Positions 1 through 39,008 of a DNA stretch of 39,008 nucleotides are shown here, piece after piece. Source of the DNA: Dehalococcoidales bacterium (lineage in GTDB: Bacteria > Chloroflexota > Dehalococcoidia > Dehalococcoidales > Fen-1064); contig JAQTOJ010000001.1 in assembly GCA_028713395.1 (NCBI GenBank), positions 1-39,008 on the forward strand. Direction: 5' to 3'. The notes under the pieces were generated by a model. The model was not told the DNA's origin and did no database searches. It worked only from the letters and a program-made list of their open reading frames with translations. How positions within the stretch are numbered: position 1 is the stretch's first letter; the number at the start of each line of letters is the position of its first letter. The translations under genes were made by a program, and so were the position numbers.

Positions 1-6
1 CGATCT

Positions 7-17
7 CCCGCGTGGGG
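7..17. repeat. 11-nt CCCGCGTGGGG, left copy of a direct repeat whose second copy is the last 11 nt of the window
   Basis: Identical 11-mer at 7-17 and 38998-39008. It lies in a short GC-rich patch (1-55) unlike the AT-rich surroundings. The flanking bases differ (CGATCT vs CGGGTG). Confidence 0.6.
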
Positions 18-177
18 TGCGGGGGACGGGTAGGGGAGACCCCCTCCATCCCACTAATAAATATATTATTTTTACTATGCGGCTCTACTGTCACAGGATA
101 ATAAGCTATTGCCCCATACTTTCTAAGCTGAAGGTTAGATTGGTCTATTCCAAGCTCTTATTTCTTACCTTAAGCTA

Positions 178-606
178 TCAAGTGATAGCCGAACTGATCT
201 CACCTGTCAGGTGATAACCATTTACCGATGTAACTTTTATCGGCATTGATTGGTTCTTGCTTCGTTTGTTCTTAAGTTGTTTTTCAGTCATGACCAAGCC
301 TACCGGATTAACTGGTATTCTTTCTTTCCATTCGTAGAGAATCCCTGCTATTGAACTATCTCCGGTCAGCATATTATCTTTTGAATATTCTTCTATTTTC
401 ATAGCGAACCAATCTAGGATAACAAGATCAAGGCAATAATCTTCACTCGACTTTTTATCACCGTGGTCTAGCAATAGTTTGCAATTATTCCACGCTATAT
501 AGAGAGGATGCTCTAATGAGATTTCGGTATTTAATGCAAATCGTGATGCTCTTTTCCAGCATCCTGCTAAGCGTTTAAATGATTTATCTGGCTCATGGAA
601 TAACAT
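178..606 (-). CDS. hypothetical protein (142 aa)
   Basis: Long ORF co-oriented with its neighbours. No motif recognised. Confidence 0.4.
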   Translation of the reverse strand: MLFHEPDKSFKRLAGCWKRASRFALNTEISLEHPLYIAWNNCKLLLDHGDKKSSEDYCLDLVILDWFAMKIEEYSKDNMLTGDSSIAGILYEWKERIPVNPVGLVMTEKQLKNKRSKNQSMPIKVTSVNGYHLTGEISSAIT

Positions 607-678
607 AGTTAGGGCCGGGGCACTCTTTTTATGGAGTGCAGCGTGACATTGCCATATCTCGCTTTTTACCCGGCATAA

Positions 679-948
679 TCATTGCTTGATTAGCGGGTTT
701 TGTATTTGTTGTTCTTTTAGCCAATCTTTGAATTGTGCGGTAGTTTCGCCATCAATGAACTGCCGCTGCCAAATAGGATATAGCGCTTTCACATCCGCTA
801 CACCTTGAGCTAATCCTGTGCCCAGTGGTGGTTGTGGCGTTACTTGAGGCTGAGCGGCGGCTAACATCATTGGGCCTGCTTGTAACGTCGTTGGTGTAAT
901 ATATTGGCTCAGATAGTCCAACATTTGCTCACCACGTTTAATTGCCAT
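679..948 (-). CDS. hypothetical protein (89 aa)
   Basis: ORF co-oriented with neighbours; its start overlaps the stop of the upstream cupin ORF. Confidence 0.4.
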   Translation of the reverse strand: MAIKRGEQMLDYLSQYITPTTLQAGPMMLAAAQPQVTPQPPLGTGLAQGVADVKALYPIWQRQFIDGETTAQFKDWLKEQQIQNPLIKQ

Positions 949-1435
949 CTGCTTTCATGTTCCTTCGTTTCTCATTTGTTTCTGCTGTCCAGTCGTCGCC
1001 GACATTGGTTGGTATGGCGCCGTTTAACCATCTCTGAAAAGACAAAAAAGATCCGCCTTTCTCACCGATTTTAGCACTGTGCCAATCTGTCTCTCTTACT
1101 CTGAACGTTCTGCCGATGCAGTTACTTATTCCTGGCATATGTGGGTGATCTTTCAAATGCTCGCTTAAACACATCAACGTAATACCATTGACATAAAATT
1201 CTATGTCGCCAGATAAATGCACATCAATGGTGTCTATGTTTGGATGTCTATGCGGCGGCAAAATAGTATTTGGAGACACCAAAAATAATTGAACTTGGTA
1301 TTCATCCTTCCTGTAAAGAACTATACCCCACACATTATCATCGAATACGATAGGCGTACTGAATGGTGTTAAGAATTGAGGATTCTCGACCCAATCCTCT
1401 TTAAACGTTTGGAGCGGGTCTGAGATTTCTGACAT
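938..1435 (-). CDS. cupin-fold protein (possible sugar isomerase/epimerase-type)
   Basis: PPHRHPNIDTIDVHLSGDIEFYVNG resembles cupin motif 1 (HxH...E...G). Adjacent to a glycosyltransferase-like gene. Confidence 0.45.
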   Translation of the reverse strand: MSEISDPLQTFKEDWVENPQFLTPFSTPIVFDDNVWGIVLYRKDEYQVQLFLVSPNTILPPHRHPNIDTIDVHLSGDIEFYVNGITLMCLSEHLKDHPHMPGISNCIGRTFRVRETDWHSAKIGEKGGSFLSFQRWLNGAIPTNVGDDWTAETNEKRRNMKADGN

Positions 1436-2009
1436 AACCTATCGCTTCATCCAGTTGTTCTTTTGTATATTTTAAGAACGTATTGCCTCCGTGAATTCTC
1501 CATTTATACCCGATGATTGGTATGTGGATCAGAGGGCCATAGTTTTGAATCTCGGCATTAAGTATTGGTTCAGGAATCATTTTTGATTTAAGAGGCATAC
1601 ACTTTTCGACAAATTCACGCTTCAATACACGAAGATGGTGCTTACCATCGGTTAGTTCCACGGGAAACCCAATATCCGTAAATGGCTTTTGGTCATGCGC
1701 CCAACCTAAACTAATGTGATTACCGTTGGTGTCTATTAACTCGTCGGTCGTATAAACACCTGAACAATTTTCGTTTTCCTCTAATACTTCAATGCATTTA
1801 GCAAAGGTTCCAGGTATTACAACGTCGTCTGGATCAACCCACGCAACGTACTTCTCAATTCCTTTGCTAAATCCGTTCTCTCTAGCCTTCGCTAAATCTC
1901 CAATAACGGCATCAACCATGTGTATTTTAATTGGCTCATTTTCTAATGAGCGTAAACATTCATCAAGCCACGTATTTGTCCATGAGATTATATGCACATC
2001 TACTCGCAT
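1401..2009 (-). CDS. glycosyltransferase-like protein (GT-A/GT2-like)
   Basis: The N-terminal beta strand VHIISWTN and the WVDPDD (DxD-like) motif are typical of GT-A folds. ATG at 2009. Confidence 0.45.
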   Translation of the reverse strand: MRVDVHIISWTNTWLDECLRSLENEPIKIHMVDAVIGDLAKARENGFSKGIEKYVAWVDPDDVVIPGTFAKCIEVLEENENCSGVYTTDELIDTNGNHISLGWAHDQKPFTDIGFPVELTDGKHHLRVLKREFVEKCMPLKSKMIPEPILNAEIQNYGPLIHIPIIGYKWRIHGGNTFLKYTKEQLDEAIGYVRNLRPAPNV

Positions 2010-2515
2010 GGCCGCTCGATGTAAGAAAGTGTTACCGATCCGTATTTTTTAGTTAACGCATTGTACCCAACGTATGGCAACTCGCCTATCACAATAAAAC
2101 CCAATCGTGAAATATACCGAACGGCATGTTTATACTCACTTGGAGTGACGCCGGTAAGAATATCAAGCAAGTGTTTTCCGTATTTATTTTTTATTGAAAA
2201 CCAGCAATCAATGGCACGCCTACCAAGAGATTGAGAATATCTCCCCCAAAATTCCCTAAATATACAAAAATGTGGTGAGGCATGGTTATCGTATAAGGCA
2301 TTAACCCAAGCAACACCAGCTAACCTTCGATCCACAAAGCCAAATAAGGCAAAATTATTCTTCTCCTTAATTAATTGCCTAAAATCTTCCTCTGTCTTTA
2401 TAGTTCCATCATAAAAGACAATATGATATAGATTGTCTTTAATAATTGTTTTAAATGTTTCTTCTATTACTTCGTCAGAAATAGCATTTTCTGAATACGG
2501 CAAAATCTCTATCAT
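2000..2515 (-). CDS. GNAT-like acyltransferase, paralogue A (paralogue B at 23375-23935)
   Basis: The segment AWVN..NHA..HF..F.E.WGR...LG..AI..WF...GITPSEYK..R.I..GF is shared with ORF 23375-23935. The WGR..x..G..A pattern resembles GNAT motif A. Confidence 0.45.
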   Translation of the reverse strand: MIEILPYSENAISDEVIEETFKTIIKDNLYHIVFYDGTIKTEEDFRQLIKEKNNFALFGFVDRRLAGVAWVNALYDNHASPHFCIFREFWGRYSQSLGRRAIDCWFSIKNKYGKHLLDILTGVTPSEYKHAVRYISRLGFIVIGELPYVGYNALTKKYGSVTLSYIERPCE

Positions 2516-2523
2516 TTCGCCTC

Positions 2524-2551
2524 TTGCAAAATACTACATTTGGTGTATGGT
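2524..2551 (+). promoter_or_regulatory. sigma70-like promoter candidate for the plus-strand accessory (moron) pair
   Basis: TTGCAA (2524-2529), a 16-nt spacer, then TATGGT (2546-2551), in the divergent intergenic region upstream of 2683. Confidence 0.3.
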
Positions 2552-2682
2552 TAATGTATGTCGATAAAACTGTTTAAATGCTTACGATGTGCCTACGTAT
2601 GGGCTAGCCGAAAAACTAACCCAATTACATGCGCCAATCCAAAGTGCCGATCTACAGTATGGGCAAAACCAAAGAAATCAAA

Positions 2683-2949
2683 ATGAGATATTTATTATTA
2701 TTCCTTATGTTATCTTTCAATGCTCATGCTGATTGTCAATGGCGTTGGGATTGCACATCTGGAAATTGCGAACAAATACCAGTCTGCCAGTCTTTCTTAG
2801 ACTTCGTACCGACCGCACCACTACAACTTCCACCAAAAGTTAAACCAGCTAGGATAGTAAACAATCACAATAATATTTGGACTATGCAATGTGCTCAACG
2901 TAAATTCTGCAATTACAAAGAATGTACTTTAGAAAACATATGCAACTAA
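2683..2949 (+). CDS. small secreted cysteine-rich protein
   Basis: The internal ATG at 2683 gives MRYLLLFLMLSFNAHA, a signal-peptide-like N-terminus, followed by 8 Cys in ~70 aa. Confidence 0.5.
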   Translation: MRYLLLFLMLSFNAHADCQWRWDCTSGNCEQIPVCQSFLDFVPTAPLQLPPKVKPARIVNNHNNIWTMQCAQRKFCNYKECTLENICN

Positions 2950-3242
2950 CTAAAAACAATGACTTTGCTGAATTTTTAGTCGGTATAGCCAGCATTATTA
3001 TTATGGCTAGTGTCGCTACAGCAATTCTGAGTGCGGTTTTCCAAATTTATGTATTTTTATACAAAGGCGTATGGATTGGCCTAACTGTAAAAGATGCACT
3101 GACATTTCTTCATGTATTAAATAATGACTACGAGACAACTGTTTATTTAATAAAAGAACTGCTTAATTCATCGGCAATTTTTGGGTCATTGCTGATCGGA
3201 ACAATGGCAATCGGTATTGCAGATTTATTTAATAAAAATTAA
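2922..3242 (+). CDS. small membrane protein (about 3 predicted hydrophobic helices)
   Basis: Hydrophobic stretches FLVGIASIIIMASVATAILSAVF, and AIFGSLLIGTMAIGIA. The start could instead be ATG 2940. Confidence 0.45.
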   Translation: MYFRKHMQLTKNNDFAEFLVGIASIIIMASVATAILSAVFQIYVFLYKGVWIGLTVKDALTFLHVLNNDYETTVYLIKELLNSSAIFGSLLIGTMAIGIADLFNKN

Positions 3243-3317
3243 GGGCGAGCGAGACCGCAATTGATGTAACTATTTAGCATATTTTCAGGTAATTGCAAGA
3301 TGTTTTGTAAAAGATCG

Positions 3318-3875
3318 TCAAGACATCCTTTTCTTCAAAGCTCCAGCCAGCAAATCCTCATACAAACTAATCGTAATCTGTGTTATTTCACGATATAGCT
3401 TAGCCCAACTTAGGCTGTATGACTGCTTAGAAATCTCTAGGAGCCGAGCACGATCATTATCACGCCATTTTTTATCCCCATAACCATCACATGCGCCACA
3501 AACTATTCTAGGGGCATTATCAGGCAATATTTCCCCTACCCCCCAGCATACTGTACACACATCATTATGCGTTGCCTCGATCAATGCCATCTGGCACAGA
3601 TTTAATATCCAATCTGGTCTTGGTATTTTTTTCTTCGCGATGGCCGGTAAATCCAAAAATACTTTCCGACGCATCAAATATGTTAAGTCTTCTGAGAATT
3701 CATGTTGCTCACAATACTTAACTCTCGCATAAAGAACGACTGCTTCATTTTTTATGATACCAAGGATATGAGCAATGTCCTGTGCTGTGTATTTCGGTTT
3801 TCCTCCTGGCGCCAACGCAAAGTGCTGCACTTTAGCAGTCAATTTTCCTAGCAATTCCCGTGAATCCTTATGCAA
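3318..3875 (-). CDS. lambda-Q-like late antiterminator
   Basis: CTVCWGVGE...CGACDGYGDKKW...W..LY follows the CxxCxGxG...CxxCxGxG zinc-finger and tail pattern of lambda Q. It sits at the end of a Nin-like region. Confidence 0.55.
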   Translation of the reverse strand: MHKDSRELLGKLTAKVQHFALAPGGKPKYTAQDIAHILGIIKNEAVVLYARVKYCEQHEFSEDLTYLMRRKVFLDLPAIAKKKIPRPDWILNLCQMALIEATHNDVCTVCWGVGEILPDNAPRIVCGACDGYGDKKWRDNDRARLLEISKQSYSLSWAKLYREITQITISLYEDLLAGALKKRMS

Positions 3876-4098
3876 TGGTTTTCTCCTTTATGGAGCGCTC
3901 AATATATTTCACTCTAGACATTATCTTATCTATTTGAATATAGTTAGGAAATGTTTCGCTTACTTGTTTCCTTAAACTTTTAGGTGTTTGCAATAACTTC
4001 CACACATAATACCTGAATTGCTTGCTATACCTCTTACGCATCGCATAGGATTGTTCTGGCCCTAGTTTATATTCGTACCATTCATTCACTTTTAACAA
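3868..4098 (-). CDS. hypothetical protein (76 aa)
   Basis: ORF overlapping both neighbours by a few codons, as in a coupled operon. Confidence 0.4.
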   Translation of the reverse strand: MLKVNEWYEYKLGPEQSYAMRKRYSKQFRYYVWKLLQTPKSLRKQVSETFPNYIQIDKIMSRVKYIERSIKEKTIA

Positions 4099-4450
4099 AT
4101 CTCGTCGGATAGAGTAATTTTTCTAACATATCGTACACACCACCTTTTTTAATCATCTCAGGTGTGGCGCGGAGCACAAACCAACCAAACATAATGGCAT
4201 TATTATATTTATCTAAATCCACTTCGTAACCTTTCCCTCTCGTGTGCCTTCCATTAGTCCAGATTCCACCCTCTTGTTCTAATGCTATTTTCTTTTCCGG
4301 CCATGCATAATCAAAACGCCATTTACGTGTAGGATGAAATTTATATTCTTTCTCCACCCCTGGAAATAACTTTTTAAGTACGGCGTCGTTTAGCATTAGA
4401 AATCTTGATGTTTTTAAGTGCGCTCGTTCTCTTCTCGTAACATGAATCAC
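4082..4450 (-). CDS. PD-(D/E)XK (Vsr/DUF559-like) nuclease candidate
   Basis: WRFDYAWPEKKIALEQEGGIW..GRH......D..KYN.A...GW.VLR matches the D...E-x-E/K core of restriction-endonuclease-like folds. The start is uncertain (GTG 4450 or ATG 4396). Confidence 0.45.
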   Translation of the reverse strand: MIHVTRRERAHLKTSRFLMLNDAVLKKLFPGVEKEYKFHPTRKWRFDYAWPEKKIALEQEGGIWTNGRHTRGKGYEVDLDKYNNAIMFGWFVLRATPEMIKKGGVYDMLEKLLYPTRFVKSE

Positions 4451-4540
4451 ACAAATAACGTTTTATACCAATGCTATTAATAATATATTTAGCAGCAAAC
4501 TGCCCGCACTTGCCCTTTGTTGAGAGATTTTGACAGACTG

Positions 4541-4858
4541 TCATTCTGACTTTATCAATCCTTTTTTATAAAGCCGTAACCATGTTTTTTTCATGGCGGC
4601 ATTGAAGTTAATACTTTTTGCTTCACGTGTTAAATGCTTTCCGTAATCGTATTCGTAGTGATGTGTATTACACAAGAAAGCGATAAATAGATCATGTGAT
4701 TTCTTGCCGATGCCTCGACCGGCATTTTGCTCGTTACAATGGGCTGCTACAATCGTTCTATCATCGGCGCCGCAACCTGGCCATGTACAGACTTCACCCT
4801 CAGCGGCTGCTAACCACTTCGGCATTAAAATTCTGGATTGCTTAAAGTTTTCTAGCAT
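4541..4858 (-). CDS. YbcO/DUF1364-like nuclease candidate
   Basis: The pattern C..PGC......VAAH......G.G.K..D.....LC..HH..D resembles E. coli prophage YbcO. It lies in the Nin region next to ninB. Confidence 0.5.
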   Translation of the reverse strand: MLENFKQSRILMPKWLAAAEGEVCTWPGCGADDRTIVAAHCNEQNAGRGIGKKSHDLFIAFLCNTHHYEYDYGKHLTREAKSINFNAAMKKTWLRLYKKGLIKSE

Positions 4859-5253
4859 TTCTCATAGCGATCATCAACGAAACGTACAGAATGGTCAACG
4901 GCCCAGGCTTCTATTTGCTGGCAATAATCAGAAAATTCTATGGTATTTAATATTGTAGTTGTTTTAGCGATAAACTCTATCTCATCATCAATAACGATTG
5001 TGTCCTTGCCAATGAATTTGGCTTTAAAATATTCATGCCAAGTTTCTGGAGAATACTGCTTTCCTTCTTCGTCTTTAATCTGTTCCGATATGTCGGAAAG
5101 AATGGCCCACATCCTGGAATTCTGTTCTGTAGTGCGATTTTTCTTGTATTCTTTTATCGTTATTTGCCAGCGTCTTTCTAGAGGTAGTTTTCTTATTGCC
5201 TCTACACAATAATTGGCACTAACAGAATCGTGGACAACAAAAGAATGTTTCAC
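4852..5253 (-). CDS. ninB: NinB-like recombination protein
   Basis: NRTTEQNSRMWAILSDISEQI matches the lambda NinB signature R(S/T)xxQNxxxWAxLxDxSxQ. Similar size (133 aa). Confidence 0.65.
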   Translation of the reverse strand: MKHSFVVHDSVSANYCVEAIRKLPLERRWQITIKEYKKNRTTEQNSRMWAILSDISEQIKDEEGKQYSPETWHEYFKAKFIGKDTIVIDDEIEFIAKTTTILNTIEFSDYCQQIEAWAVDHSVRFVDDRYEKC

Positions 5254-5525
5254 TTTTTACGCTTCCTAAGCCAATCGTAGGTAAATAGTCCAGCAATCAG
5301 CACCACATAAGCACCTGCTAATAGAACACCGATAGCGCCGAGAGTTTGGGCTAGTTCTTTCACTGTTTCAATTCTACAGACATACCATGTACCCCTATAG
5401 CCACCCTGTCCATTGCGTTCGTCTAGCCTAACGGAAAGTCGGTTATTTGGTGTTTTAACCACTCCCAACCCTGCTCGATAAGCACTGTACCGCAACCTAC
5501 CAGCGTCATGCCCACGGCAAAACAT
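5250..5525 (-). CDS. small protein with C-terminal transmembrane helix
   Basis: LGAIGVLLAGAYVVLIAGLF followed by a basic tail. The N-terminal extent is uncertain. Confidence 0.35.
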   Translation of the reverse strand: MFCRGHDAGRLRYSAYRAGLGVVKTPNNRLSVRLDERNGQGGYRGTWYVCRIETVKELAQTLGAIGVLLAGAYVVLIAGLFTYDWLRKRKK

Positions 5526-5550
5526 CCAAATAACGCCATACCCTTCAGAA

Positions 5551-5895
5551 CTACCATACTTTCCCCCGTCGGTACCACTGCTCTTTTAACAGGAAGACCT
5601 TCAACGGCTGTTTGGAGTAATCCGTGCACTCCAAGGTTTGAGCTTCTATCACCGTAGCCTTACCATTCGCTACTAATTCCGCTATCGCCAAGCGCTCTCG
5701 TTTTGCTACTCGTTTCCAGCCATCGAATCCGGTCGAATAACACACGGTTTGGTCTTCGTAGATCACGTTCGATTTTTCGATCGTTATTTCTTTTTTATTC
5801 ATTTCCCAAGGCACCATTGCAAAACCAATAGCGATGAGCAAAATAGAGCCTAGATAGACCAATACGCTGGATTTCATTTCCACAACCGTGGGCAT
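5551..5895 (-). CDS. membrane-anchored protein (N-terminal TM)
   Basis: VLVYLGSILLIAIGFAMV near the N-terminus. Confidence 0.4.
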   Translation of the reverse strand: MPTVVEMKSSVLVYLGSILLIAIGFAMVPWEMNKKEITIEKSNVIYEDQTVCYSTGFDGWKRVAKRERLAIAELVANGKATVIEAQTLECTDYSKQPLKVFLLKEQWYRRGKVW

Positions 5896-6080
5896 TCTTT
5901 GGCGGTGTCGTTTAGATCACTGTCGCTCGGATAATGCCGTAACGCTCGCTGCATTCTCTCGATAATGTTTTTGTCTATCAAGATTCGTTGCCCACGTGAA
6001 CCTACCAAACTCACGACAGCATCGTAGGCCGCATCGCGTAGGTTCTTTACCGCATTGGTACGCTCTACTGGGATGGTCAT
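5874..6080 (-). CDS. hypothetical protein (68 aa)
   Basis: ORF in the operon with start/stop overlaps. Confidence 0.4.
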   Translation of the reverse strand: MTIPVERTNAVKNLRDAAYDAVVSLVGSRGQRILIDKNIIERMQRALRHYPSDSDLNDTAKECPRLWK

Positions 6081-6274
6081 TTTAATTTATCCACTTGATC
6101 GTCGAAACGAACATCCATTTTTAAACATTCTTCCCACAGTTCTAAAAACTGTTTTGGATTTAGTTTTCGTAGCTTCTCGTAACGCTCGTAACCCTTCATA
6201 AAAACCAAGTATTCATGTTTAAATAGCTTTAAAAGCAAATCCTTTTCATCCTTGTTTAAATTTAACGTTGTCAT
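6077..6274 (-). CDS. hypothetical protein (65 aa)
   Basis: ORF whose stop (6077-6079) overlaps the ATG (6080) of the downstream gene in an ATGA arrangement. Confidence 0.45.
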   Translation of the reverse strand: MTTLNLNKDEKDLLLKLFKHEYLVFMKGYERYEKLRKLNPKQFLELWEECLKMDVRFDDQVDKLK

Positions 6275-6288
6275 ACTATTATTTTATT

Positions 6289-6858
6289 TTAATTACCTTC
6301 GCCTGCGGGAAATGCGATCTTACCTTGTCCACTATTTCTGCTATCCAGGGATGCTTTAACCTGTTTGCTGCCGCAGACTCGGATAAAGTATTCGTAGGGA
6401 GTTTCGTCTTTGAGCTTTGGGACGGGTTTTGTTTTGTAAGCTTCGCGTAGTCGATTAAGCCCGGTATCGCCTTCATTGCAGAACTCCTTGCTGTAGTGCC
6501 AGGCACAATATTGTTTTTCATTTACTTTAACAACACCGTCGTGCTTACATTGTGAGCAGGGTTCTTTGTAGTGATAGTGCGGTTTCTTTTCTTCTATTTC
6601 TTGAAACTCATCTAACCAGCACTGCCCATTAATCCACGTACTCGGTGCTTTCCAATCTGGGCAAAACTGGTTATTTCGGTGGAGCTGTTTTCGGTGTCGC
6701 ACTTGTGCATCTACCGATAACACTATCTTCATGATTAAAGGTTCTTGGTCTTCAAGGGAAACATCTTTAAAGGCTTTCTCGAATGCTCGTCGTGCTTGGC
6801 CTTTTCCTTTCTTGTTTGGATAACAGGACCAGAAACGCTCGAAATAATTGTCATTCAT
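6289..6858 (-). CDS. conserved-looking phage protein, Cys-rich C-terminal half, function unknown
   Basis: The N-terminal FERFWSCYPNKKGKGQARRAFEKAF motif is common in phage early proteins. There are several CxxC-like pairs. Confidence 0.5.
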   Translation of the reverse strand: MNDNYFERFWSCYPNKKGKGQARRAFEKAFKDVSLEDQEPLIMKIVLSVDAQVRHRKQLHRNNQFCPDWKAPSTWINGQCWLDEFQEIEEKKPHYHYKEPCSQCKHDGVVKVNEKQYCAWHYSKEFCNEGDTGLNRLREAYKTKPVPKLKDETPYEYFIRVCGSKQVKASLDSRNSGQGKIAFPAGEGN

Positions 6859-6859
6859 T

Positions 6860-7069
6860 TTAATTACCAGGAAAAACTAGATACGTTTGTGATGGCACAT
6901 CTGGTCGCTTATCATGTATCCATCCATCTGAACGTGGAAAACTTAATTCCTTTAACTCAATTTTTGTTTCTTTAGGATCCAGAAGACAATATTCGCTATA
7001 GATTTTAAAAGCTATGGGCATTTTTGATGGGTAATCTTTTAGAAAATCAATAAGTTCACTTACCGTCAT
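6860..7069 (-). CDS. hypothetical protein (69 aa from ATG 7069); possibly the 3' exon of a split gene
   Basis: ATG 7069 is preceded by AAAGGAGACTGGTT. The frame stays open upstream to 7120, through the end of the RNA element. Confidence 0.45.
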   Translation of the reverse strand: MTVSELIDFLKDYPSKMPIAFKIYSEYCLLDPKETKIELKELSFPRSDGWIHDKRPDVPSQTYLVFPGN

Positions 7070-7533
7070 AACCAGTCTCCTTTGGGCATAAGCCCGTAAC
7101 CCGTGACTACCGCCGCCCATAGGGCTTTGGATCGGGTGATGTCGTTAACGCTCTGCTTACCAGGTGCCCATATCGTTGGCCAGACGCTCCGCCCCTGCAC
7201 TTCTCGGTGTGCAGGTACCATGCGGTAGTAGACAGCATAAAGTCTTACCTGTATCGGTAGAGGTATTGCGCTAAACTTCCTCTACACCCCGGGTCAGGGC
7301 CTATAGATCCACTATAATCGTTGCGCTTTTCTTTCATGCAGCCACGCAAGGGGGCCAGAATTCTATCGTGTGAAGTACGGCGACTTGTATTCGGGAGAAA
7401 GATTTGAGATATAATGAAAGTATCAATCCCGTCGTGTTCGCAAACCGACGATGCCTGATTAGCGCAATGCTGTCAAGCCCTAAATGCCTAACTTTAATCG
7501 GTTGGGCATTTTTGTAAGTGAACCGAGAAATTC
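7070..7533 (-). ncRNA. group-I-intron-like RNA core (minus sense)
   Basis: A ~460-nt non-coding, GC-richer island. P3 GACAGC (7474-7469) pairs with GCTGTC (7236-7231). P4 TTGCGC (7467-7462) pairs with GCGCAA (7326-7321). P6 GTAGAGG (7285-7279) pairs with CCTCTAC (7263-7257). P7 is an R-like TAAGACT (7247-7241) with GACT/AGTC (7107-7104). The order and spacing follow group I topology. Confidence 0.5.
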
Positions 7534-7992
7534 TCATTTATTGATCCTAGCAAATTCGCCATGTAATTTTATTGCTTTGGCGTCATAAGCTTTTGCAGCT
7601 TCAATTAAATTTGCAAAAGTTCCAATGTAATATTTCTCTCCGTTGTATTTAATCTCCGCCCGCCATTTTTTTCTATACCAATAAACTCCTTTGTATCCTG
7701 ATTTATTAATCTTGCTTATTTTTCTGTTCCTTAAATTCTCGGCCTTAGTGCAAACCCTGAGATTAATCTTTCTATTATCGAGACCATTACCATTTATATG
7801 GTCTACTTGAATTCCTTTTTTAGCATTCAAGATAAGCCGGTGTAAGTAAATGGCCTTCTTGTTAACCGAAGCCCTAACGTAACGTATTTCTGTATTTTGG
7901 TTATATTGTATTATCCAGCGATAACCTTCGACTTTGTTCAAATCTTCTTCGTCTATGAAGACAGATTGATTTTTAATTTTAATTACGGCCAT
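7534..7992 (-). CDS. HNH homing endonuclease with AP2-type DNA-binding domain
   Basis: VDHINGNGLDNRKINLRVCTKAENLRN is an HNH motif. YKGVYWYRKKWRAEIKYNGEKYYIGTFANLIEAAKAYDAKAIKLHGEFA is an AP2 domain. ATG at 7992. Confidence 0.85.
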   Translation of the reverse strand: MAVIKIKNQSVFIDEEDLNKVEGYRWIIQYNQNTEIRYVRASVNKKAIYLHRLILNAKKGIQVDHINGNGLDNRKINLRVCTKAENLRNRKISKINKSGYKGVYWYRKKWRAEIKYNGEKYYIGTFANLIEAAKAYDAKAIKLHGEFARINK

Positions 7993-8207
7993 TTGCAATC
8001 CTTCTTTCCCCAGGGGTTACCTGTTTTAACGATGTTCAAGACTTCTTCGGCTGCGAGTCTACACATGGGCGTACCTTTGTAGCTGTGCTTACCAGCAATG
8101 CCTTTTAGTGTTTTAGTAGATGGACATTCTTTGCATGTCGGCGGGTATTCCATCTTTTTATTTTCCACTGCCAACAAATAACAACAGATCTTGTGGACGG
8201 TTTTCAT
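7983..8207 (-). CDS. small Cys-containing protein; possibly the 5' exon of a split gene
   Basis: 74-aa ORF. Its ATG overlaps the TGA of the preceding mini-ORF (ATGA). Confidence 0.4.
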   Translation of the reverse strand: MKTVHKICCYLLAVENKKMEYPPTCKECPSTKTLKGIAGKHSYKGTPMCRLAAEEVLNIVKTGNPWGKKDCKWP

Positions 8208-8296
8208 TGTTTAAATGCCATTATAATAAGACTTAAAAGAAAACATGCGGCAAACCACACCGCTGTCCAGTATAAAACTGATGCAATAGTTTTCAT
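8204..8296 (-). CDS. 30-aa hydrophobic peptide
   Basis: Own translation: MKTIASVLYWTAVWFAACFLLSLIIMAFKQ. Stop and start are coupled to both neighbours. Confidence 0.3.
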   Translation of the reverse strand: MKTIASVLYWTAVWFAACFLLSLIIMAFKQ

Positions 8297-8419
8297 TTAT
8301 TCACCTGCCATTTTTAGATATTGCCAACCAGCCCATAAAAGAATTAGTGAAATCCACCAAGGAGTAAATAATTGAACGACTACACAAGCTAGTGCCATCG
8401 TTAACCAGAATGGATCCAT
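8297..8419 (-). CDS. 40-aa hydrophobic peptide
   Basis: Own translation: MDPFWLTMALACVVVQLFTPWWISLILLWAGWQYLKMAGE. A TAATG overlap links it to the upstream mini-ORF. Confidence 0.3.
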   Translation of the reverse strand: MDPFWLTMALACVVVQLFTPWWISLILLWAGWQYLKMAGE

Positions 8420-8502
8420 TACGTTCTCCAAATCATCCACGATACCGTAGCACCGATAACGGGAGAGAGTAGGATTAAGAGGATGAGAGTGTCAGGTGTC
8501 AT
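8419..8502 (-). CDS. 27-aa hydrophobic peptide
   Basis: Own translation: MTPDTLILLILLSPVIGATVSWMIWRT. Confidence 0.3.
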   Translation of the reverse strand: MTPDTLILLILLSPVIGATVSWMIWRT

Positions 8503-8698
8503 TGCTAGTAGATTTACCCAACCGGCTATATTCGACTTCTTTGGTCAATTTCTCTATCGTCATCTCAAGCCACAACTTTTGTTTCTCCATCTCCGCAATA
8601 CGTGCTTCTAGCTTTTTGTAGTCTTCGTATTTAACCCAATCTCCGTCTTTTGGGCTGTGAATAAAATTCACGTTAACGTTGTATCTTTCTACGGTCAT
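8492..8698 (-). CDS. hypothetical coiled-coil protein (68 aa)
   Basis: ATG 8698 is preceded by GGGAGAGGAGATAT (strong SD). Confidence 0.5.
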   Translation of the reverse strand: MTVERYNVNVNFIHSPKDGDWVKYEDYKKLEARIAEMEKQKLWLEMTIEKLTKEVEYSRLGKSTSNDT

Positions 8699-8718
8699 AT
8701 CTCCTCTCCCAACTAGTA

Positions 8719-8820
8719 TCAATCAATTGATCCTAAGAGCCATGAAATAGCCACCAAAATAAAAGGAGCTAGGAATATCATAATCATGAGATAAAGATAA
8801 CCTTCGGTGCATTCATTCAT
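8719..8820 (-). CDS. 33-aa hydrophobic peptide
   Basis: Own translation: MNECTEGYLYLMIMIFLAPFILVAISWLLGSID. It starts 3 nt after the upstream stop. Confidence 0.3.
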   Translation of the reverse strand: MNECTEGYLYLMIMIFLAPFILVAISWLLGSID

Positions 8821-8823
8821 TAT

Positions 8824-9165
8824 TTATTTATCCTCCGTGAGAAGTTGCGCTAACGCTTGGGTGATGGCTTTGGATAATGTGGCACCGTAAGACTTATATG
8901 TTCGTGCCGATAAATCTTTATCGAAGTCCATAAATAACCTAACTTCCGAAGTTTTTCCGATGGACGATCCCCCCCTAGAAAATATTTCATAGGCATAAAT
9001 CTTCCCATCCTTCTTTGCTTTCTCTAGTAAGGCGAAGGCGGCTAGGTTGTCGTTTTCGTAGTCTGGTGTTAACTGAAAATAAATATCCTGGTTGATCTCT
9101 TCCGGGTATCTTGGATGATCATCGAACGCGATGGCTAGTCGTGCGTTTAAGCTGAGTTCAGTCAT
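8824..9165 (-). CDS. hypothetical protein (113 aa)
   Basis: ORF with an ATGA overlap to the upstream gene. Confidence 0.5.
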   Translation of the reverse strand: MTELSLNARLAIAFDDHPRYPEEINQDIYFQLTPDYENDNLAAFALLEKAKKDGKIYAYEIFSRGGSSIGKTSEVRLFMDFDKDLSARTYKSYGATLSKAITQALAQLLTEDK

Positions 9166-9377
9166 TTTAATTCAGCTTTGTAAGCAATCATTGGTGATCC
9201 GCAAAGCGTACACATTGGTAAATCTTGGCTCGCACTAACTTGGTTGAAATTCCCACAGCCAACACATTTTACAGTTAATCGCTTGATTAATTTATTTTCC
9301 AGACAATGTTGGTCGTGATGTTTTTTGATGTAGGCATCCCCACGAGAAAATTCATCTTCGTAATAGTCAGCGCTCAT
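9162..9377 (-). CDS. zinc-ribbon protein (71 aa)
   Basis: CVGCGN...CTLCGS (two CxxC pairs). SD GAGGAG upstream. Confidence 0.5.
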   Translation of the reverse strand: MSADYYEDEFSRGDAYIKKHHDQHCLENKLIKRLTVKCVGCGNFNQVSASQDLPMCTLCGSPMIAYKAELK

Positions 9378-9567
9378 ATTTCATATCTCCTCACAGTAAA
9401 CCTACTCACAGTGATGGCCGGGTGCCCCTTTAACATTGCAGTCTTAGGCTTCACCGTTATCCCAGCGACCGGCCTATCCCAGCTTTCGCTGCATCACTGT
9501 TTTCAGTTACACAGTTACCTGTGTTCGTCAATTCATTGCGTGTCGTCTGACTTACAGGTCATCATCC
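9378..9567 (-). ncRNA. structured intergenic RNA candidate (minus sense)
   Basis: No credible ORF. The minus-sense hairpins ACACAG-GTAA-CTGTGT and CAGC-GAAA-GCTG carry GNRA loops. An 8-bp closing helix CAGTGATG/CATCACTG and a GGCCGG/CCGGCC helix are present. GCTGGGATA is repeated twice. Confidence 0.35.
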
Positions 9568-9698
9568 CGGTCATCACGCTAAGCGGGTTCTCCGCTCCGA
9601 CACGACTATGCTGTTTTCTTCCTCCGACCGCTCTGAGTCGCGCAGCATTCTGTCGGTCTTACTTTCAAGCCGGTTGATTAGGCCAGCCTCACTCATGT

Positions 9699-9911
9699 TC
9701 ATTTAATCGACTCTGCTTCGTCTTTTATTTTTCCCAAAGCATGTAAAGTCATTCCAGGGTATTCTCCTTTAACTATCTCCGCCGCTCGCAGCATGCCTGC
9801 TTTGTAGAAGTGTTTTGCGAATACATATAGATGATTTACTTGTGCAGGAGGCAGCGAACGCTGACTATCGCATTTCATTTGTCTTTCCCATTCTTTCTCA
9901 AAGCTATTCAT
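9699..9911 (-). CDS. hypothetical protein (about 70 aa)
   Basis: ORF; the probable ATG is at 9911 (MNSFEKEW). Confidence 0.45.
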   Translation of the reverse strand: MNSFEKEWERQMKCDSQRSLPPAQVNHLYVFAKHFYKAGMLRAAEIVKGEYPGMTLHALGKIKDEAESIK

Positions 9912-10554
9912 CGAAACGCAACCCACGTCTTTTTATTTCTTCTTTTAAAATAGGCATAGCAACCGAAAGATCGTATTGCCCATCTGGGCTTTCGTTATAG
10001 AATTTACATGCTTTCAACAATTGTTCATTTGAAATTGGCTGCTCAGGCTCTTTGTTCGCCTCAATGACGCTCTTGACGGAATCTATTAGCATTGATAATG
10101 ATTTACCTAAATCTTGATATTCAACATGTCTTGTTTTCTTGATTGCCGCCTCTAAATACGCCATCACCTGTTTAGGGTCTTTGAGATTCACTGATTTAAC
10201 CTTTACATCGTAATTAGCATCATCGAAAGGCTTGTCGTACATAGTAGCTATTCTTCTTTCAACAAATTTGGCATTCTTGATTTGTTTTTCCCATTCATCA
10301 TAAGAAGCAAGACCTTTATCTACGATGTTCGGCGACGTATCCAATGGCGATTTTCCTTCTGGAATGTTTTCTAGATCGAGAGACTTCATGTTGTCTACGT
10401 GACCGCCTTGAAGTGTCCATGACATATTCGCTTCAAAACCTGTCCAGAAATGGATAATTCCAGTAACTGGATAGTTTGTATTTTTTATATCTGTACTCAA
10501 GATCGTTACTGGAGTTCCATTCTTAGTACGTACAGGTTTAGTGAAGTCGATCAT
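9904..10554 (-). CDS. hypothetical protein (216 aa)
   Basis: Long ORF, second major gene of the leftward operon. No motif recognised. Confidence 0.5.
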   Translation of the reverse strand: MIDFTKPVRTKNGTPVTILSTDIKNTNYPVTGIIHFWTGFEANMSWTLQGGHVDNMKSLDLENIPEGKSPLDTSPNIVDKGLASYDEWEKQIKNAKFVERRIATMYDKPFDDANYDVKVKSVNLKDPKQVMAYLEAAIKKTRHVEYQDLGKSLSMLIDSVKSVIEANKEPEQPISNEQLLKACKFYNESPDGQYDLSVAMPILKEEIKRRGLRFDE

Positions 10555-10634
10555 TTAATTCCTCGTCCTGAATGACAACGTAGCAGGGTCCAATCTCATC
10601 ACAGGTCTTATAGCAATAGCGTACGGTCGAAAGG

Positions 10635-10835
10635 TCAATCTCGTTTAGGTTTTCGACTTCTTCCATTACTAAGGTAGTCATGTAGTTTCTGTACGGTCAG
10701 TAATCCTGGGTTTGAAATACGTCCTTTAAAGAACTTAAAAAGCCAGGATGGGCTAACGCCTGCCTCGTAGGCTATTTGGTCACGAGGCCGCTCGTCTTTG
10801 AGCAATAAATCCAGTGTTTCTTGATGTAGGTCCAT
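10635..10835 (-). CDS. HTH transcriptional regulator (Cro/CI-like)
   Basis: DQIAYEAGVSPSWLFKFFKGR is a helix-turn-helix. It is the first gene of the leftward operon, next to the divergent control region. Confidence 0.6.
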   Translation of the reverse strand: MDLHQETLDLLLKDERPRDQIAYEAGVSPSWLFKFFKGRISNPGLLTVQKLHDYLSNGRSRKPKRD

Positions 10836-10958
10836 AGTTAGATACTATAATACAGTATTAGTTCTTGTAAACTATTACCCGATGAACGGTACTTGCGTAC
10901 TAGTACAATTGGATATATCCTTACAGTATCAGAACGGATTCAACCAAGGAGACGACCA
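10836..10958. promoter_or_regulatory. divergent early control region with operator-like repeats
   Basis: Contains TATAAT (10846-10851) and TACAGTAT twice (10851-10858, 10922-10929). Also the perfect 10-bp palindrome GTACTAGTAC (10897-10906), and three GTAC cores. Confidence 0.4.
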
Positions 10959-11120
10959 ATGGAACTGGACACACAACCGATGGAAATAGAGACGGAAACC
11001 TTTGAAGAATTACTGACCTTGCGCCGAGCCCTGCACGTTGCTCACTATGAGAACCCCATCGTGCTGGAACAGATTGAAGCGGGCATACAGAGCTATTTAT
11101 TCGGACCCGGAGATCGCTAA
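10959..11120 (+). CDS. hypothetical acidic protein (53 aa)
   Basis: ATG 10959 is preceded by AAGGAGACGACCA. It is the first gene of the rightward operon. Confidence 0.45.
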   Translation: MELDTQPMEIETETFEELLTLRRALHVAHYENPIVLEQIEAGIQSYLFGPGDR

Positions 11121-11121
11121 C

Positions 11122-11310
11122 ATGGACGAGTACATTTACTTGAAGCTACCGACAAAGCACTTTACCACGGCCGACGTGATTCGCTTTGCCAACAGCAAGG
11201 GAACGAAACCGAAGTGGAAACCGAACGACCTGGCGAAGATCATTACGCTAGAACCGGATCAGGATAACCCCGTCATGACCCTGGTTAAAGCAATGGAGTC
11301 GTCACGATGA
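11122..11310 (+). CDS. hypothetical protein (62 aa)
   Basis: ATG 11122 lies directly after the upstream stop. Confidence 0.45.
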   Translation: MDEYIYLKLPTKHFTTADVIRFANSKGTKPKWKPNDLAKIITLEPDQDNPVMTLVKAMESSR

Positions 11311-11567
11311 ATTTCAAAATCATGCGCAGATATCATTACGAAGATGTGAGAGAGGTATTCGGTATGATGCTCTTAGATAAAAAACTGTGGGACGCGATAG
11401 ACGAATGCGATTTAACAGAGATCGGGAGGATTGTTTATAAAAATCTCGACACACGGAAAAAAGAAATAGAAGAAGACGAAGGCTTCGATCCTGATGAAGC
11501 GGCACGAGATGTGATCCGAGAATCACAAGCAGCAGACATCCAACAACACAACAGGAAACTATCATGA
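11307..11567 (+). CDS. hypothetical protein (86 aa)
   Basis: ATGA-coupled ORF. Confidence 0.5.
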   Translation: MNFKIMRRYHYEDVREVFGMMLLDKKLWDAIDECDLTEIGRIVYKNLDTRKKEIEEDEGFDPDEAARDVIRESQAADIQQHNRKLS

Positions 11568-11854
11568 CCTTGAAATCAAAAGTGAGAGAAACCGGAAATC
11601 CATTTAGGATAGGAAAATATTATTTGATCCGAACGGTAACAATGATTATTACTGGGAAAGTGGTAAGAGTTTTACCTAGTGAAATTGTGTTAGAGGAAGG
11701 AGCATGGATTGCCGATACAGGTAGATTTTCAGATGCACTTAAATCCGCGAATTTTAATGAAGTTGAACCTTTTCCATCTGGAGAAGTAATCGTCGGACGT
11801 GGTTCTCTTATAGATGCCTGCATAATTTCTACTTCGCCTAGATCACAAAAATGA
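11564..11854 (+). CDS. hypothetical protein (96 aa)
   Basis: ATGA-coupled ORF. Confidence 0.5.
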   Translation: MTLKSKVRETGNPFRIGKYYLIRTVTMIITGKVVRVLPSEIVLEEGAWIADTGRFSDALKSANFNEVEPFPSGEVIVGRGSLIDACIISTSPRSQK

Positions 11855-12072
11855 ATCAGGCTATCTTAAAGTCTGGTTTTGATAAGAGCCGGAGCCGGAG
11901 CGGGAGCTGGAGCTGGAGCCGGAGCGGGAGCGGGAGCTGGAGCGGGAGCTGGAGCTGGAGCGGGAGCCGGAGCGGGAGCTGGAGCTGGAGCTGGAGCGGG
12001 AGCTGGAGCTGGAGCCGGAGCCGGAGCGGGAGCTGGAGCGGGAGCCGGAGCGGGAGCTGGAGCGTAATTTAA
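11851..12072 (+). CDS. repeat ORF read as Ser-Gly/Ser-Trp/Ser-Arg dipeptides (73 aa); the translated frame is uncertain
   Basis: ATG 11851 overlaps the upstream TGA (ATGA), so this frame is the translationally coupled one. The body is entirely the GGAGCN repeat. Confidence 0.35.
   Translation: MNQAILKSGFDKSRSRSGSWSWSRSGSGSWSGSWSWSGSRSGSWSWSWSGSWSWSRSRSGSWSGSRSGSWSVI
11885..12064. repeat. perfect hexanucleotide tandem repeat (GGAGCN)x29 plus one degenerate unit
   Basis: Counted by hand: 29 consecutive GGAGCN units at 11891-12064, with N = T 12 times, G 11 times, C 6 times and never A. The preceding unit is AGAGCC. Confidence 0.95.
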
Positions 12073-12100
12073 TCGTAAACTATCATAAGGAGACGTTGAC

Positions 12101-12184
12101 ATGGACTCGTTTACAGCAATTGTAGTGTTAACGGTATTTTCATTGGTGGTAGTAGCGGTTCTTTTATTAGCGAGTAAAGAATAA
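12101..12184 (+). CDS. 27-aa hydrophobic peptide
   Basis: Own translation: MDSFTAIVVLTVFSLVVVAVLLLASKE. SD AAGGAG lies 8 nt upstream. Confidence 0.4.
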   Translation: MDSFTAIVVLTVFSLVVVAVLLLASKE

Positions 12185-12348
12185 TGGAGAAACTTCTTTC
12201 GATTGCGTTCTTTGTGTTCTTTCTCTGCATGGTAGGGCTTTTGTTTTGGGTCATGGCTAAAAAAGATGTGGCCACGCCCGAAGAGAAGAAAGTCGAGTTC
12301 GACTACAACGCCTGGATGGTAAAGAAAACACCGGGGATTAAGAAATGA
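12184..12348 (+). CDS. 54-aa membrane protein
   Basis: Own translation: MEKLLSIAFFVFFLCMVGLLFWVMAKKD... TAATG and ATGA coupling on either side. Confidence 0.45.
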   Translation: MEKLLSIAFFVFFLCMVGLLFWVMAKKDVATPEEKKVEFDYNAWMVKKTPGIKK

Positions 12349-12557
12349 TCGACAAACAGAAAATAGAGGATGCAACTCTTAAAATGCACAACGCTCGTTG
12401 TAAATTAGAGGCGTTGTCGAGGATGAATGTTTACGGTCTTCTTCCAGAAGAAAGACTAAAAATAGATATTGAATACAACCTATCTAAAGCTGAAATGATA
12501 GAAGCCCAAAGAGAACTTGATATTGCTATCTCTTTCAGCGTCGGTGAACTTAAATGA
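12345..12557 (+). CDS. hypothetical coiled-coil protein (70 aa)
   Basis: Coupled ORF. Confidence 0.5.
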   Translation: MIDKQKIEDATLKMHNARCKLEALSRMNVYGLLPEERLKIDIEYNLSKAEMIEAQRELDIAISFSVGELK

Positions 12558-12739
12558 TCGACGAACACTGGCAGGATCAACAACGGCAGGATGATGAAGA
12601 AAGGCGGCGAGAAGTAGAAAGAGTATTGCTAGATTATTCTTATGGACTCACTAGCAAAAAGGGATTCGATATACTTTGCCGTGAATGTGGAATAAATAAA
12701 CCTGAACTTAGAGACCGATTTATCAAGGATAACACATGA
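12554..12739 (+). CDS. hypothetical protein (61 aa)
   Basis: Coupled ORF. Confidence 0.5.
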   Translation: MIDEHWQDQQRQDDEERRREVERVLLDYSYGLTSKKGFDILCRECGINKPELRDRFIKDNT

Positions 12740-13623
12740 ATGAATTAGTGAAGCAAGACTCACCGCTATCTGTCTCTGACGTAAAGGGGCAGATTCAAGT
12801 GATTCAGCATGTCATGCGCGAGGCGATGGTGAAAGGCACCCATTTTGGGATCATTCCAGGGTGTGGAGACAAGCCTACACTGCTTAAGCCGGGTGCTGAA
12901 AAGCTCTGCCTTACCTTTAGGCTTTCCCCTACCTACAAGGTAGAGAAAACCGACTTGCCTAACGGGCACCGTGAATACGATGTTCTATGCACGCTTACCC
13001 ATATCCCAAGCGATAAAGTCTTCGGGCAAGGGGTAGGTCTTTGTTCAACGATGGAGTCTAAATTCCGCTATCGGAAAGCTGAGAGAAAGTGTCCTGCTTG
13101 CTCAAACACGTCAATTATCAAGGGGAAGAAAGAGTACGGCGGCGGTTGGTTATGTTTCGCCAAAAAAGGGGGATGTGGCGCTAAATTTAAAGACGGAGAC
13201 AAGTCCATCGAGGATCAAGACGTAGGACGTTCGGAAAATCCTGATTTAGCTGATTCTTACAACACCATCCTAAAGATGGCGAAGAAGCGTGCTCACGTAG
13301 ACGCCGTGATAACAGCTTTAGCCGCAAGCGATATCTTTGCTCAAGACTTAGAGGACTTAACACCATCTGAAGACCCATATGCTAAGTATCAGGACTTAAT
13401 AAACCTCATAAAAGAAAGCATCAGTACCGAGGATTACTACAGCGGATCAAAGGCGTGGTTTGAGTCTAGCGACGATACCAAAACGCATCTGTGGGTAGCA
13501 CCAACAAAAGGTGGGCCGTTCACTACCGAAGAATGCAAAGTTATTAAAAGTACCGCTTGGCGGGAAGCATACTACGGTAAAACTTCAGATGTGGGAGACG
13601 GTATGCAATACGAGAATTTATGA
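12736..13623 (+). CDS. putative single-strand annealing/recombination protein (ERF-like) with an inserted 4-Cys zinc ribbon
   Basis: KPTLLKPGAEKL and NTILKMAKKRAHVDAVI...SDIFAQD resemble the conserved blocks of ERF-type annealases. CPAC...CFAKKGGC forms the ribbon. The assignment is from memory of the family only. Confidence 0.35.
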   Translation: MNELVKQDSPLSVSDVKGQIQVIQHVMREAMVKGTHFGIIPGCGDKPTLLKPGAEKLCLTFRLSPTYKVEKTDLPNGHREYDVLCTLTHIPSDKVFGQGVGLCSTMESKFRYRKAERKCPACSNTSIIKGKKEYGGGWLCFAKKGGCGAKFKDGDKSIEDQDVGRSENPDLADSYNTILKMAKKRAHVDAVITALAASDIFAQDLEDLTPSEDPYAKYQDLINLIKESISTEDYYSGSKAWFESSDDTKTHLWVAPTKGGPFTTEECKVIKSTAWREAYYGKTSDVGDGMQYENL

Positions 13624-13651
13624 ACTTAGGAAGTAGTCAACAGGAGGTTGT

Positions 13652-13843
13652 ATGTTACTAATTACGAGAAGAGTGGGAGAGTTTTTCTACATCGGGGACG
13701 ATGTACAGGTAAGAATTATGGGAATAAAGGGAAATCAGGTGAGGGTTGGAATTACCGCACCAGATGATGTAGCAATACATAGATCGGAAATTTACGACAA
13801 GATTCAACAAGAGAAGTTAAACGAAGACAACTTTAACAAATAG
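13652..13843 (+). CDS. csrA: CsrA/RsmA-family RNA-binding translational regulator
   Basis: [55 protein letters not shown] aligns along its whole length with E. coli CsrA ([55 protein letters not shown]). Confidence 0.9.
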
Positions 13844-13855
13844 GAGCATCAAATC

Positions 13856-14566
13856 ATGGAAATGCGAACAAGAGAAACAGATAAGTATAGTAGGGAGTTT
13901 TGGGAGTTTTTTGGGAAGTGGGTTGCGGTATTTTTATTTCTTACGTTGTTGGCTTTTTTCTGTCAACAAAGTAAAGCGCACGATGAAAAACAAAGTGACT
14001 GGCCGGTGAGGTTGTTTATTGAGTCGGGTATATCGCAGTATGACCAGTTACCCGATGGAAGTTTGTGGCAACATTCCTTCGCAGGGTATTACACCAAACA
14101 AGACATGAAGTCATGGTCTTTCAGAGTTGGCGGCGAATATAAAAACTTCCGCTTCGGATATTTCGACCTTGGTCAGTACCATACTGCCGCAGAAGCTTCA
14201 AACAATGAAGCCTGTACTATTGAGAGAAGGGATAAATCATGTCCGGGAGGCACACAATGGATTTACACATCCGGGGGGATAAGAGGAATTACGCTAACCT
14301 ATAATTTCAAGGTCTTTGACCTCATTAGAGCCGAAATTGGCCCTACCATGAACAGGCAAGATTTTACACTATTACCATCCGGTGTTCACGAAGTTGTTTA
14401 TGGTTACGGATATATGTTCGGTATCGGAGTAGATGGAAAGAATGTATACGCCGCTTTGCAAAGGTACTCGACAAACATCGGCGGAAGTATTACTGCAAAT
14501 GATGGCTTGAACCTTCCTTCCGGTGTTGGGAGTGCATGGGCCTTTGTCATTGGGCACAAATTCTAA
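13856..14566 (+). CDS. outer-membrane beta-barrel protein candidate (moron)
   Basis: N-terminal hydrophobic signal/anchor, alternating hydrophobic beta-strand patterns, aromatic-rich sequence, and a C-terminal ...WAFVIGHKF ending in Phe. Confidence 0.45.
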   Translation: MEMRTRETDKYSREFWEFFGKWVAVFLFLTLLAFFCQQSKAHDEKQSDWPVRLFIESGISQYDQLPDGSLWQHSFAGYYTKQDMKSWSFRVGGEYKNFRFGYFDLGQYHTAAEASNNEACTIERRDKSCPGGTQWIYTSGGIRGITLTYNFKVFDLIRAEIGPTMNRQDFTLLPSGVHEVVYGYGYMFGIGVDGKNVYAALQRYSTNIGGSITANDGLNLPSGVGSAWAFVIGHKF

Positions 14567-15144
14567 TGGCCAACTGTATAGCGCCAGGCTGCACGGAAAA
14601 AATACATGCAAGGTCTTTTTGCAATAAACATCTACATAGATTTAACAGGGGGAAATCTTTAACAGAAAAAAGTGTTCGCGAAAAAACACTTAAAGAAAGA
14701 TTTTTTGATAAAGTTCATAAACGTGGTGAGAATGATTGTTGGGAGTGGAAAGCTAATAAAAATCATGGTTACGGGCAATTTAGAATTAACGTAAAACAGA
14801 TTAAAGCTCACCGTGTTAGTTATGAGCTGCATCACGGAAAAATTGATCCTACGTTATGTGTACTGCATCATTGCGATAACCGTGGATGCGTTAACCCTAA
14901 ACACCTATATCAAGGAACCTATCAAGATAATACAGACGATAGAATGAGACGTGGGAGACATGGTTTCGGAGTTTGCCCAGGTGAAAAACATGGAATGGCG
15001 AAGCTTACTGAAGACAAGGTAAGGAAAATTAGGGGAATGTACATACCTAGAAAAATAACACAGCTCATGTTGTCCAAAAAATTTGGTGTATCTGGAAGCT
15101 TAATTCACAATATCGTAACCAGAAAAGCCTGGAATCACATATGA
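14566..15144 (+). CDS. HNH homing endonuclease (free-standing)
   Basis: GYGQFRINVKQIKAHRVSYELHHGKI....VLHHCDNRGCVNPKHLYQGTYQDN is an HNH_3-type motif. There is a C-terminal HTH-like tail. ATG 14566 is in TAATG overlap. Confidence 0.75.
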   Translation: MANCIAPGCTEKIHARSFCNKHLHRFNRGKSLTEKSVREKTLKERFFDKVHKRGENDCWEWKANKNHGYGQFRINVKQIKAHRVSYELHHGKIDPTLCVLHHCDNRGCVNPKHLYQGTYQDNTDDRMRRGRHGFGVCPGEKHGMAKLTEDKVRKIRGMYIPRKITQLMLSKKFGVSGSLIHNIVTRKAWNHI

Positions 15145-15320
15145 TCCTAACCAAACAACAATTCGCTGATTTCGAGAAACGCTATCCTGTCTTTCATGGC
15201 AGAAAACAAATAGGCTTTCTTGTCCCGGTTGGCCCGGTCGGGGAGTATACGATTTACACATATAACGATAACGCACTTGCGAACATGACGGAAATGTTAG
15301 TAAGAATTACATCAAAGTAG
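15141..15320 (+). CDS. hypothetical protein (59 aa)
   Basis: Own translation: MILTKQQFADFEKRYPVFHGRKQIGFLVPVGPVGEYTIYTYNDNALANMTEMLVRITSK. ATGA-coupled to the HNH gene. Confidence 0.4.
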   Translation: MILTKQQFADFEKRYPVFHGRKQIGFLVPVGPVGEYTIYTYNDNALANMTEMLVRITSK

Positions 15321-15323
15321 TAC

Positions 15324-15359
15324 CCGCTAGCGACTTCCTCCCTTGTCCTAGCGGTTATT
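15324..15359 (+). terminator. intrinsic terminator candidate 1 of a tandem pair
   Basis: CCGCTAG (15324-15330) pairs with CTAGCGG (15347-15353), followed by TTATTT. Confidence 0.5.
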
Positions 15360-15361
15360 TC

Positions 15362-15399
15362 GGCCCGACCACGTTCCCCTTGTGTCGGGCTTCTTTTTG
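15362..15399 (+). terminator. intrinsic terminator ending the rightward operon
   Basis: GCCCGAC/GTCGGGC stem (to 15390) followed by TTCTTTTTG. Confidence 0.7.
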
Positions 15400-15497
15400 G
15401 GTGGTATACTGCACGGATGATTTATGTCGTTATTACTTTCGCGTTTGCGGTTATTGTCTGTCTATTTTTATATACCATTAAATTGGAGATTAACATC

Positions 15498-15722
15498 ATG
15501 GCAACCCTTCAAGAATTAAAAGACGCCATCGCGGCGGTGAATTCAACGATTGCGGCGGAAAAAGCGGAAGTCCAAGCCAAGCTCGCTGCACTCTTAGTCG
15601 AGATCCAGACGCTTAAAGATCAAATAGCATCAGGCGGTTTAGTATCGCAGGCTGATCTCGATGCGCTTACCGCTTCCGTAACGGCTATCGACGCCGGCGT
15701 TAAAGATATTAGTGAAGCGTAA
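15498..15722 (+). CDS. Ala-rich coiled-coil protein (74 aa)
   Basis: ATG 15498 is preceded by GGAGATTAACATC. MATLQELKDAIAAVNSTIAAEKAEVQAKLAALLVEIQTLKDQI shows heptad character. Confidence 0.45.
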   Translation: MATLQELKDAIAAVNSTIAAEKAEVQAKLAALLVEIQTLKDQIASGGLVSQADLDALTASVTAIDAGVKDISEA

Positions 15723-15749
15723 TACGGTAGGATTTGTAGAATAAGGTTC

Positions 15750-15776
15750 GGCCCCGGAAGGGGCCTTACTTTTTTA
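15750..15776 (+). terminator. intrinsic terminator between convergent operons
   Basis: GGCCCC-GGAA-GGGGCC (15750-15765) followed by TTACTTTTTT. It also lies immediately 3' of the minus-strand holin-like gene. Confidence 0.7.
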
Positions 15777-16146
15777 AGTACAGATTAGTGCGATCACCGA
15801 AAAGGTAGAAGAAAACAGTGCTGGCAAGCTGGCTAACCGTCTGGAAAACATCTCCAGGAAGGCCAAAAACAACGCCGTACAGCCATGCTAGCAACACTAA
15901 CATAACCACGGCAGGGCGCTGCACGGATCGCAGATTATTGGCCCATTTTGACGTTTCCCCGCCAGGGGAATCCAGTTTAGACAAAACCTCTAGTTTCCGT
16001 ATATCCGCATCGACTACTTTTGAGTAGTCCTCTGCCGTCAGCACGGCGGGTTTATTACCTGTTTTTGATCCAATAAACGACTTAATACCGTCTACGGCGG
16101 CTGGGAGTAAAGCGCTCAGTGCGGTGGTTAACAATAACGGGTCCAT
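15766..16146 (-). CDS. holin-like membrane protein
   Basis: It has an N-terminal amphipathic region and C-terminal TM segments (RPAVVMLVLLAWLYGVVFG, LASTVFFYLFG). It is the last gene of the lysis cluster. Confidence 0.45.
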   Translation of the reverse strand: MDPLLLTTALSALLPAAVDGIKSFIGSKTGNKPAVLTAEDYSKVVDADIRKLEVLSKLDSPGGETSKWANNLRSVQRPAVVMLVLLAWLYGVVFGLPGDVFQTVSQLASTVFFYLFGDRTNLYLKK

Positions 16147-16553
16147 TAGGGTGCCGTGATTAGTGGTTTTTCATTGGCGGGGTCGGCAAACGGATCACCG
16201 AAGTATTTAACACCTAAATAGGTATATCCGGCCCTAAAGAATGACATGCCGTCTTCTATGCAAAGCTGCTCTAACAATCTGTCGGCTTTATCTCTAAAGC
16301 GTGCATGGTCTAAGTATTTCTCTCGCATCATCTGGTAGAGCGCGTCATGCGCTAAAGAGCCACGCATAAAGTTCTTGGTGTCTATCGAAGGGCCGCTCGG
16401 CCCATCCCATGCATAGTTTTTCTTTATGGTTAACATTCCGGTGGCAGTTAGTTTTATGTAATCAGTACTAATAGCTTTATCCGGGTAAATATCGGTCTCT
16501 ACGGTGTAGTCTTCTTTGAGCTGATACTTATAGCCGTCTTTGTAGGTAATCAT
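16146..16553 (-). CDS. DUF1353-like protein
   Basis: WDGPSGPS....RGSLAHDALY resembles the DUF1353 signature (DGAS.P....HD.LY). Confidence 0.45.
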   Translation of the reverse strand: MITYKDGYKYQLKEDYTVETDIYPDKAISTDYIKLTATGMLTIKKNYAWDGPSGPSIDTKNFMRGSLAHDALYQMMREKYLDHARFRDKADRLLEQLCIEDGMSFFRAGYTYLGVKYFGDPFADPANEKPLITAP

Positions 16554-16957
16554 ACTTTGAATCCTGGCAATTCAAAATGCGGGAACTCCTTAAATTTTAC
16601 CCAGTCACCAGCCCACTCTAAACCGAAACTTTTACCTATCTCTCCTACCGTTTGCCACACCGGATCAGTTGCGTCCCATTGTGGTTTCCCGTGGATCAAC
16701 GGGACAACATCGAATGCTTGGGCGGAAGGGGAGCCATTCGGGTTCACACAGTTATGCGCGGATTCTCCTGGCTTGGCATTGGTGACTATTCGTCCAGGTG
16801 TTTCTCTACCTTGCTTATAAAGTGTTAATTGTTCTTCGTTGCTTCGGTAGGTACAAGTGATAAGAATGTCGATATTGCGGCGTTGGCATTCTGCTACGAA
16901 TTGATTGGCCTTAACTTCTAAGTCAGGGTGCAAGTCACTTGTTTTTCTGGATGCCAT
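16550..16957 (-). CDS. endolysin, peptidase M15 (VanY / L-Ala-D-Glu peptidase-like)
   Basis: ESAHN...AFDV and DWVKFKEFPHFE match the zinc-ligand H/D/H blocks of M15 peptidases. Its size and position are also typical. Confidence 0.8.
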   Translation of the reverse strand: MASRKTSDLHPDLEVKANQFVAECQRRNIDILITCTYRSNEEQLTLYKQGRETPGRIVTNAKPGESAHNCVNPNGSPSAQAFDVVPLIHGKPQWDATDPVWQTVGEIGKSFGLEWAGDWVKFKEFPHFELPGFKV

Positions 16958-17280
16958 TACTGTTTTCTTTCTTCGTGCCGTCGTTCAGCTAACAGCTTTA
17001 CATCCGCTCTAATCTCTCGCATAAACTCTCTTAATTCAGATACGAAGTTTTCATGTACACGATTACGTTCAGTCACTAACGTATCGAGACGAATAAAATC
17101 ATCACGATTATCGTTTATTTTGCTGTCATGCCTTCCGAAATGCTTACTTATTTCAGTAATTCTTTCTGCATTCATCCTATCGCCAGCCTCTATTTTCTTC
17201 AACAGCAGACTCCACAATACGGCAATTAATCCTAGCGTTATTACGGAGACGACCGCCCACACCCAATCTAATGCGCTCAT
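16957..17280 (-). CDS. type-II membrane protein with coiled coil (i-spanin-like or holin accessory)
   Basis: N-terminal TM WVWAVVSVITLGLIAVLWSLLL followed by a charged helical region. Adjacent to the endolysin. Confidence 0.35.
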   Translation of the reverse strand: MSALDWVWAVVSVITLGLIAVLWSLLLKKIEAGDRMNAERITEISKHFGRHDSKINDNRDDFIRLDTLVTERNRVHENFVSELREFMREIRADVKLLAERRHEERKQ

Positions 17281-17315
17281 TCATAAAACCTTAATCATTT
17301 TCATCTAGTAAGTTG

Positions 17316-17909
17316 TTAACGAAATTGCCCATCCAATCCAATCCATATGTTTTTAACATCCTCTGTTGTTTTTGCAACATCTACCGTGTCTGGTAGCTCG
17401 CGTAGAGTTTTCTTTTGTTTCACAATATCCGAATAATCTGTTCCATCTTCGATATGACGTTGAAAAGCGATATCCAATGATTTGAACAATGATTCACGTT
17501 GTCGGCGTATTTTATTTTTAATAATCGCCTTTGATTTATCGAGATCGAATACGATTTTTCCATCTTTAAAAACTCTCGCGTCGTCTAACAAATCATCTGT
17601 CGGTATTTCACGGTCAAACGCTATCGGATTCCAAGTAAGCACCTCCGGCATGTTTGGCTCTGGCTCTTTCCTTTTTAACGCTTCTTGTTTATTAAGCTCC
17701 CAATCTATTTTGGCTTGTTCGATGATCTGTTCGGAATGGTGTTTTGAGTCTCTTGGCCAATTCTTTAGCAAGAGATTATATTCCGAGTAAATTTGGTGTT
17801 CGGAGGCATAAGGGTACTCACGTCTAACATCTTCTAAAGAATAGGGGTACTCACGTATCGTCGTGATAGCTAAACTCTTATCCGGTTTTTCCCAAACGAT
17901 ATTTTTCAC
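17316..17909 (-). CDS. tail-fibre assembly/chaperone-like protein (DUF4376-like C-terminus)
   Basis: GTG 17909 lies 1 nt after the fibre gene stop, with GGGGA about 10 nt upstream. IKNKIRRQRESLFKSLDIAFQRHIEDG...LRELPD resembles DUF4376. Confidence 0.4.
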   Translation of the reverse strand: MKNIVWEKPDKSLAITTIREYPYSLEDVRREYPYASEHQIYSEYNLLLKNWPRDSKHHSEQIIEQAKIDWELNKQEALKRKEPEPNMPEVLTWNPIAFDREIPTDDLLDDARVFKDGKIVFDLDKSKAIIKNKIRRQRESLFKSLDIAFQRHIEDGTDYSDIVKQKKTLRELPDTVDVAKTTEDVKNIWIGLDGQFR

Positions 17910-17910
17910 T

Positions 17911-19425
17911 CTAGCGTTGTCCCCAGGCTTGCGATGAGACAAGTGCCGCATCGACTGGATTAGATAAACTTCCATCGAAAATAACAATTTGCCACGATCC
18001 TGTGGCAGGGGTTGTGCAATTAAATTGAGTCCCTTCACCCGTTGTATTGTTGGTTACTTTGGCATTACCAGAATACGAATTCCCCGTAGTCAAAAATGCT
18101 ACTGTTAATTGAGGGCTATAATTACCAGTACCGTTATCGGTAACACTCGTAACGTTATACGATCCTGTGATTGCGAGCGTTCCAGTCCCGTTAAAGGCCA
18201 CCCATGCCCCTGTTCTGGCAGGATCGTATTGTCGTAAGGCGTCCATGCCTAGTTGTATTTTAGAAGGAGCAGTGGCCCAAGTACCTGCTGTAGCTTGTGT
18301 GCTTTCTATAATCCCTAGCACCGTCATGGCTTTAGAAGTAACGGCAGAGCCTGTGTAGAAAACACCGGCAGAATCGGCTCCGCCTGCTCCGCCTTCCGCC
18401 GTGGAAGACTGAATAGTAAAACTATCCACCGTATACGATGCGGTTGCCGCATGAAGGCCCATTGCCCCTAATCTAAACGTACCGCCATCATTAAAAGCCA
18501 CGACGGCTATTCTATTTAGCACACCGCTTTGCGTCCCTAACATAGAACCGCTTGAAATAACCAAAGAGGTGGGCGCCGTGACAGCGATCCAAGTCGGTGT
18601 CCCCGTTGCTAACGTAACATTCCTGAATGGCACATAAACAGGGTTCGTTGCCGAGGGGTCATTACCGTCAGCGCCTTTTAAAGCGATGGTTAAAGCGTTA
18701 GAGCCAACGGTAGCTGTCAGCCCGACATTCGTCGGTATTGGAATTTTTCCAGAAAGTACACCAGAAAAAATCTGTAGTCCTGAAAATGTATTTACACCGC
18801 TAAATGTCCAACTTCCTGAAATCGTATAGCTGCCAGCGGCAGTTAATATACTTGTTAGATCCACATCCGCATCAGGGAATGTTATTACTCTATCTGCCGT
18901 TGGATCGGTAAATGTAAAACGTGTTTCAAACGCATTATCCGTTGTGCCTTCAAAAACTAATGGCGTCGCTCCTTGAAAAACGGCACTAGAGGCGTCGATC
19001 TTTCCACTAAGATAACGAGTTCCATTCTCTGTTACGGTTCCGCTTCCTCCAGTCCAGGTTTGTGCATCACGTATCACAGGCCCACTGAACGTCAGTGTTT
19101 TTCCAGATGAAACGCTAAATACAACACCAGCAGGAATCCTGCAAACAAAATTACTTCCAACCGTAATATCGGTATCTATCGTCCATGTACCAGGCTGGAA
19201 TAACAATGTAACACTTGTTGATCCAATTGCTTCTATACATTTCGTTATTGTCGAAGCCGTATAATTAACACCTCCACCGTATACCTGTATAACATCCACT
19301 TCAGTTCCTAATTTTAGGCTGGTAATAGTTCCGCCGGTGGAATCTTTTTTGCTCCGCGTAGCGGTTAATCCGTCGTACCATGCAGCATCGGAACGTAGAA
19401 TTTTATCTTTGATAATCTCTGTCAT
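17911..19425 (-). CDS. tail fibre / tailspike protein
   Basis: 504 aa, rich in Gly/Thr/Ser and beta-structure, and positioned at the distal end of the structural module. Confidence 0.6.
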   Translation of the reverse strand: MTEIIKDKILRSDAAWYDGLTATRSKKDSTGGTITSLKLGTEVDVIQVYGGGVNYTASTITKCIEAIGSTSVTLLFQPGTWTIDTDITVGSNFVCRIPAGVVFSVSSGKTLTFSGPVIRDAQTWTGGSGTVTENGTRYLSGKIDASSAVFQGATPLVFEGTTDNAFETRFTFTDPTADRVITFPDADVDLTSILTAAGSYTISGSWTFSGVNTFSGLQIFSGVLSGKIPIPTNVGLTATVGSNALTIALKGADGNDPSATNPVYVPFRNVTLATGTPTWIAVTAPTSLVISSGSMLGTQSGVLNRIAVVAFNDGGTFRLGAMGLHAATASYTVDSFTIQSSTAEGGAGGADSAGVFYTGSAVTSKAMTVLGIIESTQATAGTWATAPSKIQLGMDALRQYDPARTGAWVAFNGTGTLAITGSYNVTSVTDNGTGNYSPQLTVAFLTTGNSYSGNAKVTNNTTGEGTQFNCTTPATGSWQIVIFDGSLSNPVDAALVSSQAWGQR

Positions 19426-19628
19426 ACTTCGTCATCCGTATTAAAGCCATGCACGATATAGCCATCGGATGTTTCGATGTCTAAACGTGACTGGACTGTT
19501 GAAGTTCCTCGAATACCCTCTATCTGATCGAGGCGATCTGAAATTTGATTCAAAATATAATTAATCTGATTAGATACTTCTTGAAAATTTTGCGGGTTAT
19601 CTAACTGATAAAACCTAGTCTTGGCCAT
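19422..19628 (-). CDS. hypothetical virion-module protein (68 aa)
   Basis: ORF from ATG 19628; ATGA-coupled to the fibre gene. Confidence 0.4.
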   Translation of the reverse strand: MAKTRFYQLDNPQNFQEVSNQINYILNQISDRLDQIEGIRGTSTVQSRLDIETSDGYIVHGFNTDDEV

Positions 19629-21591
19629 CTTCTTCGCTTCCCATAAATACGGGACGACCACCTATTCGCAATGCTTCGTTAGTAAAACGTTGCGCGGATG
19701 GGCTTAATCCAGTTGTCAGCCAATTATTCAATATGCCTTTGGGGTTCATTAATGTTTTTGCGATCAATGCCGAACCAGCGGTTCCCGTTGTTGTTGCAAC
19801 CGGAGAATGGATAAAAGAACCGATTAGTCCAGCTCCTTGGAATCCTTGCATTGTTTTATCAAGCCCTTGTTCAAATTTAGCGATATCTTTTGCCGCATAA
19901 GAATTAAGTTCTGCAAAATTATTCAATGCGGAAATTACTTTCGGATCGTATGCCTCTTTAAGAATAGGCATGTTTCGCTGAATGATCGTTTTTAATTTCT
20001 CTCCATCATAAATAAGCTGTCCTGGCAATCTGGCGCTTTTCTTTAACATCGTTGCGCCTTTTGGCCCGGTTAAAGCTGAATCTTTGAGCATTAGCGAAAG
20101 ATTTTCAGTCAACAAGTCATCGAAAACCTCGGGGGACATGTTCTTTTTAACAAAATTAACCAAAGGCAAATTATCAGATCTAAAAATATCTCTAGTAATA
20201 GACGGGATGGCATCGCCTTTTTTCGTAGCGGCCATCATGGACTTGGCATGTTTCCCTTTTAAAGCGCCTAGCATTTCTTTAAAGGCTTCGTTAGATTCCT
20301 GCAATAATTCCATATTCCCGCCAGCACGCTGGAAGTCTTCTTTTATTACGCCGCGAAGTTTCTCTAAGAATTTAGTATCTTGTTTCGGATTAATCTTCCC
20401 GACTTGACGTAGCATGGTCTCAAGACTATCAGCGGATATGCTGCTTGCGTCACCGATCCTTTTCAATTTATCGGTAGCAAATTTCTTTAACGACTCATCT
20501 TGCGCATCGGCTACGATCTTTTTCAGTAAATCTTCGGTTTTTGCTACATTAACCGGAGTCTCCGCTCCAATCTCGCTTAAAAATTTATTGGCACCGCCGA
20601 TAGCTTTGGATTCTGATTCTTTCAGAATCCTTCCGAATTCTTTTTGTGCCGCTTCATTGACAATATTGCTTGGTTTAACTTTTGTTACTAATTCTGGGAT
20701 TTCTTTCGAGGCAAGTTGGTTGAATCTCACAATCGCTTTCTTTCGGTAAGCATCGTCGACAATACGACTTGGTAAAAACTCATCCAGCGTGTTCTCGAAT
20801 CCTTTTGCTACCAATGAAGGCTTATAAGCACTAGGAGATAATGGGATACCTTTTGATTCAGCATAAGATTTCATTGCTTTTGAGACATCATCCATTGATC
20901 CAGCAAATGGCGCCATCGCCTTGGCGATCATGGGCGCCGCCATCGTACCACCTGTCTCAAATATGGCTGCCTCTGCCCCAGATTGACCGCCTTTGGCTAA
21001 TGTATCTAGTAAGCCTTGTTGTGGATTTTGTTGCTGTTCTCCAATTACTCTACCTGTAAATCCACCTAATCCAGCAGCAGGAATTCTTCCAACTTGAGAA
21101 AGCACAGCCGTTAACCCAGGGCCTAATGTCCTTGCTAGTGTCGCTGGAATTACTACTTGTGGAGCCGCCAAGCTACCAATAGTAGCCATCATCATAGCCT
21201 GATCTTGTGGCGACATTTGATTGCGACCTAGTGTATTGGTTATTTGATCTGCGCTAATTCTCATTTCTTCAGGAGGTCTACTAAAGACTCGTTCGTAAAA
21301 AGGCTTATCCATAAAAGCCTGTGCTTCAGAAGATGGTGCAATAGGCGCCACACGTTGCGAAGGAACACCGGCTTGCTGCGCGGCAAAATCCTCTGGGCTG
21401 ATATCTCTTATGTTTGGTATTTGACTGGCATCTATAGGTCGCGGATCTTGTGTTTGTTTTAATCCTACCTTGGATGAGAATTGTTCAAATGGCATATCCG
21501 CATAAAATTTACTATGTAGCTTTTGAGCAAGTTCCGTATCGGATAAATCATTATATCCAGGATATTTCTGTCGAATTTCTTGAATATTCAT
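19615..21591 (-). CDS. large internal virion / ejection protein candidate
   Basis: 658 aa, helical, with an Ala/Gly-rich hydrophobic stretch, located between the tail and fibre genes. Confidence 0.4.
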   Translation of the reverse strand: MNIQEIRQKYPGYNDLSDTELAQKLHSKFYADMPFEQFSSKVGLKQTQDPRPIDASQIPNIRDISPEDFAAQQAGVPSQRVAPIAPSSEAQAFMDKPFYERVFSRPPEEMRISADQITNTLGRNQMSPQDQAMMMATIGSLAAPQVVIPATLARTLGPGLTAVLSQVGRIPAAGLGGFTGRVIGEQQQNPQQGLLDTLAKGGQSGAEAAIFETGGTMAAPMIAKAMAPFAGSMDDVSKAMKSYAESKGIPLSPSAYKPSLVAKGFENTLDEFLPSRIVDDAYRKKAIVRFNQLASKEIPELVTKVKPSNIVNEAAQKEFGRILKESESKAIGGANKFLSEIGAETPVNVAKTEDLLKKIVADAQDESLKKFATDKLKRIGDASSISADSLETMLRQVGKINPKQDTKFLEKLRGVIKEDFQRAGGNMELLQESNEAFKEMLGALKGKHAKSMMAATKKGDAIPSITRDIFRSDNLPLVNFVKKNMSPEVFDDLLTENLSLMLKDSALTGPKGATMLKKSARLPGQLIYDGEKLKTIIQRNMPILKEAYDPKVISALNNFAELNSYAAKDIAKFEQGLDKTMQGFQGAGLIGSFIHSPVATTTGTAGSALIAKTLMNPKGILNNWLTTGLSPSAQRFTNEALRIGGRPVFMGSEEDGQD

Positions 21592-22718
21592 CGAATCCCG
21601 AGCGGGTCTTGTGCTTTTGTATTTGACTTAGGAGTAAACGCGTCCAATGTTGGCCTAGCTGTTCCGGTATCTCGATTGTTTGCAAAATCAGCGGAACTCC
21701 ATAGTTTCCCCTTAAAACCTACCAATGTTCCGTTCGCCTCAAAATAATCGGCTGCCTCTTGTTTTGCTTTAGCCGCTGTTTCTATTTGTTTAATAAGCCT
21801 ATCGACCCGTTTTTTATTCTCTATCTGAGGTAGGGCTGGGTCGAACGTTCTAGCTAAAAGCGCCTCACCCTCTTTCTGCGTAAACTGTGGCCCTAGAACA
21901 AGCCTCAAATTTCTTTGAGCAGAATCATAAATACTATCTCTTACGGCAATCGTATCTGGATTAATCGCCTTATTAATAGATTCCGGTAAATTCCCAATTA
22001 AAGGCCCTGTAAGCTTCTTTTTCTTATCTCCCAATGCTGTGGAAGCGTCTCGAAGTTGCGACAATTGTTTTTCAATATCTGCATAACCACCACTGGCCTT
22101 AAAGTCCGCATATTCTTTACCAAAGGCTTCATCAACCGCATTTTGGCCTTTTGTTTGAGCAGGAACAGCCTTTTCACCTGGCCCTATTGCACGGCGCCCA
22201 ATCTCACGACCATAGATATCGTATTGGATCATGGCATCGCCAGACGGCGAGGGGACTTCTTTCCCAGCCTTGACACGTTCCAAATCAGGCATCAATTTAC
22301 CGTTGGCTATTTTGATACCGGATAGCTCAAGCTGCCCTGGAATTGCCGTTCTAGGACCATCACCTGTGGCTTGTGGCAATCCGCCCTGACCTGTTGCTAA
22401 AGCCGTTTGAATACTGGCAATCTGTGATGCTAAATCCGGCTCTTGGAATTTATTAATATCTGGAAGACTGTATCCAGCTTGCAGTGCCTTGGATTGCGCC
22501 TCTGGTTGTTGCAAAGCTGATTTTAAATCTATTCCCGAAGTGGACAAGAAATCCAAGAATCCTTGCTTTGCACGATCCGCTCTTTCGAGTTCATCTAATT
22601 TCCTGGAATAGGCTTTAACTTGTAACTTTTTTAAGTCTTGATTGTATTGGTTATCGAGAACATTCTTGCGCTCATCGACATAACCATTGACCAAGCCATT
22701 TAATAATTGTCCTAGCAT
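21588..22718 (-). CDS. internal virion protein candidate
   Basis: 376 aa, ATGA-coupled. Confidence 0.4.
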   Translation of the reverse strand: MLGQLLNGLVNGYVDERKNVLDNQYNQDLKKLQVKAYSRKLDELERADRAKQGFLDFLSTSGIDLKSALQQPEAQSKALQAGYSLPDINKFQEPDLASQIASIQTALATGQGGLPQATGDGPRTAIPGQLELSGIKIANGKLMPDLERVKAGKEVPSPSGDAMIQYDIYGREIGRRAIGPGEKAVPAQTKGQNAVDEAFGKEYADFKASGGYADIEKQLSQLRDASTALGDKKKKLTGPLIGNLPESINKAINPDTIAVRDSIYDSAQRNLRLVLGPQFTQKEGEALLARTFDPALPQIENKKRVDRLIKQIETAAKAKQEAADYFEANGTLVGFKGKLWSSADFANNRDTGTARPTLDAFTPKSNTKAQDPLGIR

Positions 22719-22730
22719 AGATCACCTATT

Positions 22731-23378
22731 TTATAGGTCATAAAAATAATCCGCATTGCCCTGTACTGATCCGCCACTAAATGCACCGGCACCACCACCT
22801 TTTGTGCTCGTGCTACCGCCTTTATTGGAGCCAGAGCCTAAATATTTTCCAATACCAGAACCCAATCCACCTAACGCTTGGAATGCTTGTGCATTCTGTT
22901 GAGCCGCTAATGGAGCCCCGCTAGCCGCTAAGCTCGTTAAACCTTGTGTTCCGGCAAAGGTAGGCGCCTGGCCAGTTCCTAATGCGAATGCACGTGCAAG
23001 CTCATTCTCGTACAACCCACCTTGTGCTTGCGTTAAATTCGATGCTTTCTGCCCTTCTAATCCGGTTAATGCGGAATATAGCGCTCCCCCTTGCGGGAGG
23101 CTTGATAAGGCATTGTCCCTTGCAAGAGAAAATTGATTTTCTGCCTGATTCTTAAGTGCGGCATAAGAAGGAGTTTGTGTCACATCAAGCCCGCCGCCCA
23201 AGAAATTCTGGCTACGCCCAAACAATGATTCTCGTAATGGATTTGCGAGAGCTTCCGTTCGTCTTGCACGGTCAACCTCGACCTGCATTAATGGCTGTAA
23301 AGCAGCTAGTTGAGAATTTATCCCTGCATTGGGGTCTGAATCTTTTGATTTTCCGAACACTTTACCAAATAGGCTCAT
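22731..23378 (-). CDS. Gly/Ala/Ser-rich structural protein
   Basis: ATG 23378 is in ATGA overlap with the GNAT-like gene stop. Low-complexity G-rich C-terminus. Confidence 0.45.
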   Translation of the reverse strand: MSLFGKVFGKSKDSDPNAGINSQLAALQPLMQVEVDRARRTEALANPLRESLFGRSQNFLGGGLDVTQTPSYAALKNQAENQFSLARDNALSSLPQGGALYSALTGLEGQKASNLTQAQGGLYENELARAFALGTGQAPTFAGTQGLTSLAASGAPLAAQQNAQAFQALGGLGSGIGKYLGSGSNKGGSTSTKGGGAGAFSGGSVQGNADYFYDL

Positions 23379-23935
23379 AATTTCCTCGTACAAAAAGACA
23401 ACATGGCGCCCATCCGCTGTTGTGTGTATATATTAAAAAGGACTTTTGGCACTTCGCCTAAAATAGTGAAACCTATTTTTTCTATAAAGCGATGTACTGA
23501 TTTATATTCTGAAGGGGTTATACCAAGTAAAACATCAAATCTATTAGAGCCGTCTTCTTTTTTAAAATTAAACCAATATTCAATTGCTTTCTGTCCCATC
23601 GCCATAGAGTGGCGCCCCCAAGATTCTTTAAACGTGTAAAAATGTACCGTCGCATGATTAGAATGAAGATCATTTATCCATGCTAGACACAATAAAATAC
23701 CATCTACCAAAATAAATATAGGATAATTAACCGGAGATTTAAGCAAATTGAGAAAATCTTCTTGTGTTCTTACTTCACCGTCATAAAAAACTTTCTCAAA
23801 AAGACCGTCTTTTTTAATCTTGTTAAAAACACTAATCGACCATTCATCTGGTATCGAAAACATCCCATCAATCTTTACATAAGGAACTATTTTTATATCA
23901 TGCTCTATTTGTAAATTATTCGAGTTCTGATGCAT
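23375..23935 (-). CDS. GNAT-like acyltransferase, paralogue B, embedded in the tail module
   Basis: It shares VFYDG..T.EDF...AW.N....NHA..HF..F.E.WGR......G..AI..WF......GITPSEYK..R.I...GF...GE.P with ORF 2000-2515. Confidence 0.45.
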   Translation of the reverse strand: MHQNSNNLQIEHDIKIVPYVKIDGMFSIPDEWSISVFNKIKKDGLFEKVFYDGEVRTQEDFLNLLKSPVNYPIFILVDGILLCLAWINDLHSNHATVHFYTFKESWGRHSMAMGQKAIEYWFNFKKEDGSNRFDVLLGITPSEYKSVHRFIEKIGFTILGEVPKVLFNIYTQQRMGAMLSFCTRKL

Positions 23936-26027
23936 ATACTGTCGCTGGGCCTGTACCGGATATTTTTAAAGCACAACGCCTTCCATTACTTGTTTCTATA
24001 TGTCGATAGCCTGTATCTCTTACACCAGATAAAGTGTGAGATTGCACTGTCGTACCGTCTACGATAATGGCTCCCGTGCAAGTGGTAGCGGCGCTTGCAT
24101 CCACATCGTATTTCGCATAGCGCGGAAAATGACGCCTAGTTTGCAGTGTGTAATCCATTGACTGAACTTCCCACGCTATGGCAGAGCTTGAATCCGTTGT
24201 TTGAGATTTATCTTCTATTTTTCTGATAAAGCCTATTGTGTCCCCTACGATAAGACGATTATTTGTCTCATCTGTTGTCAGACAACGGATAGATACCACA
24301 CTGCCATCGTTATAAACATAGTACGATGTACGATTCGTATCTAAATTTATAACCAAAATATTGGTTGGGTAGGTATAACCTGATGAGGTATACCCAAAAT
24401 ACAAATTATTGCCGAATACATGCAGCCACGCTGTCGTCATGTTCGACACGCCAGGCATACCGTTTACGGTTTCCCCTCTAAAAAGAGGCTCTAAGGTTAG
24501 TTCTGTTATTTTTTGATCTGTCCCGGAATATAAATAAATACCGTCTTTTCCAGTATGGATAATCCCTTTCCCTTTAACCGATACCGCGCCAAAAACGCCT
24601 TGCGCTCCGGTTTTTGAATTTTGTTTGATAGGGAGAAAACTACCGGCACCCGTACCTTGTATTAAATAGATATCATTTGTGCTGAGATAATGAAGTTGGC
24701 CATTGTGAAATACCAATGTTTGCCCTGGGAATTGAACGGTACTAACTTCTACAAAATATAAGGCTGGCCAATAATCCGGTTGTTTCGGCTTACAAAAATA
24801 CAGATTATTATTGTAAATAATAAAGCATGTTCCATCGAACGCTGGGCCAGACACGACTGTACCTAATGGCGGTCGATCATGATCTGTTTCAACTTGTGAC
24901 CCCAATGATGAATCGGCAGTTGTCGTATCTACCGTTACCGAACCGATAGCAACATCTTGGTCATGATAATAAATAGAGCCATTAGCAGTCGTGCGATAAA
25001 CACGTACATGTGTAACCTGAGCATCCGAAGATGCTGCCCAGGTTACACGTAAGGCTTGGTTAGCGAGGCTCTGCGAACTTGAGGCGCTGGACGGATTCGA
25101 CTCAGATACCACGACGGAGCCTACTTTTCGAGCATACGTTATTTTTGAGAGATAACTGCCTGTCAATCCTGTTCCGGTGCCAACACCAACAGTCGGGCCA
25201 GCACCGGGAGCGGCTATTCCCCACTCATATACGGTCGATCCTTCTATGCGTTTCCGGTCTGTACCGTTAAGCGCATATATCTGTTGCGTGGTATCGTTAA
25301 AAGCATTGTATTTAATGCCAGACCATTGCGCATCGGTAAGACCGGAAACAATACTTATTTCATTTCTAAAAATCTGAGGGCCAGCAAAAGCATAACGGTT
25401 ACCAGCTTGTTCTATCAATAGATTAACTGGATCGACATCTCGTTTGATAGAGACCGTATCAAGATTTATATTTACTGCACCTGTAGTTTTAGTAAAACGC
25501 AGATAAACCGTAGATGCGGTAGGCGTAAAAGACGCGCTATAGCTCCCTGAAATTGAATACGTGGTGGGGCCATAAATATCGACTAAACCCGCAACGGTTC
25601 CAATCGAAACAAATATTGGAGAATTACCGGATATCGTAAGATCAAAAGTTAACGTATGAGCAACATTGATTGTCGTAATACTGATAGCTTGATCTGCAAT
25701 AGCATTACCACTAGTAGAATTTAGCAACATCGTCCCGGCATCCCAGGAAATACTTCCACCAGCACTGGAATCTGTCCAGCCAGAAATATCCGTTGTGAAA
25801 GTGCCGTTCGTGACTAATTCCACATTGGATGCAAATGCCGTGGCATTTATTTTAGACGACCCATCTCTTACCGTTAATAAACCTTTTCTATCAATCCGTA
25901 AATTCTTACAGCGAGTCAAAGCCTCTGAATATACATTGTCAGGCATTTTATCGCTGCGCTGGGCTGGCAAATCGGTTGCGGCGGTAGCTATATCGAGGAT
26001 GCCGTTAGGCTTGAAAATTAATCCCAT
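23916..26027 (-). CDS. large tail protein (tail tube/nozzle-like)
   Basis: 703 aa, beta-rich, positioned after the adaptor genes. Confidence 0.5.
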   Translation of the reverse strand: MGLIFKPNGILDIATAATDLPAQRSDKMPDNVYSEALTRCKNLRIDRKGLLTVRDGSSKINATAFASNVELVTNGTFTTDISGWTDSSAGGSISWDAGTMLLNSTSGNAIADQAISITTINVAHTLTFDLTISGNSPIFVSIGTVAGLVDIYGPTTYSISGSYSASFTPTASTVYLRFTKTTGAVNINLDTVSIKRDVDPVNLLIEQAGNRYAFAGPQIFRNEISIVSGLTDAQWSGIKYNAFNDTTQQIYALNGTDRKRIEGSTVYEWGIAAPGAGPTVGVGTGTGLTGSYLSKITYARKVGSVVVSESNPSSASSSQSLANQALRVTWAASSDAQVTHVRVYRTTANGSIYYHDQDVAIGSVTVDTTTADSSLGSQVETDHDRPPLGTVVSGPAFDGTCFIIYNNNLYFCKPKQPDYWPALYFVEVSTVQFPGQTLVFHNGQLHYLSTNDIYLIQGTGAGSFLPIKQNSKTGAQGVFGAVSVKGKGIIHTGKDGIYLYSGTDQKITELTLEPLFRGETVNGMPGVSNMTTAWLHVFGNNLYFGYTSSGYTYPTNILVINLDTNRTSYYVYNDGSVVSIRCLTTDETNNRLIVGDTIGFIRKIEDKSQTTDSSSAIAWEVQSMDYTLQTRRHFPRYAKYDVDASAATTCTGAIIVDGTTVQSHTLSGVRDTGYRHIETSNGRRCALKISGTGPATVYASELE

Positions 26028-27271
26028 CAGAGCGCCGGATAACTGCTCGGTAATGTTGCATGGCGAATTGTTTTTCTGGCTGGAATGGCTTGTCCGACAA
26101 ACCGATAATCTCTATCTGTTTTACGCTTTAAACAGTACAACTTAACAGCCTCTATTCCAATGCTATAGCGAGTTTTCCAATAATCGGACATGCTCTTAAT
26201 TTTCCCATCGGTTAATGCGTTATAAGCCCTTTCACAAACTCCATATTCGATGTACTTACGAAGAAATATTGGAAAATCGCTTTCGTCCGTATCGTCTTGA
26301 ATATCCGTCGGTTCAGAGTCATAGATCATTAAAAATTCATTATCTATCCCTAAAATATCTATGGCTATCCCATCATCTTGCGTAATGTAGCTTCCATCAC
26401 GTCGCATAATGGTTCCTAATTCTGTATTCGATGTATCATCCTCTGTATACAGAACTTGGCCTAACGTTCCAACGCTACCTGTGCCAATCTCGAATAACCA
26501 CATGCCTCTCATTACTTCTTCTTGAGCTGTGCCAATATCCAATTCCCACAAAAATACATAATCTCTTTCATTCGTCTCGTCTTCACGTGTAAACTTTTCA
26601 GAATCACTTGAAACATAAGACACCTCCCAGTCATGTGAATAAACCGTGGAAACGTCTGAGGGTGGAGCCAATTCATCGTCCCATTCTATGGAAGATGGTC
26701 GCGGATATGGGATAAAAGCATTTTCTTCATCATCCTCACGATAATACGAAACAGGTGTACCAGATCGTGTTTCCCAAGACGAATCGCAGCTCATGATTGA
26801 TTTTTTAGTTCGATAATCAATTGGCCGTCTATCGAAAGCTATAAATTTCATCGTATGAAAATTAGATGGAAATTTGATACTGATCGGGACACAGGGTACT
26901 GATCCCATGAAAGCCTCCCAAGGATGCGTAAATTGAATACCCACATCGTCTATCGTGCCGGAGGCTCCCCAATCGGATTGGGCTTCCCATTTATAACAAA
27001 ACGAATAATCCGCTTGATGATGATAGCGAAGGCATCTAAAAAATTGACTCTCACCGGATGTTAGAAATTGCCATTCAAAATCATGAATAAATGACATTTG
27101 ATAACGCGGCGGATAATTCAATACCGCCATCTGTTCCAAGACGCGCGTTTTCCGTTGCATGTCCCGCTGCACATCGTTAAATATAGTTTTTAATAAAGAT
27201 CTCGACCAGATATTTCCATCTGGATCGCGCAACATGCGACGGATTCTTTTAAGTTGATCTCTAAAATTCAT
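26027..27271 (-). CDS. tail/adaptor-associated structural protein
   Basis: 414 aa, acidic, coupled to both neighbours. Confidence 0.45.
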   Translation of the reverse strand: MNFRDQLKRIRRMLRDPDGNIWSRSLLKTIFNDVQRDMQRKTRVLEQMAVLNYPPRYQMSFIHDFEWQFLTSGESQFFRCLRYHHQADYSFCYKWEAQSDWGASGTIDDVGIQFTHPWEAFMGSVPCVPISIKFPSNFHTMKFIAFDRRPIDYRTKKSIMSCDSSWETRSGTPVSYYREDDEENAFIPYPRPSSIEWDDELAPPSDVSTVYSHDWEVSYVSSDSEKFTREDETNERDYVFLWELDIGTAQEEVMRGMWLFEIGTGSVGTLGQVLYTEDDTSNTELGTIMRRDGSYITQDDGIAIDILGIDNEFLMIYDSEPTDIQDDTDESDFPIFLRKYIEYGVCERAYNALTDGKIKSMSDYWKTRYSIGIEAVKLYCLKRKTDRDYRFVGQAIPARKTIRHATLPSSYPAL

Positions 27272-27918
27272 GGGATGACATTCTGGCTCTTATTTCCAAA
27301 CTGATAGTTCTTTTCTTGATATTTAGGATAGAGATTCATTAAACCCAATTCCTCTAAATATTTCTGGTGCCACGTCAATGCTTCCCCAGCATTACCGCGT
27401 GATGCGAAGAATTCTCCAACAGCATAATAAACAGCAGCCCATTTAAATGCCTCTCTAACACGTATCCTATCTGTGCTGGTCTGCATTCTTTCCGGCGTGA
27501 TAACCATATTCAACTCAACCATATCCTCGCCGGATGGAGCCGGAACAAATCCAATTATGTTCGATCCAATCGGTACGTAATAATATGGATTACCGGAATG
27601 ATTCAACCAACGTGGATTTTTCGAGGTCAACGACAATACGTCAGATTGAACGAGCCTTTCTTTATGTCCGACTAGCCATGCATCCGTAATCCAGGCTAAC
27701 TCACCACGTTTTAGCTTTATCCTATAAAAAATTTGATCCGGTACTAGAAATATTTGATACGTCTTTTTATAGGAAGACGTTAAAAAAGATATTTCTTCGA
27801 TGGCATCGTTAAGGCTTTCACGGATAGGCTCAAGCCCTTCATCGGTATCTACAAATACATCAGGCGAATCTGTATTCTCACCGATATATTGAAGAACATA
27901 TGTTTCAAGTGTATTCAT
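27268..27918 (-). CDS. head-tail adaptor candidate
   Basis: 216 aa, first gene after the head/glyco cassette. Assigned by position only. Confidence 0.4.
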   Translation of the reverse strand: MNTLETYVLQYIGENTDSPDVFVDTDEGLEPIRESLNDAIEEISFLTSSYKKTYQIFLVPDQIFYRIKLKRGELAWITDAWLVGHKERLVQSDVLSLTSKNPRWLNHSGNPYYYVPIGSNIIGFVPAPSGEDMVELNMVITPERMQTSTDRIRVREAFKWAAVYYAVGEFFASRGNAGEALTWHQKYLEELGLMNLYPKYQEKNYQFGNKSQNVIP

Positions 27919-27996
27919 ATGGCGGAGTAACCCCTAACAAATAAGGATAGGGCAAATTTGCTTTAGGCTTTCGCCATAAGGGGTTACCCCATATCC

Positions 27997-28329
27997 TTAA
28001 ATGATGCTAAATTTATGTACGCCACGGATATCATCCCTCGTGAAATCTCCCCATTCCTGTTCGCCTGTTACATAAGGCGTAAGATTCACATAACCGAAAT
28101 CACGACGACCTAAATTATATTCATCGGTTGTAGGGTCAGCAGAGATCATGGTATTTAAATCTGTTGCTGTCCCGCCGACGGCTAACGGCTGCACGCCAAA
28201 CGCGCCATTCATACGAACCATATCGAAAGGCGCCTTAACGAACTTATCTCTATTGTCATTAGAGAATTTACCAACTTTATAGTAAACCTCAGTAATTTCT
28301 GCATTATCAATTAAGCTACTTTTTGACAT
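27997..28329 (-). CDS. hypothetical head-module protein (110 aa)
   Basis: ORF immediately downstream of the glycosyltransferase. Confidence 0.45.
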   Translation of the reverse strand: MSKSSLIDNAEITEVYYKVGKFSNDNRDKFVKAPFDMVRMNGAFGVQPLAVGGTATDLNTMISADPTTDEYNLGRRDFGYVNLTPYVTGEQEWGDFTRDDIRGVHKFSII

Positions 28330-28330
28330 T

Positions 28331-29098
28331 TTAATCTCCTAAATGAACTCGCACTTTGTCTGAATATTCGTCTTTGTTTTCTTCCATATATTTCAAATAA
28401 TCTTGGTGCCCGATTACTTTAGGGACTCCAATATGACCCAACTTATATTGGCCATCGCACCATATTTTTATTCCATGCTTCTTTGCCTGCACACAAAAAG
28501 CGATATCTTCACCGGCTCGGTAATCAATCGTAAACCACGGTTGTGGTACACGATCCAGAACATCACGATTCATCAGCATGGCGCCAAAACCAACCGCATC
28601 GCATTCAAATATCTTGTTAGGCGCCTGGATTAACGGAAAATGCTTATATTCGTCATCAACCGAACCGTCTTTGACGTAAACTACAGGTAGAATTTTTCCA
28701 ACTCTTGCGTAATATAAAGCAGATACCATCTCTCGATTATGCCTAGCCAATACACAGGCTAAATCGGCTTCAAATACATGGTCGTCATCCAGCCAAAGAA
28801 TATGAGTGAACTTTTCGCCCGTAAACTCATTGATGTGATCTTTTGCTTTTCTGGCCAAATCATTTCTAGCCCAATCGACCACCATTCGTTCGGTAATTCC
28901 CATCTGGAAAATACTTAACCCATTCATCCATGAATAGGCCACCATATTCGTGACACACTTTGTGAACTTAACACTATTTTCATATCCTCCGCACGGCGTC
29001 AAAATAACAACAGACATTCTTTTATAGATTTCTTTATCTTCTTTTGTAGGTGAATAGAGACCTGGCACTTCTAAATAATTATTTTTCCAGAAATTCAT
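28331..29098 (-). CDS. glycosyltransferase (GT-A, family-2-like)
   Basis: ILWLDDDHVF (DxD), GFGAMLMNRDVLD..PQPWF and GEDIAFCVQAKKHGIKIW are typical GT2 blocks. ATG 29098 is in TAATG overlap. Confidence 0.6.
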   Translation of the reverse strand: MNFWKNNYLEVPGLYSPTKEDKEIYKRMSVVILTPCGGYENSVKFTKCVTNMVAYSWMNGLSIFQMGITERMVVDWARNDLARKAKDHINEFTGEKFTHILWLDDDHVFEADLACVLARHNREMVSALYYARVGKILPVVYVKDGSVDDEYKHFPLIQAPNKIFECDAVGFGAMLMNRDVLDRVPQPWFTIDYRAGEDIAFCVQAKKHGIKIWCDGQYKLGHIGVPKVIGHQDYLKYMEENKDEYSDKVRVHLGD

Positions 29099-29373
29099 TA
29101 CATTCGATTTTTTTGCTTTTTCCATTCCCATACCTTCGGATGTTTAGCAATTTGTACTAATTTTTCCCACAACGTTAGATTGCATGGGGCAATCTTCATA
29201 TGTCCACAATGGGCGCATCCCTTATACTCACGCAAATCAAATAAACTGACTATACGATGACACAACATACACCGATAAAATGTGAGCGCATCTTCATCGT
29301 TCGATTCGAGAAACCCTGGCTTTTCTTCTCTCGTATCAATAAATTGACCGTTTATAAATTTCGGCTCTTCCAT
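29098..29373 (-). CDS. zinc-ribbon protein (91 aa)
   Basis: CMLCHR...CAHCGH. It is preceded by the CTTGATAGGAG motif. Confidence 0.45.
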   Translation of the reverse strand: MEEPKFINGQFIDTREEKPGFLESNDEDALTFYRCMLCHRIVSLFDLREYKGCAHCGHMKIAPCNLTLWEKLVQIAKHPKVWEWKKQKNRM

Positions 29374-29391
29374 ATTTCTCCTATCAAGAAA

Positions 29392-29928
29392 TTAAATTTT
29401 CTTAAATATAAAAACTTGTTCATGTATGAAATTACGCATGTGGCTCGCGCAGAATTTCAACAACCAAGGACACCATGTAATCATCCATGTATATTTTTCA
29501 TAAGGGACTTGATTATAAGAAACGGGCTCTAATGGCACGGAATCTTTATTATCAATAGCCCATGCGCTTGTACCGTGTTGAGCACCTTTAATTCCATGAA
29601 ATGAGTTTTGACCAAACACATGGTGATGGTCACGATAGGTTAATGCTGTAGAACTTGATTCGTCTGGAACCCTAATTTCTAAAATACCACCCGGTTTAAG
29701 AATACGTGCGCATTCTGTAAAAGATGACCACCAATCCGGTATGTGCTCAAGTATGTGGCTCATATAAATCTCATCTATGGAATTATCATCCCACGGATAG
29801 GGAAATTTATTTAAATCACATACTAAATCAGGAACGCAAGACTCATAAGCATCAACATTGACCCAACCTATTATTTTTTTTAGACCACATCCTAAATTTA
29901 GTTTAGTTTTTTTAACATTTTCAGCCAT
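29392..29928 (-). CDS. class I SAM-dependent methyltransferase
   Basis: LNLGCG (motif I), a DAY acidic loop, and ILKPGGILEI (motif IV-like). Confidence 0.75.
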   Translation of the reverse strand: MAENVKKTKLNLGCGLKKIIGWVNVDAYESCVPDLVCDLNKFPYPWDDNSIDEIYMSHILEHIPDWWSSFTECARILKPGGILEIRVPDESSSTALTYRDHHHVFGQNSFHGIKGAQHGTSAWAIDNKDSVPLEPVSYNQVPYEKYTWMITWCPWLLKFCASHMRNFIHEQVFIFKKI

Positions 29929-30950
29929 AAATGTCCTATCTCATCCCAGCTATTAATTTTTGTGGCGGCAGCATTTTTAATCATTTTACGATGAAGTTTT
30001 TCATCTTCAAGAAGATGAACAGAATGGCGTATAACATCAAGATGATAAGCCATATAATCAACTGGCATCCATCTTGTTAACACACCATTTTTATTATTAT
30101 TTATCCATTCATTGGAACTACCTATATTACCTGTCGTGACGATAGGCGTTCCAGACGCAAGACTTTGCAGAATTATGTTAGAACATATTTCCGGGTAATC
30201 TGTAGGCAATACCATCAATCCCGATTTACCTATTTCTTCCGCCAATTGTTTCTGCGGAATGGGATCACATAACTGTACATCGGACTCTTCTACTTTCGTA
30301 TAGACTTCGGTAAAACCATCTTTATCTGAATCTCTATCTTCGACTTCATTAGGATGAAGTTTTTTAAGATTAGAGAATGCCTTCATGTAAACCGGCCTTT
30401 TTACTCTTGTCTTGATGCAATCAAAAATAAAAGGTAACCGTTTCAGCCCCCTATTAGGGGCCGAGGCAAAAATCAAATAATTTAAATCCTTTTCTCTAGG
30501 ATAGAATATCTCTTTATCAACACCGTTCGGTATTAAAAAAGACCTGCCTATTTCCTTATAGAAATATCGCCAAATCCGCTCTGCATAATTCGACATAAAT
30601 ACCGTTGCCGAAAATGCTTTGATTGTCTTTGGTTCTGGTATAAATCCAGAATGCGGTAAATCATGCGTCCACAATATTCTGTGACGAGATTTTATATCGG
30701 AATGACCGCTACCCACCCCGCGATTACAAATTAGAAAATCATAATCCTCATTTGCATCGCCGCACCAGACAACCCCGCTTCTAGTAGTGCCTGATTTCTT
30801 AATGTCGCTATTCACAACGACATGGTGCCCACACGAAGCCAAATAATCTGAAATTTTAAATAAGCTCGTTACCATTCCACCACGAGCCTTTGTTTCTAAA
30901 TCATCAACCGTTTCTAACTTGGTCGATTTATCCAGAAAACAGATTTTCAT
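29898..30950 (-). CDS. glycosyltransferase (GT-B, family-4-like)
   Basis: MKICFLD...GGM...L...L...GHHVVV at the N-terminus. The C-terminal E..C.NIILQSLASGTPIVTT......E resembles the GT4 EX7E region. ATGA-coupled start at 30950. Confidence 0.65.
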   Translation of the reverse strand: MKICFLDKSTKLETVDDLETKARGGMVTSLFKISDYLASCGHHVVVNSDIKKSGTTRSGVVWCGDANEDYDFLICNRGVGSGHSDIKSRHRILWTHDLPHSGFIPEPKTIKAFSATVFMSNYAERIWRYFYKEIGRSFLIPNGVDKEIFYPREKDLNYLIFASAPNRGLKRLPFIFDCIKTRVKRPVYMKAFSNLKKLHPNEVEDRDSDKDGFTEVYTKVEESDVQLCDPIPQKQLAEEIGKSGLMVLPTDYPEICSNIILQSLASGTPIVTTGNIGSSNEWINNNKNGVLTRWMPVDYMAYHLDVIRHSVHLLEDEKLHRKMIKNAAATKINSWDEIGHLWLKMLKKLN

Positions 30951-31162
30951 CTTTCCACTGCCATTTTTGCTTCCAACCCGCATTTACGACAGGCAAGATG
31001 CTGTCTGCTTACTATTGATCTATCATCAATGGTATATTTTTGAAGAACGTTATTATCCTGCCCTTTCTTTTTGGTAAACCAAGATTCATCGTCCGCACTG
31101 AATAATGTTTCTACTTTAACGAACTGCTCACATTGGCATTTCCTGCAAACCCATTGAGACAC
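30947..31162 (-). CDS. zinc-ribbon protein (71 aa)
   Basis: GTG 31162 lies 4 nt after AGGAGG in the CCTTGATAGGAGG motif. CRKCQC...CRKCG. Confidence 0.4.
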   Translation of the reverse strand: MSQWVCRKCQCEQFVKVETLFSADDESWFTKKKGQDNNVLQKYTIDDRSIVSRQHLACRKCGLEAKMAVER

Positions 31163-31217
31163 ATATCCTCCTATCAAGGAAATGGGAGACCCTATCGTCT
31201 CCCACCACAACATTACA

Positions 31218-31649
31218 TCACAGAGCGCGCAAGAACCCTTTGGCAGTCGTCGCAAATTGGCTTGAAGACGAGGCGGTAATAGCCTCGCACAAGAAACCAA
31301 ACGCTTTCGACGTACCAAGAACGGTAGCCGGGGTAAGACCCCAATGCGCACCACCTGCCACCACGGTTAAGTTATCGCCCGCTACAGATGAGCCCGTTGA
31401 GGCGTAAATACGAACGCTTGCACGGTATCCGTAGACCTGCACTAAACCATACGCATTGTTGGCGATATCACTATCCGCAACACCGGCAAATGCCTGAAGG
31501 TCTGTAGCAGAGGCTTGGGTAACACGTACACCGTCAACACTAGCGCCAACATCGAATACTAGCGCATAGCCTGCCGTGGCAGTGGAACCCGATACATTTT
31601 GTACAACGATAAAGGCTGTTTCTGCTGTAGTACGTCCAACTCTTTTGAC
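31218..31649 (-). CDS. start-less ORF encoding a beta-rich decoration/cement-like domain; probable 3' exon
   Basis: The frame is open from 31685 to TGA 31218, with no ATG/GTG/TTG before GTG 31442. The sequence ..AGYALVFDVGASVDGVRV....AFAGVADSDIANNAYGLVQVYGY..VRIY....VAGDNLTVVAGG resembles DUF2190-type head decoration proteins. Confidence 0.5.
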   Translation of the reverse strand, partial: VKRVGRTTAETAFIVVQNVSGSTATAGYALVFDVGASVDGVRVTQASATDLQAFAGVADSDIANNAYGLVQVYGYRASVRIYASTGSSVAGDNLTVVAGGAHWGLTPATVLGTSKAFGFLCEAITASSSSQFATTAKGFLRAL

Positions 31650-32508
31650 CTGTCCGATTTCTCTTTCATGGACATGGACTATATCTTACCTTCCTATCAA
31701 GGTGCTTCGTATGAAGATAGTAATTTGTATTTCATGCAATCTGGCACATGAGAAATAAATGGCTCGAATATCTTATCAAGTTTTTCTATCTCATTGACAC
31801 CGAATCGGAGACGCCAATGTTCTCCATGCCTGTTTAACTTTGCCGTCAGATTCCATCTGTCGTGAAAATATTTCTGTAACGATAGATGTTCAATATAATT
31901 ATACCGATCTGTGCAAAATATCGCCCCTGGATCATTTCCGCTTTCTTTCCAGTACCTTACCCCATCGTCAAGATACCAAAATAACAAACCTAAATCATCC
32001 AATCGCTTGAGCATGTGAACATCAAATGTCTTTCTATTCGCATGATATACGCGCTGTCGAAGACCTGTATAAAATGGATGGCTTTTCGTAAAAATAACAA
32101 TTACCGGATATAACTTGTCGCTTTCCTTACTTGCCTTTGATTCACCTCTCCATACAGAAACAGACGTTAACTGCTCTAGGATTTCTTTTTTCCATAAAGC
32201 ATAGTCTTCATATTTTCCTGAATGGCTACATTGCAAGTGGGCATTCTTTCTATCTTTCGACAATCCAGCGTCACCCATTAACATACCGATAACAGCACCT
32301 TTTAACTCTAACCTGTTCTTCATAGTCTCTACTCCTGGCTTTTCGCCTTGGATCGGGATTGCTCTTTTCGAGTCGTCCCCCGAGTTCAGAAGTCTTGTGA
32401 TACCCGTGGCCTTACTGGCCCAATATCATTTTACTTAACTCCTTTGTTAAAGCGCCCCTACCACGCAATGTTTTCACTTACAGGCTTTCACCCAGTTTAT
32501 TTGAAGTT
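31649..32508 (-). mobile_element. group I intron (boundaries approximate) containing a LAGLIDADG ORF
   Basis: The minus-sense S element AAGATATAGTCC (31687-31676) is a 12/12 match to the consensus. The R element is GTAGAGACTATG (32332-32321). P7 is GACTAT/ATAGTC (6 bp) and P3 is GCCTGT (32485-32480) / ACAGGT (32316-32311). P4 is ATTGCGTGG with CCACG (32409-32405). The P8 hairpin is ACCTT-GATAGG-AAGGT (31703-31688), and P9 is TGTCC/GGACA (31674-31651) followed by GG. Confidence 0.65.
31697..32323 (-). CDS. LAGLIDADG homing endonuclease (two-motif, monomeric type)
   Basis: LKGAVIGMLMGDAGL and LGLLFWYLDDGVRY are the two LAGLIDADG motifs. The ATG lies inside P7 and the TGA lies in the P8 loop of the intron. 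Confidence 0.75.
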   Translation of the reverse strand: MKNRLELKGAVIGMLMGDAGLSKDRKNAHLQCSHSGKYEDYALWKKEILEQLTSVSVWRGESKASKESDKLYPVIVIFTKSHPFYTGLRQRVYHANRKTFDVHMLKRLDDLGLLFWYLDDGVRYWKESGNDPGAIFCTDRYNYIEHLSLQKYFHDRWNLTAKLNRHGEHWRLRFGVNEIEKLDKIFEPFISHVPDCMKYKLLSSYEAP

Positions 32509-33610
32509 ACGCCACAATCGTGCGCGACACAGCATACACCACGCCATGCTTACGCAGATTGCTTACTGCCGCATTACCCATAAAGAGGATTTTTGCGGTT
32601 TTTACCGTCTGATTTTCCGGCTCCACGAACGGAGTAGTAATAATATCCGTCTCAGAGTCGATAACCAGATTGTAAAAATTGGTGTTGATAAAAAATGCAC
32701 TACCGGCTGTCAAGGCGAGCGTGCCATTATCAATATCAGGAACTTGTTCGTCCCAAATACAGGTAGCACCGCGCATCTTAATAGTATCAAACCCCATTTC
32801 TGCCATTTTCGTGTCCATGTAACGTACGCTGACATCCAGCGCATTGTTATATGTCTCGAATGAGATTTGATCGAAAACAACAAGATTAGGAGAACCGCCA
32901 GAACCTTTCGAGCAAGAATTATACATACGGTACAATGCTGCCTTAAAGCCTTGATAGGTCGATACACTGATAGCAAAAGCATTGCCCGTATCAACAGACG
33001 CGCTATCTAACACAGCGGTTTGCGGCCTCCACCATGAATCTGTTACCGCTGAAATATTACCAACATTACCACCGGCAGTCGGATTCAGTTGGTTATTCTT
33101 ACGCATGAAATAACCTAATGGGTTTAAATCCTTACCATTATTACCAGGAACGAAGGTGGCGCCTGAAACCGTACCGGCGACTAATTGCCGGTTTAGTTCT
33201 TCACGCATACCCATCTCAGCCTGCTTCAGCTTTGCCTTCAACAAATCGAGAAGACGTCCTTCACCTGAGTTTTGACGCTCTTCCTTACGGGTAATACCGA
33301 TAGTACCTGCAATTTCTTTCCATTCGTAGAATGCCGTAGTAATGCCATCCTGCAAAGTCGTATCAATTACTTCTTCACCCTGATATGACTTAATCGTACT
33401 GTTCGTGCCATACATCAATGGCATGGCGATACGTTCACCGCCATTTTGCTTTTTTACTGCATCGGAATTTCTAAGAAATGCTAGATAAGCTGAATCCTTA
33501 AAAATATTGTCGACTAGAGTGTCACGAAAAGCCATCATCGTGGTAGATAACAGACTATCGTAATAAACTGTATTTGTACTAGGTGCGGCTGTACTTCCAA
33601 TAGTAGCCAT
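32507..33610 (-). CDS. major capsid protein (367 aa as annotated to the UAA)
   Basis: Assigned by position after the scaffold gene, size, strong SD (TGGAGAAG), and general resemblance to HK97-fold podovirus coat proteins. Confidence 0.75.
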   Translation of the reverse strand: MATIGSTAAPSTNTVYYDSLLSTTMMAFRDTLVDNIFKDSAYLAFLRNSDAVKKQNGGERIAMPLMYGTNSTIKSYQGEEVIDTTLQDGITTAFYEWKEIAGTIGITRKEERQNSGEGRLLDLLKAKLKQAEMGMREELNRQLVAGTVSGATFVPGNNGKDLNPLGYFMRKNNQLNPTAGGNVGNISAVTDSWWRPQTAVLDSASVDTGNAFAISVSTYQGFKAALYRMYNSCSKGSGGSPNLVVFDQISFETYNNALDVSVRYMDTKMAEMGFDTIKMRGATCIWDEQVPDIDNGTLALTAGSAFFINTNFYNLVIDSETDIITTPFVEPENQTVKTAKILFMGNAAVSNLRKHGVVYAVSRTIVA

Positions 33611-33625
33611 AACTTCTTCTCCAAT

Positions 33626-34447
33626 TTAAGTAGGCGGCTTCATTCCATGTGAAGCAAGTTGTGCTTTTGCAAACTTCACTGCTTGGTCAAAGCTCAATTT
33701 ACCATTAGGTTTTGAAGACGCCTGTTGTGTGGTTGTTGACCCACCGGAAAGCTGTGCGGATTCAACCTTCGTTTGCAGCTTACGCATGGCCGCCTGAGCC
33801 GCTCTGGATTCGAGCACTTCCGACGGAACGCTTAACTGATACAGTTTTACAGGATCATTTACTAACGTGGGGTGTTTTTGAAGTGTCTGCATCATGCCAT
33901 CTTCGTATACTCGCCAATCCGGGCAACTATCGTCTAACATCTTTTCAAGTTGTCCTTTGCGAGTTTCTTTTACTTCATTTAAAAATGGCGATAGCTTTTG
34001 CATGATGCGCTGTTCTGCACGTTGCTCGGCTACCTGCATGACTTCATCCCACGACTTCGGTTCAAATTGATTCTGCTGTTGCGCTTGGTCATTCACCATT
34101 TGTTGCGCTTGAGCACGAGTCAACGAGTAACCGTATTGCGAAGCTAACTGCTGTAAGGCTTGCGCCGGATTCTGCATAAAGGAATCGTATGCTTGAATCT
34201 TTTGAGAGTGCTCCTTGAAAGCAGTCGTCTTCTTAGTAAATGCTGCCTGCATCTGTTTATAAGCAGCTTCTAACTCAGGTTTACCCTTAATACTTTCCGG
34301 GTCAAAAAATGTTTCCTCAGCCGTAGCAGGTGCAGATGTGCTTGTCTGTGGGCTGGTGGTTTGACTTTCGGGTGCCGCTTGGGTTGTCTCCGATCCTGTT
34401 ACGGTTGTCGGAGTTCCTTCGCTAACTTGTCCGTCTGTTTCTGCCAT
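33626..34447 (-). CDS. scaffolding protein
   Basis: Lies between the portal and capsid genes. Gln/Ala-rich and helical, with a Ser/Thr/Pro-rich N-terminus. Confidence 0.55.
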   Translation of the reverse strand: MAETDGQVSEGTPTTVTGSETTQAAPESQTTSPQTSTSAPATAEETFFDPESIKGKPELEAAYKQMQAAFTKKTTAFKEHSQKIQAYDSFMQNPAQALQQLASQYGYSLTRAQAQQMVNDQAQQQNQFEPKSWDEVMQVAEQRAEQRIMQKLSPFLNEVKETRKGQLEKMLDDSCPDWRVYEDGMMQTLQKHPTLVNDPVKLYQLSVPSEVLESRAAQAAMRKLQTKVESAQLSGGSTTTQQASSKPNGKLSFDQAVKFAKAQLASHGMKPPT

Positions 34448-34467
34448 GATAATTTTTCCTCATCAAT

Positions 34468-34490
34468 AAAAAAGGCCGCTCTAGGCGACC
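34468..34490 (-). terminator. intrinsic terminator/attenuator upstream of scaffold-capsid genes
   Basis: Minus sense: GGTCGC-CTAGA-GCGGCC followed by TTTTTT. Confidence 0.55.
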
Positions 34491-34515
34491 TATTTAGGGG
34501 ATATCCCCAAATTCT

Positions 34516-34776
34516 TTAATACCACCCTTTACCGAATTTTTCGGTAAGCCCTCTTTCTTTCATTAATTGTTGCCTATGTTTTTTTGATTTAACGACAACG
34601 GGATCATGGCCCATGTTCGTATCGAGATACGGCTCTATATCTCGAATAACGGAATAATTACCGAGCACACGCTGCATTAACTTTCCGCATTTAATGCAAT
34701 CTTTGTACTCATCGAATCCTTGCTGAACATCCTTTTCTTCATGGCCGCAACTACATTTTACATCGTAAAAAGGCAT
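34516..34776 (-). CDS. zinc-ribbon protein (FmdB-like CxxC..CxxC)
   Basis: MPFYDVKCSCGHEE...CIKCGKLM. Confidence 0.45.
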   Translation of the reverse strand: MPFYDVKCSCGHEEKDVQQGFDEYKDCIKCGKLMQRVLGNYSVIRDIEPYLDTNMGHDPVVVKSKKHRQQLMKERGLTEKFGKGWY

Positions 34777-34778
34777 GA

Positions 34779-34964
34779 CTAACCTTTATGAACCCCAGTT
34801 TTACGAGTGTGCATAGCGCCCTTTTCTCCCATTGGATGTTTTTTCATATCGGCCTTATTAAATTCTTTCGCTACTGTCACGGGGATTCCCATCTTCTTGG
34901 CAAATGACGGACTATGCGCGGCAGCCGCCATCGTTCGCATTTGTTTATATGTCTTACTAGGCAT
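34779..34964 (-). CDS. small basic protein (DUF3008-like)
   Basis: ATG 34964 lies 5 nt after GGAGG. MPSKTYKQMRTMAAAAHSPSFAKKMG. Confidence 0.4.
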   Translation of the reverse strand: MPSKTYKQMRTMAAAAHSPSFAKKMGIPVTVAKEFNKADMKKHPMGEKGAMHTRKTGVHKG

Positions 34965-36804
34965 TTTGACCTCCATCTCTGGCTATTGAACCACCACCAT
35001 TAAATAAACCGCCCAATGCGCCTAATGCGGCGCCTGTTGTTCCCGCACCAGGCTGTCCAGGACTTCCTGGCTGACTTCCGCTCTGACCTGGCATCGGCAA
35101 CGAACCTTGCATCATCTGTTCTGCCATCTTACGAAGTTCTTCTATCGCCACCTCATCATCGAAGTTGTGCATCGCCATGACTCGCTTAGTTAGCGTTCGA
35201 TTTAATAATAGTTGCGGGAAATTGGCGAACAGTTGAAGCAGTGCGATAAATTGCGCCCGCTCCAATTGAGGAAGCTGCGGAGAAGTCGCACCGATATTAA
35301 TCGAATACTCGAACTCTCCTTCGATTTCTTCGTAATCTTGAGACCGTACCATTTTCCAGAATTCCCCCTCTGGCCCTGTGATACGAATCGCTTCGTCTTT
35401 ACTTATGTTCGCCTGAACTAATTGATCTAGCTTTCTAGCGATATCTAAAATCCATTCCGTGACTAGCCCAAGACGGTCACCTTCACGGATATTTAGGCGC
35501 TTCTCAAGAATATCCGCTTGTGTTGCGGAGTCTGCTGTCGCAAGACCTCTCGATTCACCGCTATAGCCGGACGCCTCAATAATATCGTTATTGAGGGCCA
35601 TGATTTCTTGCCAACCTGTTTGATCTAATGGAGCATCAATCACCGGCGTGATAACAGGCCCCTGTGTTTGTTTACGGATGATCGTTCCGTCTTCACCGGA
35701 TTCTAATTTTTCTAATTCCGTTTCGTCAACCAAACCAGAGACAAACGCTTCGTATTTTCTATTAAACCGTTTCCGGTGTGTCATGAAACGAGACCGCGCT
35801 AAACAATATTCTTTCTGCGGGTCGATCATCTGAGATACAGGCGGTATCGGATAGGGCGTATTGTCTTGCAACGTAAACCGCAAAACGGAATACGGGTGAC
35901 ATTCCGTACCTTTTGGCAATGAATCCGGTTCTTTCAAGAGACCGTCTGCATTCTCCGCCAAAATGAGCCATTGTTTCTTTTTAAGATCGTAAATTTCCCA
36001 AAATATATACGGTTCGTCTTCTTTAACCTTGTTATCGTCCGTAGAAAAAGAATCCTTCTTTACTTCTCCGGGCTGGATAGAGTCGAGTATTTTCTGGTTT
36101 AGTCGCTTATCCTCCTTAGCCTCGTCCTTGGTCATGCGGATGCGTTCTGCTATCCAAGGCCACTTATCCTCAAGCGTCGAAGACTCGGCAGACCACAAAA
36201 AATCATCCGGGTGAACACGTGTTAAACAGTAACGCTCCTTGATAGGAACCGTCTTAGGCTCTCTTAATGGATTTCCGTCTTCGTCTTTAAGTTTTTTCCC
36301 GTACTCACTCTCCATCTCATTATCAGCGTCGGGGTTTTCTTTTTCTTCTACGTAGTAATGGGTTTTGACGACACCGAAGGCAAATTGCGCATCCTGTATC
36401 CCAAGACGGCATTTTGTCTTCATCTCTAACTCACCCTTTAGGTAATTGAGATAAGACTGCCTAATCTTTGCCTTCTCCTCGAATACGGCTATGTCTTTTG
36501 GGTCAGGAGAAAAAGAACGCTTTGTCTTTATGTAAAAATATGGATCGACGGAATAGAGAGACGGAAGCTCTGCCATTAAGTGAGAATAAATTTTGTTTAT
36601 CGTGATCCACTCATCATCCGGGTAACCTGGATTCTGTTTTCCGGCGAAATAATCTCTCGCTAATTTAACCCGGAATACTTTTTCCCATTCTTCCTCACGT
36701 TTCTTCTTAGCCTTATTTATTCTTTCTTCCCAAAGATTTTGTAGATCAACGCTATCCTTCTCTTTTTCATCGGAAACTGTTTTGTACGTCTTCTTTTTAG
36801 CCAT
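34957..36804 (-). CDS. portal protein
   Basis: 615 aa, starting on the terminase stop codon (36804). Gly-rich flexible C-terminus. Confidence 0.75.
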   Translation of the reverse strand: MAKKKTYKTVSDEKEKDSVDLQNLWEERINKAKKKREEEWEKVFRVKLARDYFAGKQNPGYPDDEWITINKIYSHLMAELPSLYSVDPYFYIKTKRSFSPDPKDIAVFEEKAKIRQSYLNYLKGELEMKTKCRLGIQDAQFAFGVVKTHYYVEEKENPDADNEMESEYGKKLKDEDGNPLREPKTVPIKERYCLTRVHPDDFLWSAESSTLEDKWPWIAERIRMTKDEAKEDKRLNQKILDSIQPGEVKKDSFSTDDNKVKEDEPYIFWEIYDLKKKQWLILAENADGLLKEPDSLPKGTECHPYSVLRFTLQDNTPYPIPPVSQMIDPQKEYCLARSRFMTHRKRFNRKYEAFVSGLVDETELEKLESGEDGTIIRKQTQGPVITPVIDAPLDQTGWQEIMALNNDIIEASGYSGESRGLATADSATQADILEKRLNIREGDRLGLVTEWILDIARKLDQLVQANISKDEAIRITGPEGEFWKMVRSQDYEEIEGEFEYSINIGATSPQLPQLERAQFIALLQLFANFPQLLLNRTLTKRVMAMHNFDDEVAIEELRKMAEQMMQGSLPMPGQSGSQPGSPGQPGAGTTGAALGALGGLFNGGGSIARDGGQNA

Positions 36805-38261
36805 TACCGTATACGCTGATAAGCAAGATCAATGGAAACACCGTGTTTTTCTGAATACTTCTTGGCGCGAATCATTCTTTGTCTCTCATGAGTAAAACTG
36901 CCTTGTGGAATGCGTTGAACTTTCTTGGGCCGGACAGGCTTTAACATACAAGCATAACGTACTTCGTCGGCGATATGATCGGCCTGATTATCCGTTTCTA
37001 CATCGTCAGGATTTTTACCTTGTTTTAACTCCAACATGGTCAACCAAAACCATTTATGGTTGTTAAAAACAAATAAATTTGGTGTTTCTTTGATTTCACC
37101 AGTCGAGGCATTGATATCTTCCTCCAACTGAAGCCGCTTATGAACTTGTAGCCAGCCTTGGATACGATCATTGTCGGCCTTCATGAAAAATACGCCTTCG
37201 GCCATCATATCCTCGTAAACGGACGGGCCTCGAACCTCGTTTCGACGAGTATCAGGCATATTGTTCCAAATTGATGGGTCGGCGATGCGAAATCTTACTT
37301 TTTCTCCCTTTTCTCGTTCTAAAATGCCTCTCGCCACCTCGTAGGCTGGCATTTTAAGGCCCGTATCCATCTCGTTCCCCTTACAGCCGTACCATTCTCG
37401 ATATCGGTATAGCCTGCCGTCGTAATCGACAGCATACCAACCGCATGAAAATGGTTTAGAGTATCCCCAGTCCATAACCATGAACTTTTCCCACTCTGGC
37501 GGGACATCAAAAGGCTCTACACCGTGTGTTGTTGTGGATAATTCGGTAAAAAATTGACCTTCAAAGGCATCCCAAACACCATAACGAAGCCTTAATTTCT
37601 CAATTTCCGGTAATGCCTCTAAACGCGCCATGTATTCCGGATCGTTTAGATACAGCGTTGGGTTGTCTTCTATCTTTGCCGGTATAAAAATACGGGAAAT
37701 ACGTACTTCTCTGCCATCTGCTAAATGGGCATTGCTAATATACGTCTTGCCAGGCTCAGCATTTAATACAAAACGCTCTTTTACCCACTGATGACCTACA
37801 CCGCCAGGGTTTGTCGTAGAACGAACCCTAGGTGGTATTTCATGATCCGTCGTTCTGACACGAGATAACAGGTATGTATATTGTATTTCTGAGAACTGTG
37901 TTAGCTCGTCAAATCCTACAAAGTGATAATCCTGTCCCTGATAATTATATCTATCCGTCTCGTGCTGCATATGCCCGAGCTTTATCGTAGCTCCGCTCGG
38001 AAAATACCAACGATGCTCGGTAGAGCGATAAACACCGCCCAATGCTGGGTATCGCTGGAAGCAGCGGTCTATGATTTCTTGCAGTTGAGGGAATGTCCTA
38101 CGAAGCAAAATAGCCTTGTAGTTAGATTTACCGATGTACCGTGTAACCAATGCTATTAAACAATCAGTCTTGCCTGGCCCAGCACTGCCACCAAATAACG
38201 CCTCGAATTCACCCCTGCTGCAAAACTCTGTTTGCGCTCCTGGATGCGGTGCCCAATTCAT
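36804..38261 (-). CDS. terL: terminase large subunit
   Basis: Walker A GGSAGPGKT, a Walker B-like HFVGFDE, and a C-terminal nuclease-like half with conserved acidic residues. Confidence 0.9.
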   Translation of the reverse strand: MNWAPHPGAQTEFCSRGEFEALFGGSAGPGKTDCLIALVTRYIGKSNYKAILLRRTFPQLQEIIDRCFQRYPALGGVYRSTEHRWYFPSGATIKLGHMQHETDRYNYQGQDYHFVGFDELTQFSEIQYTYLLSRVRTTDHEIPPRVRSTTNPGGVGHQWVKERFVLNAEPGKTYISNAHLADGREVRISRIFIPAKIEDNPTLYLNDPEYMARLEALPEIEKLRLRYGVWDAFEGQFFTELSTTTHGVEPFDVPPEWEKFMVMDWGYSKPFSCGWYAVDYDGRLYRYREWYGCKGNEMDTGLKMPAYEVARGILEREKGEKVRFRIADPSIWNNMPDTRRNEVRGPSVYEDMMAEGVFFMKADNDRIQGWLQVHKRLQLEEDINASTGEIKETPNLFVFNNHKWFWLTMLELKQGKNPDDVETDNQADHIADEVRYACMLKPVRPKKVQRIPQGSFTHERQRMIRAKKYSEKHGVSIDLAYQRIR

Positions 38262-38644
38262 GCGGCCTTATGGATTGGGACGACTTTAGACGGATCTGGT
38301 CTTTCTTCAGGCAAAAATATCGTAGGCTCCACTTTATTTTCCGTAACAACATGCTTCTCTGCGGCCTGTACCTTAATCTGGTCTGTTAGCATTTTGTAAA
38401 ACGCCCTAGCCTCGTTTTTATCTTCAGAATAAAGACGTTCAGCAAAATTCTCTTGCCATGTCTGGCCTTGCTTCTTTGCCTCTTTTTTCAAGGCTTTAAA
38501 TAGATCTTTTAACTCACTTTCTCTAACTCCGAATATAGGAATTCGCTTCTTTGGCCCCGACCCTTTCCTAGCGCCACCTCGTTTAGTAGTTCCTTCTCTT
38601 TGAGAATTAGTAAACTCGTTTAATTTCTTAGGGCCTGTACTCAT
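38258..38644 (-). CDS. terminase small subunit candidate
   Basis: 128 aa, basic N-terminus (KRGGARKGSGPKKR), ATGA-coupled to terL. Confidence 0.45.
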   Translation of the reverse strand: MSTGPKKLNEFTNSQREGTTKRGGARKGSGPKKRIPIFGVRESELKDLFKALKKEAKKQGQTWQENFAERLYSEDKNEARAFYKMLTDQIKVQAAEKHVVTENKVEPTIFLPEERPDPSKVVPIHKAA

Positions 38645-38932
38645 TTATATGATATAGCCGTAAATCTGTGCTGAAGCAGCCGTACCACTTATGTCGTAAT
38701 AGATCGTATTCGTGTTGTCTACGAGAACAGCTTGATAAGGAAAATCACCGGCGGTGATCGTAGACATATCAAATATTTTCTGGCCAAGCGGGCCATCTTT
38801 ACGGATAATCACCGCAGCGGCAGCACTGTTATTCGTAGATATTAAAACCTTGATGGCTTTGCATCCACTATTAGTGATATCTATTGTGCCTGTACCAGTA
38901 ATTTTTCCATCGGTTAAATTGCGTAAGAACAT
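38645..38932 (-). CDS. hypothetical protein (95 aa)
   Basis: First ORF at the right end; its stop abuts the terS-candidate ATG. Confidence 0.4.
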   Translation of the reverse strand: MFLRNLTDGKITGTGTIDITNSGCKAIKVLISTNNSAAAAVIIRKDGPLGQKIFDMSTITAGDFPYQAVLVDNTNTIYYDISGTAASAQIYGYII

Positions 38933-38997
38933 TATGTGTCCTCTGTAAGTAATTAATTTAATTAGTATAAACTATTCAATAATTGTGAATGCGGGTG

Positions 38998-39008
38998 CCC
39001 GCGTGGGG
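38998..39008. repeat. right copy of the 11-nt terminal direct repeat CCCGCGTGGGG
   Basis: Identical to 7-17. It is preceded by GCGGGTG, which with CCCGC forms GCGGG/CCCGC inverted repeats. Confidence 0.6.

Follow-up and report, generated by a model that had tools for sequence, protein, structure and literature searches.

Comparison of related sequences showed that a 29-unit GGAGCN hexanucleotide tract in a phage genome is the coding body of a predicted 73-aa protein, which is read in the frame ATGA-coupled to the upstream gene and consists of a short head followed by 30 Ser-X dipeptides, X being mostly Trp, Arg, or Gly. The repeat gene and its upstream partner are a widespread, unannotated phage cassette in uncultured phages. 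Taken jointly, these conclusions on frame and family are held with high confidence. The best overall explanation, to which we give moderate confidence, combines the coupled-frame repeat protein, its Sm-like partner in the cassette, and a mechanism in which the head would dock on the partner and the tail would provide the activity.

The window, i.e. the whole stretch of 39,008 nucleotides that was analysed, is a tailed-phage genome that encodes a large terminase, a major head protein, and a tail fibre. It is recorded at NCBI as a contig of a Dehalococcoidales MAG. The repeat sits in a short block of plus strand genes (about 10.9-15.7 kb), which diverges from a repressor-like gene on the minus strand (10635-10835) and also encodes an HNH endonuclease and unannotated genes. 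The label "early operon" given to this block in the original prediction is reasonable as an inference from gene layout only. Directly downstream of the repeat gene lie two tiny membrane-protein ORFs (12101-12348); clustering of gene neighbourhoods did not find them conserved beside the cassette in relatives. A megablast search of GenBank phages with a 6-kb segment centred on the tract returned no match, and sequence and profile searches against the PDB with the two larger downstream genes returned nothing meaningful. When the repeat protein, the partner, and the neighbours were scanned with PHROG, Pfam, PADLOC, and NCBIfam, the pair had no match.

Direct counting confirmed 29 uninterrupted GGAGCN units in a block that has no strand assigned to it (11891-12064; 174 nt), where N is T in 12 units, G in 11, C in 6, and never A. 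When TRF was run on the 39,008-nt window, this tract was the sole tandem array found, with a period of 6 and 29.7 copies. Its G+C content is 76%, compared with 42% for the window. A perfect array of 29 units cannot have arisen by chance. All six frames are free of stops across the tract, which reads as SR/SG/SW, GA, and E-x on the plus strand and as AP, L-x, and S-x on the minus strand. The (Ala-Gly)n frame is opened by TTG 11879, and (Ala-Pro)n is read in a minus-strand ORF (11866-12375). The composition of the tract, the six open frames, the ATGA coupling, and the Ala-Gly and Ala-Pro readings had all been described in the original prediction and were borne out.

The ORF of the repeat protein (11851-12072, plus strand; stop codon TAA at 12070-12072) translates to MNQAILKSGFDK + (Ser-X)30 + I, and the same frame is used in the annotation of a homolog (GenBank MW202573.1). 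The first 12 residues form the head MNQAILKSGFDK (11851-11886, plus strand), and the array in this frame spans 11887-12066 on the plus strand. By codon count, Ser is encoded by AGC throughout, and X is TGG in 12 dipeptides, GGG in 10, CGG in 7, and GTA in 1. The start codon ATG overlaps the stop codon TGA of the partner gene in an ATGA sequence (11851-11854, plus strand), a junction suited to translational coupling. The partner gene itself (11564-11854, plus strand) encodes a 96-aa protein.

To settle the frame, codon usage was compared in 75 non-identical arrays with a total of 1,706 dipeptides. The dominant Ser codon was TCG in 45 arrays, TCA in 16, AGC in 10, TCT in 3, and TCC in 1. It was uniform within an array and different between arrays, and the coupled frame always read Ser-(Trp/Arg/Gly). 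In the nearest relative, the partner was 82% identical and the head DNA nearly identical, yet Ser was encoded by TCG instead of AGC, which corresponds to three substitutions per unit. In the +1 frame, Ala-Gly was replaced in relatives by Gly-Arg (TCG arrays) or Gly-His/Gln (TCA arrays), and in the minus frame Ala-Pro was replaced by Arg-Pro (TCG arrays) or disrupted by TGA stops (TCA arrays). Only the coupled frame was kept while the DNA unit changed, and the variable base is therefore informative and non-synonymous. The frame, which had been called ambiguous before relatives were compared, was resolved in favour of the ATGA-coupled Ser-(Arg/Gly/Trp) reading as the only conserved one, and the suggestion that the tract encodes a dipeptide-repeat protein held, as relatives carry a Ser-X array with a conserved head. 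A real (Ala-Gly)n product from TTG 11879 or a minus-strand (Ala-Pro)n product would be compatible with the open frames in the window, and in both the variable base would be synonymous. However, neither frame is conserved among relatives, conservation is also lacking for the TTG start and its context, and the minus-strand ORF runs antisense to three plus strand genes, so that such a product is extremely improbable.

Ser codon choice varied with the base composition of the flanks, whose G+C content was ~55% for TCG arrays and ~41% for TCA/TCT arrays. For Arg, CGG was used in 45 arrays and AGG in 21, and both codons occurred together in just 2 of 67. Flank G+C was 45.5% for AGG-dominant and 52.9% for CGG-dominant arrays (p = 0.004). 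Because the choice of Arg codon tracks genome G+C, the absence of A at position N is read as a feature of the lineage, which has a CGG-type array. The idea that the lack of A serves to avoid AGG codons thus stood in one part, in that each array has about one Arg codon, and failed in another, since the use of AGG in 21 arrays means that there is no such rule for the family.

A further bias was found at the X position, where NGG codons made up 92% of the 1,706 dipeptides. Gly in the arrays was encoded by GGG in 95% of cases, and Arg by CGG or AGG in 97%. In the window's own genes, GGG accounts for 17% of Gly codons and CGG for 9% of Arg codons. The head of the repeat gene has ordinary codons, unlike the array. 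This bias was weighed as evidence that the tract acts as RNA or DNA, be it as a sponge of Shine-Dalgarno or CsrA-type GGA sites, as a G-rich structure, or through GG at every sixth base, with the protein being secondary. Such a role would fit the use of NGG regardless of host codon usage and the prevalence of GGG in the array, whereas Gly in the head uses all four codons. It would also fit the finding that synonymous variants of X (third position, 2.5%) were no commoner than non-synonymous ones (second position, ~3.5%). Against this, GGAG and GGA are absent from 65 of the 75 arrays, namely those with TCN Ser codons, and at the DNA level the arrays have only the GG dinucleotide in common, while Ser is kept across codon families separated by three substitutions. 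Also conserved are the peptide of the head and the coupling of the genes through ATGA. The predicted RNA fold of the tract was no better than that of shuffled sequences (z = -0.17), and a search of Rfam gave no credible match, the one match found being far below the gathering score. The originally proposed RNA role of the GGAG cores and GGA triplets did not survive these comparisons, and a nucleic acid function in general is judged quite unlikely. Ideas of a Cas9-PAM decoy or a G-quadruplex had nothing in their favour beyond the GG periodicity.

The NGG preference can also be accounted for by the protein. Trp has TGG as its sole codon, and no box other than NGG yields Trp, Arg, or Gly after every first-base change; with NGA, TGA stops would appear, and with NGY, Cys. 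Units one step away from TGG would therefore be those that arise and are retained. The protein-level reading is therefore preferred, with the restriction of X to NGG being explained only in part.

The history of the arrays was assessed from their lengths and sequences. Complete arrays contained 4-43 dipeptides, with a median of 27. In one comparison at 98% nucleotide identity of the partner, the arrays were 40 and 26 residues long and 45% identical; with Ser at half of the positions, this value means that the order of X is unrelated. The array thus evolves faster than its flanks, and the expectation that its length can change in frame was confirmed by this pair and by the range among relatives. 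Point variants of X are rare, there is one Arg codon per array, and lengths and order differ, which indicates that arrays change mainly as entire 6-nt units, derived from three founder types, are gained or lost, and not by point mutation. Turnover in whole 6-nt units also keeps the frame. Among 61 arrays of at least 12 units, none lacked Trp, Arg, or Gly, and the mean fractions of the three residues were 0.29, 0.32, and 0.33, respectively. Identical residues were neighbours slightly less often than in shuffled arrays (z about -2.4 to -2.9 for RR and GG). Slippage alone would produce the reverse of this even mix with fewer runs. This argues that the mixed Trp/Arg/Gly composition is under selection.

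Ten pairs of loci with identical DNA of the partner gene, mostly representing the same phage in different samples, had identical arrays, and the arrays are therefore neither artefacts nor hypermutating. Hypermutation of the DGR type was rejected, as the window contains just one array and no second, invariant template copy of it, the arrays of a given phage do not change from sample to sample, and only three of the four bases occur at N. An assembly artefact, either of the tract or of its length, was considered because ~20 related contigs end ~100-140 nt past the partner gene and because an independent assembly by Logan, made from the window's own run, is identical up to the array and then ends ~5 units into it. 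However, arrays adjoin the partner in 82 of 93 loci, which come from many different samples and assemblers, the ten identical-partner pairs agree mostly across samples, and the three unit variants yield unique long k-mers. An artefact is thus highly improbable. The existence of the array is safe; the exact count of 29, which comes from one short-read assembly, is less so.

The association of the two genes was examined in 93 fetched loci. By a strict criterion, a Ser-X array adjoined the partner gene in 82 of them, mostly in the directly following ORF; a few partner homologs had no adjoining array (e.g. L073 and L080). Among 63 distinct junctions between partner and repeat gene, 45 had the ATGA overlap seen in the window, and in 58 the genes were no more than 10 nt apart. 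In the clustering of gene neighbourhoods, the partner was the only recurrent neighbour of the repeat gene, and the surroundings were otherwise unconserved, which defines a two-gene cassette. The heads follow the consensus M-N-[AQ]-A-[IV]-L-R-[TA]-G-[FLY]-D-x. Gly9 was present in all 38 heads, yet it is encoded by all four Gly codons (GGT 13, GGA 11, GGG 7, GGC 7), and the head is therefore under selection at the protein level. The sole GenBank record with the pair is MW202573.1, an uncultured phage from Manatee Spring, where both genes are annotated as hypothetical proteins; the annotated frame of the repeat gene is the Ser-X frame, and a divergent repressor is once more located next to it. 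A protein search with the repeat ORF yielded only 4 matches because of low-complexity filtering; all 4 had the design of head plus Ser-X array. In some phages the repeat gene occurs in several tandem copies, with up to 9 array blocks in one locus (L004) and 6 in another (L100), which suggests that dosage or valency matters.

The partner family was found in IMG/VR at 244 confirmed loci, 79 of which were fetched, and in GTDB genomes at 9 loci from several phyla. In a set of 5.8 billion proteins it comprised at least 2,393 clusters, every one unnamed or labelled "hypothetical", and at 50% identity it comprised 1,755 clusters. The proteins are ~90-115 aa long across the family. Long homologs were inspected for fusions of the partner to the array or to enzymes, and none were found; these homologs had N-terminal extensions and, in one case, a tandem duplication of the partner domain.

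An AF2 model of the partner, calculated with 40 homologs, had a pLDDT of 85.5 and contained six strands and one helix. In a Foldseek search of the PDB with this model, nearly all of the top 50 matches were Sm/LSm domains, the best being LSm14, Edc3, SmF, SmG, Lsm1-7, and archaeal SmAPs (E-values of about 1e-3 to 4e-2; TM-scores relative to the target of 0.65-0.80). The Sm/LSm fold is a strongly bent, five-stranded antiparallel beta-barrel of ~70-90 residues, and the model agrees with it. Matches in the viral structure library BFVD were uncharacterised phage proteins, some of them labelled DUF6948, "Sm-like domain", or "RNA binding protein". For the Sm1 and Sm2 motifs, 40 family members gave no Pfam LSM match even at E ≤ 1, and sequence and profile searches of the PDB with the partner retrieved no Sm protein. 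A conserved segment, V-G-R-G-x-I-I-D, resembles Sm2 by eye only. Two motifs of the surface type, AAWIADTGRF and NEVEPFP, are invariant. On the basis of the model, the partner is Sm-like at the level of the fold, and it is not filed as a member of the Sm family because sequence profiles detect no Sm motifs.

The tail of the repeat protein is composed of ~50% Ser, ~15% each of Trp and Arg, and ~17% Gly, with a genome average for Trp of 1.5%. It is thus strongly basic and exceptionally rich in Trp, and it lacks a hydrophobic segment. A single-sequence AF2 model of the repeat was of low confidence (pLDDT 40-64) and showed tentative beta-hairpins; the Ser/Gly/Arg-rich composition favours disorder. 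An AF2 model of an artificial concatenation of partner and repeat, run without an alignment, was uninformative (pLDDT 40).

From these properties a mechanism can be proposed for the cassette. LSm domains of LSm14 and Edc3 dock short linear motifs, of 4E-T and Dcp2, respectively. This docking of peptides, the coupling of the genes, the conserved head, and the invariant motifs of the partner lead us to infer a complex of the two proteins, in which the head would serve as a short motif that docks on the Sm-like partner. For the tail, a highly basic, Trp-rich, and probably disordered polymer is proposed, in which Arg and Trp would be the "stickers" and Ser and Gly the "spacers". If displayed on the partner, which may form rings, the tail would bind RNA or DNA or promote multivalent assembly in early infection. 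Nucleic acid binding or assembly is deemed the likeliest activity by analogy with RG-tailed Sm/LSm proteins and the Sm proteins of Borg elements, and the cassette would amount to an RG-tailed Sm/LSm protein split into two chains. The length of the tail and its order of Trp, Arg, and Gly could be tuned rapidly by turnover of units. The specific combination of a head that docks on the partner and a tail that acts in multivalent binding or assembly of nucleic acids remains tentative. A more far-reaching version, to which we give little weight, is that many uncultured phages build a ring of Sm-like barrels that captures the heads and carries the sticker tails as a separate chain, giving a multivalent RNA-binding or condensate particle early in infection. 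As the tunable tail would be written wholly in the NGG box, any first-base mutation or slippage of a unit would in this case give another functional tail.

Two other functions were considered for the pair. Peptides rich in Trp and Arg are classic membrane-active agents, and the repeat protein could be a toxic, membrane-active or polycationic peptide with the upstream partner as its antidote or chaperone, in a module resembling toxin-antitoxin systems or acting in exclusion or lysis timing. The gene pair is indeed self-contained and translationally coupled in a variable genomic context, and the two tiny membrane-protein ORFs follow it directly in the window. However, the repeat protein is very polar, with Ser as half of its residues and neither a hydrophobic segment nor a signal peptide, relatives do not share the small membrane ORFs beside the cassette, PADLOC gave no match, and the Sm-like fold is not a known antitoxin type. 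A toxin module is therefore unlikely. The second candidate is a RiPP-like precursor, in which the short conserved N terminus would be a leader recognized by the partner and the variable, Ser-rich array a hypervariable core that is modified; the tandem copies in some phages (up to 9 blocks in L004 and 6 in L100) would then be multiple precursors. Yet no modifying enzyme is conserved nearby, where only the partner recurs, without a match to any enzyme family. The partner is predicted to be an all-beta Sm-like barrel, which is neither the PqqD-like winged helix nor an enzyme fold. The cores would be 60-170 residues long, far beyond the length of typical RiPP cores. We regard a precursor of this type as very unlikely and retain the docking of the head on an Sm-like partner as the preferred reading.

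With these results, an oddity of one contig becomes a defined and very common phage gene pair that annotation has missed or labelled as hypothetical. The partner family has no model in Pfam, PHROG, or NCBIfam, the repeat ORF is lost to low-complexity filters, and the repeat breaks short-read assemblies. The arrays are also an exceptionally clear example from nature of selection acting on the protein in a low-complexity sequence, in which the Ser-X grammar and the mix of Trp, Arg, and Gly persist through replacement of the DNA unit. If partner and tail do act jointly on RNA or assemble, the pair would be a simple counterpart, in bacterial viruses, of the RG-tailed Sm/LSm proteins. Since both proteins have fewer than 120 residues, tests in vitro should be easy. 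No description of the Ser-X peptides or of the partner family was found in the searchable literature.

Several known systems share individual features with the cassette. In the GGGGCC repeat of C9orf72, all frames are used aberrantly and the dipeptide products are pathological. The phage tract is likewise a G-rich hexanucleotide repeat with six open frames and potential dipeptide polymers, including Arg-containing ones; unlike in C9orf72, one frame has a conserved start, head, and coupling and is maintained in evolution. Aromatic and Arg residues spaced by Ser and Gly favour multivalent, RNA-linked assembly. The tail resembles RS domains and sticker-and-spacer domains in that Ser alternates with Arg and the stickers are separated by Ser or Gly. 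It differs from SR proteins in that the chain carries neither an RRM nor any other folded domain and has no Pfam match, and Ser-Arg makes up only about one-third of the dipeptides. It further differs from RS and sticker-and-spacer domains in the use of Trp in place of Tyr, in the context of a bacterial virus, and in having no known kinase partner.

Parallels also exist among Sm proteins. The eukaryotic proteins SmD1, SmD3, SmB, and LSm4 carry RG-rich tails. Like them, the cassette combines a small Sm-type barrel with a low-complexity tail that contains Arg and Gly, and LSm14 and Edc3 are among the top structural matches of the partner. Unlike them, the partner lacks Sm motifs at the sequence level, and the tail is on a separate protein and has a Ser-X grammar with abundant Trp.

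A precedent is found in Borg elements, in which tandem-repeat-encoded amino acid repeats (aaTRs) were described that include Sm ribonucleoproteins with disordered extensions encoded by repeats (Schoelmerich et al. 2023; PMC9879509). As in these elements, the DNA repeats are perfect or nearly so, lie within ORFs, and have a unit length divisible by three (29 6-nt units in ORF 11851-12072 of the window), and they turn over rapidly. Homologs keep their amino acid character with different DNA units, as seen in the 75 arrays, and the products are small proteins consisting mostly of repeat. The combination of an Sm-fold protein with a repeat-encoded tail is shared with the Borg Sm proteins. In contrast to Borgs, the element here is a bacteriophage, and the tail is not a fused extension but a separate, coupled polypeptide with its own conserved head. 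Trp is almost absent from Borg aaTRs and CGG codons are absent (PMC9879509); the composition of the phage tails is the opposite, with Trp making up ~15% of residues and CGG occurring commonly. Moreover, one dipeptide grammar is retained throughout a very large family, unlike the locus-by-locus origin of repeats in Borgs. Coding tandem repeats with conserved character and Sm proteins with low-complexity tails are thus already known, the former from Borgs. What sets the present case apart is the phage cassette, the separate and coupled tail with its own conserved head, the fixed, Trp-rich Ser-X grammar, and its coding almost entirely by NGG.

Many metagenomic contigs were found to stop inside the array of the repeat gene, approximately 75–180 nt past the partner gene. 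This was seen in the related contigs L003, L005, L025, L030, L042, L048, L049, L052, L058, L062, L065, L071, L072, L098 and L101, and in L114, the Logan assembly of the window's own sequencing run. Short-read assemblers thus break repeatedly in these arrays, which are probably under-represented in databases as a result. At the ends of the window itself (1–17 and 38998–39008), the sequence is G-rich and the 11-mer CCCGCGTGGGG is common to both, and no exact terminal overlap was found between them.

Tandem head-plus-array genes in many copies, each time with a single partner gene, were observed in some phages. At least two array blocks were present in about 15% of the loci. In locus L004 (3345–6271), about nine array blocks are located after the partner gene, and in L100 (45–2626), there are six blocks, some before and some after it. 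Most homologs of the partner protein carry an N-terminal extension of about 15–20 residues with the consensus M-x-I-x-x-L-T-...-F, e.g. MKIEELTIGEAKKLANLF (seen in P0029, P0040, P0063 and the A2 consensus), which is missing from the 96-residue partner encoded in the window. In the homolog P0188, the whole domain is tandemly duplicated.

Directly after the repeat gene, two very small membrane-protein ORFs are encoded on the plus strand (12101–12348). The first, preceded by an AAGGAG ribosome-binding site, comprises 27 residues (MDSFTAIVVLTVFSLVVVAVLLLASKE); the second comprises 54 residues and overlaps the first at TAATG. Conservation of these ORFs beside the cassette was not found in other phages. 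Further downstream on the plus strand lie the gene for a 295-residue protein with a zinc-ribbon-like motif of four cysteines (12736–13623) and an HNH endonuclease gene with a 31-nt overlap with the preceding ORF (14536–15144). The sole match of the 295-residue protein was PHROG 10048, of unknown function. Relatives were present at 19 IMG/VR loci (L006–L024), and the GGAGCN array, the sole array type looked for, was found at none of these. In a second HNH endonuclease gene, on the minus strand (7534–7998), HNH_3 occurs together with an AP2 DNA-binding domain. Also on the minus strand, a family-2 glycosyltransferase gene (1401–2009) and a weak match to the cysteine dioxygenase-like PCO_ADO (938–1435) are located in the phage genome's left arm; both may be auxiliary or modification genes.

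Other coding-type tandem repeats were present in the related phage contigs L002 (1–260), L004 (222–566) and L001 (2170–2255). In these contigs, the repeats comprised a 15-nt unit (17 copies), a 27-nt unit (6 copies), a 72-nt unit (2 copies) and the 9-nt GCAGCTCCG, which suggests that richness in tandem repeats is general in these phages.

Follow-up and report, generated by a model that had tools for sequence, protein, structure and literature searches.

Evidence for a mobile group I intron in codon 3 of a putative phage head-decoration gene

In the window, the 39,008-nt stretch of Dehalococcoidales DNA analyzed here, a phage capsid gene is followed on the same strand by a reading frame that is open from 31685 to 31218 and has no ATG, GTG or TTG for about its first 80 codons. 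Which gene is interrupted at this locus, and where? According to a sequence-only reading, the capsid gene is interrupted at its 3′ end by a group I intron that encodes a two-motif LAGLIDADG homing endonuclease, and the start-less frame is the 3′ exon. The intron and its endonuclease are borne out by the R and S elements, a covarying core and a match to PF03161. The location has to be revised, as the 5′ exon ends in the first 7 nt of another gene, one preceded by an RBS of its own. We conclude that the window very probably carries a 774-nt mobile group I intron (31649..32422, first base U32422, last base ωG 31649) that interrupts codon 3 of a 145-aa head-decoration, or cement, gene. All features described below lie on the minus strand.

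Comparative structure of the intron RNA

The intron was aligned with those of eight further loci using MAFFT, and the resulting set of nine related introns was used to look for covariation. Across nine helices and 47 pairs, 94.7% of cells are paired, as against 33–45% when the partners are slid. Compensatory changes occur in 23 of the 47 pairs and none of 500 shuffles attains any of these measures, although the shuffle statistics overstate independence because the nine introns are kin; the slid-partner control is free of that weakness. P1, P1a, P3, P4, P5, P6, P7, P8, P9 and P10 all contain compensatory changes.

P1 would form between UGAUAU (32428-32423), the last six bases of exon 1, and the internal guide sequence GUAUCA (32398..32403), with a U·G wobble at the splice site. 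Because no more than 7 nt of the cement gene precede the intron, P1 holds two bases of the start codon, the U and the G. The U·G pair is seen in eight of the nine introns; in the other one, which MAFFT aligned out of register, the pairing GAUCU/GGAUC is evident by eye. At pairs 12/38 and 14/36 there is covariation with codon 2 of the cement gene, which the guide tracks through the combinations GAUAU/GUAUC, GCUGU/GCAGC, GUUGU/GCAAC, GAUCU/GGAUC and GCUAU/GUAGC. The P1 loop contains the hairpin P1a (GGCC-AGUAA-GGCC, 32408..32420; 97% paired, with GC-to-CG swaps in both directions), which includes an in-frame UAA, and read-through from the host ATG ends after 5 codons. The corresponding read-through peptides are 4–13 aa long in all nine introns. 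At the other splice site, P10 pairs G32405 and G32404 with U31648 and C31647, where exon 2 begins; pair 33/800 is G-C in six introns and A-U in three, without exception.

P2 is absent, and P1 and P1a would be followed directly by a P3–P9 core in canonical order with a P3/P7 pseudoknot, the 3′ strand of P3 lying after the 5′ strand of P7 and before P8, and then by a short P10 and the terminal G. The 5′ strand of P3, (A)CUUC (32389..32393), pairs with GAAG(C) (31708-31704) beyond the endonuclease ORF, and four of its five pairs show compensatory changes. P4 (UCGGGG 32383-32378/UCCCGA 32358-32353; 32353..32383 in all) encloses P5 (CUC 32372-32370/GAG 32364-32362, loop GAAAA), and the two are 98% and 100% paired, respectively, each with compensatory changes. 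P6 (CC-AA-GGC/GCC-A-GG, loop GAAAA; 32334..32351) is 100% paired in the variants GGC/GCC, CCC/GGG, GCC/GGC and GUC/GAC.

P7 is likewise 100% paired in all nine introns. Its 5′ strand, G(A)GACUAU with a bulged A (32322..32329), is the core of the R element, reported earlier as GTAGAGACTATG and found at 32332-32321, and pairs with AUAGUCC (31682-31676). Pair 116/762 is G-C in six introns and A-U in three, and by analogy the G-C pair of P7 may be the guanosine-binding site. The S element, AAGAUAUAGUCC (31676..31687), consists of J8/7 (31687-31683) and the P7 3′ strand; the consensus 12-mer that had been pointed out at this position, AAGATATAGTCC, is matched exactly and only once in the window, with none expected from shuffles. 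P8 (ACCUU-GAUAGG-AAGGU, 31703-31688) differs in sequence in every intron, yet the hairpin is always formed; its columns are 72% paired in the MAFFT alignment, where some of them are misregistered. P9 (UGUCC 31674-31670/GGACA 31655-31651) is followed by G31650 and the ωG (31649..31674 in all) and shows compensatory changes in all six pairs. The P7 (GACTAT/ATAGTC), P8 (ACCTT-GATAGG-AAGGT) and P9 (TGTCC/GGACA, then GG) of the sequence-only reading are thus present and covary in the nine introns.

A two-part stem closes off the ORF between P7 and the 3′ strand of P3, a P7.1-like position. Its 5′ strands lie at 32304..32321 and its 3′ strands at 31725-31713, in a segment (31688..31725) that continues through the P3 3′ strand and P8. 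GAAGA (32321-32317) pairs with UCUUC (31717-31713), and GAGUU (32308-32304) faces AAUUA (31725-31721), with four of five pairs formed in the window. This stem is 93% paired compared with 31–58% when slid, has 16 doubly changed cells, and covaries at synonymous codon positions of the endonuclease ORF. When the column pairs of the alignment were scanned, no second hairpin emerged between P7 and the P3 3′ strand.

The search of Rfam, including RF00028 (Intron_gpI), that had been proposed as a check gave no match at the gathering score over the whole window, and none at E ≤ 10 either on 31400-32700 or on the ORF-free 5′ core (32290-32440). A sibling intron at another locus (L020) is likewise missed. 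The comparative analysis shows this negative result to be an apparent blind spot of the model, not an absence of the intron; the model is probably defeated by the ∼590-nt insertion between P7 and the P3 3′ strand together with the lack of P2. We regard the element as a genuine intron of the self-splicing (group I) type, and infer its splicing from sequence and comparative structure.

GNRA-type loops are present in P5, P6 and P9, and they suggest normal RNA–RNA tertiary contacts. They might speak against a variant of our interpretation in which splicing needs the LAGLIDADG protein as a maturase, or a host chaperone. The small core without P2 and the shortness of P3 and P10 in the window (only 4 bp and 2 bp) would fit such assistance, and the LAGLIDADG protein of a Thermotoga 23S rRNA intron has maturase-like activity (PMC3984707). 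We consider assisted splicing a real but minor possibility.

The endonuclease and the distribution of the intron

The endonuclease ORF (31697..32323, 208 aa) matches PF03161 (LAGLIDADG_2) over residues 10-182 (E = 5.5e-28; 98.5 bits against a cut-off of 25) and also matches phrog_11023. Its two motifs, VIGMLMGDAGL and LLFWYLDDGV, can be read directly from the translation. ORF and intron share a strand, and the ORF spans P7, the closing stem and the P3 3′ strand; as previously noted, it starts inside P7 (ATG 32323-32321) and stops in the P8 loop. The P6 3′ strand and J6/7 carry its Shine–Dalgarno sequence, GGAG. A single-chain enzyme would be translated from an ORF held in the long stem-loop between P7 and the P3 3′ strand. 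Eight homologues with 59–73% identity were found, every one inside the same intron. Among 50,697 GenBank phage records, only 15 contain relatives of the enzyme, all at 24–28% identity, and no solved structure related to it is detectable by sequence. The GenBank phages also show no detectable sequence similarity to this intron locus.

The eight further loci, which are distinct and come from other metagenomes, carry a homologous intron of 746–774 nt at the same codon. In nine of nine cases, the window included, the intron follows an exon U and ends in G, its removal restores an ORF beginning M[LI]F[KQ]R, and both exons are intact and in phase. Several observations fit a mobile element. The nearest relatives of the exons (92–94% aa identity) lack the intron. 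At one locus (L030), the cement protein is only 36% identical to that of the window, the endonuclease is 62% identical and the core is nearly identical. The GC content of the intron is 40.6%, compared with 52.2% for exon 2. In addition to the nine introns at the cement site, a sibling intron lies in another structural gene.

The sporadic distribution of the intron and its occurrence in host alleles that have diverged lend indirect support to site-specific cleavage of the intron-less allele. The endonuclease would cut such alleles at ATG-NTN-TT^Y-AAR, and the intron would spread by homing.

These comparisons also bear on the idea that nothing is spliced, and that a free-standing LAGLIDADG gene has either inactivated the cement gene or left it to be made from an internal start. 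The failure of Rfam to find an intron would fit this idea, as would the annotation of 5′-truncated products of 104–131 aa in related contigs. Against it stand the R and S consensus elements and the ten helices around the ORF, kept by compensatory changes in nine loci, including synonymous sites of the ORF itself. The exons, moreover, are intact and in phase in all nine loci, and the window's frame offers no start codon for about 80 codons. We judge this explanation very improbable and return to a spliced intron in the cement gene.

The interrupted gene and its capsid neighbor

The boundaries of the intron follow from the proteins that the exons encode. Close homologues of the downstream protein that lack the intron (n = 457) are free-standing, 143–145 aa long and begin M[LI]FKRV, and their homology to the window's frame starts exactly at KRV. 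Excision of 32422..31649 produces a 145-aa ORF, MIFKRVGRTT..., that matches these N-termini. The 5′ splice site lies 3′ of U32423, and the coding part of exon 1 comprises 7 nt (32423..32429): ATG ATA T, encoding Met, Ile and the first base of Phe. Exon 2 (31218..31648) resumes with TC AAA AGA GTT and runs to the stop codon. In all nine introns the terminal G, here G31649, is followed directly by T[CT]-AAR/CAR. The homologues and the nine-intron comparison therefore uphold the earlier assignment of the start-less frame as a 3′ exon and of the ωG.

The host protein belongs to a family of 1894 members and is putatively a decoration or cement protein. The window's own protein falls below every Pfam and PHROG threshold; among its relatives, PF09956 (Phage_cement_2, formerly DUF2190) is matched by 10 of 61 family members, with a best E value of 3e-4, and the head-decoration family phrog_122 by 3 of 30. 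The predicted fold (AF2 model, pLDDT 78) resembles known decoration proteins. The top Foldseek matches are phage decoration/cement proteins with a probability of 1.0, including phi29 gp8.5, lambda gpD and capsid-associated chains of the HFTV1, T1, Pam3, E217 and TW1 structures; full-length matches have moderate TM scores (0.53–0.60) and the shorter lambda gpD alignments score about 0.35–0.38. The decoration-like character suggested earlier is thus supported by the family matches of relatives and by the fold. Gene callers annotate 5′-truncated cement products of 104–131 aa in related contigs.

In all loci the cement gene lies directly 3′ of the capsid gene. In the window, the latter is complete and intron-free (32507..33610, 367 aa), ending at TAA 32509-32507, as had been read. 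Its product matches the major head protein profile phrog_9953 end to end (E = 5.8e-38; positions 7-326 of 329), with no extension, and is 25–27% identical to annotated major capsid proteins such as that of Mx8. A 77-nt intergenic region (32430..32506), part of the 5′ exon, contains the hairpins GGGU-GAAA-GCCU (32491-32480) and GCGU-GGUAGGG-GCGC (32466-32452), an RBS for the cement gene (AAAGGAG, 32445-32439) and then that gene's own ATG (32429-32427). A hairpin with a G(A/G)UAGGG loop is conserved upstream of the gene among relatives. In 13 intron-less relatives, 65–120 nt containing a hairpin, an RBS and an ATG separate the capsid stop from the cement gene, and the 5′ flank in the window has this same layout up to ATGATAT.

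Splicing would join AUGAUAU to UCAAAAG and so restore the mRNA for MIFKRVGRTT..., leaving the capsid ORF untouched and still ending at its own UAA; the spliced RNA keeps this stop and the 84 nt between it and the splice junction (the 77-nt spacer plus ATGATAT). From the cement start codon, unspliced RNA would give only a 5-aa peptide. With part of the start codon in P1, and the RBS no farther from the 5′ splice site than a ribosome footprint, a precursor RNA should be able either to initiate translation or to form P1, but not both at once. It is conceivable, though improbable, that the intron goes beyond a neutral parasite and serves as a splicing-gated switch or timer setting how much cement protein a late transcript yields compared with the capsid protein made from it, and the conserved GAUAGGG-loop hairpin just upstream could contribute to such control.

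The sequence-only reading arrived at a different product. It placed the start of the intron at or next to the capsid stop codon (32508 or 32503) and had splicing fuse the decoration domain to the capsid protein, with splicing efficiency setting the ratio of the two forms. Joining GCGU to UCAAAAG would indeed be in frame (...RTIVA-FKRVGRTT), and the strings put forward as P3 (GCCTGT/ACAGGT) and P4 (ATTGCGTGG/CCACG, with GCGTGG complementary to CCACG) do exist. However, the 85 nt after the capsid stop match the intergenic layout of the 13 intron-less relatives, ending with RBS, ATG, ATA and T, and the proposed splice sites are about 85 nt too far upstream. The 5′ strands of those strings fall in this same stretch, upstream of the true 5′ splice site, and the covarying P3 and P4 are located elsewhere. 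In nine introns the pairing and covariation partner of the guide is codon 2 of the small gene, and not the end of the capsid gene. Homologues of the downstream protein are without exception free-standing (142–160 aa) with their own Met, and the capsid protein fills its profile without extension. These results leave the fusion with almost no probability.

A sequencing or assembly error is just as hard to credit: an extra base near the A-run at 31643-31646 would join ATG 31675 to the long frame and make an ordinary gene (MSMKEK...), and ATG codons at 31675 and 31669 do lie just upstream in another frame, but no homologue has such an N-terminus (all have M[LI]F[KQ]R directly before the homology start), eight independent assemblies show the same interrupted arrangement, and the region of 31675 is the covarying P9 hairpin. 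The independent start once considered for the downstream protein thus stands in silico as far as its own Met goes, and falls as far as MSMKEK is concerned.

Relation to known introns and decoration genes

Exact splice junctions for the mobile intron allow a 145-aa product to be annotated for the cement gene, which gene callers currently cut short here and in eight or more related contigs. The nine loci, with the sibling in another structural gene, make up a small lineage of group I introns that carry LAGLIDADG ORFs and reside in uncultured phages. Because Rfam misses this lineage, counts of such introns in viromes are probably too low. It is unusual for a phage intron to encode a LAGLIDADG enzyme, and the short, well-defined target around a start codon could interest those who mine for homing endonucleases. 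The general understanding of group I intron function is unchanged by the finding.

Among the closest known systems are the capsid-gene introns of the mycobacteriophage LittleE (Cluster J), which has a LAGLIDADG-type ORF and is present in only some relatives, and of the lactococcal phage Tuc2009 (PMC3706429). These too are group I-type introns in virion structural genes, with an exon U and a terminal G. In those phages, however, the host is the capsid gene, whereas here it is the adjoining decoration/cement gene, and the LittleE endonuclease is encoded on the opposite strand whereas ours is on the same strand and overlaps core helices.

The introns of the T7-like phages PhiI and W31 and the DNA polymerase intron of cyanophage Pf-WMP3 belong to subgroup IA2, and P2 is absent from the Pf-WMP3 intron as it is here (PMC3428280). 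Like the IA2 introns of T7-like phages and of T4 td, nrdB and nrdD, the intron has a phage protein-coding host, an extra helix between P7 and the P3 3′ strand, a short P10, an ORF that runs across parts of the core, P7 among them, and an in-frame stop soon after the 5′ splice site. An IA2-like assignment is tentative, as IA2 introns have both P7.1 and P7.2 and only one two-part stem, carrying the whole ORF, was found here. The T7-like and T4 introns encode HNH or GIY-YIG enzymes and this one a LAGLIDADG enzyme; according to one review, phage group I introns most often encode GIY-YIG, HNH, PD-(D/E)xK or EDxHD enzymes (PMC3984707). In its single chain of about 200 aa, two LAGLIDADG motifs and group I intron location, the enzyme resembles PF03161 enzymes of organelles and bacteria.

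The host gene resembles those of decoration/cement proteins in its position directly after the major capsid gene, and its predicted fold resembles lambda gpD, the base of phi29 gp8.5 and the TW1 capsid stabilizing protein. In T7, programmed frameshifting in gene 10 makes an extended minor capsid protein (10A/10B). The likeness to T7 10A/10B is one of neighborhood only, a capsid gene and then an extra domain. Here splicing would leave the stop codon, spacer, RBS and ATG in place and there is no shared frame, so no extended capsid form is predicted, and the suggestion that splicing sets a capsid-to-fusion ratio as in T7 does not hold. The element is an ordinary mobile intron, not a capsid–decoration fusion device.

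Boundaries of the intron and start of the cement gene

On the minus strand, the capsid ORF stops at TAA 32509–32507, and a downstream frame stays open between 31685 and 31218 but lacks a start codon in its initial part. The upstream gene is complete, and its product is a major head protein that matches phrog_9953 at profile positions 7–326 of 329. The downstream frame has 457 homologues at E ≤ 1e-3, and among the 120 listed these are free-standing proteins of 142–156 aa, nearly all of 142–146 aa. The 15 intron-less homologues that were aligned begin with M-[L/I]-F/L-K/Q-R, and their similarity to the window frame starts exactly at KRVGRTT. At 13 related IMG/VR loci, none of which carries an insertion, 65–120 nt separate the capsid stop from the head-decoration (cement) gene, and this spacer contains a hairpin whose loop reads GATAGGG, together with an RBS and an ATG. 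The window has the same order 3' of its capsid stop, with a GCGT-GGTAGGG-GCGC hairpin, AAAGGAG and ATG ATA T, and diverges thereafter. When 32422..31649 (774 nt) is deleted, ATGATAT abuts TCAAAAG and the resulting ORF encodes a 145-aa protein (MIFKRVGRTTAETAF...) that equals the closest intron-less homologues (92–94% identical) in length and N-terminus. The homologue N-termini, the intergenic layout and the restored ORF therefore place the 5' splice site after U32423. The predicted junction reads ...AAAAUGAUAU joined to UCAAAAGAGUU..., and the intron-less counterpart of the insertion site in the related locus L009 reads ATAATATGATCTTTAAAAGAGTCGG.

These comparisons indicate that the 5' exon is part of a separate gene, which has translation signals of its own. 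The sequence-only reading had set the 5' splice site at or next to the capsid stop, about 85 nt upstream of the site that the intron-less homologues and the layout of their loci identify, and had proposed that alternative splicing fuses the capsid to the decoration protein. That proposal is refuted in silico: the 5' exon contains the whole capsid ORF with its normal stop, and a fusion protein would therefore not arise. The reading holds largely as an observation and only in part as an interpretation.

The intergenic hairpin (window 32452–32466, and 32480–32491) combines a conserved G(A/G)UAGGG loop with a stem that is variable and covaries, and it also lies between the capsid stop and the cement RBS in the related loci L001–L017 and L028–L038. 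It is usually followed by GUCAGUSAC-AAAA-GGAG and is present in two copies at some loci. The stem is at least 4 bp long in 14 of 19 loci, compared with a mean of 2.6 (maximum 6) for shuffled flanks. Because it lacks a U-tract, the hairpin does not qualify as a classic terminator; it may have a processing or regulatory role in the interval that separates the capsid gene from the cement gene.

Conserved structure of the intron RNA

The structure was read from a MAFFT alignment (A2) of nine introns with 15-nt exon flanks and then tested by pairing statistics. It comprises P1, in which six exon bases pair with a guide sequence, a hairpin inside the P1 loop (P1a), P3, P4, P5, P6, P7 with a bulged A, P8 and P9; there is no P2. 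Standard pairs fill 94.7% of 417 cells, compared with 33–45% when the 3' partners are slid by 1–3 columns. Both sides change in 23 of 47 pairs, and none of 500 shuffles matches any of five measures. The guide follows synonymous or conservative variation in codon 2 (GAUAU/GUAUC, GCUGU/GCAGC, GUUGU/GCAAC, GAUCU/GGAUC, GCUAU/GUAGC), and this pins down the 5' splice site without recourse to protein homology. The insertion falls in codon 3, so P1 includes part of the start codon. A short P10 also covaries: bases 5' of the guide pair with the first bases of exon 2 as G-C in six introns and as A-U in the other three, without exception.

The 3' strand of P3 (31708–31704, minus strand) lies 3' of the endonuclease ORF and immediately 5' of P8, and the ORF is therefore situated between the P7 5' strand and P3'. 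The entire ORF is carried in a single stem there. This two-part stem, identified by covariation (32321–32317 with 31717–31713; 32308–32304 with 31725–31721), is 93% paired, compared with 31–58% when slid. Its covariation at synonymous codon positions suggests that selection acts on the RNA. Three other helices were rejected. A 7-bp helix, ACUUCUG/CAGGAGU (32393–32387 with 32337–32331), looks strong in the window alone but is not conserved and clashes with the covarying P6; an 8-bp helix, AAGGUGCU/AGCACCUU (32301–32294 with 31706–31699), looked strong but is not conserved and clashes with P8; and a conventional P3' immediately 3' of P7 has only 4 bp in inconsistent registers.

Much of the core had been recognized from the single sequence. 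The S element AAGATATAGTCC, at 31687–31676, occurs just once in the 39 kb, where 100 shuffles predict no copy, and the R element GTAGAGACTATG at 32332–32321, the hairpin ACCTT-GATAGG-AAGGT and TGTCC/GGACA with GG after it are all present. The nine-intron structure bears out the P7, P8, P9 and omega-G originally assigned, and places the former P3 (GCCTGT) and P4 (ATTGCGTGG) outside the intron, the latter being half of the conserved intergenic hairpin.

An Rfam search, suggested earlier as a check, gave no intron match in the window: neither the gathering score nor a threshold of E ≤ 10 brought up a family for the whole window, the region or the ORF-free 5' core. Nor was an intron match obtained at six loci that carry distant relatives of the endonuclease. 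The missing Rfam match counts against a group I intron and is outweighed by the comparative evidence. We infer that the miss is caused by the absent P2 and by an insertion of ∼590 nt that splits the P3/P7 pseudoknot region. A more distant sibling group I intron in L020 (∼2300–3300; also in L021), likewise missed by Rfam, contains a LAGLIDADG ORF 28% identical to that of the window. Its layout is that of the window intron: the ORF begins within the R element, GTAACGACTAATG, and is followed by a CCCC..GGGG P8 and the S element GAAGATATAGTC. It splits a structural-module gene of ∼310 aa, whose 3' ORF matches only positions 121–307 of 312 in phrog_16565.

Recurrence, probable mobility and genomic setting

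The 208-aa ORF at 32323–31697 (minus strand) encodes a two-motif LAGLIDADG_2 endonuclease (PF03161, E 5.5e-28; phrog_11023) with eight homologues at 59–73% identity. On five of the eight homologue contigs, the LAGLIDADG ORF is accompanied by all or part of a capsid gene and by a 5'-truncated annotation of the small cement gene; the other three are short and cut at one end, and in one of them the spliced ORF exits the contig after 44 codons. Each of the nine distinct loci has an insertion of 746–774 nt that comes after ATG-NNN-T and ends in G; once it is taken out, an M[LI]F[KQ]R... ORF is restored, of 142–162 aa in the eight contigs that are long enough. Among GenBank phages, only 15 of 50,697 records contain a relative of the endonuclease, at 24–28% identity; neither the region and intron core (megablast, blastn) nor the downstream ORF (tblastn) has a match there. 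Degenerate core patterns found no match in IMG/VR, JGI metagenome contigs or GTDB genomes, and by sequence the endonuclease has no relative among solved structures.

The intron is probably mobile, as judged from sequence, because it is absent from the closest exon relatives (92–94% identical), because in L030 a cement protein just 36% identical accompanies an endonuclease 62% identical and a near-identical intron core, and because the intron is AT-richer than exon 2 (40.6% versus 52.2% GC). In L031–L033 (600–1358; 3850–4599), a NUMOD3-containing ORF lies 5' of the capsid gene and a GIY-YIG ORF 3' of the cement gene. Because these ORFs lie on either side of the capsid–cement pair, homing endonucleases seem to have a hot spot in the head-gene module of this phage group. 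The cement entries of intron-bearing contigs are mis-annotations in public protein sets: the call in L028 (1804–2274; protein P0071, MMVRDSPWGIKAKAPHV...) has a spurious N-terminal extension read from the intron 3' end, and those in L029–L038 are 5'-truncated, at 104–131 aa.

Just downstream of the cement gene is a glycosyltransferase gene (phrog_2170, 29898–30983, minus strand). L031, L032 and L034 have one at the equivalent position after one other ORF, with Glycos_transf_1 in relatives, and L030 has radical SAM/SPASM and methyltransferase genes in its place (3675–5645). The cement protein C-terminus is Ser/Thr-rich (TASSSSQFATTAK), and together with the adjoining glycosyltransferase this could reflect virion glycosylation. 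The contig was deposited in a Dehalococcoidales MAG, and its assignable genes (terminase, capsid, cement protein) are those of a phage. Binning spreads the related contigs (L039–L047) over six phyla or classes that are unrelated to one another (Gottesmanbacteria, Beta- and Gammaproteobacteria, Pirellulales, Vicinamibacterales, Smithella). This makes the assigned host unreliable, and the contig probably represents a phage genome placed in the wrong bin. Neither terminal redundancy nor a terminal repeat was found in it.

The predicted decoration-type protein, a proposed mechanism and known introns

None of the 1,894 members of the cement family has a meaningful name, and the window protein falls below every Pfam and PHROG threshold. 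PF09956 (Phage_cement_2, formerly DUF2190) matches 10 of 61 family members (best E 3e-4), phrog_122 (head decoration) matches 3 of 30, and the family profile gives only chance-level matches to PDB sequences. An AlphaFold model from a shallow alignment was discarded (pLDDT 44); a more diverse alignment gave pLDDT 78 and pTM 0.77. The best solved-structure matches of this model are all phage or archaeal-virus capsids (the base of the phi29 head fibre gp8.5, HFTV1, FCWL1, Pam3, T1, E217, TW1, BB1 and lambda gpD), and named decoration, stabilizing and head-fibre proteins are among these entries. TM is ∼0.53–0.60 for full-length matches and ∼0.35–0.38 for the shorter lambda gpD alignments. The modelled fold therefore supports the initial guess of a decoration-type protein, and the intron-bearing gene is, at fold level, predicted to be of the head-decoration type.

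Taking the boundaries, conserved RNA structure, protein families and patchy distribution as established by sequence comparison, a route to the cement mRNA can be proposed from established group I biology. The precursor would fold, exogenous G would attack after U32423, omega-G 31649 would dock in the P7 site, and exon ligation would produce the mRNA. On unspliced RNA, the cement start codon opens a 5-codon peptide in the window (4–13 codons across the nine introns); phage introns commonly have an early in-frame stop of this kind, by which ribosomes are kept from entering the ribozyme core. The GGAG of the endonuclease lies in P6/J6-7 and the enzyme's start codon in P7, and its frame crosses P3' into P8, reaching P9 in relatives. 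Given this overlap with core helices, intron folding and endonuclease translation should be mutually exclusive, as reviewed for ORFs extending into core sequences (PMC3984707). That splicing gates translation of the cement protein, the sole reading with more novelty, is improbable.

By all these comparisons, the window feature is best described as a real group I intron with a LAGLIDADG endonuclease in a head-decoration gene; its value lies in a corrected annotation, a blind spot of Rfam and a new intron lineage of small size. Group I introns are likewise documented in other phage structural genes, namely the capsid genes of Tuc2009 and LittleE (PMC3706429). The LittleE intron shares the LAGLIDADG ORF, and related introns occur in tail genes from BAKA and from Optimus (PMC3706429). 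Phage IA2 introns without a P2, with helices between P7 and P3 and with ORFs that overlap P7 have been described as well (PMC3428280, PMC2248736). Whereas phage introns mostly encode GIY-YIG, HNH, PD-(D/E)xK or EDxHD enzymes (PMC3984707), that of the window encodes a LAGLIDADG enzyme. This enzyme, the ORF placement, the codon 3 insertion and the invisibility to Rfam are the unusual features here, and all are minor.
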